Positions 1 to 52,520 of a stretch of DNA of 52,520 nucleotides are shown piece after piece. How positions within the stretch are numbered: the first letter of the stretch is position 1; each line of letters opens with the position of its first letter. The notes under the pieces were generated by a model, which did no database searches, had not been told where the DNA came from, and saw only the letters and a program-made list of their open reading frames with translations. The position numbers and the translations under genes are program-made. Source of the stretch: a virus (lineage: Duplodnaviria; Caudoviricetes); the IMG/VR virus record IMGVR_UViG_3300031576_000059, positions 1-52,520 of that record. The stretch is one strand, 5' to 3'.

Positions 1-127
1 CCCCGCCGATGCGCCCATCGCATCCCGCGATGCCGCGCCAGCATCCCCGCGATCCCCATCGCGCAACCCGCCCACGCGATCCCCGTCCCGCGAGCGCTCG
101 AAACCCCCCAAGGGGTACCCCTCTTTG
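1..127. repeat. Direct terminal repeat (copy 1 of 2), indicating a circular or terminally redundant complete genome
   Basis: Bases 1-127 match 52394-52520; 127 is a common assembler k-mer length. Confidence 0.95.
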
Positions 128-328
128 TATATGAATAAGCACCCCCTCCCATACCACCCCATATATTTCGAGGGCACGAAAGTAAGGCGGAAGTGCTGTG
201 GGGCGGTTCCACTTGTTCCGGTATCAAATCTCCTTTCCTGACGGGATGACGGGTTCTGAATAGTTGTTCCAAAGTATTCCACGTGAGAGATGTATAGTGA
301 AATCTCTGGGAAAAGTATTCAGAACTAT

Positions 329-1768
329 TCAGCCCGTCAGCCGATCAGGCCGAATAGATAGCCCGAGATATTTCTTTCCGTGCTCGCTGTGGGTCCTCTT
401 GAATTTTCTGACCATTCGGTTGCCGAACGATGTCTGGGTAAGGGAGTCTGCGTTGATCCCCTCGGCTTTTGCCTTCCAAGCGATGTAAGTCTTGTAGAGT
501 CTACTGGATAGCTCTGATTTCCCCTCCCCCAGCTCACAACACGATTCGAGGAACTCCGAGAGTGGATCGCTCTCTTCCCGGTACTCCCTGGTTGCGGATG
601 TTACTTCTTCTGGTGGGCACAGTCCCTCGACCTTCCACGCCACCGCGCCAGCCACCATCCAAGCGAGGATCCCAGGAGCCTCGGCGCGGAGCTTCAAGAA
701 CAGATCCCTGTCGGCGCGAGAGCCGAGAAACTCCTGCTCGAACGGCACGAGATGCACGCGCCTCCAGAACCCCTCGGAGTCGTCGCGTACAACAGGGCGA
801 TGATTGAAGGCGAGCCAGAGCTTGAACACGGGGGTGAAGGTGAAGAATTCCTTGAAGTGGAAGCGTGCGGAGATCGTGTCGCCGCCGGTGATCGCTTTCA
901 CGCGAGCCTCGTTGAGGCGAGTGTCCTCTCCTGTCTCGCTCGCGGTGACGAATCGGACGCTCGTGAGAGCCGCGAGATCGTTGGTGGCGCCTTTGCTGTC
1001 GTGAGCTTCGAATGTCGAAAAGGGTGTCGCGGTGGCGAGAGAGCCGAGAATGGAGTGGACAGTTTCGAGGAGCGTCGATTTCCCGTTTGCACCCGTGCCG
1101 TAGCAGGCGAACAAACACTGCTCCGATGTGCTGCCGGTGAGAGAGTACCCAAGGGCGCGTTGCACGAACGAGATGAGCTGTGAGTGTCCGTTGAATATGC
1201 TGTCGATGAACGCGAGCCAACGGGGAGCGGGCGCGAGAGGGTCGAAGGGGATCGGAGAAGCGCGGGAAATGAGATCGGATTGCGCCCCTGAGCGCAAGGA
1301 TCCGTCTCGAAGGTCTACGACCCCGTTCGCCGCGCCGAGGAGAAGAGGATCGCGGTCCCACAACCCGCTCTCGACTCGTATCGCGGGGTCGGTTTCGGAA
1401 AGTTTGAGGAGATCCAGGATGGGTCGAAGGTTCTCGCTGCGCAATGAGAAGGTGACTTCCTTCTGAATCTTCTGCGGGTCGTCGTGTCGGCGCATGGAGC
1501 GCATTCCGCGGAACCTCATAGTGTGCTTCGCAAGCTCCATCGCCTCCGCGGAGGCGCCCGGACGCCACGAATGCTCCCCCCAGACGAGCCAAGTGCCTCG
1601 ATCAGGGTCGAAACGGAGGTGATCGCCGTGTCGTTCGATGAAGAATTCCGAGTTTCCGAGGCCGGAGCAGTTGAAGTCTCTGGAAAAGGAGGAATCTTCG
1701 GGTGGAAGGGGGACTTCGGAGAGCGGTGGAGGGGCGGAGGCGACTGGATCGCGCCGTTTTCGAGGCAT
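329..1768 (-). CDS. P4/D5-family SF3 helicase (D5_N plus ATPase), no N-terminal primase domain
   Basis: Walker A GTGANGKST, ASET/EARVKAITGGDTISARF and FxPxFKLWLAFNHRP...GFWRR motifs; SD AAGGAG before the ATG. Confidence 0.93.
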   Translation of the reverse strand: MPRKRRDPVASAPPPLSEVPLPPEDSSFSRDFNCSGLGNSEFFIERHGDHLRFDPDRGTWLVWGEHSWRPGASAEAMELAKHTMRFRGMRSMRRHDDPQKIQKEVTFSLRSENLRPILDLLKLSETDPAIRVESGLWDRDPLLLGAANGVVDLRDGSLRSGAQSDLISRASPIPFDPLAPAPRWLAFIDSIFNGHSQLISFVQRALGYSLTGSTSEQCLFACYGTGANGKSTLLETVHSILGSLATATPFSTFEAHDSKGATNDLAALTSVRFVTASETGEDTRLNEARVKAITGGDTISARFHFKEFFTFTPVFKLWLAFNHRPVVRDDSEGFWRRVHLVPFEQEFLGSRADRDLFLKLRAEAPGILAWMVAGAVAWKVEGLCPPEEVTSATREYREESDPLSEFLESCCELGEGKSELSSRLYKTYIAWKAKAEGINADSLTQTSFGNRMVRKFKRTHSEHGKKYLGLSIRPDRLTG

Positions 1769-1873
1769 CTGGGTCTCCTTCGGCCAAGGAGAGCGAGACT
1801 GAGGCCGCTGGGCCGATGTGGGAGCAACCCCACAACAGCGGCCTCAGCCTATGACCCTCACTTCAAGAGGGGA

Positions 1874-1902
1874 AGTCTACAGTACCAGGGCTCCATTGTC
1901 AA
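1874..1902 (-). promoter_or_regulatory. Sigma70-type promoter for the helicase gene
   Basis: TTGACA (1902-1897), 17-nt spacer, TAGACT (1879-1874). Confidence 0.75.
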
Positions 1903-1955
1903 CAAAAATCGAGCGGTGATCAAATTTCAGGGTTCACGGCGTCGAGTGTGCTCCT

Positions 1956-2948
1956 TCATGCCCCCTCCCTCACCACCGCCTCTATCATCTTCTCCACCGC
2001 GGCCTTCGAGATGTCGTACCGCTTCACAATGCGCTCCTGCCGGCTCGTGGTGAGCCCGAGGCTCGCAAGGATGGCCTTCGACGCGGCCACGCTCGCTCCA
2101 GCGGCCTCCACAGCCCTCTGCTGCGCCCAGAACTCCAGCGACTCCACCGCACTCAGGCCCGCGACGAGCAACTTCTCCCTCAGCGCCTGCACGCCCTCGG
2201 CGCTCCCCAGCACCCGCCGCAGCTCCGACTCGAACAGCAGGAACGGCGGCGACTGCACGAGCTGCCGAACAAGCTCCTCCTCCACATCGAGGCTCCGGGC
2301 GATCTGCTCGTCGCTGAGCCCCATCGACCTGGCGTGCGCGGTGGTGATCCACAGCCGATAGGTCTGCGCGTCGCACCTCTCCACGATGCTTGCCACTGAC
2401 GAGCCGAGGCGCTTGAGTGCGTCGCGCATCTCCGTGCGGCTCGACGTCCCTCCTCTGGTCTGCCGAATGACATGCCGGAGTTTATTCGGCACCTTTGGCC
2501 CCGCGCTGAGTTTGCGGCGCTTCCGGTGGTACAGCGCCGACCGCCACACCTTTGTCGTCGGCTCGAAGGTCCACCCACGGTCTAGCAGTCCCGCGGAATC
2601 ACACTCCACGCCGCGCAGGTGCTCGGTGCCGCAGTCCTGGCACGGGCTCCCACCACGACCAATGGGGATCCCATGTGGGCCTCCCTGGGTTTCTCTGCTG
2701 CGAGGGCGGTTCTTGCGGAGTGGAACAGGCGACCCGCTCGACGATAGCCGCACTGGAACGAGTGGAGCCGCGGGTGCGGGAGAGGTCGGTGGCTCGCCCT
2801 CGCTGGCGATCACCGTCTCCGACGAGTTGCCCGCGGCGCTGGGAGAGGGAGAAGCCCCAGCCGCCGCGGGCGTGGTGGAGGAAGGGGCCTGGGAGACCGC
2901 TTCCTCGTGGGAGGAGCAAGCAGATGAACCGTCGGGCTCGTTCACCAC
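1956..2948 (-). CDS. Hypothetical protein, possible terminase small subunit (HTH-like GLSDEQIARSLDV plus helical C-terminus); start uncertain
   Basis: Long ORF near terL; the C-terminal half has an HTH followed by amphipathic helices, the N-terminus is low complexity. Confidence 0.45.
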   Translation of the reverse strand: MVNEPDGSSACSSHEEAVSQAPSSTTPAAAGASPSPSAAGNSSETVIASEGEPPTSPAPAAPLVPVRLSSSGSPVPLRKNRPRSRETQGGPHGIPIGRGGSPCQDCGTEHLRGVECDSAGLLDRGWTFEPTTKVWRSALYHRKRRKLSAGPKVPNKLRHVIRQTRGGTSSRTEMRDALKRLGSSVASIVERCDAQTYRLWITTAHARSMGLSDEQIARSLDVEEELVRQLVQSPPFLLFESELRRVLGSAEGVQALREKLLVAGLSAVESLEFWAQQRAVEAAGASVAASKAILASLGLTTSRQERIVKRYDISKAAVEKMIEAVVREGA

Positions 2949-2952
2949 GGGA

Positions 2953-2981
2953 ACGGTACAACGACGCAGGGGAGGAGTCAA
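2953..2981 (-). promoter_or_regulatory. Sigma70-type promoter, leftward
   Basis: TTGACT (2981-2976), 17-nt spacer, TACCGT (2958-2953). Confidence 0.6.
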
Positions 2982-3012
2982 GAGGCGTACTCCGTGCTAC
3001 CATTTCAGAGCT

Positions 3013-3402
3013 ATGAACTCCAGGTCTCGTAGGCGCCGTGGTCGAGGTTTCTGGGCTTCCTACAGCCGCCGTCGCTCCTGGGCGATCCTACTGTGGAGAC
3101 ACCTGATTGTCCTCGCCGGGGATCGGTGTCTCTGCTGTGAGATGCAAGGGATCCCTCTGACCATCGATCACGTCGTGCCTCTGGGTCTCGGAGGGCAGGA
3201 CGACATACGCAACATCCAACCTCTCTGTGGCCCCTGCAACGCGGCGAAGAACGACTCCCCCGGTCTCCGTTGCGCCGACTACCGGACTCCCGAGATCCTT
3301 CGCTTCGAACACCTCTCCTGGTCCGAGCAGGTTCGGTGCATCGTTTCCAATGGGCCTGTCCGCTTCTCCAGTGGCCCCGGCTGGGAATGGACCATCGCCT
3401 GA
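3013..3402 (+). CDS. HNH endonuclease
   Basis: CLCC...TIDHVVPLGLGG.DDIRNIQPLCGPCNAAK; stop overlaps the terL start (TGATG). Confidence 0.9.
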   Translation: MNSRSRRRRGRGFWASYSRRRSWAILLWRHLIVLAGDRCLCCEMQGIPLTIDHVVPLGLGGQDDIRNIQPLCGPCNAAKNDSPGLRCADYRTPEILRFEHLSWSEQVRCIVSNGPVRFSSGPGWEWTIA

Positions 3403-5375
3403 TGCCCTACTCCCCCGAGATCCCCGGCCACCCCCTCCTCCCTCTCGACCCCATCGAATCCCGCACTTTCACCCGCGACCTCCTCTTCGCTGGCATATAC
3501 GGTCTCGCCGAGAACACCTCGAAGGTCTGGCTCGCAACCCGCGCCCGAGCCCGCCGAGACCTCCTCTGGGCCTGTCGCAACGTCCTCAACCTCGACCGGC
3601 TCGACGAGGCGCATCACCGGCCCCCGGCGGACTTCATCATGTCCGTGTGCAAATCACCCCACGGCTTCGGGAACCTCCGCGACCCCCGCGGCAACGGCAA
3701 GACCTCCCTCAGCACTCGTGGCGGCACGGTCTGGGTGCTCATCCAAGACCCCATCGAGTGCATCGAACGCGGCTGGCCGATCCGAGGGCGCGAGAGCCGC
3801 ATCGGCATTACCACCCTCAAGATGGACCTCACCTATGACTTCATGCGCGTCGCCCTCGACGACATGAACAACGAACTCCTCCGCTGGGCCTTCCCTGAAC
3901 TCTTCCCCAGCGCCCCCCGCCGCTGGAGTATCAAGGGGATCGAACTCCGTCGCGGCCTCACCGAGGAGCTGGAGAGCCTCCGCGATCACCCCCTGTTCGC
4001 CACATACCCCTCCCAGACCAAATGGCCCGACCCGACGATCTCCCCCCGCGCCCTCGAATCCGGTGTCGCCGGCCCGCACTCCCACGGCGAATTCATCGAC
4101 GACCCTGTGAACACGAAGACTTGGAACTCCGAGACGAACATCGACAACGCGATCCACGGGATCCGGCAGCTCTTCTCCGTCACCCGCCCGGAGCAGGGGT
4201 TTCGCCTCGTCACCGGCAATCACTGGACCGCCGGAGATGTCGCCGACACCATCGACCGCCAGGACGGCAACTGGCGCGTCTTCATGCGCTCGATGACCGC
4301 GTGCACGCTGTGCCGCGACGGTTGGCCCACGGACAGCTCCGGCATCCCCGAGCGCCGCGCCGACAACCGCTGGGTCCATCAGCACGCCGACGCCGACGGC
4401 ACCCCCCTTCCGACCTTCACCTGGCTTATGAAAGAAGCCGACGGCTCCGTCCCTGATGCCGCCGTGATCTACGCCGGCTGCGCCACCAAGCACATCGCCA
4501 TGAGTCAGTACGAGAACTCCCCCTACGACTCCGAGGCGACGACCTGGGATTCCAAAACCCTCCCGCGCTTCCGCTACTTCGACGTGCCCGGCGCCATCAC
4601 CGACCCGCCGAAACTCGGCTGGCGTCTCGCCTACCCCAGCACCACAACCCCCGGCGACCTCACGACCCGCCTCTCGGACCTGCGGATCGGCATCACCTAC
4701 GACCCGGCGCACGGCGCGGACGAGGGAACGTCTCGACACGCGATAGCCGTGTGGGGCTGGCTCCCCGACGACCGCTTCGCGTGGCTCGAATCCTACACTT
4801 GGCCCAGCGCTGACGCCCTCGACGCCCTCGACACCCTCGTCTGGCTCATCCACCGTCTGCACCCGAACAAAGTGGGCATCGAGTCGGTGGGGTATCAGCG
4901 CGTGATCCGCCCGCTCATCTGGCGCGAACTCGAAGCCCGTCGCACCCCCTGCTGCTTCGTTCGCGTCACCGACCCGAAGCGCCTCGGCTGCACCGTCCAC
5001 CGCCTCGACCCGCTCGTTCGCTCCCCCATCGCCGAAGACGACATCATCCCGATCCCCCGCACCCGCGAACAAGGCCGAAAGTCCGCGTACATCCGAGACG
5101 CCCTTGGCCCGCTCATCAACACCCGCGCCATCCTCCTCCCCGCTTCCCCTGCTCCCGGTGCCGCCGAGTCCTCCCACGCCATCGACGTGTTCCCCGTCAC
5201 GATCACCGACCTCATCGACGCCGCCGCGATGATGCCGCACCTGTTCGAGGGTCGCCCGCCGGCCACGCGGGAGGCCAAGATGGAGCGGCGCCGGACGTTG
5301 AAGTTCCGCCAGCTCCGCCATCGCAAGACCGCCGGGGTGACGGGGTACGGGGACTTCGGGCGGCGCCCGCGATGA
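3402..5375 (+). CDS. terL: Terminase large subunit
   Basis: Walker A PRGNGKTS, Walker B EFIDDPVN, nuclease motifs ITYDPA, VGIESVGYQ, DLIDAAAM; lies upstream of the portal. Confidence 0.88.
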   Translation: MPYSPEIPGHPLLPLDPIESRTFTRDLLFAGIYGLAENTSKVWLATRARARRDLLWACRNVLNLDRLDEAHHRPPADFIMSVCKSPHGFGNLRDPRGNGKTSLSTRGGTVWVLIQDPIECIERGWPIRGRESRIGITTLKMDLTYDFMRVALDDMNNELLRWAFPELFPSAPRRWSIKGIELRRGLTEELESLRDHPLFATYPSQTKWPDPTISPRALESGVAGPHSHGEFIDDPVNTKTWNSETNIDNAIHGIRQLFSVTRPEQGFRLVTGNHWTAGDVADTIDRQDGNWRVFMRSMTACTLCRDGWPTDSSGIPERRADNRWVHQHADADGTPLPTFTWLMKEADGSVPDAAVIYAGCATKHIAMSQYENSPYDSEATTWDSKTLPRFRYFDVPGAITDPPKLGWRLAYPSTTTPGDLTTRLSDLRIGITYDPAHGADEGTSRHAIAVWGWLPDDRFAWLESYTWPSADALDALDTLVWLIHRLHPNKVGIESVGYQRVIRPLIWRELEARRTPCCFVRVTDPKRLGCTVHRLDPLVRSPIAEDDIIPIPRTREQGRKSAYIRDALGPLINTRAILLPASPAPGAAESSHAIDVFPVTITDLIDAAAMMPHLFEGRPPATREAKMERRRTLKFRQLRHRKTAGVTGYGDFGRRPR

Positions 5376-5396
5376 CACCCACCACACGAGTTCCCC

Positions 5397-5425
5397 TTGA
5401 CACCTCGCACGCGCAGGAGTAGCGT
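5397..5425 (+). promoter_or_regulatory. Sigma70-type promoter upstream of the portal operon
   Basis: TTGACA (5397-5402), 17-nt spacer, TAGCGT (5420-5425), intergenic. Confidence 0.65.
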
Positions 5426-5473
5426 TGCGAGGTGGCTGGACTCGGCCGGGGGGCGCGAAAGGACCACAGACCC

Positions 5474-5623
5474 ATGCCCAAGTCGAAACTCTCCCGCCGC
5501 AAGGCCGCGAAGATGCTCCACGAGGGGAAGGCGCAAGGGCACCCCCTTACGAAGGCGCAGAGGGGGTATTTCGGCGTCGTGGCGTCCGGGAAAGCGCGCA
5601 AGCGAAAACGGCGGCACTCATGA
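5474..5623 (+). CDS. Small basic hypothetical protein (49 aa)
   Basis: MPKSKLSRRKAAKMLHEG...GHPLTKAQRGYFG; follows the promoter and is coupled to the next ORF. Confidence 0.65.
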   Translation: MPKSKLSRRKAAKMLHEGKAQGHPLTKAQRGYFGVVASGKARKRKRRHS

Positions 5624-5685
5624 GTCTCCTCCGTACCCTCCTCTTCGCTCGCCGCCTCTATCACTTCCTCAAGGAGACCCCAGAC

Positions 5686-5910
5686 ATGCTCTCCAAACTC
5701 TTCCCCAGCACGAACGGTCCCGGCGTGTCCAAGAAGATCCTCGTCCTCTTCATCACTGGCACCCTCCTCCCCGTCCTCAACCTCCTCGACACCCCGATGT
5801 GGATCGTCCAGGGCATCGGGCAGCTCGGGGCGATCTACCTCGGCGGGCAATCTCTGGCAGACGCCGCTGGGGCGTATGGGAAATCCAAGAATGGCACTGG
5901 CAGCCACTGA
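5686..5910 (+). CDS. Small membrane protein, holin-like (alternative start 5620)
   Basis: SD AAGGAG; SKK followed by two hydrophobic segments and YLGGQSLAD. Confidence 0.55.
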   Translation: MLSKLFPSTNGPGVSKKILVLFITGTLLPVLNLLDTPMWIVQGIGQLGAIYLGGQSLADAAGAYGKSKNGTGSH

Positions 5911-6103
5911 GTCTCGCGCTCGCACAGTCTCTGCGCCCCCCTTGCAGTTCGTCTGGCGCCGCACCGTGATTCGCCACATCGAAGACCCCCCGAACGTCTA
6001 CGCCCTCTACTCCTGCACCGAATGCGGATGCAGCATCGAGGCCCGCGAGGGTGAGATCCTCGCTTCCCTCGACGCGCACTGCAAGCTCTGTGAGCCTCGC
6101 TGA
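5891..6103 (+). CDS. Small Zn-finger-like protein
   Basis: CTEC...HCKLC; fills the gap before the portal. Confidence 0.55.
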   Translation: MALAATESRARTVSAPPLQFVWRRTVIRHIEDPPNVYALYSCTECGCSIEAREGEILASLDAHCKLCEPR

Positions 6104-6104
6104 C

Positions 6105-8141
6105 ATGGCGCCCCGGAAGAAGGCATCGAGCGCGCTCGCCGTGAGCCCCGCCCCCGAGGCCCCCTACCTCCTCAAGCTCACCCCCGCTCAACTCACCCGC
6201 CTCGAATCCCAGATCACCATCGCCTACGAGCACCACATGCGGGTGCTTCGTCCCTACCACACCAAGATCAAGCTCTGGCGCGACCTCTACGACGGCGGCG
6301 ACGCGGTGCGCCCGACCCCTGAATCCCGTCCCTGGTCCGACGCCTCGGCGATCTTCTTCCCCCTCCCGCGGATGGTCGCCGACACCGCCTCCGCCCGCAT
6401 CACCCAGACCCTCACCCAGCAGCGCGACTTCCTTGCCGTCGAGGCCACGATCCAATCCTCCGACTACTCCCGTCTCTCCGGCGGCGGCGACTTGCTTGAG
6501 GACATCAACGCCTTCCGCCGTGGCGCGAACGAGATCCTCTGGGACGAACGCCAAATCGACATCCGCACCGTCGCCGACCAGCTCGCCTCCGAGTCGAGTC
6601 AGATCGGCACCTGTATCTCTCGCACCGCTCACAGCTTCCGTCGCGCCCCCCGCAAGCTCCAGATCGACGGTCAGGGATCGGTGTTCACCGCGGAGAACCT
6701 CACCCTCTCCGACCGCGTGGAGATCCGCGTGATCCCGATGGAAGCCTGCGTCTGGGACACCACCGCTCGCATCTCGAACGACATCTCCTTCTTCACCTAC
6801 CCCTTCGAACTCAGCTACCCCCTACTCAAGAACGACCCGACCTTCAACGAGGCCACCGTCGCCGACATCCTGATCCACCCTGACAGCACCCCCACCGACT
6901 CCACCTCTGATCGGATGCGCCGTGCCCATCTCGACCCCTCCACAGGTCCGATAGAGGAGGTACAAGACTCCAAGGGCGTCCCGCACCCCGTACCCTTCGG
7001 CTCCCGCTACACCCTCCACGAGGTCTATCTCCGCAACATCGACGTGAACGACGACGGAACACTCGAAGACGTGATCGTCACGTGGCACCGCGCCTCCCAC
7101 AAAATCGCCCGCGTGATCCTCTTCCACTACATCCACAACGAATCCCCCATCGACTTCCTCTGGTATCAGCAGCGCCACAACCACCCCATCGGCCAAGGCG
7201 TCATCGAACCCGGCGAGACCCTCGCCGCTGGCGTCAACACCATCGCCAACCAGACCATCGACGCTCAAACCATCCGCAACACCCCGACGATCATCACCGA
7301 CGAGAACTCCGAGGCGGCGGACGACCTGGAAGCCGACGGCTGGCACCCCGGACAGATCCTCCGCAAGCGCACGGGGCAGGAGATCAAAACCCTCGAATTC
7401 GGCCAGTCCAGCGCCGTGCTCTCCCTCTCGATCTTCGACCGCTTCGTGGACATCTACTTCCGCATCAACCACCTCGGCCCGGCGCAATTCGGCGACGTGC
7501 GCTCAGCCCAGCGCGCCCCCGCGGACCTCGGGCAATCGATCATGCTCGAAGGCTTCGCGCTCCTGGATAAAGTGATCTCCCGCTTCCGCTCCACCCTCAC
7601 CAGCGTCTGCTCGAAGGCGCTCGCAATCACTTGGCAAACGAACCCCGCTGCGTGGGCTCGCGCTGTCGGACCCGAGGATTTCGCCAAGATCAAGCGCCTC
7701 ATCGGTACCCTTGGCTGGAACGGTCTCTCGCTCGACCTCAACATCTCCTCCGCCGCGCACTCCCGCGAACTCGACCGCCAGAACACCGGCGCGGCCTTCC
7801 AGTCTCTCGGTCAGTACCAGCGTGCGATCCTGGAGGTCATCGGCCTCGCGTTCGGCACCGTGGACCCCAAAACCGGCGAACCGCTCCCCCAGAACCAGCT
7901 CCTCCAATCCACCGCCGCGAAGTTCATCCGATCTACTCAGATCGCCATGCGGCAATTCTTGGACAAGTTCCCGAACATCACCGACCCCGAGGAACTCACC
8001 CCCGACGTGGCGAGCGACGTGGAGGCCGCGGCAGCCGCAGTGACCAGCGGCGGCTCTCCCATTGCCGGTCAAGCCGTGTCTCCGCTTGCGCCGGTGTTCG
8101 CTGGTCCGGGCGCCGGGGCGATTCGGCAGGGAGCCATGTGA
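6105..8141 (+). CDS. Portal protein
   Basis: 678 aa after terL; P22/podovirus portal-like features (GQGVIEP...VNTIANQTIDAQTIRNTP, PGQIL). Confidence 0.8.
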   Translation: MAPRKKASSALAVSPAPEAPYLLKLTPAQLTRLESQITIAYEHHMRVLRPYHTKIKLWRDLYDGGDAVRPTPESRPWSDASAIFFPLPRMVADTASARITQTLTQQRDFLAVEATIQSSDYSRLSGGGDLLEDINAFRRGANEILWDERQIDIRTVADQLASESSQIGTCISRTAHSFRRAPRKLQIDGQGSVFTAENLTLSDRVEIRVIPMEACVWDTTARISNDISFFTYPFELSYPLLKNDPTFNEATVADILIHPDSTPTDSTSDRMRRAHLDPSTGPIEEVQDSKGVPHPVPFGSRYTLHEVYLRNIDVNDDGTLEDVIVTWHRASHKIARVILFHYIHNESPIDFLWYQQRHNHPIGQGVIEPGETLAAGVNTIANQTIDAQTIRNTPTIITDENSEAADDLEADGWHPGQILRKRTGQEIKTLEFGQSSAVLSLSIFDRFVDIYFRINHLGPAQFGDVRSAQRAPADLGQSIMLEGFALLDKVISRFRSTLTSVCSKALAITWQTNPAAWARAVGPEDFAKIKRLIGTLGWNGLSLDLNISSAAHSRELDRQNTGAAFQSLGQYQRAILEVIGLAFGTVDPKTGEPLPQNQLLQSTAAKFIRSTQIAMRQFLDKFPNITDPEELTPDVASDVEAAAAAVTSGGSPIAGQAVSPLAPVFAGPGAGAIRQGAM

Positions 8142-8362
8142 TGCAGGTATTTCACGATATCGTCTCCAGCCCAGGCCTAGTGGAGGTCTACGTCAGGAAA
8201 ACCGAAACCGGAGAGGATCTCCTGCACCTCATGATCTTTCCGAGAGGAGAACTCCTGGAGATCCTCCTCGTGGACAAGAAAGACTTCGTTCCGGTGGTGA
8301 ATGTCCGGTACGATTCTAAGGCTGCCGTCGATGCCGCGGCGCCTCAGCAGGGAGCGCTCTGA
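8141..8362 (+). CDS. Hypothetical protein (probable insertion)
   Basis: TGATG coupling to the portal; codon usage differs from neighbours. Confidence 0.6.
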   Translation: MQVFHDIVSSPGLVEVYVRKTETGEDLLHLMIFPRGELLEILLVDKKDFVPVVNVRYDSKAAVDAAAPQQGAL

Positions 8363-8363
8363 C

Positions 8364-8612
8364 ATGTCCCTCCGAGTCCAGGTCCAATGCAAGCGCTGCG
8401 GCACCCGCACCGAACTCCCCCCCGGCAGCGCTCCGGCACCTCTCTGCGGCACGTGCGCCAAGCACTCCGGCGCTCCACACCCCGACACTCTTCTAGCGAA
8501 TCGCGCCTACCGTGCCATGAAGCGCCTGCACGGCATCGATCCCGAAACCGGCGCCCGTAAGCTCTCCCCGTTCCAGCGCGGCGCGTTCGCGTTCGTGAGG
8601 CGGCAGCGATGA
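8364..8612 (+). CDS. Zn-ribbon protein
   Basis: CKRC...CGTC; SD GGGAG. Confidence 0.6.
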   Translation: MSLRVQVQCKRCGTRTELPPGSAPAPLCGTCAKHSGAPHPDTLLANRAYRAMKRLHGIDPETGARKLSPFQRGAFAFVRRQR

Positions 8613-8851
8613 GCGCCCCAAGCCCCTTCGAGATTCTCTACACCTCCACAGCGTTTCAGGATCTCCTCCGCGACTTCAACCGGGAGCGCGACGCCACCCT
8701 CGCCGAGCACGTCGCTGCGGTCCAATCCGCTCGCTCCCTCGACGCCGCCACAGCCTCCATCTTCGCTGCCGGCGCCGTCTCCGGCATCGACCGAATCTTC
8801 TCCATCATCAACCGCCGGCTCAAGAAGTCGGCGAGACCCGTGGAGTCCTGA
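8609..8851 (+). CDS. Hypothetical protein
   Basis: ATGA coupling; helical 80 aa, typical of post-portal ORFs. Confidence 0.65.
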   Translation: MSAPSPFEILYTSTAFQDLLRDFNRERDATLAEHVAAVQSARSLDAATASIFAAGAVSGIDRIFSIINRRLKKSARPVES

Positions 8852-8852
8852 C

Positions 8853-9731
8853 ATGCCCGAAAAACCCCCCGACGCCAAAGCCACCGTAGACCGCCTCCTA
8901 GAGGGCCTCTCCAAGCTCGACGAGACGATCCGAGCCCGCGCACAAGACCCGCCTCGTAACACTCCTCCGCTTGTCGATCCCAACGCTCCACCTCCTCCCA
9001 TTGTCCCCACCGCCGTCGCCGACAAGTTCGACGAACTTATCAACGCCGGCAAGGGCCGCGAGGCCATCGAGTTCTTCGCTCGCCACATGCAGGACACCAC
9101 CGTCGCCCCGGCGCACGGCCAGATGAAAGCCCTCGCCCGCGCTGCCGCGAACGCGAACCTCTCCCAGCTCCGCTCGAAGTACGGCGAGAAGTTCACGAAG
9201 CGCGAACTGCTCTTCCGCGAGCAGCAGCGCGTCGCCAGCGTCCCCGACGAGTGGCTCATGGACATGGACACCTGTGAGCGCCTGTTCGCCCTCACCATCG
9301 GCGCCGATAGAGATGCCTACGTGAAGGAGGAATCGGAATCCCTAATCGTCGCCGCCGTGACCGAGCGCGAGGCCCAACTTCGCGCCGAATCCCTCCCGCT
9401 CCTCGCCCCGATCTCCGCGATCACCCACGCCTTCCCCGAGACCGAGCGCGAGCGCGTCACCAACGTCCTCAAGCACGCCGGGTTCGAAGACGACGAGGTG
9501 ATCCGCTACCTCCGTTCCCGCATCGAGGACTACAACTCCCGCGGCGCCAACATCACTTGGCCCGCGATCATCCGGCAGATCGAGAAGCAATCCTCCCCGC
9601 GGCACACCGTGACGCACGGCGTGGGGCCGTTTAGGAAGCGCACATGGACCATGACTGGTGAACACCCGGAGGATGAACGCGCCGAAGCCGAAAGGCGTGC
9701 AGCCGCCACTCGGGCTGCCGCAGGAGCCTGA
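8853..9731 (+). CDS. Putative scaffolding protein
   Basis: Helical, charged protein between portal and capsid (positional inference). Confidence 0.5.
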   Translation: MPEKPPDAKATVDRLLEGLSKLDETIRARAQDPPRNTPPLVDPNAPPPPIVPTAVADKFDELINAGKGREAIEFFARHMQDTTVAPAHGQMKALARAAANANLSQLRSKYGEKFTKRELLFREQQRVASVPDEWLMDMDTCERLFALTIGADRDAYVKEESESLIVAAVTEREAQLRAESLPLLAPISAITHAFPETERERVTNVLKHAGFEDDEVIRYLRSRIEDYNSRGANITWPAIIRQIEKQSSPRHTVTHGVGPFRKRTWTMTGEHPEDERAEAERRAAATRAAAGA

Positions 9732-9746
9732 ACTCGTAATGCACAC

Positions 9747-9777
9747 GATCTACTAGTACATACTGATCTAGTAGATC
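9747..9777. promoter_or_regulatory. AT-rich 10-bp inverted repeat, operator-like
   Basis: GATCTACTAG-N11-CTAGTAGATC, intergenic. Confidence 0.5.
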
Positions 9778-9783
9778 CTCTCC

Positions 9784-10680
9784 GTGGAGTCTCAAGTGGA
9801 ACTCGCAAAGAAGGGCCTCAACGACGGTGAGACGATCCAGATCCGCACTCTCGCCACCGCGTTCTCCAAGGAGCGCGGCATCGCTTTCAAGGAAGCCAAG
9901 GCGCAGGTGATCAAACTCCTCCGCCGCGCTGGGATCTCCAAGAGCGTCACCGGCAAGCCGATCTACGGCACGCAGAAGGTGCTGATCGCCGACGCCGAGC
10001 GCGCTCTCGCCAAGGCCGCACTCCCTCCAGTCCCCCTCGACACCCCCTCCGTCACCGCCCGTCTCGACACCCTCCGCACCGCTTCCGACGCCGTGCTCGC
10101 ACAAGTTCCCGCCCCCGCACCTCAAGGCGGCACCGGCGATCTCGAAACCGATCCCGTCGATGAATCCGCGTTCATCGAGGACGCCGCCCGTGACACCGGT
10201 GGTTTTCCTCCAGTCCCCAACCTCCCCGCCGAGTACGTCCACCTCTTCGTCAACCGCTCCCCGGCTCGCGTGATGCACTTCCACCAGCGCGGGTGGCGCG
10301 CACCCACTAACCCCGCGACGCTCCTCAAGTGGGACCCCTCCGGCCTCCTCCTCAAGAAGCGCCTCGCCGACGGCCGCGTGTACCACGAAGACACCGTTCT
10401 CATGGTCCTCCCACGCAAAATCTGGAACGCCCGCCAAGCCGCTCGCTCTACCTTCCGCTCCGACCGCTCCGCCGAGGTCGTCGAGACCTTCCACGAGAAC
10501 ATCACCGAGGCCCAGCGGCAGCTCCACGATCAGCACGGTCTCAAGGGCAGCGAGCACGTCGCCTCGATCCATCTCGAAGACGACGAGATCCAAGATCGCG
10601 CAAAGTTCTCGAAAGCCAAGAAGGCCGGCGCTCCCCCGAAAGCCTTCACCGATCTCGCCTCCAGAGGGACTCGCACATGA
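9784..10680 (+). CDS. Hypothetical head-region protein
   Basis: 298 aa ORF with genome-typical codon usage. Confidence 0.7.
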   Translation: MESQVELAKKGLNDGETIQIRTLATAFSKERGIAFKEAKAQVIKLLRRAGISKSVTGKPIYGTQKVLIADAERALAKAALPPVPLDTPSVTARLDTLRTASDAVLAQVPAPAPQGGTGDLETDPVDESAFIEDAARDTGGFPPVPNLPAEYVHLFVNRSPARVMHFHQRGWRAPTNPATLLKWDPSGLLLKKRLADGRVYHEDTVLMVLPRKIWNARQAARSTFRSDRSAEVVETFHENITEAQRQLHDQHGLKGSEHVASIHLEDDEIQDRAKFSKAKKAGAPPKAFTDLASRGTRT

Positions 10681-10784
10681 CGACTTGTATTCTGGACTCG
10701 ATCCTCCTTGTCTCTACTCTCTCAGACTCCCTCGAACCGATCCTACGTGAGATCGTTGCTGCTCCTGGAGACCCCAACCTGTGA
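10677..10784 (+). CDS. 35-aa ORF carrying a copy of the capsid N-terminal motif
   Basis: ATGA coupling; STLSDSLEPILREI versus MCP STFSGFFEPILREI. Confidence 0.45.
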   Translation: MTTCILDSILLVSTLSDSLEPILREIVAAPGDPNL

Positions 10785-11003
10785 CCCCCAAGCCCCCGAA
10801 GCTCTGTCCAAAATGCCTCGCTCCTCTCCTCCCCTCCGACCCCCAGCAAGCCTCCCCGAACCCCTCCGACATCAGCTACCGAAAGGAGCACACCGTCTGC
10901 CCCACACCTCGCCAAAAAGATCCCCCTTCCTCTTGACTCCTGCACCCCCGTGCCGCACCCTCCTCTCGTAACGCCCGCATAGAGCGGCGACGAGGAGCAC
11001 CCG

Positions 11004-11942
11004 ATGCCGACCACTACCTCAACCTTCTCAGGCTTCTTCGAGCCGATTCTGCGCGAGATCACCAACCAGTCCTTCCGCTCCCAGCCAACCGAGTACACCT
11101 CGGTCATGCGAACGATCTCCTTCGCCAAGCACACAGAGACCTTCCAAGAGTTCGCCCAGCTCGGCCTCGCCTACGACAAGGCCGAACTCGCTCCCATCGT
11201 CTTCGACGACCCGATCCAGGGCGGTCGCAAGGAATACCAATCCCGCGTCAAGGCCCTCGGCTACAAGTTCTCCTACGAAGCCGAGGAGGACGACAAGTAC
11301 GGCGTCGTCGTCGGCGTGGTCAGCTCGATGGGCGACTCGTTCCGCGAGACCCAGGAGATCGACGCCGCGACCGTCTGGAACCGCTGCTTCGCCGCCGACA
11401 CCCCTGGCACCGACCTCCTCACCTACGACGGCCTCAGCATCGTCAACACCGCTCACCGCCGCCTCGACGGAGGCCCCAACCAGTCGAACCTCTTCACCGG
11501 CGACATCTCTCTCGCTCTGATCCAGTCCTTCCGCTACCACTACCGCAACCTCCGCAACGACCGCGGCTTCCGCAACCAGGGCCACAAGCTCTCGAAGATC
11601 GTCATTGCCCCGGACGCCACGACCGAACCTCTCCTCGACCAGATCCTCGGCGGCTCCGGGATGCAGCCCTTCACCTCCGACAACACCCCGCACGAACTCG
11701 GCGCGATGCGCACGGGCATCCAGAAGGTCGTCTACTCCTACCTCGACGACACCGACCGCACCATAGCGCTCAGTAACCTCGCGCTCTCCAAGTCCGACGG
11801 TCCCTTCTGGGCCAACCGCCGGATGCTCTCAATGACCTCATGGGACGACGACGAGATCCAGGGCTCCTGCCACGCAGGCTCGTACCGCTGGTCTCAGGGC
11901 TGCCCGGACTGGCACGGGATAGCTGGTTCGACCGGGGTTTGA
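11004..11942 (+). CDS. Major capsid protein (Mu gpT-like, HK97 fold)
   Basis: SD GAGGAG; ALGYKFSYEAEEDDKY, DGLSIVNTAH, C-terminal YRWSQG.DWHGIAGSTG as in gpT-like MCPs. Confidence 0.85.
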   Translation: MPTTTSTFSGFFEPILREITNQSFRSQPTEYTSVMRTISFAKHTETFQEFAQLGLAYDKAELAPIVFDDPIQGGRKEYQSRVKALGYKFSYEAEEDDKYGVVVGVVSSMGDSFRETQEIDAATVWNRCFAADTPGTDLLTYDGLSIVNTAHRRLDGGPNQSNLFTGDISLALIQSFRYHYRNLRNDRGFRNQGHKLSKIVIAPDATTEPLLDQILGGSGMQPFTSDNTPHELGAMRTGIQKVVYSYLDDTDRTIALSNLALSKSDGPFWANRRMLSMTSWDDDEIQGSCHAGSYRWSQGCPDWHGIAGSTGV

Positions 11943-12376
11943 TGATGAAACTGTCTCTCGAATACGTAGCCGGACTCGTGGACGGAGAAGGCTGCATCAG
12001 TCTAATAAAATCGGGGAAGTCGAAAAACTCCGTGTCAGTACGTCGTTACCCAAGAGTTGTCGTAACGAACACACACTTCGGAGTTCTTCTTCTGGCCGAG
12101 CAGTTCGGTGGAAGGGTTTACGTGCATCAAAGACCTGGGGAAGTAACGAAGACCGGAGTTCGCGCCAGTAAGCCGTGCTTCAATTGGCAAACTGGATCTA
12201 AGCAGGCACGAGATCTCTTGACGGCTATTCTTCCCTTCCTGGTGATTAAGCAGGCGAAAGCAAAAGCAGTTCCGGCGCAGGACGACTACGGGAAGCCCCG
12301 TCGTAAACCTGTCGCGGTTTACAAAGTTGATCGTGGCTTGATTCAAGAAGCGCCTCCACTGGCGTTCGAGGCATAG
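11942..12376 (+). mobile_element. Free-standing single-motif LAGLIDADG homing endonuclease gene
   Basis: YVAGLVDGEGCISL, VTNT, QFGG, ILPFLVIKQAKA; lower GC than flanks. Confidence 0.88.
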
Positions 12377-12385
12377 AGGACTCAG

Positions 12386-13132
12386 ATGGCGATCACCAAC
12401 AACACCCTCACCCGCGGCGGCATCCGACCGGCCAACGACTTCGGCAGTGGGGGCACCTACCCCTCGGCCCCGACGTGGTACGGCTGGGTCGTGGAGAACG
12501 ACTCCTACCCCAGTGGCGCGCCTCTGATCCTCAGCGGCACCGCGGGCGAACTTGGGCTCGTCGATTTCGGCGCCGCTGAGATCGCCGATGACGCCTGCTT
12601 CGGCGTCTCCGTTCGTATGTCCCCTCGGCGCCAAGACCTCGCTCCTCTGACCTCCGCCACCGCTCCCGCCACCGCTCTTCCGTGGCAGCGCACTGTTCCC
12701 GCAGCCGTCGCTCCCGACTACGCCAACCCCGCCGACGAGACGAGCGGGATCCTCTTCCACCCCTTCCTCCCCGGCATGATGTTCGCGGCGCACCACGTCA
12801 CTTCCGCTGCGGACAACGACGGAGGCTCCGACCGTACCTCCGCCGCAGGCAACATCTACGACGGCCCCGTGAACATCTCCTTCGGCCGAACCGTCACGGG
12901 CGTCTCGAACATGCAAGACATGGACTACAACATCGCTGATGAGTTCGTCCTCCTGAACACCGACGCGAATGCCATCGTCGGCGACCACTGCGTCATCATG
13001 GGCTTCGCCAACCCGCAGCCGATTAGCACCGTCGCCGCTGTTCCCGGTGGCCCGGCAGTCCTCAACGTCGGCACGCAGCAGAACTGCCTCGTCTTCTTCA
13101 CCGTCGTCGCGGCGGGGTCGATACTCTTCTAG
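12386..13132 (+). CDS. Putative capsid decoration or minor head protein
   Basis: SD AGAGGA; follows the MCP; beta-rich composition. Confidence 0.55.
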   Translation: MAITNNTLTRGGIRPANDFGSGGTYPSAPTWYGWVVENDSYPSGAPLILSGTAGELGLVDFGAAEIADDACFGVSVRMSPRRQDLAPLTSATAPATALPWQRTVPAAVAPDYANPADETSGILFHPFLPGMMFAAHHVTSAADNDGGSDRTSAAGNIYDGPVNISFGRTVTGVSNMQDMDYNIADEFVLLNTDANAIVGDHCVIMGFANPQPISTVAAVPGGPAVLNVGTQQNCLVFFTVVAAGSILF

Positions 13133-13141
13133 GAGCCCTCG

Positions 13142-13759
13142 GTGGCAAGCACCCATTCCAGCGGCCCGGTCGTCGAAACCGGGGTCGTGAACTCTCAGCA
13201 AGCCGCGAGGAGCAGCGTTCGGGGCCTCGTCGCGTTCATCCCCGCGTGCCAAGCCTTCCTTACCACGACCCAGACCAACTGGCTCGCCAACCGCCGTGGC
13301 AACGGTCAGTTCAGCATGCGCCACGCGAACGTGGACGAGACCAGCGTGGTCGGTTTCGCCATCACCGGCGCTCTCTTCAACGTCGTAGACGCCGCGGTCG
13401 CGGAGCGAGGCGAACGTGCTCGTGGTGCCCGTGTCAACGCGCTCCAGTTCTCGATGATCAACCCTGCGACAGGCGGCGCCGCTCTCGACGCCGCTCCGAC
13501 ACTCGCCTGCTTCCTCCAATCCTACGCCGCGGATGCCGTGGCCTTCGTTGTGGGTGCAGCCGTCGCCGTGACGGCCAATGTCGCCGCGGTCGTCACGACC
13601 AGCGACACCTTGCAGCGCCGTCCGCGCTGGACTCTCGACACGCCACAGATCATCTCCGCTCTCAACCAAGTTCTCTTCGCCGAACTCACCATCAACCACG
13701 CCGCCACAAGCGATCTCGAACTCGAAGGCTGCATCATCGAATACGATCTGCTCACGTAG
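13142..13759 (+). CDS. Putative virion structural protein
   Basis: SD AGGAG; jelly-roll-like composition. Confidence 0.6.
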   Translation: MASTHSSGPVVETGVVNSQQAARSSVRGLVAFIPACQAFLTTTQTNWLANRRGNGQFSMRHANVDETSVVGFAITGALFNVVDAAVAERGERARGARVNALQFSMINPATGGAALDAAPTLACFLQSYAADAVAFVVGAAVAVTANVAAVVTTSDTLQRRPRWTLDTPQIISALNQVLFAELTINHAATSDLELEGCIIEYDLLT

Positions 13760-13772
13760 AGTGGGACTTCCC

Positions 13773-13961
13773 ATGCCCCCGAAGCTCCGCAAGCAGCCAA
13801 AGAAGCCCCCCGAGCCCAGCGCAGTGTCTCGCGCTCGTTCCGCAGGCTCCAAGCGCCAGCGCTTCTCCGGCACCGTCACCGACGCTACCCCCGTCACCGA
13901 CCCCACCCAACGGCGGCTCAAGGAGGCCGAAAGCTCACTTCGCCGGGCCGCAAGGAGATAG
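13773..13961 (+). CDS. Small basic hypothetical protein
   Basis: Fills the gap between structural genes. Confidence 0.5.
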   Translation: MPPKLRKQPKKPPEPSAVSRARSAGSKRQRFSGTVTDATPVTDPTQRRLKEAESSLRRAARR

Positions 13962-13967
13962 CCCCTC

Positions 13968-14567
13968 ATGGCCCGAGTGCCCTGGCACCTCGCTGGACCC
14001 ACACGCAACCTCCCCATCGCCGCGACAGGCGGGGTTCCGATTGTCCTCGCACCCCCACACCCGAGCGCCGGCCAAGCCTGGACAATGGCGAAGTGCAAGC
14101 CCACCGCGGCCGTCATCGCCACCGCCACGACCCTGACCCTCGCCACCACCGCGACATGGAATGAGGCAGAAGCGTGGGCGACACTCCGAGTGACCGCCGA
14201 CCGCCTCCGCGACACCTCCTTCCGCTGGATGGGCCGCGTCTACCGCATCACCGCCCACTCCGTCGCCGCGCTCATCACCTGGACTCCAGCTCTTGTCGAT
14301 CCCATCGGCGCGAACGACGACATCGAGATCCAGGCGGATCTCCCCCCGATTCTGTCGTACCTCCTCCTCGACACCGCGGGCGTGGCGATCCAGTGGTCCA
14401 TGAGCGAGGACGACACTCCTGTGGAAGCCGAGATGGCGGACCTTGCGAACGGCGAGAGCGAGATCCTCGTAGACACAGATCAGATCATCGGCACCCCCGC
14501 GAAGAAGGTGCAGATCGTCGGCTCAGGCGCCGCCGGGTCTGCGCAGGTCCGATGCTTCGCAGCCTAG
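13968..14567 (+). CDS. Putative virion structural protein
   Basis: SD AAGGAG; 199 aa. Confidence 0.65.
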   Translation: MARVPWHLAGPTRNLPIAATGGVPIVLAPPHPSAGQAWTMAKCKPTAAVIATATTLTLATTATWNEAEAWATLRVTADRLRDTSFRWMGRVYRITAHSVAALITWTPALVDPIGANDDIEIQADLPPILSYLLLDTAGVAIQWSMSEDDTPVEAEMADLANGESEILVDTDQIIGTPAKKVQIVGSGAAGSAQVRCFAA

Positions 14568-16516
14568 CGGCACTCGCAGCGGCACTCGTTCTCACGGCGG
14601 GCGCGGCGTTCGCGGATCCGGGGATCGGCGGCGGCATCTTCGGCTCCCCGGAGAACCCGCGGGTCATCGAGGTCTGCTCGACGTGCGCCACGACCGTCAT
14701 CTGTGGTGCAACCTGCTCCAGCGCTACTTCCGCCTGCGCCGCTGGAAGCGCCGTTGCAATCGCCGCGCAGACCGCCTCGATCACCAACCCGATCACGATC
14801 AAGGCTCGCCCCGGCGTTTACAACGAGTGCGTCGTCATCGAGATGACGGATCTATCCCTCGTACTCGATCCCGGTGCTATCGTCAAGCCGACAGTAGCGG
14901 CGGTTCTTGACGTAACTGGCGGGGTCCTTCGCATCGGCCCCAATAACGACGGTGTGACACCGACCCGCATCAAGATCCAGGGCGGCACATACCACAATAA
15001 TGCTTTCAGTGGCCCCGAATCTGGATGCCAGATTGGTGCCGAGGGAGGAACAAGAGCTGTCGGCGAGATCACGTTCGACGGCGTGACATGCATTGGACTC
15101 CATGATGGACTGCAAGCGGCTCCTCTTAGTAGTGTCACGTCCCAATTGACATTCAGGAATGTTCTAAGTATCTCCGGCCACGATTCCTGTGCTTTCAAGA
15201 ACGGCGACCCCGATTCTACGGTCATAGCCAACGGGCTTACGTGTCTTTCGTGGTCGAATTACTGCGCCCCAGCGAGCGGTGTCAACTTCACGTCCTGCGG
15301 TACCGGCAACGATACAACCCACATGTGCATCACGTCGGGGCCGGCAGCCGATTCTCTCCGGGGAATTGAACTGACACTAGGAACCTGCGCGGCAGCGGGG
15401 GCCTACACCGTTACAGCCAACACCACCTCGCTTCTTACGTTTACTCCGGCAGCAGGAGTCGCCACAGACGCCACATGCACTATCAATTTGACCACAGTGA
15501 ACGACGAGGACTCGCTCTGCACTGACGACTGGATCACGCTCAATTCCCCCTGGAAGTCAGCAGCGCTTCATTTCGCCAATACAGCAAACGGATCTTATAC
15601 CTTCGCTAATTTCACCGGCAGAACCATCATCAACAGCGGCCTTGGAGGAGCGGCTGCCACAGGCGCTACGGCATCGGTCATCTCCAGCATCTCGAACTCT
15701 GGCGCCGTGGTGATCGACGGTCTGACGGGAGAACTCCAGATCAACATTGACTCTTTCAACGATGACACGCCTGCGGATTCGGTCATACCTGTTGGCGGTA
15801 TTATCATAACGAGCGAGCCCGTGAATCTCTCCATCTCCAACGGCTTCATTAAAGTCCGCAACACCGCCGATCCCGACATGAACATTGGCGGGGTCAAAAT
15901 GGGGCTTGTAGGCGGCGGCACAGGAGCCCTCAAGCTGTCGCGCATCGTCTTTGACGTAGATTCGACAGTCGGCGGCTACGCGGCGACAACGCGGGATCTC
16001 TGGTTCCTCGATGACGCCCTGGAGACTCTTGCTGTTCAGGATATCACATCTCTCCGAAACGGCGGTACAGTGCAAGCCCTGTGGTCCACGACGGCAACTC
16101 CGGTTCTCACAGGGAACTGGTGCGATCATCAATATTTTGTCAACCTGAACCCCAACGAAGCCGCCGACGCCTTCGCTTCATTCTCCTCGAAGGAAGTCGT
16201 GGGTGGCACAAGCGCCCAGAACGCCACGGAAACGAGCGTAGACGATACAAGGACTCCGAAGGCTCTGTGGTTCCGGGATCTCAATGTCTTGGTGGATGTA
16301 GCTCCGGCCACTACGGATTCCTGGGATCTAACGCTCATGGATGATGGAGTCGCTACGGCTGTGACGTGTCAGATCCTCGGGGCGGCCACGACATGCACCT
16401 ACTCGGGGTCTCCCGTCCTTGTCGCGGTTGGATCGAAGATCGACATGAGGATCGATCAGACAGCAACCCCGGCGCTGGCGGCTGAGATGCTTATCGGTGT
16501 GTGTGCTGCGCCGTGA
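14552..16516 (+). CDS. Beta-helix tailspike/fibre-like protein with an N-terminal Sec signal peptide
   Basis: MLRSLAALAAALVLTAGAAFA-DP; ITIKARPGVYNE beta-helix cap; Cys/Thr rich; C-terminal beta-sandwich. Confidence 0.65.
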   Translation: MLRSLAALAAALVLTAGAAFADPGIGGGIFGSPENPRVIEVCSTCATTVICGATCSSATSACAAGSAVAIAAQTASITNPITIKARPGVYNECVVIEMTDLSLVLDPGAIVKPTVAAVLDVTGGVLRIGPNNDGVTPTRIKIQGGTYHNNAFSGPESGCQIGAEGGTRAVGEITFDGVTCIGLHDGLQAAPLSSVTSQLTFRNVLSISGHDSCAFKNGDPDSTVIANGLTCLSWSNYCAPASGVNFTSCGTGNDTTHMCITSGPAADSLRGIELTLGTCAAAGAYTVTANTTSLLTFTPAAGVATDATCTINLTTVNDEDSLCTDDWITLNSPWKSAALHFANTANGSYTFANFTGRTIINSGLGGAAATGATASVISSISNSGAVVIDGLTGELQINIDSFNDDTPADSVIPVGGIIITSEPVNLSISNGFIKVRNTADPDMNIGGVKMGLVGGGTGALKLSRIVFDVDSTVGGYAATTRDLWFLDDALETLAVQDITSLRNGGTVQALWSTTATPVLTGNWCDHQYFVNLNPNEAADAFASFSSKEVVGGTSAQNATETSVDDTRTPKALWFRDLNVLVDVAPATTDSWDLTLMDDGVATAVTCQILGAATTCTYSGSPVLVAVGSKIDMRIDQTATPALAAEMLIGVCAAP

Positions 16517-16815
16517 TCCTCCTCGCCACCCTCCTCGCCACCTGGACCCTCGCCACGGATTGCGCTCCGCTCGCCCACTGCCCACGCACCACCCACTACC
16601 AGTTCGAAGTCCTCCGCGTTTCGATGGTGCCCGGAACCTGCGCTGACGGCTCTTCCTGTCTCGTTGCAGGCGTGGACAGGCTCTCCCCGTCGTGCGTGGT
16701 TTCGGGTACCTCCCTTGACTGTCCCTCTCTTGCGCCCGGTGACGCCTACCTCCTCCACTGTCTACGCGCCTGCAACGCCGCAGGGTGCTCGCCGTGCGCG
16801 GAGACCTCCTGGTGA
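16513..16815 (+). CDS. Cys-rich protein with a hydrophobic N-terminus, FN3-like
   Basis: GTGA coupling; LAPGDAY...LRACNAAGCS resembles the FN3 C-terminal strands. Confidence 0.5.
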   Translation: MILLATLLATWTLATDCAPLAHCPRTTHYQFEVLRVSMVPGTCADGSSCLVAGVDRLSPSCVVSGTSLDCPSLAPGDAYLLHCLRACNAAGCSPCAETSW

Positions 16816-17195
16816 GCCCCGCCCTCGAAACCTCCCTCGTCGGCCTCCTCGGCGCCCTCACCACCGTTGCAATCTCCGTGGGCTCCATCTTCGGCGCCCG
16901 CAAATGGAACTCCTGGCGCCACGTCAACGGCCGCGACCGCCGCAGCGCCTCCCGCAACGGCACGAACGGCGGCTGCCTCCTCGCTACTGGCCGAATGCCA
17001 GATTCCGCGATGCCCAAGGCAGCTCTTGACTACTACACCAACACCACCGAACTCCTCCGCGATATCGTCAACAGCCAGGGTGATATCGTCAACCACCAGG
17101 AGCGCATCGCCGGGTGCCTCGAACGCCTCGAACGTCGCGCTGAGACCGGGGGCGACGCCCTCATTCGACTTCTGGAGCGCCACCGCGTAGACTAG
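16812..17195 (+). CDS. Single-TM membrane protein, holin-like
   Basis: N-terminal hydrophobic helix, basic patch and coiled coil, directly before the endolysin. Confidence 0.55.
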   Translation: MSPALETSLVGLLGALTTVAISVGSIFGARKWNSWRHVNGRDRRSASRNGTNGGCLLATGRMPDSAMPKAALDYYTNTTELLRDIVNSQGDIVNHQERIAGCLERLERRAETGGDALIRLLERHRVD

Positions 17196-17210
17196 CCTCG
17201 GAGGCCCCCG

Positions 17211-17648
17211 ATGCTCGACCTCACCGACCTCACCCCCGATCTCCGCGTTCGAGTAGACGCCCTCATCGCCATCGCCAACAGCGAAGGCATCTCCGTCGTC
17301 AAGACCTCCGGCCTCCGCACCTTCGCCGAACAAGCCGACCTCTACCGCGCCTACCGCGAAGGCCGCCACAAATACCCCGCTGCTGCCCCAGGCCTCTCTC
17401 GCCACCACGGCTACTGGTCCGGCCTCACTGCCGCTGTCGATCTCTCCCCCGTCGATGCTGACCCTGACACCATCGAACACCAAAAGGACCGCCTTGGCAT
17501 CCTCGCCCGTGACATCGCCCTCGTCTGGGGCGGGGACTGGAAGACCCCCGACCGCGTGCATTTCGAACTCCCCGGCCTCGATCCCTGGACCCGTTTCACC
17601 CCTCTCTGCACCGCTATAGACGCCTTTCTGAAAGCCCTCTCGCCGTGA
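17211..17648 (+). CDS. Endolysin, M15-family (L-Ala-D-Glu) peptidase
   Basis: SGLRTFAEQADLY, APGLSRH, AVD, WGGDW, DRVHFEL; SD GGAGG. Confidence 0.92.
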   Translation: MLDLTDLTPDLRVRVDALIAIANSEGISVVKTSGLRTFAEQADLYRAYREGRHKYPAAAPGLSRHHGYWSGLTAAVDLSPVDADPDTIEHQKDRLGILARDIALVWGGDWKTPDRVHFELPGLDPWTRFTPLCTAIDAFLKALSP

Positions 17649-18490
17649 GCACCACCATCTTCCGCCCTACATCTCAGGGCGCCGACTCCAACATGACCGC
17701 CGTTGGTCTCGTTGACGGATCCCAACAGTGGGACGCCCTCAACGAAGATCCCCGCTGGCCAGCGCTCGATCTCGACTCCCACGACGGCTGGACGACCTAC
17801 CTCAGTGCCACCGTGGCGATCACCACACCCTCCAGTTTCATCTTCTCCGACCTCTGGCACCCCACGAACTTTGCCTTCGGCACACCCGCCGGATTCAGCG
17901 CTCCCCTCATCTCCTCCCTCACTTTCACCGTCGTCGCCTCTCATGGGCTCGCTCTCGGCGACGCCTCCCAGCGTGGGCTCCTCGGTCAAACTCGCCCCCT
18001 CACTCTCCACGTCCGCCGCGCCGGCGTCAGTACCGACATCGGCTCGATCACCATCACCTCCACCGGCGCAAACCCCTCTAACGACTCCATGCGCCCGTAC
18101 ACCTCCGTCTCCACCCTCGATCCCGTCACTGGTCTCGCGTGGGCCGGCTCCGATCTCCTCTCCGGCTCCCTGGAGTTCGGCATTCGTGGGGCCGCGGGCC
18201 TCATCGGCGTCTCCGTCTCCCAGCTCTTCGTCGCCTTCGCCGGTACCTGGAGCGAGAACTTCCACCTCCCCGGCAGCGGAGTCTTCCACCGCGGCCCGGC
18301 GATGCACGACACCGTACACATCGACTCCATCTCCGGCATCCCCTACCACCGCTCCGACCTCGCGCAAGTCAACGACCCCCGCCACCCTCACTACGGCCTC
18401 CTCCTTCGCCCGGAAGAACTCGACGACATCAACCCAGAGCCCACGGAGCCGAGGTTCGTCGAGGGGGATCTGGAGGGCCATGATGCCTGA
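17645..18490 (+). CDS. Putative virion protein
   Basis: GTGA coupling; genome-typical codon usage. Confidence 0.65.
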   Translation: MSTTIFRPTSQGADSNMTAVGLVDGSQQWDALNEDPRWPALDLDSHDGWTTYLSATVAITTPSSFIFSDLWHPTNFAFGTPAGFSAPLISSLTFTVVASHGLALGDASQRGLLGQTRPLTLHVRRAGVSTDIGSITITSTGANPSNDSMRPYTSVSTLDPVTGLAWAGSDLLSGSLEFGIRGAAGLIGVSVSQLFVAFAGTWSENFHLPGSGVFHRGPAMHDTVHIDSISGIPYHRSDLAQVNDPRHPHYGLLLRPEELDDINPEPTEPRFVEGDLEGHDA

Positions 18491-18511
18491 GATATGTGGT
18501 AGGATCCCCCT

Positions 18512-19183
18512 GTGACCCTCGCCGATCTCCGCACCCAAGTCCGCATCCGTCTCGGGGGCAGCTCGCGTCAAGACCTCATCTCCGGCGATGGCCTCACCGC
18601 GCTCGACTACTGGATCAACTTCGCCGTCCGCGAACTCGCCCACACCTTCCGCTTCCCGCAGCTCGAACGCCTCGACTCCTCCCGTACCACCTCCACCGCC
18701 GACGCCTTCGTCTCGATCCCCTCCGACGCCTACGCCATCCGCACCGTCTTCGACATCACGAACGCCGTCTATCTCCGCCCGCTCCCCGGCGGCTTCGAAG
18801 AGTACGAGCGCACCCGAGTTCTCTCCTCCGATCAAGGCCGCCCGACACACTGGGTCCGTCAAGCCTCCAGCATCTACTTCAAGCCCCGCCCCAACGGAGC
18901 CTATGGTCTCCGAATGCTCGTCCAAGACGAGCCCGCGACTCTCGCGGCTCCGGGCGACATCCCCATCATCCCCGAAGTCTGGCACGACGCCATCATGCTC
19001 CTCGCAGTCCGCAACGGCTGGAACGCTCTCGACGAGACCTCCCGCGCAACGGCTGTCGAACAAGGCGAGTACCGCGCCTTCCTCACTCGCGTCCGTCTCC
19101 CGCAAGCCATCGAATCCCACACTCGACGCCCCCGCGGCATTCGTGCGTGGCGCGGGATACGAGATCGCCGACTCGGTATCTAG
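18512..19183 (+). CDS. Head-tail adaptor / tail tubular protein A-like
   Basis: MTLADLRTQVR...WINFAVREL, GRPTHW, IYFKPRP, PIIPEVWHDAI are typical of podovirus adaptors. Confidence 0.75.
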   Translation: MTLADLRTQVRIRLGGSSRQDLISGDGLTALDYWINFAVRELAHTFRFPQLERLDSSRTTSTADAFVSIPSDAYAIRTVFDITNAVYLRPLPGGFEEYERTRVLSSDQGRPTHWVRQASSIYFKPRPNGAYGLRMLVQDEPATLAAPGDIPIIPEVWHDAIMLLAVRNGWNALDETSRATAVEQGEYRAFLTRVRLPQAIESHTRRPRGIRAWRGIRDRRLGI

Positions 19184-19192
19184 GAGCCCCTC

Positions 19193-19930
19193 GTGGCCTA
19201 CTCCGTCGTATGGTCAAACATCCTCCCCGCCGACGCGGAAGCCGCGTCTCTTGGAGACGACCGCATCCGTGAGTTCAAGGTCCAGGTCTATGAGCGCCTC
19301 ATCTTCGGCTCCGGTGCAGGGGGAACCGGTCTTGCCGACACCACCGGCACCCGTACCGTAGACACCGACCCCGCGGAGGTCAACCCCAACAAAGCCGACA
19401 CCATTGCCCTCTCCCGCGGCGCCGGAGGCTGGAACGCCGTCGCCCGTGCTGCGACCTACTTCGAGGTCTTCACCAACGCCGCGAACCTCAGTGTCACCAG
19501 TACCTCGTGGGCTTCTTTCTCCACGCCCGTCACGATCACCATCCCTTCTCCACCTCTCGCCGCCGACATTGCTCACGCCAGCGGCTCTGCCCGCGACACC
19601 TCCGACTACGCGATCTTCCTCATCTTCGAAGCCACCGCGAGCCTCGGCGGCAGCTCCGGGGACATAGGCCACGTCAAGATCCGCAACACCACTGCTGCCG
19701 CCGATGTCAGCCCCGCGATCCAGGCCGCCGATGTTGACACTTTCTCCAACACTGGCAATATCCGTAGCTCCCTCTTCCTCCTCGGCCATGACTTCGGCCG
19801 CACCGCCGCGACGACCTATGAAGTTCTTGGACGCGCCACCGCCGGCGCCACTCTCCGCCTCCGCGGCGATCAAGCCTTCGACGGCACCAACACCTCCACT
19901 CGTCTCTACGCCGCGGTCTTCAAGAGGTGA
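19193..19930 (+). CDS. Putative tail fibre/collar protein
   Basis: SD AGGAG; N-terminal P.D.EAASLGDDRIREFK attachment-like motif. Confidence 0.55.
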   Translation: MAYSVVWSNILPADAEAASLGDDRIREFKVQVYERLIFGSGAGGTGLADTTGTRTVDTDPAEVNPNKADTIALSRGAGGWNAVARAATYFEVFTNAANLSVTSTSWASFSTPVTITIPSPPLAADIAHASGSARDTSDYAIFLIFEATASLGGSSGDIGHVKIRNTTAAADVSPAIQAADVDTFSNTGNIRSSLFLLGHDFGRTAATTYEVLGRATAGATLRLRGDQAFDGTNTSTRLYAAVFKR

Positions 19931-19935
19931 CACCC

Positions 19936-20031
19936 ATGCTCAAAGACCTCCGCGCCGTCGCTCGCGCTCTCCGCTCCGCCGCGAAGTCCATCGCTCGCAT
20001 CGAGAAGGCCCTCTCGCGGAAGCGTGGGTGA
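19936..20031 (+). CDS. 31-aa basic amphipathic peptide
   Basis: SD GAGG; MLKDLRAVARALRSAAKSIARIEKALSRKRG fills the gap. Confidence 0.4.
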   Translation: MLKDLRAVARALRSAAKSIARIEKALSRKRG

Positions 20032-20037
20032 ACCCCC

Positions 20038-20367
20038 GTGGTCCGCGGCCCCGCGACCCACTCGCCCCCCTGGCTCGAACGCGGTGTCGTCGAGGTCACA
20101 GCCGCAGCCTCGATCACTATCCCCGCAACCGGCCGCGTGACCGTCTGCCGCATCGTTGGGAACGCGAACATCGACACGATCACGGCGACAACTCACGACA
20201 GTGGGCGTCTAGTAGCTCTCCGATTCTCCGGCACCCCGACGATCACCCTTGCCGGCAACCTTGAGATGCCCGCTGCCATCGGCCCCGTGACCAACAAGGA
20301 CAGTCTCCTCTTCGCCTGTTTCAACGGCGTGAACTGGACACTCCTCTCTCAGAGCGCTAACGTCTAA
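20038..20367 (+). CDS. Small beta-rich tail protein
   Basis: Resembles the C-terminal beta modules of phage fibres. Confidence 0.55.
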   Translation: MVRGPATHSPPWLERGVVEVTAAASITIPATGRVTVCRIVGNANIDTITATTHDSGRLVALRFSGTPTITLAGNLEMPAAIGPVTNKDSLLFACFNGVNWTLLSQSANV

Positions 20368-20384
20368 CTGGAGCCCCCACCCCG

Positions 20385-22088
20385 ATGCCCTTCGCCTCCG
20401 TCCACATCGGCCTCCCTCTCCAGGGGCTCGCTCGCACCGTCCCCAAGCGCCAACCCTCGCCGCAGCAGACCCATCTCTGGTTCGCCCAGGATCTCGACGG
20501 TTTCCGCTTCGCCCGCGACGCTGATCAGGGCGAAGTCCTCCGCCCCTGGCCCGCCGTCGGCTCCTTCGCCAACACCCCCAACGCCTCTCCCGTGCGTCTC
20601 CTCCACAACCTTCTCTGGGGCAACGGTACTGTAGACACCTTCCGCCACACCGCCACCTCGATCCACCGGCTCCTCGCTGGTTCCTGGACATCCATCATCG
20701 GCGCCCTCAACCTGAACGCCCCGGCCAGCGCCTACTGGTCCTCTGCGCTCATTCCAGGAAACACCGGTCGAGGCTACTACCTCTTCACCTCCAACAATAA
20801 CGAAGCAGGAGGAGCCCCCACTCCCCAAATATTCTTCTGGGACGGTGCAGCCCCGTCCATCTCGAACACCTGGACCTCTGGCACCCCCTCCCCAGCACGC
20901 TTCGTCACTTCCTTCGCTGACCGAGCATGGCTCGCTCATCAACTCGTCGCCGGCAGCACCTGGGGCCGACGCATCCAATGGTCCCTCCCCGGCGACGGCC
21001 TCGCATGGACCGGCACCGGCTCCGGCGCACGCGACTTCGCCGAGTTCGAAGGCCCGATCACGGGGATCATGCCCTTCGACGAGTACCTCTACATCCTCTC
21101 CGAGCGCGCAATCATCCGCGGCGTCGAGAGCTTCGACGTGGACGCCCCGGTGTACTTCGGCCCCCCTCTCCGCAACGCCGCCGGAGTCTGGGCTCCGGGC
21201 TCCCTCGTCCGCTTCAACCAATCCTTCGCATGGCTCTCCCAAGAAGGCTTCCACGCTTGGGATCCCGTCTCGAACTCCATCACGAACATCGGCGAGGCCG
21301 TTGACGCCTACATCATCTCCCGCATCGAGCGCTCCGCCATCGCCACGATCTGCTCCGCCTTCCTCCCTTCCCCATGGAACCTCGCTATCTGGGCGCTCCC
21401 ACTCAGTAGCACTGGCCTGCCGTCCGAAATCTGGGCCTACGACACGGTACGCCAGCGCTGGCTCCGCACCTCCCAACTCTTCGCATCCGAAGCCGCCCCC
21501 ATAGCTCTCGCTCTCATCACCAACAACGCTGGCGTCACCTGGGGCGCTCTCGTCGGGGCATGGAGCGCGCAGGTCGGCTCCTGGGCCTCTCTTGGCGGCG
21601 CTCCAACCTCCCCTCTCATCGTCTCCGGTCACAACGACGGCGAAACCCACGTCCTCGACGACACCTCTCCAAACACCTCCATCGAGATCACCATCGACAC
21701 CCCCGACTGGACCTGGGAGGGCACACTCCTCTCCGGCCCCGAACCCCGGCGCCCGGAGGCCGTCATCGACTCCCGCTCTATGATCACTCTCGACGGCCTC
21801 CTCATCGACTACTCCCCCTTCGACGGCACCGCAGCGAGCACCCTCTACGTCCTCGCATCTGGCGACGGCGGCCTCGGTTGGACCCACATCGGCACCCTCA
21901 CTCTTCCCGCCGGCACCCTCAGCAGCGTCCACCAAGCCGAAACCGGCTTCCGCCACACCTTCCGCTCCCCTCGTCTCCGCCTGACGAACCGCCACCCCGT
22001 CACCGGCGCCGTCACCCCCTTGCGCTCCACCATCAACGACATCACCATCAGTCTCCGCAAGAGCGGCGCACTGAGGTTCGCCTCGTGA
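20385..22088 (+). CDS. Tail nozzle / P22 gp10-like DNA stabilisation protein
   Basis: FVTSFADRAWLA, RIQWSLPGD..W, GPITGI, WAYD beta-propeller pattern. Confidence 0.7.
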   Translation: MPFASVHIGLPLQGLARTVPKRQPSPQQTHLWFAQDLDGFRFARDADQGEVLRPWPAVGSFANTPNASPVRLLHNLLWGNGTVDTFRHTATSIHRLLAGSWTSIIGALNLNAPASAYWSSALIPGNTGRGYYLFTSNNNEAGGAPTPQIFFWDGAAPSISNTWTSGTPSPARFVTSFADRAWLAHQLVAGSTWGRRIQWSLPGDGLAWTGTGSGARDFAEFEGPITGIMPFDEYLYILSERAIIRGVESFDVDAPVYFGPPLRNAAGVWAPGSLVRFNQSFAWLSQEGFHAWDPVSNSITNIGEAVDAYIISRIERSAIATICSAFLPSPWNLAIWALPLSSTGLPSEIWAYDTVRQRWLRTSQLFASEAAPIALALITNNAGVTWGALVGAWSAQVGSWASLGGAPTSPLIVSGHNDGETHVLDDTSPNTSIEITIDTPDWTWEGTLLSGPEPRRPEAVIDSRSMITLDGLLIDYSPFDGTAASTLYVLASGDGGLGWTHIGTLTLPAGTLSSVHQAETGFRHTFRSPRLRLTNRHPVTGAVTPLRSTINDITISLRKSGALRFAS

Positions 22089-22678
22089 ACGACGAGCGCA
22101 TCGAATCGCTCGCCGCCGCCGGCAAGATTCGCCCTCTCCAGCACCACCTCCTCGTCCGCATCGTTATCCCCATGCACGACTCCGAACTGGCCCCCGGCCT
22201 CGCGTTCCCACCTCCGAAGGACTACCACCCGCACGAGATCCCGCACTATTTCAGGCAACGCCTGATCCGCTTTCTCGAAGCGCGCCATCCAGTCCTTCCG
22301 CGCTTCCTGGACCCCATCCTCCCACAACGCGAGGCCGTGCAGGCCAGGGCAGCATGGCGTAAACTGCGCTCCGAGGGCGTCGAGCCCGGTGACGCACTCC
22401 TCGCCCTCGGCATCGTCGCCAAGTTCCCCACCGTCATCGTCCCAGGAGAAGCCTATGCTCGAATCCTCCGCGCAGGCTGCACATGCGACGCCACGAAGGA
22501 AGAGGAAATCCTCATCGACTCCTCCATCGGCGAGCCCCTCACCGACTCCCTCAGAATCATCCGATGCAGCGAGGTTCTTGGAGGAATTCCAGCAGCCTCC
22601 GAGCGAGCCGCCGCCCGCATCCGAGCCTTCGAGCGAGACCACATCGGGTTCGCCTCTCTCCGAGTCCACGTCGGCTGA
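22085..22678 (+). CDS. GroES-like co-chaperonin with a large insertion
   Basis: KIRPLQHHLLVR, LAPGLAFP, ARILRAG, IIRCSEVLG parallel the GroES motifs. Confidence 0.55.
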   Translation: MNDERIESLAAAGKIRPLQHHLLVRIVIPMHDSELAPGLAFPPPKDYHPHEIPHYFRQRLIRFLEARHPVLPRFLDPILPQREAVQARAAWRKLRSEGVEPGDALLALGIVAKFPTVIVPGEAYARILRAGCTCDATKEEEILIDSSIGEPLTDSLRIIRCSEVLGGIPAASERAAARIRAFERDHIGFASLRVHVG

Positions 22679-23198
22679 CCGACCCCAGCGCCGCCGCACC
22701 CTCACCGACACCGACATCCACATTCTCGCGCACCTGAACCTCACCGGCGCGCAGCTCTACGAGATGTGGCGGCACATCGAGCGAATGCCCTTCCTCCTCG
22801 ACGACAAGGCCCGCAACCCCTTCACCTTCGGCGCGATCCTCTCTTCCTCCAACGCCGCCGCCTTCGCTCTCGGCAACCCCCCAGCTGGCCTCGTCTGGTT
22901 CGCCGACATCGTGCCGGGCGAGACTGCCTCAGGCTCCATTGCTCTGTGGGGCTTCCGGGCCTATGGGCGCCAGGATCTCCTCAAAGTCATCATGGAAGCC
23001 GTGTTCCAGCAGTACGACCTCCACCGCATCTACGTCCTCATCCCCTCCCCAAACCTCCCCTCCCAGCGTCTCGCCACCTCGCTAAATTTTCGCCAGGAAG
23101 GCCACATCGTCGAAGCTCTGCGCTACAATGGCGCCTGGACGGATGTGGAGATTTACAGCCTCCTTCGCCGTGGCACCTTCTACGATAGGGTGGTGTAG
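22455..23198 (+). CDS. GNAT (RimJ/RimL-like) acetyltransferase; start uncertain
   Basis: VFQQYDLHRIY...NLPSQRLATSLNFRQEG...W.DVEIYSLL; SD AGGAG before ATG 22455. Confidence 0.8.
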   Translation: MLESSAQAAHATPRRKRKSSSTPPSASPSPTPSESSDAARFLEEFQQPPSEPPPASEPSSETTSGSPLSESTSADRPQRRRTLTDTDIHILAHLNLTGAQLYEMWRHIERMPFLLDDKARNPFTFGAILSSSNAAAFALGNPPAGLVWFADIVPGETASGSIALWGFRAYGRQDLLKVIMEAVFQQYDLHRIYVLIPSPNLPSQRLATSLNFRQEGHIVEALRYNGAWTDVEIYSLLRRGTFYDRVV

Positions 23199-23201
23199 GA
23201 C

Positions 23202-23915
23202 ATGACTGGAACCGAAGCTGCCTGGGTGCCGTGGGCCATCAGTGGGGCCTCCGCTCTCTACAGTGGCCTCAGTGGCAAGGGCGGCTCCGGCGGCAAAAAG
23301 GGCGGCAGCTCCGGCGCCGACACCTCCTTCCTCAAGCCCTTCCAGCACATCGCTGCGCCTCTCTCCAACATGATGAACCGTACTCTCACGGGTGGCGCCG
23401 GCTTCGAGGCCGGGGTCAAGCGTGGCACTCGTTTCTTCTCCGACATCGAATCCAACCCCGACGTGCTCGCAAGTATGGGAGCCCTCCGGCAGGTCACAGA
23501 CGACCCCACTAAGTTCACCGACCCTCTCTTCCTCCAAGAGCGCGAGCGGCTGGGTGCAGAGCTGGCCGAGCGCTCCCGTCAGGGCATCGGCCTGCGCTCC
23601 ACCGGTGCCGAGAGCATGGTCTCCCGTGGTCTCAGCGACTTCACGAACCGCTACCTCGACGCCGCGATCAACCGCCGCACCGCAGGAGCGCAAGCCCTCT
23701 TCGGCCAGACCCAGGGCCTCGGCGAATCCCTTTTCACTCCCTTCCGCTTCTTCTCCTCTGCGCTCCCCGGCTTCGGCGGCGCGCCCGTCGTCCCACCGTC
23801 GCAGTACAACAACCAGAAGGCGCAGTTCGCAAGCATGCTCGGGAACCTCGGTGGGTCATACCTCGGCGGCGCCGCAGAGAGAGGATTCCTCGGCGCTGCT
23901 CCTGGACCGAAGTAG
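23202..23915 (+). CDS. Putative DNA ejection/pilot protein
   Basis: Gly/Ala-rich hydrophobic ends; follows the GNAT as in P22/T7-like gene order. Confidence 0.6.
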   Translation: MTGTEAAWVPWAISGASALYSGLSGKGGSGGKKGGSSGADTSFLKPFQHIAAPLSNMMNRTLTGGAGFEAGVKRGTRFFSDIESNPDVLASMGALRQVTDDPTKFTDPLFLQERERLGAELAERSRQGIGLRSTGAESMVSRGLSDFTNRYLDAAINRRTAGAQALFGQTQGLGESLFTPFRFFSSALPGFGGAPVVPPSQYNNQKAQFASMLGNLGGSYLGGAAERGFLGAAPGPK

Positions 23916-23925
23916 CGGAGTCCCC

Positions 23926-25527
23926 ATGCCCCACCCCATCATCGGTCCCCCCATCGACCCCGAGGAAGAGGACCGCTTCACCGATCCGGTGCAGAAGCGA
24001 GCGCAATCCCGAGCAGCCGCTTTCTTCCGTACCCCGATCCCCGCCTCCTCCCTCCCCGCCGAACCTCCCCCGACATCCCTCTTCAAGCCCACCTTCCTCT
24101 CTTCTCTCACCGCGGCTCTCGGCGGCTTTCAGCGCGGCGCGAGCGCGGGGGCGGAGGCAGCTATCGGAAGAGAGGAGCGCGAAGAGGCCAAGAAGACCCG
24201 AGAAGCTCAACTTGACATTCAACGCCGTGGTGCGAAGACACAAGAGGATCTCGCCGCTCTCACCGCGAGGCGTCTCGAAGAGGAAGCCGCTCAGGCTCGC
24301 CGGGATCGTCAAGATAAAGCGAGAGAGTTCTCCTTCGGGGTCTTCCAAAAGTACCCCGATCTCCACCGGCTCGCTGCATCTGCCGGTATCAACGCCAGCT
24401 CTCTTCTCCGTGGATACTACCTCGGAGACCTCTCTCCTGAACAGGAAAACGCCCTCGCAGGCGGGCTGGCGATGGCGTTTCGAGACGATACCCTCCCTCA
24501 GTTCGTCAAGGACACCATCACCCTCCGTATCGCACACGCCAGATTGGAGAAGCCGAAGTTCACAGTAGAGGACGAAGACAAGATCCGCGAGGAGGTCTTT
24601 GCTGAGAGCCTCAAGTCTGGCCTCGACCCTCTCTCCCGCGCAGAGATGGAAGTAGACAACGCCAGAGCCGAGCGCGAGATGCTAGATGCCCAAATCGCCA
24701 ACCTCAAGGGCCAGAGTCTCCGTGATTTCCTCACCTCCACTTCCGAATCCGAATCCCATGCCCGCGCCGCGATGATCAGTCTCGCTGCGACGGTGTTCAA
24801 GACCGACCCCGATCAGGGCATCGGATCGCTTCAAGCTCTCCTCGGCGCTTCCGCTGATGATCGTGAGGACGCGCTCTCTGGCCTCCCCGCTTCGAAGCCC
24901 GAGGACAAGCGCGCCATCGCGCTCCTGCGTGAAGCGATCAACGAGTACGAGAAGCTGTCGATCTCCCGAAACGCAGCAACCCGAAAGCTCGCAGGAGCCG
25001 CAGATGTGGAGCTGCCGGGAGGGGATCCCTCGATGGCGACGAGGGTGTTGGGGGAGGAGCCAATAGACAAGAGACCTCCGACAGATGTTGGTCCCTTTGC
25101 CCCTCTCCCCGAACCTCTCAGGGGCGGTGAATTCGAGCCCCCCGCAGCGAGTCCTGTTGGGCAGTTCGGCAAGGCGTTCATGGGGGCAGGTCCGGGTCCG
25201 CTGCTCGCGGTTTTTGGGAAGGCCGCAGAGTGGATTGGAGGTGACACCCCCTCTCAGAAGATCGATCACGCCGACAGCCTCGTTGGTGCCGCCCTCGAAA
25301 ACGACCGCGCTCTGCGCTACCTCGCTTCGAAGCTCGACCGCTTCCCTGATCCCACGCAGAACTTCAAGGACGATCCTCGCTGGGCCGATCTCAGCGTCGA
25401 TCAACGAGTCGTCGCTCTCAAGGCCTTCATCTCCGGCAGCAGCGAGGACTACTTCCGCGATTGGGCTATGCTAGTCTCCCTCGGTCACGACACCTGGAGC
25501 CAATGGAAGACCGGCGGAGAGGAGTGA
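23926..25527 (+). CDS. Putative internal virion (ejection) protein
   Basis: 533 aa helical/coiled coil; SD GGAG. Confidence 0.6.
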   Translation: MPHPIIGPPIDPEEEDRFTDPVQKRAQSRAAAFFRTPIPASSLPAEPPPTSLFKPTFLSSLTAALGGFQRGASAGAEAAIGREEREEAKKTREAQLDIQRRGAKTQEDLAALTARRLEEEAAQARRDRQDKAREFSFGVFQKYPDLHRLAASAGINASSLLRGYYLGDLSPEQENALAGGLAMAFRDDTLPQFVKDTITLRIAHARLEKPKFTVEDEDKIREEVFAESLKSGLDPLSRAEMEVDNARAEREMLDAQIANLKGQSLRDFLTSTSESESHARAAMISLAATVFKTDPDQGIGSLQALLGASADDREDALSGLPASKPEDKRAIALLREAINEYEKLSISRNAATRKLAGAADVELPGGDPSMATRVLGEEPIDKRPPTDVGPFAPLPEPLRGGEFEPPAASPVGQFGKAFMGAGPGPLLAVFGKAAEWIGGDTPSQKIDHADSLVGAALENDRALRYLASKLDRFPDPTQNFKDDPRWADLSVDQRVVALKAFISGSSEDYFRDWAMLVSLGHDTWSQWKTGGEE

Positions 25528-25531
25528 TCCT

Positions 25532-27160
25532 GTGGGGCTCCTTGACCGAGTTATCGAGGAGGAGAAACCTGAGCAGGGGTTTCTCGGTCGTACTCTAGGC
25601 CCGCCGACAGGGCTCCTCGACCGCGCTGCCGCGGCACCGGCAGACGCTTTCGCTACTCCAGCTCTCCACAAGGATCTCGGCGATCTCGCAGTCGATCTCC
25701 TCGCCGACCAACTTGACCCCTTCAACCTCCTCCTCCTCGCTTCTGGCTACGGCCTCGCAGCGAAGCTCGGCAAGGCCGTGCCCGCTGTGAAAGCTGTCGG
25801 CGCTCTCACCCGCACCGGCGCACCGATCCTGGAAGCGAATTACGGCCGTCGTGTGCTGCACCGCCTCGCCACCGGCCTCGGCTGGTCGCTGCCCTTCGCG
25901 TCGGTGGAGCTGTTCGAGGAGCCCCGCGAAGGCGGCTCCCGCATCGGTGAGTTCGCGCAGAGTCTCCTCGTATTCGAGGCCCTCGAACTCGGATTCATGG
26001 GGCTCGGGGGTGCAGGATCGATGGCACTCAAAGGCGTCCGCGGCCACCAGCGCATCCTCGAACACCGAGCCGTCGCGGAGACGTTCAATCGCGCCGTTCA
26101 GAGTGCCGAAGCTCGCAACTTCTCTCGCAACGAGGCCATCGACGCCGCGCTCGCCGACATGCTCACCTCGAAGGTCGCCACCATCGAACGTGTCATCGGC
26201 AAGCCCGCGACAGCAGACCTCCTCCAAGTCGCTCAGACCATCGCCTCCAAGACCCCCCAGGAACTCACCGAAGCCGGCCTCGCCAGCTCGTTCGCCGAAC
26301 TCGCCGTGCGCCCTGAAATCTTCGGTGGCTTCAAGCAGCTCGGGATTCCCATCGAGTCCCTCGTGAGGCTGCCGGAAGCGTTTCGCAAGGAAGCCGCAGA
26401 AGCCGCAGCCGCTGTCGCCGAGAAGGAAGCCGCGAAGCTCGCCGAACTCGCTACACAGAAAGCCGCCATGCACTCGCAGATCATCCGCGGCAACCGGGGT
26501 CTCTTTTTCGAGATCCCCGCCAAGAAGCCGGGTGATCGTCCCCGCACCCGCGCTCTCGTTCACACTCCTCTCGATCTCACCAACATCGAGTTCACCGCCG
26601 CTGCGAGGGAGCACTACTCGCAATCCGATCTCGATCTCCTCTCCGACTCCATCCGCGATATGCTCGGCACAGAGCGGGCAGGGCTCTCGTCTCCGGCGTT
26701 CGGAAGGCGGGTTGGAGGCGGAAGTGGAGGTGCCGGTTCTCTCACTGCCCACGGCCTCGAAGGCATCCCTCCCAAAAAGGCCCCCACGAAACCCGGAGGC
26801 AAGCTCGTCTGGTCCCGTGGCACCTTCAAGGAGAAGCCCGCGTTCAACGCTGGCGACTTCACGATCACCCAGAACGACCAGGGCCTCTGGTTGCTGCGAT
26901 ACCCCAAACCCGGCGCACCGGACCAGTCCGAGTTCCGCACCTTCAAGACCGTCGGGGAGGCGCGGGATCGGGCGATTGCGCTGCACGAGGGGAAGGCTCC
27001 AGCGGCAGAAGCGCCACCCGCAGCACCCGAAGCCGTCGCAGCCGCGCCCATTGTCGCCGAGGTGAAGAAGACATTGAAGAAGAAGCCGCTCGTGAAGAAG
27101 CCGAAGGAGGGTGGAGGTACGAGCGGTGCGGCACCTGCACTAGGAGAATCAACCCCATGA
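25532..27160 (+). CDS. Putative internal virion protein
   Basis: 542 aa; DQLDPFNLL motif and hydrophobic helices. Confidence 0.6.
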   Translation: MGLLDRVIEEEKPEQGFLGRTLGPPTGLLDRAAAAPADAFATPALHKDLGDLAVDLLADQLDPFNLLLLASGYGLAAKLGKAVPAVKAVGALTRTGAPILEANYGRRVLHRLATGLGWSLPFASVELFEEPREGGSRIGEFAQSLLVFEALELGFMGLGGAGSMALKGVRGHQRILEHRAVAETFNRAVQSAEARNFSRNEAIDAALADMLTSKVATIERVIGKPATADLLQVAQTIASKTPQELTEAGLASSFAELAVRPEIFGGFKQLGIPIESLVRLPEAFRKEAAEAAAAVAEKEAAKLAELATQKAAMHSQIIRGNRGLFFEIPAKKPGDRPRTRALVHTPLDLTNIEFTAAAREHYSQSDLDLLSDSIRDMLGTERAGLSSPAFGRRVGGGSGGAGSLTAHGLEGIPPKKAPTKPGGKLVWSRGTFKEKPAFNAGDFTITQNDQGLWLLRYPKPGAPDQSEFRTFKTVGEARDRAIALHEGKAPAAEAPPAAPEAVAAAPIVAEVKKTLKKKPLVKKPKEGGGTSGAAPALGESTP

Positions 27161-30100
27161 GCCTCGCCCTCCTCGAATCCCTCCTCCGCCGCATCGGCTC
27201 CGACGCCACCGCCGAGTCGATCACCCGTACAGTCCTCGACTCGCTCTCTCACGCCCGGCGCACGGGCTCGTCCACGCCTCCCCTTGACCAACTCCGCCAG
27301 CGCATCCGCTCGATTCTCTCCGAGGAGGGCATCACAGCGTTCCAGCAGCGCGAGCGCCAAGCCCGCCTCCCCGGCATGGAGCAATTCGAGATCCCCGACG
27401 TGGCGAAGCTCGACATCTGGGATCGCATCGTCACCTCGGTCGCACGAGCGAGAGAGGAGTTCGAAGGCCCAGCAACCAGCGGCGGTCTCGTGCGGGGCGA
27501 GGAGCCTGTGATAGACCCTCTCACCGGTAAAGTTCTCGCTCCAGCCGTGCTGAAAGAGGGCTTCCGCCGTACTCCCGCACTCCGTCAGGGCGGAGGCGTC
27601 ATTCCGAAGGGGCCAATCGAAGAGGGGGGAGCTATCGCAGTCCACCAGACCCGGTTCTCCGGTGAACCCCCCATCGATAGCGCCGCTTTTATCACCTCCA
27701 TCGCCTCCCGTGCCGGCGAGATCCTCAAGCGCGACTCCGGCGTCTCATCCCGTGAGGGCTCCCGTGTCCTCCAGATCCTCGACCGCGAACTCTCCCGCCT
27801 CCGAGGCGAGATCGCCGCCGAAACCTCCCTCCCCGCGTACCCCATCAGCATGCTCCCTCGCTTCTCCGAGGAGGAAACTCGCCTCTCCACCCTCTCCTCG
27901 AAACTCTCCCGCATCAACACCGCCGCGGACTCCTTCACCGCCACCGGCGAAGTCGCACCGGCGCTCGCCGAGGCCATCCCTGCGCTCGCCGCTGCCCTGC
28001 CCGCCGAACCGGAGCTTGCTCGTACCTTCAAAGTCCCCTCCGGCAAGCGCTTCTCCCTCCCCGCACTCCTCCGAGTCCTCGGCGACGAGATCACCGAACG
28101 CCTCTTCCCAGGCAACAAAGTCCTCCCCTCGATGGACTCCCACACCGTCCGCTCCACCGCCATCGAGATCGCCGAGCGTTACGGTCTCCTCGCGCAAGGC
28201 CAAGCTCGTCGCTCTGACCTCAAGCAGCTCGCAGACCGCGCAGCAAAGATCGGAGAAAAAGCCGGGCTAGCGGAACGGGGGTTCACAAGAAAGGAGCGTG
28301 TGCCCCTTATCAAAGAGGGGATCACTTTGTTGGACGAGCTATCTGCCTCCGTTACCCGCTCCCCCGACGCCCTAATGCGCGTCTCTGCTATCACCCGCTT
28401 CCTCGACGCCCCGATGCGCGTTTCTGCTGAGATCCAAGCCTGGACCCACGCGCTCTACGAGCGTGCCCTCGCTCACAGCCCCTACTCCGAAGTCCGTGAG
28501 CGCCTCAAGCGCCTCGTCGCCACCGAACTGCGCGCCACCGACGCTGACATCACATCCATCCTCCCACCTGACGCCCGCCCGGATCTCCGCATCTCCTTCA
28601 CCGCTGAGATCGCCCCCTTCAAGCAGGAGCGCGGCGTCGAAGCGGCGCTCGAATCCGCTCGCCGTGTCCTCGGGGCTCGCCGAACTCTTGAGCGCGGCGG
28701 CAAGGTGATCGCTCTCCCCGGTGCTCCTGGTCTCTCCTTCGAGCGCGCTGCGATCTCCGACACCCGCTTTACGCCTGGATCAATTCTTCGGGTCAAGGAG
28801 GACCGATTGGCTTTTAGGGCCTCCGGTGGAGGAATAAAGATCGGCGCCATAGGCCCGGCGCTCCACCTCAATTCTCTCGAAGGCCGCGATCTCGTGGTCC
28901 TCTCCACGGGCAAGGGGTTCTTCCGCGTCATCGAGGAAGAGCCGGAGCGCGTCTCTGAGGCCCTCCTCGTCGCACCGTTCGAGAATGGTCTCGTGCGCTC
29001 CGACCTCGCCACACTCATCGAGCCACGGAACGTCGCTACAGTCACTAGTTCCTCCACCCTCTCCCGCCAAAAGGCCCTCGCCGCCGACACCGAAGTCTTC
29101 GCCTCCGCAGGCTCGAATGTCGTCTTCAAAAACGTCGCGGAACGAGCGCGGGCGAGAGCATTGACATCAGCCGGCGAGCCTCTCGTCGCCCTCATCCACG
29201 AACCCAACGGCAGCTTCGTGCAGGCGTGGACGCCGGACGGGATCGACCAAGCGCTTCTCGCCGCGAGCCCTGAGGCGACACTTGAAGTGATCACCGGCCG
29301 CACACCCCTCGAAGCCGTGATCAGAGCCGAGATGTCCGTGAGAGAGGAGACAGCGAATCGAGTGATCCGCATGATCGAAGCCTCCGCAAGCCCAGAGGCC
29401 GCTGAACGCCGCGTCGCCGATCTTCTCACGGCCGCATTCGGAGCCACGACCGACCCCCTCGACACCTCCATCCGCAGAGCCTCCGGCACAGCGATGATCA
29501 AGGCCCTGCGTCGTAGAGCGCCGCGAGGAGCCCCAGAGGAGAATCTCGGCGATCTGGGCCTGCGGCTGCTCAAAGGGGGCAAGATCCCGTCAGGCGCCAC
29601 CGCCACAGGACAGGCCGAGATCGCCGCTTCGCAGCTCGCCGAACTTCGGCAGGTCTGGCACAAGGGCTTCAAAGAGGGATCGTTTGAGGCCACCCGTGAG
29701 CACCCCTTCTTCAGGATCCTCGTCGAACGAGCGAGCCTCCGCACCGCCGCTCGCGCACCTTATCAAGAGACCGCCGAAGCGGTCGTGGATGACCTCATCA
29801 AGCAGATGGAGGAATCGAGCGTCGAGATGCTCTCGCCTCAATTCAAGATGGGCACCTCCCCCTTCGATTGGGCACGCAAGATCGGAACGAAACTCAAGCA
29901 GCGCATCCGTGCCCTCAACATCGATCCCACAACGATACGCCTCCACTCTCTTGGCGAGGCCGAACTCGTCGGGCAACTCGTCCCGCTCACCAAGCCAGGC
30001 AGAATGCGAAGTCGGCTCGTCAAGGTTCAGGAGGAGCTGGCGCTGCCACGAGGATTCCTTGGTCCATCATTGAAGGTGGAAGTCTCGCAGGCGGCAAAGG

Positions 30101-30495
30101 AACTCACCGACGAGATCGCCGCTCTTCGTCTTCGTCTCCGACCGCTTGTTCCGCCGAAGGGCGAGGTCAGTCCCAACCCGCAGCTCCACGCCGAATTGCA
30201 GCAGAAGATCAGCACTCTCACCGCTCGTCTCGCTGAGGAAACCGCCCGAACCGAGATCCCCGGCTCCTCCTCCTCCATTGGCCGCGTCGCCATCTCCGCC
30301 GAGCGCATCGGTGTGCGCCTCGCACAGGGCGGCGAGCCAGTCATCGAGCGCCGCTCGGTGTGGCTGGTCGTTGACTCCTCTCACCTCGGTTTCTGGCGCG
30401 AGACAGCGAGGGCCGAGGAGGCGTATACTGCGCTCGACAACAGGATCTTGAAGCTCGCCCTGACAATGCCAGGTGGACCATGCAAACCGACGTGA
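27157..30495 (+). CDS. Large putative internal virion protein (1112 aa)
   Basis: SD AGGAG, ATGA coupling; no recognisable catalytic motif. Confidence 0.6.
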   Translation: MSLALLESLLRRIGSDATAESITRTVLDSLSHARRTGSSTPPLDQLRQRIRSILSEEGITAFQQRERQARLPGMEQFEIPDVAKLDIWDRIVTSVARAREEFEGPATSGGLVRGEEPVIDPLTGKVLAPAVLKEGFRRTPALRQGGGVIPKGPIEEGGAIAVHQTRFSGEPPIDSAAFITSIASRAGEILKRDSGVSSREGSRVLQILDRELSRLRGEIAAETSLPAYPISMLPRFSEEETRLSTLSSKLSRINTAADSFTATGEVAPALAEAIPALAAALPAEPELARTFKVPSGKRFSLPALLRVLGDEITERLFPGNKVLPSMDSHTVRSTAIEIAERYGLLAQGQARRSDLKQLADRAAKIGEKAGLAERGFTRKERVPLIKEGITLLDELSASVTRSPDALMRVSAITRFLDAPMRVSAEIQAWTHALYERALAHSPYSEVRERLKRLVATELRATDADITSILPPDARPDLRISFTAEIAPFKQERGVEAALESARRVLGARRTLERGGKVIALPGAPGLSFERAAISDTRFTPGSILRVKEDRLAFRASGGGIKIGAIGPALHLNSLEGRDLVVLSTGKGFFRVIEEEPERVSEALLVAPFENGLVRSDLATLIEPRNVATVTSSSTLSRQKALAADTEVFASAGSNVVFKNVAERARARALTSAGEPLVALIHEPNGSFVQAWTPDGIDQALLAASPEATLEVITGRTPLEAVIRAEMSVREETANRVIRMIEASASPEAAERRVADLLTAAFGATTDPLDTSIRRASGTAMIKALRRRAPRGAPEENLGDLGLRLLKGGKIPSGATATGQAEIAASQLAELRQVWHKGFKEGSFEATREHPFFRILVERASLRTAARAPYQETAEAVVDDLIKQMEESSVEMLSPQFKMGTSPFDWARKIGTKLKQRIRALNIDPTTIRLHSLGEAELVGQLVPLTKPGRMRSRLVKVQEELALPRGFLGPSLKVEVSQAAKELTDEIAALRLRLRPLVPPKGEVSPNPQLHAELQQKISTLTARLAEETARTEIPGSSSSIGRVAISAERIGVRLAQGGEPVIERRSVWLVVDSSHLGFWRETARAEEAYTALDNRILKLALTMPGGPCKPT

Positions 30496-30716
30496 CCGGG
30501 GATGTTCCATATTTTACAAAAGATACGATTTCCCTATCCCCCCAGCGCGATCCCGGATGCTCAAGGTGCTCCTCTCCCCGTGACCGCCTTGGTCAGCGTC
30601 TCTGCCGCCCCTGCCACGCCGCCTACATGCGGTCCTGGCGCGCTCAGAGGCATCACTACACCCGCACCCTCGAATCCCTCCTTCTAGAGGCCCTCCTGCG
30701 ATGCCCACCCCTGTAG
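30480..30716 (+). CDS. Small Zn-finger protein (probable insertion)
   Basis: CSRC...CRPCHAAYMRSWR; overlaps both neighbours by 16 nt. Confidence 0.65.
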   Translation: MQTDVTGDVPYFTKDTISLSPQRDPGCSRCSSPRDRLGQRLCRPCHAAYMRSWRAQRHHYTRTLESLLLEALLRCPPL

Positions 30717-33697
30717 CCGCCGCCGGCTGCCCCGCACTCCAATCCACTCTCCGTGCCGGCGAGAACTTCGCCATTCTCCGTGGCTCCTCTCGCCCCTCGA
30801 ACCCAGAGCGTTACTGGAGCGTCCGGGAGCGCCTCGACCGGGGGCTCGTGGGCCTCGTCAAGGGCCGCGTGGCGACGACGCTCTTTTTCAGCCCCCGAGA
30901 AGCCGACGCCCTGCTCGCCGAACTCCGTGTCCTCTACCGCTCCGAACCTGCCATCACCGCTGTCCTAGAGCGCCACTTCCGCACCGCCATCGAGCAGTTC
31001 AACGTCCGCTCTCAGCAGCTCGGTGACAAGCACACCCGCATCGCTACTATGGACGCTCGTGTCGCCGCTTGGGCCACCCCGACCCACCTTGAGGCCCTCG
31101 GTTTCTCCTTCTCCTTCACCCCGATCAAGCACCTCCTCTCCGCCACCGACGACGCGATCCCGTTGAAGGAGCAGCTCCAGCGCTTCCACGGCGCCCTCAT
31201 CTCCCACATGGACGAGGGCATCGGCATGGCGAACGACGCGGACCTCGCCTCGCTCGGCGTCGCCACCTTCGCCGAGGGCCACGCCAAGACCGTCGAGGCT
31301 CTCCGCTCCCTCAACCTCCCTCGCGTCCGCACTATCTTCGACTACTGGAAGTTACAGCGAGAGCTGTACCTCGAATCCCGCGCCTCGGTCGTCAAAGAGT
31401 TCCGGCGCATGAACCCCTCCTCTCCCTTCAACGACCAGGAGATCGCCGACACCCTCCTCGGCCCAACCCTCGACGCCTACTACGGCCACGTATTCGATCT
31501 CTCCGTGAAATCCGGTCTCGCCGCCGACGAAGCCCTCGCCGCCGCGATCACCGACGGAGGCTGGGAGATCGGCCACCTCAAGCACGGCCCGAGGACACTC
31601 GCATCGTCCATCCGCTCGATCCTCCGAGACCCCAATCCCGAGGCCGCGTGGAAGCGCGCCTTCCCCGGTGTGGACTTCCGCAAACACGAGCAGGAGCTAC
31701 GGCGAGCGGCGCTGGCATCCGACGACGTAACGATGACCCGAGCCCTGCCTCCCGACATCCGAAACCGCTACCTCCTGCGACGCAAAGGCGAGACCGGCTG
31801 GACCCCGGACTGGCGGCTTCAGGCCGAAGTCACATCCCGCTCCGCCGCCCGACACATCCACTTCGGCCCCCTGTTCAACGAGGGCGGCGCGATGCACTCA
31901 CTCATCGTGGATTGGGGGAAACTCGACCCCTCCGGCAGCGCGGCATTCGCAGACGGGCTCGCTCGGGTCGCAGGCGTTACCCCCCGCCGAGACGCCGCCT
32001 TCCGAGACATCGCGGAGTACACCTACGGCCTCACCGGCCTCGTGTACCACGCCATCGTGCTCGCGTGGCCCGGCGTGGCGCTGCCGAACGTCCTTGGACT
32101 CCCCGTCTACGCTCTCGGAGAGGCCGCACGCCCAGGACTCAAGGAAGGCGCCCACGACGTTCTCGCCGCGATCAAGACCACCACCGACTCAGGTTTCCGC
32201 AACGCCCTCGACCGTCTCGGGATGCGCTCCACCTACTCCCGCAACCCCACCATCGAAGGCGCAACCGAAATCGGCCAGCGCCTCTGGCAAGCCTTCGACG
32301 CACAAGACCCCCTCCTCGCTATGCGCTACCTCAAGGAGTCCGCCCTCTCCTTCACCGACTTCATCTCCATCACCGAAACTCACGTCGTGAAGCCGTTCGC
32401 CTACGCGCTCGGTCTCGCCCGGTGGCAACGAGAGAACGGCCTCGTCGGAGTCCCCTTCTCCCAGCTCCCCGAAGAGGCCCTCGACGACATGCTCGGGGCG
32501 ATGATGAGCACCGCTGCGAAGCTCACCGTTCTCCCCGGCGCCTCGAACGTCATGCCCGCGATGCGCGTGGCCCACGACATTCCCGTGATCGGTCCGCTCT
32601 CCACGATGTTCCTCTCGACCCCCGTGAACATCCTTGGCTTCACGACTCGCAACCTCAAGACCATGCTCGACCATCGTGCCCTCCCCGCCGACCGCGCCCA
32701 AGCCGCCCGCGTGTTCGGCACCACCCTTTTCGCCGGCACCGCCATCGCTGGACCCTACTGGTTCTTCCCCTGGTTCCGGGAGATGGAAAGCAGCGAGGAC
32801 CGAGAGGGTCTAATCGGGGCGCTCAACTCGTTCGAGAAGCGCTTCACCCTCGCCGGGGCACTCCAAATCGACCTCGCCCGTCGCCTGAGCCCCATCGCCG
32901 GAGTGTTCGAGCGCTTCTACCCCGTTGGCGCAGCAGGTGTCGGGGAGGCCGCACTCCGCACGACCTTCGGCCCCCTCGGCCCCGCCGCCTCCGACATCCT
33001 CGCCGGGCTATTCGGCAGCGACCTCGCCGCCCGCCGACGAGTTCTCGGAGCGGCCTCGGAGTTCATGGACATCCCTGCGGCGAGCGTGATCCCCGGAGCC
33101 GCCCAAGTCCTCATCCCCGGCGCCACCGGACTCGAACGCATCCTCCGCTCCGTCATGCACGACATCCCCGCCGTAGACGAGCGCGGGTTTACGCTCGACC
33201 CCACCGGGCGCGCCACCCGCCCCGGCCCCACGGAGTTCGGCGAGGTGAAGGCGTGGCTGTTGGGATCGAGAGACCTGGAGGACACCCTTGCCGCCGCCGA
33301 GGGTGTCCGCTTCGACAAGCGAGTCGAGCACCGCTCGACCGTCGAGAAGCAGATGCGCGCCGCGATCCTCGACGGCAACGCTCAACGGGCCATCGATCTG
33401 TGGAGCGCGAACCAGGATCTCTCCCCCGTGATCACCCTCAACGAGGTCGAGCGTGAGGGTCTGTTTCGTCGTCTCCCAGCCCAGGCCCGTGCGATCTACA
33501 CGAGCCCCATCCGCGATGCGCTTCCCCGAGGGCAGAGGGCCGTCGAGCGACTGGCCGCCGGCAACCTCAGCCCCAGGGAGCGCATGAGCGAGCAGGCGAT
33601 CCTCCTCGCCGTGGTGCTCAAGTTGAGGAGCGGTGTCAGGGTTCCGAGCGACGAGCTTCTGGGATCGAGTCTGACTCTGGGGCCGGCGCCACGATAA
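30701..33697 (+). CDS. Large putative ejection protein (998 aa)
   Basis: Last gene of the structural block; hydrophobic helical C-terminal half. Confidence 0.6.
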   Translation: MPTPVAAAGCPALQSTLRAGENFAILRGSSRPSNPERYWSVRERLDRGLVGLVKGRVATTLFFSPREADALLAELRVLYRSEPAITAVLERHFRTAIEQFNVRSQQLGDKHTRIATMDARVAAWATPTHLEALGFSFSFTPIKHLLSATDDAIPLKEQLQRFHGALISHMDEGIGMANDADLASLGVATFAEGHAKTVEALRSLNLPRVRTIFDYWKLQRELYLESRASVVKEFRRMNPSSPFNDQEIADTLLGPTLDAYYGHVFDLSVKSGLAADEALAAAITDGGWEIGHLKHGPRTLASSIRSILRDPNPEAAWKRAFPGVDFRKHEQELRRAALASDDVTMTRALPPDIRNRYLLRRKGETGWTPDWRLQAEVTSRSAARHIHFGPLFNEGGAMHSLIVDWGKLDPSGSAAFADGLARVAGVTPRRDAAFRDIAEYTYGLTGLVYHAIVLAWPGVALPNVLGLPVYALGEAARPGLKEGAHDVLAAIKTTTDSGFRNALDRLGMRSTYSRNPTIEGATEIGQRLWQAFDAQDPLLAMRYLKESALSFTDFISITETHVVKPFAYALGLARWQRENGLVGVPFSQLPEEALDDMLGAMMSTAAKLTVLPGASNVMPAMRVAHDIPVIGPLSTMFLSTPVNILGFTTRNLKTMLDHRALPADRAQAARVFGTTLFAGTAIAGPYWFFPWFREMESSEDREGLIGALNSFEKRFTLAGALQIDLARRLSPIAGVFERFYPVGAAGVGEAALRTTFGPLGPAASDILAGLFGSDLAARRRVLGAASEFMDIPAASVIPGAAQVLIPGATGLERILRSVMHDIPAVDERGFTLDPTGRATRPGPTEFGEVKAWLLGSRDLEDTLAAAEGVRFDKRVEHRSTVEKQMRAAILDGNAQRAIDLWSANQDLSPVITLNEVEREGLFRRLPAQARAIYTSPIRDALPRGQRAVERLAAGNLSPRERMSEQAILLAVVLKLRSGVRVPSDELLGSSLTLGPAPR

Positions 33698-33757
33698 TGC
33701 GGGGGTAAATACTTAGAGTCATCGCGTCGATCAGCATGTTCAACAACTCCTTCTGTG

Positions 33758-33994
33758 CTAGTGCCACCTCTCCCCCGGCAGCAACGTCATCTGTGTCACC
33801 ACCTCCCTGAACTCCCCCGCCGTCCCCACTTCGATGCTCGTCTCCTGCTCGCATACCGCCTTGAACCTCCCTTCTCCACACCGCTCGCACTTCAACTTCT
33901 CGTCATCGGGCCAATCTGTCAACACCGTCATCGCATTGTCGAGCGCCCGCGTGCAGCCAGCGCATCTGAGGAAGAGTCTAGCTGCCACCTCCAC
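33758..33994 (-). CDS. Zn-ribbon hypothetical protein
   Basis: CAGC...CERC. Confidence 0.55.
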   Translation of the reverse strand: MEVAARLFLRCAGCTRALDNAMTVLTDWPDDEKLKCERCGEGRFKAVCEQETSIEVGTAGEFREVVTQMTLLPGERWH

Positions 33995-34310
33995 CCCCGT
34001 TCGTCCGGGCCTCTTTGATCGCCTCTACCACCCCCTCTGGCCCGAGCGTCTCCTCCTCCATCCACACCGGTGTCACCTTCCCTCCGAAGTTAGCCTCCAC
34101 GAGCTTCCAGGTGTGGTAGCACCCCTTCCCGCACCGCAGCCCAGCTCGGATCTCGTGCATCTGAGCCTGGAGCGCCCCAGGCGTGATCACCCTCGGCATC
34201 CCATGCGCCAGCACCGCGAGGTTCGCCATCATGTCGATGAACGGCACCCGCACATCGGCGGGGAAGATTCGACTCTGCTTCGGCTTCTTCGCTCCCTCAT
34301 CCTCTCCCAC
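33978..34310 (-). CDS. Hypothetical protein
   Basis: SD GGAGG before a GTG start. Confidence 0.5.
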   Translation of the reverse strand: MGEDEGAKKPKQSRIFPADVRVPFIDMMANLAVLAHGMPRVITPGALQAQMHEIRAGLRCGKGCYHTWKLVEANFGGKVTPVWMEEETLGPEGVVEAIKEARTNGGGGGS

Positions 34311-34396
34311 GCCGCACCTCCTCTCCTCGATTCGCTTCAACGATCCTCATGAGCACCCTCACCGCACTCTCCAGGCACCGAATGTACCGCTCCCTC

Positions 34397-34558
34397 TCAG
34401 CTTCCAAGATACATCTCCTTGAACCTCGGCGGCACCCCGAGGGGCACCCGCTCTCCGCAATCGCACACGGCCCGCAGCGCCCCGAGCAGCCCTGGTAGGA
34501 ACATCTGGCCGCAGGCGGAGCACGTATGTGGGGCCTCTCTTAGCCATGCGCCTGTCAC
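34397..34558 (-). CDS. Small Zn-ribbon protein
   Basis: CSAC...CDC; GTGA coupling to the polymerase stop. Confidence 0.45.
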   Translation of the reverse strand: MTGAWLREAPHTCSACGQMFLPGLLGALRAVCDCGERVPLGVPPRFKEMYLGS

Positions 34559-36042
34559 AGCACCCTCTCCATCCCCCCCGGATTCCCCTCGCTCTTCGGT
34601 CCCCAATTCCTTCCTCGACTCACCTCCACCCTCGGTCTCCATGTCGCCTTCCCTATGAGCGCCTCGAACTCCGGCACCTCGCGCTCAAGTGTGTGTTTGA
34701 CCTCCTTCGTCAGCCTCTCCGCTTCCTCCTCCCGGACCTCCACGACGTGCTCATCGTGCTGCACAGTGTACAAGCCCACTCCCAGCGCCGTCAGGTCCGC
34801 GATCCCCACGAGATGCAGCACCGCATTCATGCTCTGCGGCCCCGTTGCTAGCGCCTCCTTGCGCTGCTTGCTGTCGAGCATGAGCACCCGCCTGCCTCCA
34901 GAAGACTTCGCCGTCACGTCGAAGAACCTCCTCCTGAACCCGAACACCGTTCGCAACTCCCTACGCGCCAGCACCTCCTCCTCTACCCCCTTTTGCCACA
35001 CCGGGATCTCCGGCCACGCAGCGAAGTAGGCCGCTCGTCCGGCCGCTGCCAACCGCTGCTCGATCCTCATCCGCCGAGCGAGGTTGAAATCCCCTTCACC
35101 ATAGTCCTCTGCGTGGGTGAACGTCTTGCACACCGAGCGCCGCGCTTTCCACCCCGCCTTGTCGTTCCACGACCACCCGAAGATCGGCGCCAGCAGCTCC
35201 AGGTTCTGTGAATGGATGTCCTCTTCGCGCTCATAAGCCTCCACCGCTCGTCCGCACCTCGCTGCGATCATCGTCATGATCCACTCGATCTGCGCCGCAT
35301 CCGCCGCGAGCAGCACATGCCCCGGCCGCGCCACGTAGATACTCCTCACGTCCTTTGGGATGTTCTGCCCGTTGTAATCCTCCTCCTCGATTGGAACGTC
35401 CTCGCGGATCGCCCCTGAGCGGATCCGCAGCGTTGAAGTGCCACACAACGACGAGTTCGGATGCGCACATCCATCCACCCCTATCGGCGGATCCAGAAAC
35501 GTCCGTAGTCGCTGCCCTACGTGCGCGAGGGAGATCAGCGTCCGCAGCAGCGGCACGGCCGCATCCGGCGTCGAGCGTAGCTCCAACAGCTCCTGGAGCA
35601 CGAGGAGACGGACGCTGCGGATCCCCGTGTCCGTCCACCCAATCGCCGGCCACTTGAGCCCCAGCTCCTCGCCCAGCAGCCACCTCACATGATCCGGCTT
35701 CACCGGGTTGAAGTTCGACAGCCTCAGCTTCCGCCGCACCACCGGGCTCGCCTTCCACTCCCGGATCGCCGCACGCCGCTCGGCGCACCGCTCGCACTTC
35801 CGTACCCCTTCTCCTCGATTCGGGTGCGGATGCTCGCTGCACCCCTCGACCTCCGGGCCATCGATCTTCGGCACCCTCGGCGCGGCCACTGCGAGCACCT
35901 CGTCCGAGGCCCTGGCGTGCTCCTTCTTGGCCTCCTCGCGCTTGCGCTCCAGCTCCTCGGTGTCCACCAGCATCCCTCGCCGCCGCATCGCTACGAGCGG
36001 GGCGAGAGTGGGGGCGATGATCGACGAGTAGAGGGGGCGCAT
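34555..36042 (-). CDS. polA: Family A DNA polymerase, polymerase domain only
   Basis: RGMLVD, FNP, NGQNIP, motif A LLAADAAQIE, motif B RSVCKTFTHAEDYG, TVFGFRRRF, motif C VQHDE. Confidence 0.93.
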   Translation of the reverse strand: MRPLYSSIIAPTLAPLVAMRRRGMLVDTEELERKREEAKKEHARASDEVLAVAAPRVPKIDGPEVEGCSEHPHPNRGEGVRKCERCAERRAAIREWKASPVVRRKLRLSNFNPVKPDHVRWLLGEELGLKWPAIGWTDTGIRSVRLLVLQELLELRSTPDAAVPLLRTLISLAHVGQRLRTFLDPPIGVDGCAHPNSSLCGTSTLRIRSGAIREDVPIEEEDYNGQNIPKDVRSIYVARPGHVLLAADAAQIEWIMTMIAARCGRAVEAYEREEDIHSQNLELLAPIFGWSWNDKAGWKARRSVCKTFTHAEDYGEGDFNLARRMRIEQRLAAAGRAAYFAAWPEIPVWQKGVEEEVLARRELRTVFGFRRRFFDVTAKSSGGRRVLMLDSKQRKEALATGPQSMNAVLHLVGIADLTALGVGLYTVQHDEHVVEVREEEAERLTKEVKHTLEREVPEFEALIGKATWRPRVEVSRGRNWGPKSEGNPGGMERVL

Positions 36043-36305
36043 CAACTGGCCCACTTGGCAAACTCGCCGGAGCAATCAGCGAGGGGCGCATCCTCGTACT
36101 GCGTGTTCCACCCGGCTACTGGCTTGATTTTTCCAAGTCTCCTAAACTTCTTGAACATCTCGGCTAGAGACTCGTAGGTGAAATCCACACAAGCGAGGTT
36201 GTCACCGTAGATCCACTCCGGCTCCCCGATTTCCCTCCATCCCAGAAGCACGTTGATTGAGATCAACGCCGCGGCGAGACCCGAGAAGAATCGTCGGCGG
36301 GTCAC
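36042..36305 (-). CDS. Small protein with a twin-arginine-like N-terminus, inserted in the polymerase locus
   Basis: MTRRRFFSGLAAALISINVLLG; coupled at both ends (GTGA, TGATG). Confidence 0.65.
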   Translation of the reverse strand: MTRRRFFSGLAAALISINVLLGWREIGEPEWIYGDNLACVDFTYESLAEMFKKFRRLGKIKPVAGWNTQYEDAPLADCSGEFAKWAS

Positions 36306-36442
36306 GTCCGCTCCAGAGCGTCGATGATCTCGTTGATCTTCCTTCGTACTTCTCTCAGCTCCTCGGCTGTTGTGTTCCCCGGTACCCCAGGAGCAAGATC
36401 ACTGTCCCGCGGAATCGTCTCGTCGAGTTTCTCGATCTTCAT
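36302..36442 (-). CDS. 46-aa protein inserted in the polymerase locus
   Basis: TAATG coupling, SD GGGAGG; MKIEKLDET...RRKINEIIDALERT. Confidence 0.65.
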   Translation of the reverse strand: MKIEKLDETIPRDSDLAPGVPGNTTAEELREVRRKINEIIDALERT

Positions 36443-37671
36443 TAGATCCACCCCTCCCTTCGACACACCTCATTCTGTTCCGCCCACAACCTCCTCGTCG
36501 AATCCACGTCCAGCGCGCAGTATCCCGCTCTCCACTGCCCATCCGTGATCGGTATCAAGGGTGCAGGCATCATTGCTGCCCATGCCGCCCTCAGCGCCGT
36601 CTGCCTCCTCACTTCATCCGGCTTCACCGCCCCACTCAACTCCTTCCAATACGGCCTCTCGTGCCCGAACCTCAGCGCCGACCGGAACGCTAGCCCTCTC
36701 GCAAGGTCCGGCTCGCACAGCCCTCCCTGTGCCATCGTGTCCTCGAACGGCGGCACGACATCGATCCCCGCCTCCTCCAGCCTCGGAATATCGAACCCCT
36801 GGATGTTGTGCCCTACCTTCACCACTGGCATCCGCATGAGCCTCCGCACCTTCTCCCTTGCGCTCCACCACGCCTCCCCGTACACCGGCCCTCCATCGAG
36901 CGCCTGCATCCCGATCCACTCGATCCTCCCCGTCCCATCCGTCTCCAGGTCGAACACGAACCCTCCCCGGAGCCTCGCCTCCTCGATTCCCTCGTGCATC
37001 ACAAACGGCATGAACTTCCGCCCTCGTCGAACGACCTGGAGCAGGCGCATCGTGTCGAGCCCCGGTACAGCCCTGTAGGCCATCGCAGGGAACTTCTCTA
37101 ACCTCTTCCTCCTGATGATCGCCGCTGGGTGGATCGACACCCCAATCCAATCCACCTCCTGCGGCACCGGGCACCTCTCCCCAACCGCCGCGTGCATCGC
37201 AGCGACCTCTCTCTGACTCCACACCGCTCCTCGGTGCTTGAGCAACCTCGCCGACCCTGCGGCCGGCACGATAGGCCCGAGCACGCTCCTCAGCGCCGCG
37301 CCTCCGAGCAGCATCACACCCCTCGGCCGTACCTGCCGCAAGAACTCCTCCACCCTCTCTCTGCACACCCTCACCGCTCGGATCTCCTTCATCCCTCCCT
37401 TATCTGGGCGAGCGCACTGGTGGGCGTTCTCGACAGCGACCTCCACTCTCGCTAGCCCTACCCTCCCGAGCGTCCCGACCTCCAACTCCCTCCCCGCGGC
37501 GCCGACGAAACAGTGAGGCCCCGGCTCGTCTCGTGCAGCCGCCCTCACTTCATCCTCCGCCGGCCCCTCCCCGATGAACGCCACCTCCACCCCGGCTCGC
37601 CGTTCCGTGGAGCGGACGACACCTAGCCCTCCGCTCCACGGACAGTCACGGCAGGGCTCAACCAGCGGCAC
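36442..37671 (-). CDS. Family-4 uracil-DNA glycosylase fused to a 3'-5' exonuclease (N-terminal half of an SPO1-like polymerase)
   Basis: CRDC, FIGEGP, FVGAAG, QCARP, IHPAA; ExoI FDLET, ExoII GHNIQGFD, ExoIII YCALD. Confidence 0.9.
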   Translation of the reverse strand: MPLVEPCRDCPWSGGLGVVRSTERRAGVEVAFIGEGPAEDEVRAAARDEPGPHCFVGAAGRELEVGTLGRVGLARVEVAVENAHQCARPDKGGMKEIRAVRVCRERVEEFLRQVRPRGVMLLGGAALRSVLGPIVPAAGSARLLKHRGAVWSQREVAAMHAAVGERCPVPQEVDWIGVSIHPAAIIRRKRLEKFPAMAYRAVPGLDTMRLLQVVRRGRKFMPFVMHEGIEEARLRGGFVFDLETDGTGRIEWIGMQALDGGPVYGEAWWSAREKVRRLMRMPVVKVGHNIQGFDIPRLEEAGIDVVPPFEDTMAQGGLCEPDLARGLAFRSALRFGHERPYWKELSGAVKPDEVRRQTALRAAWAAMMPAPLIPITDGQWRAGYCALDVDSTRRLWAEQNEVCRREGWI

Positions 37672-37867
37672 GGCGATCCCTGAATTGCATGTACCACTCC
37701 ACCGTCTTTCTCAGCATCGCGCTGAAGCCCAGCTTGTCCTCAATAGCGAATGCCACCAGCGCTTCGTGCTGCACTACCGACAGCCGAGTACTCACGTTCC
37801 TCGTTAGCCGTGCGTGTTTCCTGTGCTTCGCTACGGTCTCCTTTCTCCAGCTTCGCTTCCTCGTCAT
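37658..37867 (-). CDS. Ribbon-helix-helix-like DNA-binding protein
   Basis: NVSTRLS...EALVAFA...SAMLRKTVE pattern. Confidence 0.55.
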   Translation of the reverse strand: MTRKRSWRKETVAKHRKHARLTRNVSTRLSVVQHEALVAFAIEDKLGFSAMLRKTVEWYMQFRDRRAAG

Positions 37868-38805
37868 AGGCCCCACTCCTCCCACGGGATCGCCACCTGC
37901 ACGATCCCCTTGTCCTGAAGCGCCACGCCCCGGAGCTTGAGGCACGTCCTGTTGCTCCCACAGTACGGCCTACAAGCGCCGCCGTACATGGTCTCGCACG
38001 AGTGGGGGATCGACTTGAGCACCTCCACTGGATCCTCTCCCTCCTTTACCCTCGTAAACGCCGCGTCGAGCCACTCCACGGCTTCCGCGACGGTGTTCCC
38101 TGCACCCCCAGGCCGAACGGCGCCGATCTCCTGGAGGTTCATCGGCGGCACCCGCTGTCTGATCCACGGGTCCACGAACTGCCCGGACTTCTTATCAAAC
38201 GCCGCCCGCGCAATCGTCCCCGTCCAAGCCTGCATCTCCACGTTCGCCGGGCGGCCGTCGGAGTCGATCTTCACCCGCTCGTCCATCTGAGAGAGCAGAT
38301 GCACTCCCATGTTCACCTGTGCAGAGACCTCCACCTTTGCGACGTGCCCGGAGCGGGTGTAGTAGAACTCCCCTGCCCCGGCGAACTTGTTCTCGATGGC
38401 GAACACACCACCGTTCGGATCGAACAGCACCGTGTCCATCCGGCCCTTGAACTTCTTGCCCAAGAGGGTGCCTCTCACCTCCACCTGCCTCGTCCACCCT
38501 CCCTTCACGAGCCCTTCCTCGACCCTCTCACCCACCGCCGTGCCGACGATGAGCGAGTTGACCCCCTGCGCCTCTGGAGCGTAGGGAAGCGTCCGCCGGA
38601 TGAACTCATCCCGTACCTTCCCGAGCACTGTCGTCGGGGTGAGGATCAGCTCCTTGTGGAACTCATTCCCCTCGCTGTCGAGCGCGGCCTGGACGAGTCC
38701 CGGATGGATCGTTGGCTCCGAGCACTCCGACATCCAGTGCCGCCCGCTCGGGGGCACAAGTTTCCAACAGGATCTACACACAAGCCCCTTGATCCCCGGT
38801 GTCAT
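37864..38805 (-). CDS. Cas4-like PD-(D/E)XK exonuclease
   Basis: GTAVG, FKGRMD, IENKF, AQVN and a C-terminal Cys cluster; SD GGAGG; this is the C-terminal part of the 605-aa track ORF. Confidence 0.72.
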   Translation of the reverse strand: MTPGIKGLVCRSCWKLVPPSGRHWMSECSEPTIHPGLVQAALDSEGNEFHKELILTPTTVLGKVRDEFIRRTLPYAPEAQGVNSLIVGTAVGERVEEGLVKGGWTRQVEVRGTLLGKKFKGRMDTVLFDPNGGVFAIENKFAGAGEFYYTRSGHVAKVEVSAQVNMGVHLLSQMDERVKIDSDGRPANVEMQAWTGTIARAAFDKKSGQFVDPWIRQRVPPMNLQEIGAVRPGGAGNTVAEAVEWLDAAFTRVKEGEDPVEVLKSIPHSCETMYGGACRPYCGSNRTCLKLRGVALQDKGIVQVAIPWEEWGL

Positions 38806-38972
38806 TCCCCTACCTCCGCCGCCACCTTGAACAGCAGCCCCTCTGCGGTGTGCAGATCCTGGCTTCCCACCCCCGTCTCCGAGAGCAGAATCCTCTGCGC
38901 GTCTCCGATGAGCTGCGCCGCCTTGACGATCTTTCCCTTGGCCTTCTCCAGCTTCACGTTCACGGTGTTCAT
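38802..38972 (-). CDS. 56-aa hypothetical protein
   Basis: SD AAGGAG; MNTVNVKLEKAKGKIVKAAQLIG; ATGA coupling to the nuclease. Confidence 0.7.
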   Translation of the reverse strand: MNTVNVKLEKAKGKIVKAAQLIGDAQRILLSETGVGSQDLHTAEGLLFKVAAEVGE

Positions 38973-39091
38973 GATCTCTCCTTGCGTGAATGCCGGGGAT
39001 CGTCCCCGGCGGGTTGAACAGCATCCATTGGTCGGCGCGGAGGTCGAGTGCGAAGTGGTGGCGGAGATTGAGGAAAAGGAGGCCCGAGCTG

Positions 39092-39307
39092 ATGAAACGC
39101 ACGGCTAAGCGGAAGCCGAGGCTGTTCCTGCACCTCGACGGCTCTTCCGCGTTCTGGCCCAGCCACGTGCATGTCCTCGTCGGCACCCCGTACCGCGCAC
39201 CGAGGCCGGTCTGGCGATGCACCTGCGGCGCGGCGCTGAGGTCGCGGTGGAAGTGGATGCGGCACTGGCTCAAGTACGGGTGCGAGGGGTGGAGGTGCGA
39301 GCGGTGA
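39092..39307 (+). CDS. Small basic protein in the reverse-orientation island
   Basis: Strong SD AAGGAGG; CTC...H motif; coupled to a following GTG ORF. Confidence 0.55.
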   Translation: MKRTAKRKPRLFLHLDGSSAFWPSHVHVLVGTPYRAPRPVWRCTCGAALRSRWKWMRHWLKYGCEGWRCER

Positions 39308-39400
39308 GCATAGGAATCATCGGGCACGCAGCGAATAAGTTCACTTCTGCTACGGAGGTCGAGGCAAGGGCTGTGATAGCTGTCTTCTTGCTGCCCCCTA
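39304..39400 (+). pseudogene. Apparently truncated 5' end of a SLOG/Rossmann-like gene; end approximate
   Basis: MSIGIIGHAANKFT...ARAVIAVFL, after which the frame runs antisense to - strand genes. Confidence 0.35.
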
Positions 39401-39681
39401 GTTTGGAGTGTTCCCGTTTCCTCGCCTTCGTCGTCCAAGATATGAGCGGTCTCAGGCTTGTCCTCGTTCCAAATAGAGCGACAATTCAGGCATCTCCATC
39501 CAACCGCCTCTGCCTCCGCCGCCTCCCTCGCGTACCTCGCGCAGATGTCCAGATCCCGCTTCAACTCCGGGGAGATCATCAACGCTCCGGCCTGTACGGT
39601 TGCCATCCTCTTCTTGGCGAACGTCTCGACCCTCTCCGCCGCCGCGATCACTTCCTCGCGTGTTATTTTGCGCGTCGTCAT
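39400..39681 (-). CDS. Hypothetical protein, probably truncated by the inversion; end approximate
   Basis: SD GGGAGG; MTTRKITREEV...GWRCLNC. Confidence 0.5.
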
Positions 39682-40262
39682 CGGCTACCTCCCACTCTCG
39701 CCCGCTCCGCCGCCACGGCTCGCTCGATAATGGCGTGGAGGTCGAGTGGCTTCGCCGCCGCCGCCCTCGCCGCCGCCTCCGCCGCCCTCGCCCACGCCGC
39801 CGCCGCTGTGGCATCGCCGAGAATGTACGCTGTCGCCCACTCGTCCCACGCCGGGATGGGCGGGATGGGCACGGTTCGCACCGCCCGCGCTATCTCGATG
39901 GCAGCGCAGCAACGCTCACGAATACTGAGCTTTGGCGGCTCAATCTCCTCGAACAGTCGCGCCCGCGTGACGCCGCACTTGAGCACGCTCGGAGTGTCAT
40001 CGAGGCGCTTGCCCTCCCATTCCATCGTCCAGAGCCTCAACGTGGACTCGTCGTAGGCCCCATCCACCGGATTCCGCAGCATCGCCACGAGAGACGAGTT
40101 GTAGGCGTGCAGCCACCCTGGCCCGCATAGTTGTCCCTCCCCGCTCGCCGTGACCCACTCACCTTTCGGCTCAGGCCACAGAAACCCGTCGTGAGTGCGC
40201 CGGTCCTTGTCGGTGATCTTGTAGAGCAGCGGGTTCATTCTCTCCTCCTCGAAGCCGGTCAC
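39678..40262 (-). CDS. Phage hypothetical protein with an Ala-rich tail
   Basis: YKITD...W...GEW...G.LC..GWLHA motif. Confidence 0.7.
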   Translation of the reverse strand: MTGFEEERMNPLLYKITDKDRRTHDGFLWPEPKGEWVTASGEGQLCGPGWLHAYNSSLVAMLRNPVDGAYDESTLRLWTMEWEGKRLDDTPSVLKCGVTRARLFEEIEPPKLSIRERCCAAIEIARAVRTVPIPPIPAWDEWATAYILGDATAAAAWARAAEAAARAAAAKPLDLHAIIERAVAAERARVGGSR

Positions 40263-40486
40263 TTGTGGGGCCTCAATAGATCATCACAGCGAACACAGGC
40301 CATGCATAGCCCGGTCGAGCCGTGCTGGCAGACTGAGACCATCTCCTGGATCTCCCGCAGGTCGTTGCGGAGGCCGCGAAGCTCCTCGGCAACGGCTTGC
40401 ACAGCATGAGTCAATGCCTGCGCATCGCTGTATCCCTTGACACCCCAGACACCAGCGGACCAGTCGATCTCCGGCAACGGTTTCAT
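40259..40486 (-). CDS. Hypothetical protein
   Basis: SD AAGGAGG; CQHG...CMAC. Confidence 0.6.
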   Translation of the reverse strand: MKPLPEIDWSAGVWGVKGYSDAQALTHAVQAVAEELRGLRNDLREIQEMVSVCQHGSTGLCMACVRCDDLLRPHK

Positions 40487-40805
40487 CCCCGTCCTCCTTG
40501 TGTCCCGTGCCGCTTCCCGAGATACTCCTCCAGGTACGTCCCCCTATTCGGCAGCCCGCGCATGTCGCGCCTCCAGAATTGCGCCCCCGCCCACCCGCAC
40601 CGTGCGGGAGCCGGGCGCACCTTGCCGAGGATGCCCGGCACGGACGGGGGCGCGAGATCGCACCACTTCTTCTTCAATGGGCAGCCTCGATTTGAACGAG
40701 GGACGAGAAGGGCTTCTCTCGTCATATTAGCCTTGGGGACCAATGACCCCCCTTGCGCCTTTGTACCGGGCCAACGCCACGTCTCTGCCCATCGAAACGC
40801 CTACG

Positions 40806-40889
40806 CTACTTCTTCCACCCTCTCCCCCGCCCCAGCACCACCGGCGCCAGGATGAGCACCATTACCACCAACACCACCGTCCACCCCAC
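40806..40889 (-). CDS. 27-aa single-TM peptide
   Basis: SD AGGAG; MGWTVVLVVMVLILAPVVLGRGRGWKK. Confidence 0.4.
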   Translation of the reverse strand: MGWTVVLVVMVLILAPVVLGRGRGWKK

Positions 40890-40895
40890 GGTCTC

Positions 40896-41528
40896 CTAGT
40901 CCGCGATGCTGCTGCCGGCCGCGACGGTCGCTGCTGCGCCCTCCTTCCGCGGCTTGGCGACAAGGTAGCTCCGCTTCCTCCCGTTCTCCTCGCGGCTCTT
41001 CACCTGCACGCCGTTGAAATCGAACCCGGCGTCGGTGATCGCCTTGAGGTTCTCCTCGGTGGCGACGTAGTAGTCCTGGAGCCTGCTTCTGTCAATGCCG
41101 TTCTGGTCCTTCTCTGTCGTGAGCCACGCGATGAACTTCCGTCCCTTCGCGGCCACGGCCACTGCACGCGCTATCTTCTCCGAGTTCTCCTTCGTGGGCG
41201 GCAAGGTGATGCTCCCGAGCCCCAGCGCCACGGCGAATCGAGAGAACATCCTCCACCCAGGGCAGTCTCCCTTGTCGTTCTGCTTGATGCTCGCATACGA
41301 CCGAATGAACGACGCCCGGCGGTTGGGGGTGAGAGCCATCTTCGAGTCCAGCCACAGCGTGCATGTCACCCCATGCGTTCCCTGCTTCTTGCTGCACTCG
41401 TACTCCGCCTTATCGACCTCCACGAACGCCCACTGTGGCGGTGGCGCGTCCGCCGTCGCCGCGAATCCCTCGCCAAGTTCCTTCTCGTCGTAGTCCGTGT
41501 TGAAGAGTCCGAACTGGTCCTCGCTCAT
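40896..41528 (-). CDS. Putative single-stranded DNA-binding protein (DUF669-like OB fold)
   Basis: SD GGAGG; downstream of the AAA ATPase; acidic N-terminus then beta strands. Confidence 0.5.
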   Translation of the reverse strand: MSEDQFGLFNTDYDEKELGEGFAATADAPPPQWAFVEVDKAEYECSKKQGTHGVTCTLWLDSKMALTPNRRASFIRSYASIKQNDKGDCPGWRMFSRFAVALGLGSITLPPTKENSEKIARAVAVAAKGRKFIAWLTTEKDQNGIDRSRLQDYYVATEENLKAITDAGFDFNGVQVKSREENGRKRSYLVAKPRKEGAAATVAAGSSIAD

Positions 41529-41589
41529 CTGGCTTGTGCCTCCGTGCCGCTCGATGGCGGCGGGGATAGAAGTACGACCTTTATTACGC

Positions 41590-42495
41590 CTACGCCTGCT
41601 TCCACCACTTCACCGTCTCCTTCCCGTGCAGCCGCCGAAGAACGTTCGGTAGATCCTGTGGCTCACGCATGGCGAGGTTCCTGTGCGGCTTCGCGCTTAC
41701 TTCGCCTGTGTTCTCCACCGTGAACATCCTCTTGATGCACACTCCCGTGAGCGCCCCCTTCGCGTTCCTCTCGAACCTCATGTGCGGCGGGGGATCGCCT
41801 GCGATCTCCACGCTCTCCTTGTCGGTCTCTGGATCGAAGGTGAGTTTCTCGGATCGCAGGTACAGACACGCGCTCGAAAGCCTCGTGAGATTCTTCGGGA
41901 TGAGCTTCCCGTCCACGCTCAACTCGGGGATCGGAGAGAAGCTCCCCTCAAAGGTGGTGGCGGTGGCGACGAAATCTATGCCGGGGATGTTGTCGCGTCC
42001 CTCGATCAGCACGTCGATCACCCCGTACCCTCGCTCTCCGAACTCTCGGAACGTGTTGCGGGAGGTCTGTCCGCTCTTCTCGTCGCGTGAGAGGATGGGG
42101 TTCTTCTCGTAGTACCGTCTCCCGTAGTCCGCGGCACCGGAGATACTATCCCAGAAGACCACACCCGGCAGACGCTTACCCGAGGCCCTCGCACGCACGA
42201 GATCCTCGATGAGCTTCATCACGTCCTGCGGAGTCTGCCGGCGCTCGATCCAGATGTTCGGGAGCGCATCAGCCCCGACGGTGCTCGTGCTGTCCTCGCT
42301 CATGATCGCAAGGATCCCCGCCTCGACCATCCCTTTGTCGAGTGCGAGCTGCCGGAGGAGGTGACTCTTCCCGCTACCGCTTGGGCCGAGCACTACCACG
42401 AGTTGCTTGTCGAGAACCTCGCTCCCTCGGGTGGCTGTCGAGGGCAGCCACAACTCCTGCTCCTTGGGCACTGTCACCGCTGCTTGCTCTCCCAT
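41590..42495 (-). CDS. AAA_24/Sak4-like ATPase
   Basis: Walker A GPSGSGKS, Walker B VVFWDSIS; SD GGAGGAG. Confidence 0.8.
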   Translation of the reverse strand: MGEQAAVTVPKEQELWLPSTATRGSEVLDKQLVVVLGPSGSGKSHLLRQLALDKGMVEAGILAIMSEDSTSTVGADALPNIWIERRQTPQDVMKLIEDLVRARASGKRLPGVVFWDSISGAADYGRRYYEKNPILSRDEKSGQTSRNTFREFGERGYGVIDVLIEGRDNIPGIDFVATATTFEGSFSPIPELSVDGKLIPKNLTRLSSACLYLRSEKLTFDPETDKESVEIAGDPPPHMRFERNAKGALTGVCIKRMFTVENTGEVSAKPHRNLAMREPQDLPNVLRRLHGKETVKWWKQA

Positions 42496-42501
42496 GCTAG
42501 G

Positions 42502-42750
42502 CTACTCCTCCGTGTCCACAATGTCAACATATTTCTCCCTCGTCTGAGGCGCCCGTTTAATAGGTCTCTCGCTCCTCGGTCTCGATCCCTTCTCCACGAG
42601 CGGCAACCCCACGAGCTTCCGCAACTCGTCGAGCCCGTACCTCTCCGCTCGATACTTGCTCCAGCATCTCTCGCAGATCGGCCGCCCCTCTAGGAGTATG
42701 TCCGGTTCCCGCGAGCGGCACCTCGGAACCGCGCACCTCGTGCGGCTCAT
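42502..42750 (-). CDS. Zn-finger hypothetical protein
   Basis: CAVPRC...CERCW. Confidence 0.6.
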   Translation of the reverse strand: MSRTRCAVPRCRSREPDILLEGRPICERCWSKYRAERYGLDELRKLVGLPLVEKGSRPRSERPIKRAPQTREKYVDIVDTEE

Positions 42751-42998
42751 GGGCTCTCCGTGCGCCGGAGTGCCCGCCGCAGCTCCTTGAGCCTCCTCTT
42801 CCGCTGCCTCCCCGACAACCCTGCTGCCTTCATCTCTCGCTCCCTCCTCGCCTCCTCGTCGATACGACAGTAGGCACCGTCCACCCTGACACGGTAGAGC
42901 GTGCCGTCGGTGGCTTTCACACCGACCCCGACCGCGTGTCCCATCTCGCCGCCGTGCTTCGTGATGAAGCCGGTAGCCAGCTTGGGGATCCTATGCAT
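42747..42998 (-). CDS. Hypothetical protein
   Basis: SD AAGGAG; coupled ORF. Confidence 0.55.
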   Translation of the reverse strand: MHRIPKLATGFITKHGGEMGHAVGVGVKATDGTLYRVRVDGAYCRIDEEARREREMKAAGLSGRQRKRRLKELRRALRRTESP

Positions 42999-43296
42999 CG
43001 ACCGGCTCCTTCCAGACAAACAGCCAATTCCTGCGCATGGTGCAATTCCAACCGAGGCCGCGCCTGCGGCGGGCGGCTTGGACGGTGTTCCTCGTGTTGC
43101 GCGCCATCTCCGGGGTCTTCAACTCCCACCTCAGCACAGTTCCTTCTTCCAGAGCGTCGAGAGCCTTTCTGATCCCAGCCCAGGGCTCGTACTCGGCGAG
43201 TTCTATTACGCTCCGGTTCCAACCTGTACTCCTCGGGATCTCCTCGCGTCTGATCACGTCGATCTTCGCCGGCTCCCGCTTACGGCGCACTCTCAT
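42991..43296 (-). CDS. Hypothetical protein
   Basis: SD GAGGAG; coupled ORF. Confidence 0.6.
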   Translation of the reverse strand: MRVRRKREPAKIDVIRREEIPRSTGWNRSVIELAEYEPWAGIRKALDALEEGTVLRWELKTPEMARNTRNTVQAARRRRGLGWNCTMRRNWLFVWKEPVDA

Positions 43297-43535
43297 AACT
43301 CCTCCTCTCCCCCGTCGCACTCCATCTCGAAGTTGCTCCACGCCCGAGCGAAGATGCGATCCGCCGTCTCTCGAAGCTCGGGCTTCACTCTTGGAAGCCC
43401 CTCGTTTAGGACGTGGAGGAGGTCGGAGAGAATGTCCGAGTAGATGGTCTTGTCCCCGTCTCCGTAACCGCTCGTGATGTAGTGATCGATCACCTCCTTC
43501 CCCCTCTCGAACGCCTCCACTCTCTCACGAGCCAT
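43293..43535 (-). CDS. Hypothetical protein
   Basis: SDILSDLLH...RAWSNFEME helical motif. Confidence 0.65.
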   Translation of the reverse strand: MARERVEAFERGKEVIDHYITSGYGDGDKTIYSDILSDLLHVLNEGLPRVKPELRETADRIFARAWSNFEMECDGGEEEL

Positions 43536-43743
43536 CGCCCTGAGCCTCCCGTCTCGCCTTCGCGGCGTCGATGAACTCCTTCTGACTCTCCTGTGCCTCG
43601 GCCAGCACGATCCCCGCGACCAGCATGTCCACCTCGTGTGAGCAGAGCATCCCTGGTGTCACCACGGCGTGCTGATCCCCGAGCTTCCATCGATGCATGT
43701 TGAGCCACATCGTGAGCAGTCCCCTACTCCTCTCGCACGCCAT
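43525..43743 (-). CDS. Hypothetical protein
   Basis: SD GGAGG; coupled ORF. Confidence 0.5.
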   Translation of the reverse strand: MACERSRGLLTMWLNMHRWKLGDQHAVVTPGMLCSHEVDMLVAGIVLAEAQESQKEFIDAAKARREAQGDGS

Positions 43744-43859
43744 CGCCCCTCCCCTCCGCAGCGAACAGCTCGTTGATCATCTCGTCCGTTTCGTCTGAGT
43801 CAAGGCGCTCGGGTGGAATCGAGAGCCCCGTCATCTCGTGGATCCACTTTACGAGCAGC

Positions 43860-44231
43860 TCAGTGCTCTGTCTGCACGGCATCCGCTCGCCTCCCCAATC
43901 GCTCCAGTAGGTACGTAAGCACCGCCAGATCCCCTGCTTCCGGGTTCGCGTCGATCACCTTGGCGATGAACGTGGCTTTCGTGCTCGAAGTCAGCTTCGG
44001 CTTCGTGAACAGTGCAATGGGGGGCGCTTCCTTCCCTTGCATCACGGCTTGGATCGCAGCGAAACTGCTCGACTTGACCCGCTTCCCCCTCCGCGCGAGG
44101 ACCAGCGTGCTCAGACTCACCCCCGCTGCCTCCGCCATCTTTAGCCACGTCAACCCCTTGCTCTCCTTCCACTCCAGAAGCTGCCTCGCAAGCGCCTTCC
44201 CTGTAGCAACCGAGCTTCCGCCTCTCGCCAT
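43860..44231 (-). CDS. XRE-like HTH regulator
   Basis: KGLTWLKMAEAAGVSLSTLVLARRG. Confidence 0.75.
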   Translation of the reverse strand: MARGGSSVATGKALARQLLEWKESKGLTWLKMAEAAGVSLSTLVLARRGKRVKSSSFAAIQAVMQGKEAPPIALFTKPKLTSSTKATFIAKVIDANPEAGDLAVLTYLLERLGRRADAVQTEH

Positions 44232-44232
44232 G

Positions 44233-44442
44233 TCAGGACTCCTCCACTCTTCGAATCACCGCAGTCCACGCCCCAGGCGCGAACGCCCGCACGAGCCGCA
44301 TGTCCACCTCGAACTCCAAGGCTCCGCACGACGAGATCCCACAGCTCTCTGCGCCGACAAGCACCTCTCCGCCGTCATCGCCTATCACGCGGTACACGTA
44401 GATCCTCGCCACCTCCGGCTCTGGTCCCTCGTGTGCGCTCAT
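44233..44442 (-). CDS. Hypothetical protein
   Basis: SD GGAGG; beta-rich 69 aa. Confidence 0.55.
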   Translation of the reverse strand: MSAHEGPEPEVARIYVYRVIGDDGGEVLVGAESCGISSCGALEFEVDMRLVRAFAPGAWTAVIRRVEES

Positions 44443-44448
44443 TTCAGT

Positions 44449-44634
44449 TTACCCTCCACAGGACTTGAACAAGACAATCGCGCAAGCCAAGGCGCCAACT
44501 AGCCCCGTTAGAGCCAAGATAAAGGGAATCCACCCGAGCCAGTAGTCCAGCCTCGCCTCGCGTTTCCGCTTGAGGAACCTCCTTCTCGCATCGACTTCGC
44601 CCGGAATCTCGTGTGTAGAGCCTCCGCGTCTCAA
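44449..44634 (-). CDS. Small single-TM membrane protein
   Basis: SD AGGAG; C-terminal hydrophobic helix. Confidence 0.5.
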   Translation of the reverse strand: MRRGGSTHEIPGEVDARRRFLKRKREARLDYWLGWIPFILALTGLVGALACAIVLFKSCGG

Positions 44635-44978
44635 TGTGCCCTCTCCTGCGCCCGCAGGATCCCATTCATCGCCCGTGCGAGCACCCGCATCTCCGGCCCA
44701 AGCGACGATATCTCCCTCTCACCCATCGCCTCGATCCGCACCCGCTTCCCGATGGTTTCGAGCGCGCACACCAACTCGGGGCGGGTGTGAAAGAGCCTCG
44801 CCATGCGGATCGTGTTGTCCCGGCTCGGCAGGCACCGGCCGCCTTCCCACCCATACACCGTCCCCCTCTCCACCCCGAGCAGCTCTGCCATCTTCGCCGT
44901 GGAGATCCCTGCCTCCAATCGCAGGTCTCGGATGATCGTCGCGGCCTCGTCCAGTCGGTTCTTTCTGAGTTTCGTCAT
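44631..44978 (-). CDS. XRE/Cro-family HTH regulator
   Basis: IRDLRLEAGISTAKMAELLGVERGTVYGWEGGRCLP; SD GAGGAGG. Confidence 0.85.
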   Translation of the reverse strand: MTKLRKNRLDEAATIIRDLRLEAGISTAKMAELLGVERGTVYGWEGGRCLPSRDNTIRMARLFHTRPELVCALETIGKRVRIEAMGEREISSLGPEMRVLARAMNGILRAQERAH

Positions 44979-45247
44979 GCGGTGCCTCCTCGTAACTCGT
45001 TCAGTTCGTGTAGCGCAGAACACAACTTGCACCCGCACCCTTCGTGCGGCGCGGTGTCCTCGTGCTCCCTGTGCTCCCTCCAAACCGCCAGCGAACTCTC
45101 CAGCCCCGCGATTTTCGCTTTGGGGTCCAGGTCCGCTACCCTCACCTTCAACTCATCCCTCTCGATCAGCGCCGCTACGATCTTCGAGACGCTCACCGAG
45201 ATTTCCGTGTCAGGGATATCCTCGATCCTGTTTGGCTCACCCTTCAC
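44975..45247 (-). CDS. Hypothetical coiled-coil protein
   Basis: SD GGAGG; coupled ORF. Confidence 0.55.
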   Translation of the reverse strand: MKGEPNRIEDIPDTEISVSVSKIVAALIERDELKVRVADLDPKAKIAGLESSLAVWREHREHEDTAPHEGCGCKLCSALHELNELRGGTA

Positions 45248-45399
45248 AGCATCAACCCCCTCCGCCGTTACAGCCCGCGATCTCGCAGGCCAAGCAAAGA
45301 GTTTCTATCACCGTTTCGTCCGGGTCCAGTGTCAGTGGGACTTCGCAACAACCGCAGACCGGCAAAGGCTCCCGTGGTCCTGCTTTGCACTCTTTCGGC

Positions 45400-45657
45400 T
45401 CACCCTTCACGACTTACCTCCACCTGGACCTCGAACTCCAGATCCCCGAGGATCTCCGAGATCAACCTCGGCTGCTGTGATCCATCCATCGAAAACCACG
45501 GGATAATCCTCCCGTCCTCCGGCGGATCAGGGGTGATCCACAACCCCCGCTCCCACGCAGATCGCAGGAACCCTAGCATCTCCCCTTTGTACCTCACCCG
45601 AAGCCCCACAAGCTGTCGCTGAGGCTCCAATTCCGTCGCTCGAATCCACTGGGTCAC
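45400..45657 (-). CDS. Hypothetical protein
   Basis: GTGA coupling to the RadC-like gene. Confidence 0.55.
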   Translation of the reverse strand: MTQWIRATELEPQRQLVGLRVRYKGEMLGFLRSAWERGLWITPDPPEDGRIIPWFSMDGSQQPRLISEILGDLEFEVQVEVSREG

Positions 45658-46106
45658 ATCAGCCCCCTCTCCCTCATCGACACGAGCCCTCTCGGACTCA
45701 CGATCAGGTGATCGTACAACCCGATCCCCAGGATGTCCGCCGCTTTCCGAATCGCCATCGTGAAGTCCTGGTCCTCCTGGCTCACCTCCAGGCTTCCAGA
45801 CGGATGATTGTGCGCGAGGATCACCCCCATCGCCCCATGATCAATCGCCGGCTTGAATATCTCTCTCGGATGCGTGTGGGTGGTGTTTAGGCTCCCCACC
45901 GAAATCTCCTCCCTCGCAAGGAGCTGATTCTGAGCGTCGAGATAGAGTCCCACGAGGTGCTCGCGCTTCATCTTCGACAGCCCACGAACAACGGCGTAGG
46001 CGGTCTTGGGATCGGAGATCGCCTGTGCCTCCCTCACCTCCACCTGTCCCCCGCACATCTCGCACACCGCGTAGCTCCCCTTACCGTTCGCTTTATACTT
46101 GCTCAT
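45654..46106 (-). CDS. radC: RadC-like JAB domain protein
   Basis: REHLVGLYLD.QN, GSLNTTHTHPREIFK.A, ILAHNHPSG...SQED, LYDHLIV. Confidence 0.93.
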   Translation of the reverse strand: MSKYKANGKGSYAVCEMCGGQVEVREAQAISDPKTAYAVVRGLSKMKREHLVGLYLDAQNQLLAREEISVGSLNTTHTHPREIFKPAIDHGAMGVILAHNHPSGSLEVSQEDQDFTMAIRKAADILGIGLYDHLIVSPRGLVSMRERGLM

Positions 46107-46297
46107 GCCGTCCCTCTCTGCCTCCTAAGCAGCCTCTTGAAACACCGCTCCCCACACGTATCGACGTGCTCACTCTGCCCACGCCCCGGTCCAAGTGGCT
46201 TCAACAGCCTCCCGCAGATCACGCACTGGCGCGGCTGGACTTCTCGCCCCTGTTGAATCCAGATTCCCCGTGTCATCTCACCCTCCAACAGTTGCAC
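46103..46297 (-). CDS. Zn-finger hypothetical protein (start may be further downstream)
   Basis: CVIC...TCGERC. Confidence 0.5.
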   Translation of the reverse strand: MQLLEGEMTRGIWIQQGREVQPRQCVICGRLLKPLGPGRGQSEHVDTCGERCFKRLLRRQRGTA

Positions 46298-46473
46298 TCC
46301 GGCGGCGCGCAGCAGCTACATTCCGCCAAGAGAGTCCCACTACATAGCAGGCACCTCCAGACATTCCCTCTCAGGTACACCGCATCGTTCTGTTCTGCCT
46401 GCCACCGGACATTTACAACCGTCTGCTTCGTTTCCCTCGCAAGCTCAACCGCCCGTTCATCCGTTAGGATCAT
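46273..46473 (-). CDS. Cys-rich hypothetical protein
   Basis: ATGA coupling to the E1 gene; CLLC...CSCC...CNC. Confidence 0.5.
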   Translation of the reverse strand: MILTDERAVELARETKQTVVNVRWQAEQNDAVYLRGNVWRCLLCSGTLLAECSCCAPPECNCWRVR

Positions 46474-47150
46474 GCCGCCCTCACCTCCTCCACGAAACCC
46501 GCTCGGAAGTTCCACTCCACCCTCTCCGGGAGCACCCTATCCCCCCTCTCCCCCGCGAGCCACATCGTGAGCGCCGCTCCCGTGATCGCCGCCGCGTTCG
46601 AGCACAGCGCCCTCGCGCCGCACTCCGAATGCGTGTATGTCACCCCGAACAGGCTCCTCTCGAAGTCCTCCACGCTCGTCGGAGGGCAGAACACCACGCT
46701 CCCTCCCTCCGGTGCCACCCGCACGTCGATGATCCGCCGCGGCGCTCGTCCTCGTGTCATCGCCGCTCGCCATCCGTCGATTGTGGCGTGCCATCCCTCC
46801 TCCGCGTCTGCGCACATGAACACCACCTTCTCGTCGAGAAGCGGTTGTCCAGGGGCTCCTGTGAACATCTCAGGGATCGCCCGCACCCGCAACCCCGTCA
46901 TGAGCCGGATCCCCCGTGCCAGCGCCCTCACCTTCGCCTCCCCCACAGCCCCCGGAGCATACACCTGCGCCGGCAGGTTGTGAGGCTCCACCTTGTCGGC
47001 ATCCATGACCATAACGCTCTCGAACCCCATCTTTGCGAGCTGGAGCGTAAACCAGCTCCCCGTAGTCCCGGCGCCGAGGATGAGCACCTCCACGCGCCGG
47101 AGCGCTGCCGGGACCAGTCCCTCCTGCCGTCTGTAGTCCGCCGCTGTCAT
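46470..47150 (-). CDS. E1/ThiF-family ubiquitin-like activating enzyme
   Basis: YRRQ, LILGAGTTGS, MDADKVEPHNLPAQ, GEAKV, CAD, IIDVR, candidate catalytic Cys in SECGAR. Confidence 0.92.
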   Translation of the reverse strand: MTAADYRRQEGLVPAALRRVEVLILGAGTTGSWFTLQLAKMGFESVMVMDADKVEPHNLPAQVYAPGAVGEAKVRALARGIRLMTGLRVRAIPEMFTGAPGQPLLDEKVVFMCADAEEGWHATIDGWRAAMTRGRAPRRIIDVRVAPEGGSVVFCPPTSVEDFERSLFGVTYTHSECGARALCSNAAAITGAALTMWLAGERGDRVLPERVEWNFRAGFVEEVRAA

Positions 47151-47151
47151 G

Positions 47152-48048
47152 TCAGGCACAGCTCTCCTCCCACTCTTGAAGGTATGCCTGGAGCACCCGC
47201 CGCATGAGCTTGAACTTCCGCACCTGGACCCAGCTCCCCGACGTTCCACGAGGCTCCCCAGCCCATCGCCACAGTTTCCCGTTCGTGACCTCGTAGATCA
47301 ATCCCCCCACCGTGGTCTGTTGCCCCTCGAACGCCTCCAGCTCGTCCACCACCTCCACCCTCGTCATCCCCTTCACCGAGGTGAAGTCGTCCGCGCTAGT
47401 CCCTCCACCTCCCCCACCAGCGATCTCGCCAGTCCTGGAGAGGCTCCCCACAAAAGGGCGAGTGGTGTCCTCCCCATCGAAGTTGAACGATCTCACACCG
47501 TCGAGGAGCGAAATCGTCGCCCGCTTCGTCGCCGCCCTCGCCGCCGCGGCCTGCTCCGCCTCCCACGGATACGCCACTCTCTCCTCCACGAACTCCAGGT
47601 CCGTGATCCTCACGAACACCGGCTTGTTCACGTACAGCTCCCCGGCGATCTCCCCCTTGAGATTGTGCGTGATCCCCACGCACCAGTCCTTCGCGCCGAA
47701 GTGCTTGAGCAGACTCTTAGAGTCCTCGCTGCTTCGGTGCGCCGCCAGTGCCGCATGGCTGTGCCCCTCCATGTTCAGGTCCGCCGGGTCACACCCATCG
47801 GCGAACACCCTCTCGTAGAGCGCGCTCACCTCCTCCGCGTCGATGTCCCCGTGCGCTGCCCCGACCTTCTGCACCGCTGGCAGCCACACCCGCTCCACGC
47901 GCACGCACGAGGAACTCACCAGCCTCGCAATCCCCAGCCACGCGATCTCCGTAGCCGTCCCGCCCCCGTTGTCATCCAGCCCCGCGTTCTCGATCCACGT
48001 CTTCACGAGTGCGAGGATCTCGTTCGGAAACCTCACTTTGACAGGCAT
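47152..48048 (-). CDS. Prokaryotic JAB/MPN+ metallopeptidase
   Basis: TEIAWLG (catalytic Glu), LPAVQKV, GHSHAALAAHRSSED (HxH-x7-S-x2-D); SD AGGAGG. Confidence 0.85.
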   Translation of the reverse strand: MPVKVRFPNEILALVKTWIENAGLDDNGGGTATEIAWLGIARLVSSSCVRVERVWLPAVQKVGAAHGDIDAEEVSALYERVFADGCDPADLNMEGHSHAALAAHRSSEDSKSLLKHFGAKDWCVGITHNLKGEIAGELYVNKPVFVRITDLEFVEERVAYPWEAEQAAAARAATKRATISLLDGVRSFNFDGEDTTRPFVGSLSRTGEIAGGGGGGTSADDFTSVKGMTRVEVVDELEAFEGQQTTVGGLIYEVTNGKLWRWAGEPRGTSGSWVQVRKFKLMRRVLQAYLQEWEESCA

Positions 48049-48057
48049 TCTCTCCTC

Positions 48058-49200
48058 CTAGCGGCGTGACTGTAGCTCGCCGTCTCTGTACGCCGCGATC
48101 ACGCACTTGGCACTGCAATACTCCCCCTCGCCGTCGCCCGAGCGGAAACCCTCATCGCACCCCAGACAGGTGCTGAACGTCTCGCCGTAGCAGGCCTCAC
48201 AGTAGGAGTCTCCGCTGTGGTCAATCACGTCGTCGCAGTGGACGTACTCCGAGCAACTCGTACATACGGAGTAGTCCCCCCGACACTCGGCGCAGACACG
48301 CCTGCCAGATAGATCCTCCGTCTCCCCGACGGTACCGCAATTCTCACATGTCGTCTCCGACTCTCCCGGAGCCTCACCTACCAAGTCTGGCCCAGGCGCC
48401 CCACCTGACGCCTCCGTCTCCACCGCCACTACCTCCGCAGTCCTCGTCAGCTCCGCATTGAACACCCCTTCACGCGCCACACCACTGCACCCAGGACAGC
48501 CCATCGCCACCGCGAGGCTCCAGTAGACCCTCTTCCCCAGCGGTCTGCACGTCGGGCACATCACCAGCTCTCTGTAGTGCTCCGGCCCGCAATACGGCAC
48601 ATCCCCGTCCCCGTTCCCGCTCCTCCCCGGTTGGGACTCCAGCAGCGCTCGCACTGTGTCAAACACCATCGCGTACCTGCCGGCTTCTATCAGCGAGCGA
48701 ATGGACTCCTTCGCCGTGCCCAGGCAGATGAGCTGCTCACTAGCATGAACCCCGTAATGGTTATGCGGCCCGAATCCGGGGGGCGCCCCATTCACTCCCG
48801 GCAGCAACGCCTCTCCACTCGGGAGCACCACGCCTCCGAGCCAGCGGATGTTGAGCCTGCTGTCCACCGGTGGAGCTACTGGCACCTCCACCGCCCCTAA
48901 GAACTCGAACCCTCCACTCTTGAACCTCATCGGCATCACGAGGGCCTCTCCGCTTCTTGTCGCTCGCACGCCCATCTCCACGAGCGCCTCGGGCTCACTG
49001 GCTCGAACCTCCGCCCAGTGGCGCTCGGTCTCGTTGAGCTGGCGTCTGACGTTCTTCAGAGACTCCTCGGCTGACTCCAGGAGGGCCTCCCGTGAGATCA
49101 CCGTTGTACCCAGCGCCTCGCACTTCCGCCTCCCCTCCGCCCCGAGCGCCGCGGCTATCTCCTGTCTCGCAAACATGCACACCGCCATCCGATCCATCAT
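48058..49200 (-). CDS. Prokaryotic E2-like protein with an N-terminal coiled coil and C-terminal CxxC repeats
   Basis: HNHYGVHASEQLICLG followed by helices resembles the E2 HPx...ICL signature; located between the Ubl and JAB genes. Confidence 0.65.
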   Translation of the reverse strand: MMDRMAVCMFARQEIAAALGAEGRRKCEALGTTVISREALLESAEESLKNVRRQLNETERHWAEVRASEPEALVEMGVRATRSGEALVMPMRFKSGGFEFLGAVEVPVAPPVDSRLNIRWLGGVVLPSGEALLPGVNGAPPGFGPHNHYGVHASEQLICLGTAKESIRSLIEAGRYAMVFDTVRALLESQPGRSGNGDGDVPYCGPEHYRELVMCPTCRPLGKRVYWSLAVAMGCPGCSGVAREGVFNAELTRTAEVVAVETEASGGAPGPDLVGEAPGESETTCENCGTVGETEDLSGRRVCAECRGDYSVCTSCSEYVHCDDVIDHSGDSYCEACYGETFSTCLGCDEGFRSGDGEGEYCSAKCVIAAYRDGELQSRR

Positions 49201-49212
49201 CCCCGCCCTCTC

Positions 49213-49248
49213 AAAAATGCAGGGGGAGCCATGCCCCGCTCCCCCTGC
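49213..49248 (-). terminator. Intrinsic terminator between the Ubl and E2 genes
   Basis: 11-bp stem GCAGGGGGAGC/GCTCCCCCTGC followed by ATTTTT. Confidence 0.75.
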
Positions 49249-49270
49249 GAGAATCACGCCCGAGGCGCCG

Positions 49271-49582
49271 CTACGACCGGACCTTGTACTCCGGCGCCAC
49301 CATCACCCTCGCGCCTTCGGGGATCGTCACGTTGAGCCCCGCCGACTCCCCGTTGATGCGGATGTGCGACTTCGGGTCCAGGAGGGCCTCCTGGAAATCC
49401 CCGAACTCCTCCCCGCACTCCTCCGCGGCCACGCCGTTGAGGGTGAGGTACGACCCCTCCATGCGACCCGGCGAGGCGTCGTACTCCGCGATTCCCCTCA
49501 CCGTGAACGGCACCCCGTTGTGCCCCGACACCTCCACCGCGAAGGTCGTGCTGAGGCTCCCCACGAACATGCTGCACTTCAT
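49271..49582 (-). CDS. Ubiquitin-like (beta-grasp) protein
   Basis: C-terminal IRINGESAGLNVTIPEGARVMVAPEYK matches the ThiS/MoaD pattern; SD GAGGGAG; first gene of the cassette. Confidence 0.7.
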   Translation of the reverse strand: MKCSMFVGSLSTTFAVEVSGHNGVPFTVRGIAEYDASPGRMEGSYLTLNGVAAEECGEEFGDFQEALLDPKSHIRINGESAGLNVTIPEGARVMVAPEYKVRS

Positions 49583-49667
49583 CTTTTGCTTCTCCCTCTT
49601 GCGAATCACCTCGATCACCGGTGATCGGGGTGCCGTGCAACTGCAACACCCTTCACCACTCGAACAC

Positions 49668-49865
49668 CTACCCCCTCGCCCTCACCTCCCTCCCACGGTG
49701 CGCCGTGAGGTACTCCCTCCGCCTCTCGGCCTCCACGGCCTCGCTGCGCCTCAGCTCCTCTGCGAGACCCCGCATTGCCTCCCGCGTCTCCGCGCTTGGG
49801 AGATGCGCCCGCATCCCTTCGAGCTGCCGGAGCACCTCGCTAGAGAGTCTATCCCTAATTGTCAT
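49668..49865 (-). CDS. Hypothetical protein
   Basis: SD GGGAGG. Confidence 0.55.
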   Translation of the reverse strand: MTIRDRLSSEVLRQLEGMRAHLPSAETREAMRGLAEELRRSEAVEAERRREYLTAHRGREVRARG

Positions 49866-49904
49866 GGCACTCGCCTCCCTCTCCCCGCGCCCCTCCCCCG
49901 CCCG

Positions 49905-49946
49905 AAACGCCGCCAGGGCACGCGGGGGGAATGCACCCTGGCGGCG
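49905..49946 (-). terminator. Possible terminator hairpin
   Basis: 11-bp inverted repeat CGCCGCCAGGG/CCCTGGCGGCG with a short T tail. Confidence 0.4.
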
Positions 49947-49980
49947 CCGCGCCAAGGAGCTGCTATGGCTGCTCCTGGCG

Positions 49981-50184
49981 CTAGGGCGAGGAGGCTACGA
50001 TTTGCCTCGAATCCTCGACAACCTGCGGCCCCCGCTCTATCGCCGCGAGCAGCTCCGTGTCCTCGCTCGTGAGGCCGGTGAGTTTCAACGCCTCTTCCGG
50101 CACTAGCGTGTGCTCAAGGTACGAGCAGAACATGTGCGGCTCCATGGGCCTCTCGTACCTCTCGGTGCACGTCAGACAGATCAT
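49981..50184 (-). CDS. Hypothetical protein
   Basis: SD GGAGG; ATGA coupling. Confidence 0.5.
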   Translation of the reverse strand: MICLTCTERYERPMEPHMFCSYLEHTLVPEEALKLTGLTSEDTELLAAIERGPQVVEDSRQIVASSP

Positions 50185-50669
50185 CCTCTCCTCCCAGCGT
50201 GCTTGTACGGCTTTCCCTTCGGAAACTCCGCACCCTCAAACACGCAGTGGTAGTAACTCTCCAAGAACTCCCACAGCGCCTCACCGCCTTCGTTGCAGAG
50301 AATCCGAAACGGCTCATGGGCGTTCAACCCGGATCCGTCGGAGTAGCACTCAGCGCCGAGCAGATCGCATTTCGTTGAACTATGCCCTGCGTAGTGTGGT
50401 TCCCTGGCGTGATACCCGAGGTCGGCAGGCATCGCGGGGCGAACCTTCGAGAAGTCAAGCTGAGTGGGCTCCGGCAACCATCCCGCGAATAGAAGGAACT
50501 GCACCGCCCCCTTCTCCCCTTTGAGGATCCATCGGATCTGCATCCCGTGAATCCCGTGGCTCCCTCCCGCTCCGGGTTTGCAGTCTGGACTCCCGTTGAC
50601 GCACTCGAACCGGATGCAATCGTGTCCAGGTTCGAAGGCAACACTACGCTCGAAACTCATGCAGCTCAT
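50181..50669 (-). CDS. Cys/His-rich phage hypothetical protein
   Basis: SD GAGGAGG; GAVQF, ADLGYHA, CYSDGSGL motifs. Confidence 0.7.
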   Translation of the reverse strand: MSCMSFERSVAFEPGHDCIRFECVNGSPDCKPGAGGSHGIHGMQIRWILKGEKGAVQFLLFAGWLPEPTQLDFSKVRPAMPADLGYHAREPHYAGHSSTKCDLLGAECYSDGSGLNAHEPFRILCNEGGEALWEFLESYYHCVFEGAEFPKGKPYKHAGRRG

Positions 50670-50902
50670 TGGGCTCCCTCCTCGAACTCCATGTCGAGTA
50701 CCTCGCATCCCTCGCCGTTCTCGATCCCGGCGCTCCCCCGTGCAATCCGGGCGTAGAGGAGCGAGAGATTCTCTTGTCCTACCCGTAGCGTGAGGAGGAG
50801 ATGGTCCACCCCCGCAAGCGTGGCCCTCACACGCAGCAACTCGACCTGTTGGAACAGGGTCAAGTCCACTAGTTTTTGGTGCCAATCTGACCCCGCAATC
50901 AT
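50666..50902 (-). CDS. Hypothetical protein
   Basis: SD GGAGG; coupled ORF. Confidence 0.5.
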   Translation of the reverse strand: MIAGSDWHQKLVDLTLFQQVELLRVRATLAGVDHLLLTLRVGQENLSLLYARIARGSAGIENGEGCEVLDMEFEEGAQ

Positions 50903-51099
50903 CTCGCCCCCTCCCCCGGATCCCTCATCCGAAACACTCCCGACTTCATCGCGTCCCCCGTACACGCCTCACACATCCGTGTACCCGTGCGGTCCTCCAT
51001 GTCCACCCGAAACAAGGTAGCCGTGGCCCTCTCCTCGCACGAGCCCAGGCACTCTGGGCACGAGGGGTCCGTGTCCTCGCACACCGGCCTGTGGCTCAT
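50899..51099 (-). CDS. Zn-finger hypothetical protein
   Basis: CPEC...CEAC; SD GGAGG. Confidence 0.6.
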   Translation of the reverse strand: MSHRPVCEDTDPSCPECLGSCEERATATLFRVDMEDRTGTRMCEACTGDAMKSGVFRMRDPGEGAR

Positions 51100-51287
51100 C
51101 TGGCCTCCCTCCACGCCGGCCCCGGCATGAGCGCCGAGAGTGCCATGAGCAGTCCTGCGGCGACCACGCATCTCCTCCGCTCCAGGCCCCGGCACTCCAG
51201 CTCCTCGACCTCGAATTGTAGCCTCTCCGCACGTTGCTCCACCCTCCCCCTCCACGTCGCTTCGAACCGTGTCACCTGCGTTGTCAT
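51096..51287 (-). CDS. Hypothetical protein, first gene of the leftward block
   Basis: SD GGGGAGG. Confidence 0.55.
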   Translation of the reverse strand: MTTQVTRFEATWRGRVEQRAERLQFEVEELECRGLERRRCVVAAGLLMALSALMPGPAWREAR

Positions 51288-51409
51288 GCTACCTCCCCTC
51301 GCGTGAGATTACCTCGCCACCCTCCTCGCACGTCTCGCCTCGTGTCCCTCGCGCATCTCGCGCGGGGATCGTGCTCGAAAGGCTGGTCGATCCAGGATTC
51401 TACTTTCAC

Positions 51410-51590
51410 TTCCGAAACCGCCGATTTCCGAATTGTCCTAGAGCAGAGCGGCATTTGGAGTGAACTACAATGAATGTCACCCATGACTGACAAAGATTGT
51501 CAGTATTGGCCGCTGTGGCGTGACCTAAATTGTCGTTCACTCTAAAACCATTGCGGCACTAGGACGATTCGGAGATTGCTGGTTTCGGAG
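51410..51590 (+). ncRNA. Candidate rod-shaped structured RNA with 6S-like geometry
   Basis: 32-position closing stem (5 G-U, 1 mismatch), 12x12 nt bubble and interrupted apical stem; the wobbles work on the + strand. Confidence 0.55.
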
Positions 51591-51643
51591 CCGTCTACAG
51601 AGGAAGTCGGATAGGCCGACTTCGCTAAAACATGGAGCGAGAT

Positions 51644-52102
51644 ATGAGCGAGAACATGCGAGCAGAGACGGACATCCTGAAAGAGCTGAACGCCACCCAC
51701 AAAAAGGCTGGAGGGCGGCAACTCGGGGAACATGTCGGGTACGCGATCTCCGTGCGGCTACCGAAGTACGTCGAAGGGAGCGCCGTCCGGGTCCATGCGG
51801 TACACGTCGCAGGGGAGGATCTGGTGCTCGCACCTCCGCTGGGCGCAGAGGAAACGTCGGAGATGCTCCGGGGAGTGGATTCCCCGGAGATGCGGCGGGC
51901 GGTAAGCGAAGCGGCGGTCGGCACAATTCCCTTTGCGTGGGATCTGGAAGGCGCGCAAATCGAAGAGGGAACGATCAACGCGCAAGACTACATGCTGGTC
52001 TCTCCCGAACCGCGCAAGGCGAAGGGCGTAGCGCCCACGGTGGATCTGGCGGCAGTGATCGCCTCGGCGGTCAAGGCCGCGTTGAAGTCGGTCAAGGCGT
52101 AA
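51644..52102 (+). CDS. Hypothetical protein
   Basis: SD GGAG; 152 aa with G-ending codon style. Confidence 0.7.
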   Translation: MSENMRAETDILKELNATHKKAGGRQLGEHVGYAISVRLPKYVEGSAVRVHAVHVAGEDLVLAPPLGAEETSEMLRGVDSPEMRRAVSEAAVGTIPFAWDLEGAQIEEGTINAQDYMLVSPEPRKAKGVAPTVDLAAVIASAVKAALKSVKA

Positions 52103-52169
52103 AGCTCCACAATCAACGACCGCTGGGGAGCGATTGCGAGCCCCAGCGGTCACAATCGCGGGGAAAACA

Positions 52170-52346
52170 ATGTCAACATTCCGGTACGTCGGTACGCGGT
52201 TCGGGGACGCGGTAGCCGTGGACCCGGTGACAAAGGCCGAACTAGTCCTTTGTGCGAACGGGGCGCTGTACTCCCAGACCGCAAGCGGGGCTCCGCTTTC
52301 CGTACTGTTCTCTGTCTATCCGCCGCGCCCAGAGTACAGCAAGTAG
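52170..52346 (+). CDS. Hypothetical protein
   Basis: 58 aa ORF followed by a hairpin. Confidence 0.5.
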   Translation: MSTFRYVGTRFGDAVAVDPVTKAELVLCANGALYSQTASGAPLSVLFSVYPPRPEYSK

Positions 52347-52356
52347 CACGCTCGCG

Positions 52357-52384
52357 GGGAGAGGAGCCTTGCCGCTCCTCTCCC
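52357..52384 (+). terminator. GC-rich hairpin after the last + strand ORF
   Basis: GGGAGAGGAGC-N6-GCTCCTCTCCC; no clear T tract. Confidence 0.4.
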
Positions 52385-52393
52385 TCACCCTCT

Positions 52394-52520
52394 CCCCGCC
52401 GATGCGCCCATCGCATCCCGCGATGCCGCGCCAGCATCCCCGCGATCCCCATCGCGCAACCCGCCCACGCGATCCCCGTCCCGCGAGCGCTCGAAACCCC
52501 CCAAGGGGTACCCCTCTTTG
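52394..52520. repeat. Direct terminal repeat (copy 2 of 2)
   Basis: Matches bases 1-127. Confidence 0.95.

What the first reader, a model, noticed from the sequence alone, without database searches (positions are those of the whole stretch)
46470..49582. Phage-encoded ubiquitin-like conjugation cassette (Ubl, E2, JAB, E1)
Seen: four adjacent co-oriented genes in the - strand accessory block. They encode a beta-grasp-like protein, a protein with an E2-like H...ICLG motif plus Zn-binding CxxC repeats, a JAB peptidase with an intact E/HxH/S/D site, and an E1/ThiF enzyme with a nucleotide-binding loop and candidate catalytic Cys. Known: these four components define prokaryotic Ubl systems such as the PRTRC cassette and the antiphage Bil and Bub systems. 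No thiamine or molybdopterin synthesis genes are present to explain the E1. Inference: the phage carries its own protein-tagging pathway, perhaps to modify host proteins, counter host Ubl defence or exclude rival phages. The E2 Zn repeats may select substrates in place of an E3.
Basis: partly seen in the sequence, partly recalled or inferred. Interest (0 to 1): 0.9.

Follow-up and report, generated by a model that had tools for sequence, protein, structure and literature searches.

The report
Phage-borne ubiquitin-like tagging gene cassette
A complete phage genome carries four adjacent genes related to the ubiquitin-type protein-tagging machinery, and they belong to a large, unnamed family of such cassettes in phages, although this phage's own tag protein lacks the usual glycine end.

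Summary
Four co-oriented minus-strand genes at 46470-49582 lie in a complete 52.5-kb phage genome.

- **E1:** passes Pfam ThiF (59.5 bits, cut-off 28.1).
- **JAB:** keeps E34, H96xH98, S106 and D109. Its family profile hits Rpn11 at E 1.7e-12.
- **E2-like protein:** has no relative in two large protein searches. Synteny gave 80 viral loci with the same module. A profile of their E2-position domains hits human UbcH7 (E 7.7e-5), with HPN and the catalytic Cys aligned. The window's domain model retrieves only E2 enzymes in ranks 1-15 (Z 5.0-5.4).
- **Small-ORF family:** hits SAMP2 (E 3.4e-8).

No curated family names these E2s. Seven full-text searches found no description.

The window's copy is an outlier:
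- Its Ubl joins the family only weakly (hhalign probability 27%).
- It is the only one of 27 aligned Ubls without the C-terminal Gly.
- The 99%-conserved E1 Arg is Trp.
- Its E1 sits on the longest branch of the tree.

The cassette's identity is secure. Conjugation by this copy is unproven.

The parts
49271..49582 (-). Putative Ubl, 103 aa from ATG 49582 (the ORF is open to GTG 49618). The tail ...APEYKVRS has no C-terminal Gly.
   Evidence: ORF; GC3 0.95. It ranks first after the 29 seed sequences against a Ubl profile built without it: 15.1 bits, E 0.0045 among 4089 ORFs, residues 68-100 only. hhalign probability 27%. It sits upstream of the E2, the order seen in 15 of 27 complete viral cassettes. 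The family's near-invariant Gly is V101 here.
49219..49248 (-). Terminator-like hairpin (11-bp stem, 9 GC pairs, then a T run) between the Ubl stop and the E2 start.
   Evidence: Two such sites were found in 5.6 kb against 1.6 expected in shuffles, so the scan alone is not significant. The position is suggestive only.
48058..49197 (-). E2-like protein, 379 aa: N-terminal long helix, UBC-like core (about residues 73-202), and a C-terminal Cys-rich array.
   Evidence: No relatives. Profile without the window: 19.2 bits, E 2.2e-4 among 4089 ORFs. hhalign 92%. Family profile against the PDB: UbcH7 at E 7.7e-5. AF2 models have pLDDT 78.8 and 70.6. VIA-align ranks 1-15 are all E2 enzymes.
48718..48765 (-). 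E2 active-site stretch HNHYGVHASEQLICLG. The candidate catalytic Cys158 is at 48724-48726.
   Evidence: The Cys and the following Gly are invariant in 33 of 33 aligned domains. This Cys column aligns with the UbcH7 catalytic Cys, and family HPH aligns with HPN. Coordinates.
48061..48558 (-). C-terminal Cys-rich region of the E2-like protein (7 CxxC, 18 Cys), probably zinc ribbons or LIM-like fingers.
   Evidence: Only weak LIM-type hits: PDB E 0.56, Pfam CEP104_ZnF E 0.016 below cut-off, and LIM-bearing clusters in the Atlas below its naming bar.
47152..48048 (-). JAB/JAMM metallopeptidase, 298 aa: N-terminal JAMM domain of about 165 aa plus a C-terminal part of unknown kind. AGGAGG lies 8 nt before the ATG.
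   Evidence: E34, H96, H98, S106 and D109 are invariant in 26 of 26 aligned sequences. The profile hits Rpn11 at E 1.7e-12, and also CSN5, BRCC36, AMSH and JAMM1. hhalign against the family without the window: 99.0% over 141 columns. Atlas Prok-JAB lead. RBS.
46470..47159 (-). E1-like ThiF-family adenylating enzyme, 226-229 aa with a single adenylation domain. The start overlaps or abuts the JAB stop.
   Evidence: PF00899 at 59.5 bits against a cut-off of 28.1. PDB hits to Cap2, PaaA, NEDD8 E1, MccB and Uba4. It keeps 26 of the 31 columns that are at least 75% conserved in 70 relatives, including R8, GxGxxGS, D50, D52, N58, Q62, K73, D115, R144 and C177. The 99%-conserved Arg is W120. hhalign 99.9%.

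Best explanation
The four genes are a divergent copy of a widespread, so far unnamed, phage-borne operon. The operon encodes a small SAMP2/ThiS-like Ubl, a UBC-fold E2, a JAMM peptidase and a minimal ThiF-type E1.

**Inferred mechanism, by analogy with E1/E2 cascades**
1. The E1, probably a homodimer, adenylates the Ubl C-terminus with ATP. It may then hold the Ubl as a thioester on Cys177.
2. The Ubl passes to Cys158 of the E2.
3. The E2 transfers it to a target protein. Its long N-terminal helix and C-terminal zinc-finger array would supply partner or substrate contacts.
4. The JAMM peptidase trims residues after the Ubl's Gly and/or removes conjugates.

**Shown here:** homology, fold class and conservation of catalytic residues.
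**Inferred:** every chemical step and the targets.

In this phage the Ubl has no terminal Gly and the E1 has lost a near-invariant Arg. Either the pair has co-adapted to an unusual C-terminus, or conjugation is impaired.
For: **Phage context**
- Large terminase, tail protein, DNA polymerase and Sak4.
- A complete record with direct terminal repeats.

**The four components**
- E1: Pfam ThiF over its cut-off; catalytic columns kept.
- JAB: all five JAMM residues kept; the profile hits Rpn11 at E 1.7e-12.
- E2: the family profile hits UbcH7 at E 7.7e-5, with HPN and the catalytic Cys in register, and the best 15 rows are all UBE2L3. The domain model's best 15 of 48,161 chains are all E2 enzymes, and bacterial CdnG-E2, BubB and Cap2 appear lower in the list. 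The window scores E 2.2e-4 and 92% against profiles built without it.
- Ubl family: ThiS over its cut-off in 2 of 15 relatives scanned; SAMP2 at E 3.4e-8.

**Synteny**
- Of 80 viral loci, 77 have the JAB, 76 an E2 and 29 a profile-detected Ubl. All four occur in 27.
- 15 of those 27 have the window's gene order.
- The FpV4-type E2-position proteins are homologous to the main E2 family (hhalign 89%, E 2e-6).

**Gene organisation**
- Tight E2-JAB-E1 spacing and ribosome-binding sites.
Against: - The window's Ubl is the only one of 27 aligned without the C-terminal Gly. An independent assembly of what may be the same sample's reads gives the same sequence.
- Its family membership is weak: probability 27%, C-terminal half only. 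Pfam finds nothing for it.
- E1 Arg120, conserved in 99% of relatives, is Trp.
- In the E2, HPH reads HNHYG, so the position matching the E2 Asn or His is Gly.
- The window's E1 has the longest terminal branch of 116 sequences: 1.78 against a median of 0.23.
- Structure-search scores are modest. Z is 5.0-5.4, below the tool's caution level of 8, and Foldseek gives no E at or below 1e-3.
- No conjugate, thioester or expression has been shown.
Confidence: 0.6

Rival explanations
1. The cassette descends from a conjugation operon, but in this phage it no longer conjugates. The Ubl cannot be activated, and the enzymes are kept for another role. One such role would be the JAMM peptidase and E2 acting as a counter-defence, stripping or diverting host Ubl-type immunity such as Bil or type II CBASS. 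Alternatively the cassette is decaying.
For: The Ubl has no C-terminal Gly, and this is confirmed in a second assembly. E1 R120 is Trp. The E2 HPH motif is altered. The E1 branch is the longest in the tree. In contrast, the JAB active site is fully intact.
Against: All four ORFs are intact with gene-like GC3 of 0.77-0.95. The E1 ATP-binding residues and the invariant Cys177 are kept (96), as is E2 Cys158. No host defence target is known, and no test was made.
Confidence: 0.27
2. The cassette is a sulfur-carrier pathway. The E1 would adenylate and thiocarboxylate a ThiS/MoaD-like protein for cofactor, tRNA or metabolite thiolation, and the JAB would expose the C-terminus, as in CysO-Mec-type systems.
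For: The E1's best curated hits are ThiF and MoeB models, all far below their cut-offs. Ubl relatives hit ThiS. PDB hits include TtuB, ThiS and MoaD at E 0.009-0.03.
Against: A UBC-fold E2 with an invariant Cys is part of the module in 76 of 80 viral loci. No rhodanese, cysteine desulfurase, ThiG, MoaE or similar gene appeared among the ORFs scanned. The best Ubl hit is the protein modifier SAMP2. Sulfur carriers also end in GlyGly (recalled), and this ORF does not.
Confidence: 0.06
3. The E1 acts as an MccB/PaaA-type peptide-modifying adenylase on a non-Gly C-terminus, producing a modified peptide or protein rather than a conjugate.
For: PaaA and MccB are among the E1's PDB hits, at E 6e-5 to 8e-4. 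The substrate ORF ends in Ser rather than Gly. From memory, MccB acts on a C-terminal Asn.
Against: These hits cover only the shared Rossmann part, residues 39-114. The conserved partners are an E2 and a JAMM peptidase. No export or immunity genes were seen in the ORFs scanned.
Confidence: 0.04

Closest known systems
Bil systems (BilA Ubl, BilB E2, BilC JAB, BilD E1), bacterial antiphage operons
   Same: The same four component types sit in one operon: Ubl, E2, JAB/JAMM peptidase and E1. This composition is taken from passages of PMC11601596.
   Different: [quoted passage not shown] The E1 here is 226-229 aa with one ThiF stretch. This cassette is encoded by a phage rather than by a host defence island. 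The E2 family matches no Pfam, NCBIfam or PADLOC model.
Bub (6E/DUF6527) operons
   Same: Both have a Ubl, E2, JAB and a small homodimer-type E1-like adenylation domain. BubB appears among the structural matches to the E2 model: 9eav_D, Z 4.4, rmsd 3.8 Å, 90 residues aligned.
   Different: Bub uses Ubl-E2 and JAB-E1 fusions or an E2-E1 fusion. It also has a DUF6527 serine protease, an E2 catalytic Ser and an E1 without a catalytic Cys. Here there are four separate genes, an invariant E2 Cys and E1 Cys, and no DUF6527 hit.
Type II CBASS Cap2 (E1-E2 fusion) and Cap3 (JAB)
   Same: The E1 Rossmann part hits Cap2 in the PDB (E 1.1e-5) and the PADLOC 'E1-E2' models. Relatives' JABs weakly hit PADLOC JAB models at 15-24 bits.
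   Different: There is no E1-E2 fusion. The PADLOC hits cover E1 residues 33-129 only. The modifier here is a separate Ubl rather than a CD-NTase. Whether a CD-NTase exists elsewhere in the window was not searched specifically.
PRTRC cassette (ParB-related, ThiF-related)
   Same: Both are mobile-element-borne ThiF-family E1s with E2-like and Ubl-like partners (recalled). The E1 hits TIGR03736 weakly.
   Different: TIGR03736 scores 38.8 bits against a cut-off of 144.75. No other PRTRC model matched any of the 10 ORFs or the 15 relatives.
Archaeal SAMP system (SAMP2, UbaA E1, JAMM1)
   Same: The Ubl family's best solved relatives are SAMP2 and PF1061, at E 3.4e-8 over the full length to the terminal GG. 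JAMM1 is among the JAB hits. Both use a small ThiF-type E1.
   Different: From memory, SAMPylation needs no E2. Here a UBC-fold E2 is a conserved member.
Eukaryotic UBC E2 enzymes (UbcH7/UBE2L3)
   Same: Both have helix 1, the beta-meander, an HPN-like motif and the catalytic Cys in register. Both have the UBC fold.
   Different: The motif is HPH in the family and HNH..G in the window. The phage proteins add a long N-terminal coiled-coil-like helix and often a Cys-rich tail. Sequence identity is about 10-17%.

Membership tests
UBC/E2 superfamily | UBC fold: beta-meander followed by the active-site loop and helices | tested here: met
   The domain model has pLDDT 70.6. VIA-align over 48,161 chains gives only E2 enzymes in ranks 1-15, e.g. 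1zdn_A with Z 5.4, rmsd 4.6 Å and 102 residues aligned. Z is below 8, so the strength lies in the uniform list plus the sequence-profile hit.
UBC/E2 superfamily | Conserved catalytic Cys after the HPN-type motif | tested here: met
   The Cys is invariant in 33 of 33 domains and aligns with the UbcH7 active-site Cys. It is Cys158 in the window.
UBC/E2 superfamily | HPN motif (His-Pro-Asn) | tested here: inconclusive
   In the family, H and P are at least 90% conserved and the third position is mostly H. The window keeps the His (H147) but has Y and G at the next two positions.
UBC/E2 superfamily | Forms a Ubl thioester | not testable with these tools
   Needs biochemistry.
JAB/JAMM metallopeptidases | E ... 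HxH x7 S xx D zinc site | tested here: met
   E34, H96, H98, S106 and D109 are present in the window and invariant in 26 of 26 aligned sequences. The register matches the 69-sequence family.
JAB/JAMM metallopeptidases | Sequence-profile match to solved JAMM enzymes | tested here: met
   Rpn11 at E 1.7e-12, CSN5 at 1.2e-4, and also BRCC36, AMSH and JAMM1. Pfam Prok-JAB itself did not hit the window protein.
E1/ThiF/MoeB adenylating enzymes | Pfam PF00899 over the gathering score | tested here: met
   59.5 bits against 28.1.
E1/ThiF/MoeB adenylating enzymes | Nucleotide-binding loop and the Asp, Lys and Arg residues of the adenylation site | tested here: met
   R8, G26xG28xxG31S32, D50, D52, N58, Q62, K73, D115 and R144 are all kept.
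E1/ThiF/MoeB adenylating enzymes | DNxxAR-type motif (the Arg is 99% conserved in 70 relatives) | tested here: not met
   The window reads DAEEGW, with W120 in place of the Arg. That the motif is general to E1s is recalled, not tested.
Ubl beta-grasp modifiers (ThiS/MoaD/SAMP type) | Beta-grasp fold | tested here: inconclusive
   At family level the evidence is good: ThiS over its cut-off in 2 of 15 relatives and SAMP2 at E 3.4e-8. The window ORF itself scores only 15.1 bits, E 0.0045, and hhalign 27%.
Ubl beta-grasp modifiers (ThiS/MoaD/SAMP type) | C-terminal Gly or GlyGly, exposed or followed by a short removable tail | tested here: not met
   Of 28 unique relatives, 12 end GG plus up to 3 residues, 15 end G plus up to 3, and 1 ends otherwise. 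In the 27-row alignment the Gly column is V101 in the window alone.
PRTRC system | TIGR03736 PRTRC_ThiF over its cut-off, plus PRTRC proteins A-F | tested here: not met
   38.8 bits against 144.75. No other PRTRC model matched the 10 ORFs.
Bil system | [quoted passage not shown] | tested here: not met
   The definition comes from passages of PMC11601596. The window E1 is 226-229 aa with a single ThiF stretch.
Bub system | DUF6527 protease, and Ubl-E2 / JAB-E1 or E2-E1 fusions | tested here: not met
   The window has four separate ORFs and no DUF6527 hit in the 10 ORFs scanned.

The most novel reading that the evidence does not exclude
Tailed phages of many lineages carry their own complete ubiquitin-like conjugation machinery, built around a previously unrecognised UBC-type E2 family. 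That family has an HPH...CLG active site, an N-terminal coiled coil and often a zinc-finger tail. Cultured carriers include the Flavobacterium FpV4 group and Xanthomonas phage PhiXhv-12. Phages would use it during infection to tag host or phage proteins. The copy in this window has evolved to activate a modifier without a C-terminal glycine, with the E1 Arg-to-Trp change as the matching adaptation.
Probability: 0.3. Interest if true: 0.9.

Novelty: new variant of a known kind. Interest (0 to 1): 0.75.

Why it matters
Ubl-E1-E2-JAB operons are known as bacterial defences against phages, namely Bil, Bub and type II CBASS. Finding the same kind of machinery as a conserved module of the phages themselves turns the picture round.

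- **Scale:** at least 200 E1 relatives in the viral collection and 287 in genome contigs. A JAB and an E2 lie next to the E1 in 77 and 76 of the 80 viral loci examined.
- **What it implies:** phages may tag proteins for takeover, counter-defence or exclusion of rivals.
- **Link to eukaryotes:** the E2 family is invisible to Pfam, NCBIfam and PADLOC, yet its closest solved relatives are eukaryotic E2s, with the HPN-type motif in register. This bears on where the eukaryotic E2 came from.
- **Testability:** cultured phages carry canonical copies, so the question can be tested directly. These are the FpV4 group, 29 records; PhiXhv-12, cassette seen; and Ep032, E1 hit only.
- **This window's copy:** its glycine-less modifier is either a natural experiment in E1 specificity or a decaying system.

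Tried and rejected
**Searches that found no close relatives**
- Word-indexed searches with the E2, JAB and Ubl found only the window's own proteins.
- phmmer of the E2 N-terminal part against 1.8 billion representatives gave the window's own protein plus two coiled-coil matches.
- Searches of 'phages' by blastn with the cassette, and by tblastn with the E2, JAB and TerL, gave no match.
- The search for related loci in viral contigs with the single E2 or JAB gave none.

**Leads set aside**
- The Atlas linked the E2 to amidoligase- and LIM-bearing clusters. TM was 0.22-0.30 and below its naming bar. It probably reflects only the Cys-rich tail.
- First E2 model with the long helix: the structure search was filled with coiled coils, and the only globular hit was CdnG-E2. 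I refolded the domain without the helix.
- Foldseek against PDB and BFVD gave no E at or below 1e-3.
- RadC-like JAB at 45654-46106 as a fifth member: rejected, because phmmer found none in the 80 viral loci.
- Ubl-E2 fusion by frameshift, as in Bub type I. The E2 frame is open only about 11 codons upstream of the Ubl stop, and a terminator-like hairpin lies between the genes. An independent assembly shows no indel. I dropped the idea.

I used the E1 alignment instead.
- Complex prediction (E1 dimer plus Ubl) was never accepted because the queue was full. No verdict exists.
- No RNA holder was listed for the stretch.

**Literature**
- Seven full-text searches, and passages of six papers, found no description of a phage-encoded Ubl-E2-JAB-E1 cassette.
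- Supplements were closed. Operon tables there, for example Table S1 of PMC11601596, might list phage-borne cases.

Full report
**What the window is.** The window is a whole virus record of 52,520 bases with direct terminal repeats, estimated 100% complete. PHROGs finds a large terminase (3270-5375), tail and virion proteins, a DNA polymerase in two ORFs (34555-36075 and 36442-37671) and a Sak4-like protein. Plus-strand structural genes fill about 3.3-33.7 kb. Minus-strand replication and accessory genes fill about 34-51 kb. No cultured phage is close: blastn of the cassette and tblastn of TerL against 50,697 phage records found nothing.

**The observation.** One search shows four co-oriented minus-strand ORFs at the stated coordinates.
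- The E2-like gene most likely starts at ATG 49197 (379 aa).
- The JAB gene starts at ATG 48048, behind an AGGAGG.
- The E1 starts at GTG 47159 or ATG 47150, overlapping or abutting the JAB stop.
- The small ORF starts at ATG 49582 (103 aa).
- A terminator-like hairpin (49248-49219) lies between the small ORF and the E2. The scan found 2 sites against 1.6 expected, so it is only a hint.

**E1.** The protein passes Pfam ThiF at 59.5 bits against a cut-off of 28.1. It hits Cap2, PaaA, NEDD8-E1, MccB and Uba4 chains in the PDB. Every curated NCBIfam model stays far below its cut-off. ThiF PRK08644 scores 54 against 159, PRTRC_ThiF 38.8 against 144.75, and 6A-MBL cap2_3 44.5 against 320.

**Finding relatives.** The other three proteins have no detectable relatives in the word-indexed 5.8-billion-protein search. 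The E2's N-terminal part has none in an exhaustive phmmer of 1.8 billion representatives.

I therefore went through the E1.
- tblastn found 38 phage records, of which 29 are Flavobacterium phages of the FpV4 group and 4 are Xanthomonas phages.
- In FpV4 the genes upstream of the ThiF gene are a JAMM-motif protein (gp51) and a 420-aa protein with HSH...FCIGS (gp52). Next comes gp53, a 289-aa protein whose N-terminal part ends ...KSGG before a long extension.
- In Xanthomonas phage PhiXhv-12 the order is a 140-aa ORF ending ASGG, then an 892-aa protein with HPH...SLCLGS and Cys-rich ends, then the ThiF gene.

A scan of IMG/VR with an alignment of four E1s gave 200 relatives, of which 80 loci were kept.

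**The family.** From all ORFs of at least 50 aa in these loci (4,089 ORFs) I built profiles by iteration.
- Among the 80 viral loci, a JAB relative lies beside the E1 in 77.
- An E2-position relative is present in 76. Of these, 38 belong to the main family and 39 to the FpV4-like family.
- A profile-detected Ubl is present in 29, and all four genes in 27.
- 15 of those 27 have the window's order, Ubl-E2-JAB-E1.
- The FpV4-like proteins are homologous to the main E2 family (hhalign 89%, E 2.1e-6, with HPHV aligned to HSHL and CLG to FCLG).
- A scan of one genome per species returned 287 E1 relatives. Of the 80 loci kept, mostly MAG contigs, 36 have the JAB, 40 the E2, 39 the Ubl and 21 all three. 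I did not determine whether those contigs are prophages, mis-binned phages or cellular loci.

**Is the 379-aa protein an E2?** The main family shares three features: a long N-terminal helix, four strands, and a motif close to HPH[VI]-x3-5-G-x2-C-[LW]-G followed by two helices. The Cys and the following Gly are invariant in 33 of 33 domains, and H and P are at least 90% conserved.

- *Sequence profile.* A profile of these domains hits human UBE2L3/UbcH7 at E 7.7e-5 (26 bits). Helix 1, the beta-meander, HPN against HPH, and the catalytic Cys are all in register. The 15 best rows are all UBE2L3, and most of the 60 rows shown are E2 enzymes.
- *Structure.* The AF2 model of the window's residues 48-222 (399-aa numbering) has pLDDT 78.8. 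The helix-free domain has pLDDT 70.6 and pTM 0.66. An all-against-all structural search of 48,161 chains with the domain model gives E2 enzymes in ranks 1-15. The best is 1zdn_A, with Z 5.4, rmsd 4.6 Å and 102 residues aligned.
- *Rest of the list.* Judged by their titles, nearly all of the other 50 rows are E2, UEV or RWD-type domains. They include the bacterial CdnG-E2 (Z 5.0), BubB (Z 4.4) and Cap2 (Z 4.3).
- *Caveats.* Z is below the tool's caution level of 8, and Foldseek gives no significant E-value. The case rests on agreement between the uniform structural list and the independent sequence-profile hit.
- *The window's membership.* It holds without circularity. A profile built without the window scores it 19.2 bits, E 2.2e-4 among 4,089 ORFs, and hhalign gives 92%. 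Only 43 residues align, covering the active-site loop and helices.
- *No existing name.* No Pfam, NCBIfam or PADLOC model recognises the window's E2. Twelve relatives scanned against Pfam, and four against NCBIfam and PADLOC, also have no model.

**JAB.** The window's protein finds JAB neighbours of E1 directly by phmmer (E 1.8e-9 and weaker). It aligns to the family without itself at 99.0% over 141 columns. E34, H96, H98, S106 and D109 are invariant in 26 of 26 sequences. The profile hits Rpn11 at E 1.7e-12, and then CSN5, BRCC36, AMSH and archaeal JAMM1. The Atlas search gave a Prok-JAB lead. The C-terminal 130 residues remain unassigned.

**Ubl.** The small-ORF family is a beta-grasp modifier family. 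Two of 15 relatives scanned pass Pfam ThiF's partner family ThiS (25.2 and 24.3 bits against 22.5). Others touch SAMP2, Ub-Mut7C and TGS. The family profile hits Pyrococcus PF1061/SAMP2 at E 3.4e-8 over the full length to the terminal GG. Of 28 unique relatives, 12 end in GG and 15 in a single G, each followed by at most three residues. This fits trimming by the JAB.

The window's own 103-aa ORF is a weak member.
- It has no Pfam hit.
- It scores 15.1 bits, E 0.0045, as the first non-seed hit.
- hhalign gives 27% over the C-terminal 35 residues.
- In the 27-row alignment it is the only sequence without the near-invariant C-terminal Gly. It ends ...APEYKVRS.
- Logan's separate assembly of run X1, which may be the source sample, gives a 52,423-base contig at depth 21. 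That contig is identical over 46400-49700. The ending is therefore not an artefact of one assembler.

**How diverged is this copy?**
- The E1 keeps 26 of the 31 columns that are at least 75% conserved in 70 relatives. These include the ATP-binding residues and the 100%-conserved Cys177. The 99%-conserved Arg of the DNMxAR stretch is Trp, so the window reads DAEEGW.
- Its terminal branch is the longest of 116 E1s: 1.78 against a median of 0.23.
- In the E2 the His of the HPH motif is kept, but the next two positions read Y and G.
- The JAB site is intact.
- All ORFs are whole, with GC3 of 0.77-0.95.

This pattern fits a fast-evolving but still selected cassette. It also fits one that has lost conjugation and kept some other activity.

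**Mechanism (inferred).** By analogy with E1/E2 cascades, the proposed steps are:
1. The E1 adenylates the Ubl C-terminus, possibly followed by a Cys177 thioester.
2. The Ubl is transferred to E2 Cys158.
3. The E2 passes it to a target.
4. The JAB matures the Ubl and/or reverses conjugation.

The zinc-finger tail has 7 CxxC pairs. Such tails occur in 11 of 38 unique relatives. Together with the N-terminal helix, it is a candidate partner- or substrate-binding element, but nothing tests this. The cassette sits among replication and recombination genes in the window, in FpV4 (primase, UDG, exonuclease) and in PhiXhv-12 (topoisomerase). This suggests early or middle expression. I found no data on targets.

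**Comparison with known systems.**
- *Works like:* Bil-type Ubl-E2-JAB-E1 operons.
- *Not Bil:* the E1 has a single domain.
- *Not Bub:* there are no fusions and no DUF6527, and the E2 uses Cys rather than Ser.
- *Not type II CBASS:* there is no Cap2 fusion, and only the Rossmann part matches.
- *Not PRTRC:* the cut-offs are not met.
- *Closest solved relatives:* SAMP2 for the Ubl, Rpn11 for the JAB and UbcH7 for the E2.

**Literature.** Seven full-text searches found no description of a phage-encoded Ubl-E2-JAB-E1 cassette. I also read passages of these papers:
- PMC1779556, which covers phage TAPI/TAPK and bacterial operons only.
- PMC11601596.
- PMC7824862 on jumbo phages, which does not mention JAB, ThiF or Ubl.
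- PMC10557695.
- PMC13288928.
- The Asgard-virus preprint, which reports viral E1 homologues only.

Supplements were closed, and subscription journals are not covered.

**Verdict.** The finding is real. The cassette is a divergent member of a large, unnamed phage-borne Ubl-conjugation module with a new E2 family. Whether this copy conjugates is open because its modifier lacks the glycine end. I could not obtain a complex prediction, because the queue was full at all 12 attempts.

Noticed in passing
window 45654-46106 (-): A RadC-like JAB-domain protein lies just downstream of the cassette (PF04002 at 131 bits; phrog_10276 'DNA repair protein'). It makes a second JAB-fold gene within 1.5 kb. 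It is not a conserved partner: phmmer found none in the 80 viral loci.
   Followed up: partly
window 46103-46515 (-): Two small Cys-rich ORFs of 80 and 64 aa lie between the E1 and RadC. Neither matches any family or has relatives in the fetched loci. It is uncertain whether they are real genes.
   Followed up: partly
window 34555-36075 and 36442-37671 (-): The DNA polymerase is split into two ORFs that match successive parts of phrog_17 (positions 673-826 and 844-1232). They are separated by about 370 bases. This could be an intervening element or a natural split.
   Followed up: no
window 40677-40773 (-): ARAGORN reports a tRNA-Trp (CCA) spanning 97 bases, which is long for a tRNA. It may carry an intron or insertion.
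   Followed up: no
L104, L115, L116, L120, L123 (one Myxococcota chromosome): One chromosome holds at least five copies of an E1 relative. None of them has the JAB, E2 or Ubl families nearby. This looks like a different, repeated E1-containing system.
   Followed up: no
L108, L110-L112, L117, L127, L128, L138, L142, L146, L148 (mostly Methylomirabilota MAG contigs): In this variant of the cassette the E2 directly precedes the E1 and the Ubl follows it. No JAB relative was detected in these loci.
   Followed up: no
L006 4549-9335: One viral locus carries three E2-family ORFs of 206, 378 and 412 aa around a single JAB-E1 pair. This suggests E2 duplication within one phage.
   Followed up: no
L002 1607-2476 (FpV4 gp53): The FpV4 Ubl-position protein has an N-terminal Ubl-like part ending ...KSGG. 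A roughly 200-residue acidic, Lys/Glu-rich extension follows. It may be a precursor that the adjacent JAB would cleave.
   Followed up: no

Follow-up and report, generated by a model that had tools for sequence, protein, structure and literature searches.

Genome organization and genetic context

The window analysed here corresponds to one complete virus record in IMG/VR (52,520 bp), whose DNA is present in sequencing runs labelled cave metagenome. Its first 127 bp are identical to its last 127 bp (1-127 = 52394-52520) and the map is thus circular, with a length of 52,393 bp; this overlap implies a circular map but need not reflect a true terminal repeat. Its sequence is rich in C and contains short direct repeats (7-26/28-47 and 45-64/72-91). 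With its 52.4-kb genome, the phage is a novel tailed, podovirus-like virus.

The gene layout was deduced from third-position GC gene calling and family scans (Pfam and PHROGs; 54 ORFs scanned). The structural block (3270-33697, + strand) encodes the large terminase, an SU10-like portal and adaptor, the capsid protein, and an M15 endolysin. The early/replication block, as delineated by the same gene calling and family scans, occupies the - strand from 51287 down to 33758, with genes for a family A DNA polymerase, a UDG-like protein, a Sak4-like ATPase, an HTH protein, RadC, and a ThiF-like protein. Its first gene, ORF63 (51287-51096, - strand), has a GGGGAGG ribosome-binding site ahead of its start. 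A small rightward unit comprises two genes, the orphan ORF152 (51644-52102, + strand, with an alternative ATG at 51632) and, as its second and last gene, ORF58 (52170-52346, + strand). The D5-like helicase gene (329-1768, - strand, stop codon at 329-331) forms a - strand unit with the gene of a 341-aa protein (1956-2981, - strand), which is encoded divergently beside the large terminase gene (3270-5375, + strand). The position of the 341-aa protein beside the terminase is kept in two metagenome loci (L082 and L083). Transcription from ORF58 and from the helicase gene converges on a 375-bp non-coding stretch at the circular junction, which extends to about position 330. The Pfam and PHROG scans of the 54 ORFs recognised no integrase, protelomerase, or RNA polymerase, and no reverse transcriptase was found.

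GC skew is negative (about -0.1 to -0.3, and close to -0.2 over most of the genome) across both gene-block orientations and weakens only from about 51000 to 3000. This one-sign skew is compatible with unidirectional replication starting near the helicase and origin region (see below).

Several other elements of this genome deserve mention. ARAGORN called a 97-nt tRNA-Trp (anticodon CCA) at 40677-40773 on the - strand; this call is doubtful, since an Rfam scan of the whole window at gathering scores returned no tRNA. An early protein of about 160 aa (50184-50669, - strand), rich in Cys and His and without Pfam or PHROG match, has 1082 representative homologues at E <= 1e-3 (best identity 62%) and occurs in 33 IMG/VR loci. 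Judged by these homologues, it is a widespread uncharacterised phage family, and a 234-aa ORF call for it is probably too long at the 5' end. In run X1, a 90-nt contig matches 51965-51998 (34 bases, inside ORF152) with one difference; on either side of the match is a 28-nt stretch, and the two stretches have the same consensus, offset by one base. From this arrangement, the contig looks like a CRISPR spacer against the phage, maybe from the same sample.

Architecture and stability of the rod

The 344-bp non-coding gap from ORF63 (- strand, start at 51287) to ORF152 (+ strand) contains an imperfect hairpin of 181 nt (51410-51590), hereafter designated as the rod. An earlier reading made from the sequence alone (the sequence-only reading) had placed it between divergent gene blocks, and the gene layout bears this out. 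The rod sits in an island of low GC content (0.47-0.49 vs 0.64) exactly where the two blocks diverge; it lies 41 nt upstream of the first ORF152 ATG and 53 nt from the second, and ORF152 is the first same-strand gene downstream.

The predicted fold agrees with the one that had been outlined. The lower, closing helix pairs 51410-51441 with 51559-51590 on the + strand over 32 positions, namely 26 Watson-Crick pairs, five G:T pairs (51410/51590, 51420/51580, 51423/51577, 51426/51574, and 51434/51566), and one C:C mismatch (51421/51579). Its 5' arm carries TTCCGAA twice (51410 and 51426), 16 nt apart, and its 3' arm TTCGGAG twice (51568 and 51584). Above this helix is a 12x12 bubble in which 51442-51453 (AGCAGAGCGGCA) lies opposite 51547-51558 (ACCATTGCGGCA); the minimum free energy (MFE) structure places a few weak pairs there, some of which are dropped in the centroid. 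The two sides of the bubble are direct repeats in register, with 9 of 12 positions identical and an exact GCGGCA (simulated chance 4e-4), the two GCGGCA copies being 105 bp apart. In an RNA, such repeated motifs would give a two-fold symmetric loop. The upper helix (51454-51493 with 51497-51546) is interrupted as previously proposed: on the 5' arm, a 12-bp helix is followed by a mismatch, a 5-bp helix, a 4x4 loop, another 5-bp helix, and an apical helix of 8 bp, and the 3' arm includes a 10-nt insertion (51510-51519) predicted to fold as a small side hairpin, which would create a three-way junction near the apex. The apical loop (51494-51496) has only three nucleotides, giving a dyad centre TGACAA-AGA-TTGTCA. 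Overall, the arms are 74% complementary and the non-pairs are grouped in discrete loops rather than evenly spread. A small 8-bp hairpin (51603-51623, + strand) separates the rod from the start codon; it is followed by no U-tract and is therefore not an intrinsic terminator.

As an RNA, the + strand of 51410-51590 has an MFE of -94.6 kcal/mol, compared with -46.3 +/- 4.0 for shuffled sequences (z = -12.0; 0 of 200 as good), and the - strand reaches -80.8 kcal/mol (z = -9.4). DNA parameters gave -49.1 (z = -9.7) and -46.8 kcal/mol (z = -9.3) for the + and - strands, respectively. The fold persists in a 301-nt context. In a genome-wide scan (180-nt windows, step 20, GC-corrected), both scan windows covering the rod were the top outliers on both strands, and a gapless inverted-repeat scan scored the rod at 25.0, vs 17.0 and 13.5 for the next two repeats in the window. 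The rod is confirmed as a real and unique feature, far beyond chance, and as the strongest local fold and inverted repeat of this genome. DNA reads from two runs of one sample display no variant letters and no joints over the region, and run X2 has zero cover at about 51443-51574.

Strand bias of the arm mismatches

The alignment of the two arms comprises 63 Watson-Crick columns, seven G:T on the + strand, and no A:C on that strand (binomial probability about 0.016, two-sided). Controls were provided by 48 distinct helicase-linked repeats (51 minus three duplicates; see below). Pooled, these repeats have a balanced number of G:T and A:C (159 vs 167), with a G:T share of 0.215 among 738 mismatches, and the absolute difference between G:T and A:C is at least seven in only 1 of the 48. 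At this control share, the five G:T, zero A:C, and single transversion of the lower helix have a probability of 2.3e-3. The bias opposes genome composition, as the + strand is C-rich and G:T pairs add G and T. Moreover, the asymmetry between strands is seen with RNA energies (-94.6 vs -80.8) and not with DNA energies (-49.1 vs -46.8).

The sequence-only reading had also counted six G-U pairs in the + strand fold, and the MFE structures do contain six on the + strand and one on the - strand. It took this excess as a sign of selection on a single-stranded structure. Only part of that argument stands: the 7:0 bias of the arm alignment speaks for it when set against the controls, while the asymmetry between MFE structures is ordinary, since 10 of the 48 control repeats differ by at least five G-U pairs between strands. 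The relative energy gap between strands is as large in 10 of the 48 controls. Selection acting on the + strand in single-stranded form thus has moderate support and is not proven.

These data also bear on the view that the rod is a fairly recent palindromic duplication, devoid of function, with arms in the course of decay. Its occurrence as a singleton, with no second copy in the genome and no match in the collections scanned, is what such an event would leave behind. Decay, however, would have to account for mismatches that are clustered in loops and lean 7:0 towards G:T on the + strand, as well as for arms only 74% complementary that nevertheless produce the most stable fold of a compact genome. 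This explanation is considered unlikely.

Promoter signals and repeated motifs

The hexamer TACTTT (51401-51406), previously noted as a possible -10 box, is present just ahead of the rod without a -35; no other TAnnnT hexamer occurs on the + strand in 51288-51409. As a candidate -10, it would direct an RNA start to the base of the rod, at about 51412-51414. On the - strand, the overlapping hexamer TAGAAT (51402-51397) could serve the leftward early operon as a candidate -10. According to our own estimate, TAnnnT hexamers are not enriched in 51000-52520, and a consensus scan of the same interval detected no sigma-70-like promoter. Searches with a position weight matrix (PWM) returned only weak, non-significant sites in the rod region, each lacking A2 or T6 of the -10: TTGTCA-N18-TGTAGT on the - strand (rank 14 genome-wide), and GTGACC-N17-TAAAAC on the + strand (rank 47), the latter on the 3' arm with its -10 at the edge of the bubble. 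About 0.3 matches of rank-47 grade are expected in the region by our own estimate. The three best PWM sites genome-wide (1902-1874 and 42527-42499 on the - strand, and 5397-5425 on the + strand) all have the form TTGACA-N17-TAGnnT, which we take to be actinobacterial and which suggests a host of actinobacterial type. Promoters reduced to a -10 are common in actinobacteria. The site at 5397-5425 ends 7 nt ahead of the ATG at 5432, a spacing that suggests a leaderless mRNA.

The heptamers TTCCGAA/TTCGGAG of the lower helix are near-palindromic and occur twice per arm with a 16-nt spacing. Motifs of the rod do not recur elsewhere in the genome above chance, with observed vs expected counts of 42 vs 37.9 for TTCSGAR, 29 vs 44 for GAGTGAAC, and 3 vs 3.2 for CTAGGAC.

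Together with the low-GC island between the diverging blocks, these motifs raise the possibility that the rod acts as double-stranded DNA, as a regulatory palindrome. The arms would then serve the two diverging transcription units as mirror-image modules of operators and promoters, the TTCCGAA-type heptamers of both arms being binding sites for a dimeric regulator. In another version, divergent transcripts would both start in the bubble and share a near-identical leader of 32 nt. The regular spacing of the heptamers, the -35-like TTGTCA hexamers placed back to back at the dyad, the two PWM matches, and the GCGGCA direct repeats 105 bp apart are consistent with this organization, as is the frequency of MFE-based strand asymmetry in true DNA repeats. 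Against it, pairing extends over the spacers and is not confined to the motifs, the 7:0 transition bias finds no explanation, the motifs show no recurrence above chance, the promoter matches are weak (with about 0.3 of the rank-47 grade expected in the region), and no regulator was identified beside the rod. A regulatory palindrome remains a tentative explanation, to be weighed seriously next to the leader RNA discussed below.

A natural point of comparison is provided by the nut and put sites of lambdoid phages (lambda nutL/nutR and HK022 putL/putR), which are twin cis elements of divergent early operons. As in these pairs, the same sequence read outward on both strands appears as a large inverted repeat. 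Unlike them, the rod has a repeat that runs without a break over the entire interval, and neither an antiterminator nor a boxA/boxB-like motif was recognised.

Relationship to the replication origin

Another inverted repeat, with arms made of tandem TGACGGG-type iterons, is found at 238-340, directly adjoining the D5-like helicase gene at its stop codon. Helicase relatives with 32-48% identity were collected at 80 IMG/VR loci. At 78 of these, the sequence continues downstream of the helicase match for 300 nt or more, and in 51 of the 78 the best inverted repeat of the 4-11-kb locus starts between -60 and +450 nt from the end of the helicase match. The 15 loci that were folded have two or three tandem iterons of 7-10 bp per arm, lineage-specific in sequence, around a non-palindromic centre; only the iteron arms pair and the centre is unpaired. 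The same iteron origin architecture was described for the self-loading helicases of SaPIs in excerpts of PMC9371898. By its architecture, the repeat at 238-340 is probably a replication origin of the SaPI type, and its recurrence beside the helicase in 51 of 78 related loci makes it likelier than the rod to be the origin. The suggestion that the rod might be an origin hairpin of single-stranded DNA is weakened accordingly, the conserved iteron repeat beside the helicase being the better candidate. Like an origin of this type, the rod occupies low-GC non-coding DNA near the helicase gene and has a motif twice per arm. It differs by its distance of about 1.1 kb from the helicase stop codon, by heptamers (16 nt apart in each arm) different in sequence from the TGACGGG iterons, and by a centre that is paired throughout in place of a non-palindromic, AT-rich one with two or more tandem iterons on either side in opposite orientation.

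Other roles as a single-stranded DNA hairpin can be envisaged, including a signal for priming or for initiation on a single strand, an additional replication site in cis, a promoter of the Frpo type, or a hairpin for concatemer processing close to the genome end, as in T7. The G:T pairs of the + strand would help a DNA hairpin too, the helicase gene is only about 1.1 kb away and the repeat-rich non-coding region at the circular junction about 0.8 kb away, and the one-sign GC skew suggests unidirectional replication through this region. Under DNA energy rules, however, neither strand is more stable than the other (z = -9.7 and -9.3); by the skew, the exposed strand would be expected to be the - strand and not the + strand; and the canonical origin architecture, with iterons that the rod lacks, is already found at 238-340 and at the related helicase loci. 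A function as single-stranded DNA is therefore regarded as quite improbable. Frpo of conjugative plasmids is a long imperfect hairpin with -35/-10-like boxes in its stem and mismatches that mimic an open promoter. The rod shares the long imperfect hairpin, the promoter-like boxes in the stem, and the mismatched region, but its boxes are weak, and Frpo needs a stage of single-stranded DNA entry that is not expected of a tailed dsDNA phage.

Search for related sequences

BLASTN analyses of 51288-51640 against 50,697 GenBank phages gave no match. Four gapped or degenerate DNA patterns of the rod had no match in IMG/VR or in GTDB genomes, the GTDB scan being that of the genome_contigs collection with an arm pattern of 20 specified bases. 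ORF152 belongs to no Pfam or PHROG family, has no homologue in IMG/VR, and retrieved only itself among 5.8 billion protein clusters; its Atlas model (pLDDT 0.32) offered no usable feature match. A single-query search of IMG/VR with the D5-like helicase found nothing, and when the rod region was compared by BLASTN with the 80 helicase loci mentioned above, the best match had an E value of 0.058. The 33 loci with the early 160-aa protein have that gene alone in common with this genome and no comparable repeat (one scoring 22.0 and the others at most 16.0, vs 25.0 for the rod).

The large terminase (3270-5375, + strand) has 13 homologues among the 5.8 billion clusters, with 42-52% identity, and no TBLASTN match in GenBank phages. 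A terminase alignment search detected no locus in IMG/VR or in GTDB genomes and four loci in JGI metagenomes, from all of which the helicase, ORF152, and the rod region are absent. Based on this distribution, the large terminase is in a very rare clade. The lineage of phages to which the rod belongs has almost no sequenced relatives.

Several classes of elements with long inverted repeats or structured RNAs were considered and set aside. A protelomerase target of the telRL type was rejected, as no protelomerase domain was found in the 54 ORFs scanned and the centre is a 3-nt non-palindromic loop with flanking mismatches. A MITE or mobile inverted repeat was rejected on the basis of the single copy, the absence of pattern matches in GTDB and IMG/VR, and the lack of a direct repeat abutting the ends. 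A retron non-coding RNA was dropped since no reverse transcriptase was found, as was a packaging RNA of the phi29 type, given the lack of an Rfam match and the presence of a terminase. A mimic of a CRISPR repeat was also considered and dropped.

Comparison with 6S RNA

The sequence-only reading had likened the rod to 6S RNA. Members of this family bind the housekeeping RNA polymerase holoenzyme, act as template for product RNA (pRNA), and build up as a stable RNA of discrete size. The predicted fold has the geometry of this family, with a closing stem, a central bubble, and a terminal stem-loop within 150-200 nt, but membership was not upheld by the searches. Scanning the whole window with Rfam cmscan at gathering scores gave no match, and no 6S-type model appeared in 51250-51750 even at E <= 10, where only three chance-level matches, all far below thresholds, were obtained (C0299, with an E value of 0.15, Zeta-pan, and RsmY). 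In the 6S consensus, two conserved G-C pairs flank the bubble on each side, as stated in excerpts of PMC4064990. These clamps are missing from the rod, where the lower edge of the bubble is formed by G51441-C51559 followed by A51440-T51560, and the upper edge by three U-A pairs (T51454-A51546, T51455-A51545, and T51456-A51544).

The rod could still be an open-promoter mimic of the 6S kind, or another protein sponge, cut from the ORF152 transcript; as a 6S-like RNA, it would sit in the active site of the host's sigma-70 type holoenzyme. Consistent with this view, the 181-nt hairpin combines a closing helix of 32 positions, a 12x12 bubble at hairpin positions 33-44/138-149, and an apical helix, and the weak -35/-10-like pair GTGACC-N17-TAAAAC brings a -10 to the edge of the bubble. 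In addition, the rod precedes a same-strand ORF, as ssrS, the 6S RNA gene, precedes ygfA (excerpts of PMC4064990). The missing covariance-model match and G-C clamps argue against it, as do the partial closure of the bubble in the MFE structure and a closing helix that is almost uninterrupted, whereas the arms of 6S RNA are bulged. No phage-encoded 6S RNA was found in the literature searched, including excerpts of PMC8545117. Furthermore, as no phage RNA polymerase was found in the 54 ORFs scanned, the phage would block an enzyme that it appears to need. Such a mimic has a slim chance of being correct.

Compared with 6S RNA (RF00013; E. coli ssrS), the rod is similar in size (about 180 nt), in the succession of closing helix, bubble with a dozen nucleotides per side, and apical helix, and in its position upstream of a same-strand ORF. 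It differs in the near-perfect closing helix, in bubble strands that are direct repeats of each other, and in being encoded by a phage without a detected polymerase of its own. An equally small chance can be granted to a stable phage non-coding RNA of a new class, in which the symmetric bubble, with GCGGCA on each strand and set between the 32-bp helix and the AU-edged upper one, would dock a host protein through two-fold or promoter-like recognition. In its boldest version, the docked protein would be the housekeeping RNA polymerase holoenzyme, and the rod the first phage-encoded open-promoter mimic.

A structured leader RNA as the preferred interpretation

Among the readings considered, the most likely, although a tentative one, is that the rod is the 5' leader of the ORF152 transcript and probably a target of RNase III; the DNA regulatory palindrome is nearly as likely. 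The rightward ORF152-ORF58 transcript would carry the rod at its 5' end as a structured, cis-encoded RNA, and may start near 51412 from the -10-only promoter TACTTT. Host RNase III, which is specific for double strands, would bind and probably cut the lower helix of 32 bp and perhaps also the 12-bp helix on the other side of the bubble. The cut would detach the rod from the mRNA or else protect the 5' end, and either outcome would set the stability and timing of the ORF152-ORF58 operon. The symmetric GCGGCA bubble may position a dimeric RNA-binding protein or restrict cleavage.

An RNA of this kind is favoured by the stability and uniqueness of the fold (z = -12.0 and the top outlier of the scan), by arm mismatches biased towards G:T on one strand (7 vs 0 A:C) against the composition of a C-rich + strand, and by a strand asymmetry specific to RNA energy rules. 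Pairing that continues to the 3-nt apex, unlike in the helicase-linked origin repeats, and non-pairs grouped in discrete loops point in the same direction. RNase III sites are intramolecular double-stranded stems of about two helical turns or more, and the rod, if transcribed as one RNA, would offer a predicted helix of 32 positions. Double cleavage of intramolecular stems by this enzyme is described in excerpts of PMC6212723, in line with the proposed processing. On the other side, no promoter or terminator was recognised, sigma-70-like sites being absent from 51000-52520; the MFE-based G-U asymmetry is ordinary among controls; and the searches described above found no relatives. The heptamer pairs, the back-to-back TTGTCA, and the 105-bp-spaced GCGGCA also read naturally as protein sites in double-stranded DNA, and the action of RNase III is here purely inferred.

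The interest of the locus depends on which of these readings holds. If the rod is an RNA, few of the leader or non-coding structures described in tailed phages would be as large or as stable, and a phage decoy for RNA polymerase or another dsRNA-binding host factor would, if true, represent a new mechanism of host takeover. As a DNA palindrome, it would pinpoint the master control of divergent early transcription. For now, the rod is a clean, testable orphan and not yet a discovery.

For the preferred leader RNA, the closest known systems are the RNase III leader hairpins of phage early transcripts, represented by the T7 R sites and the lambda N leader. The rod is three times longer than these, its internal loop is a symmetric 12x12 bubble, and no sequence similarity is available to connect them. 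Like the T7 R sites and the lambda N leader, it is a long stem with an internal loop, located in what is proposed to be the untranslated leader of an early transcription unit.
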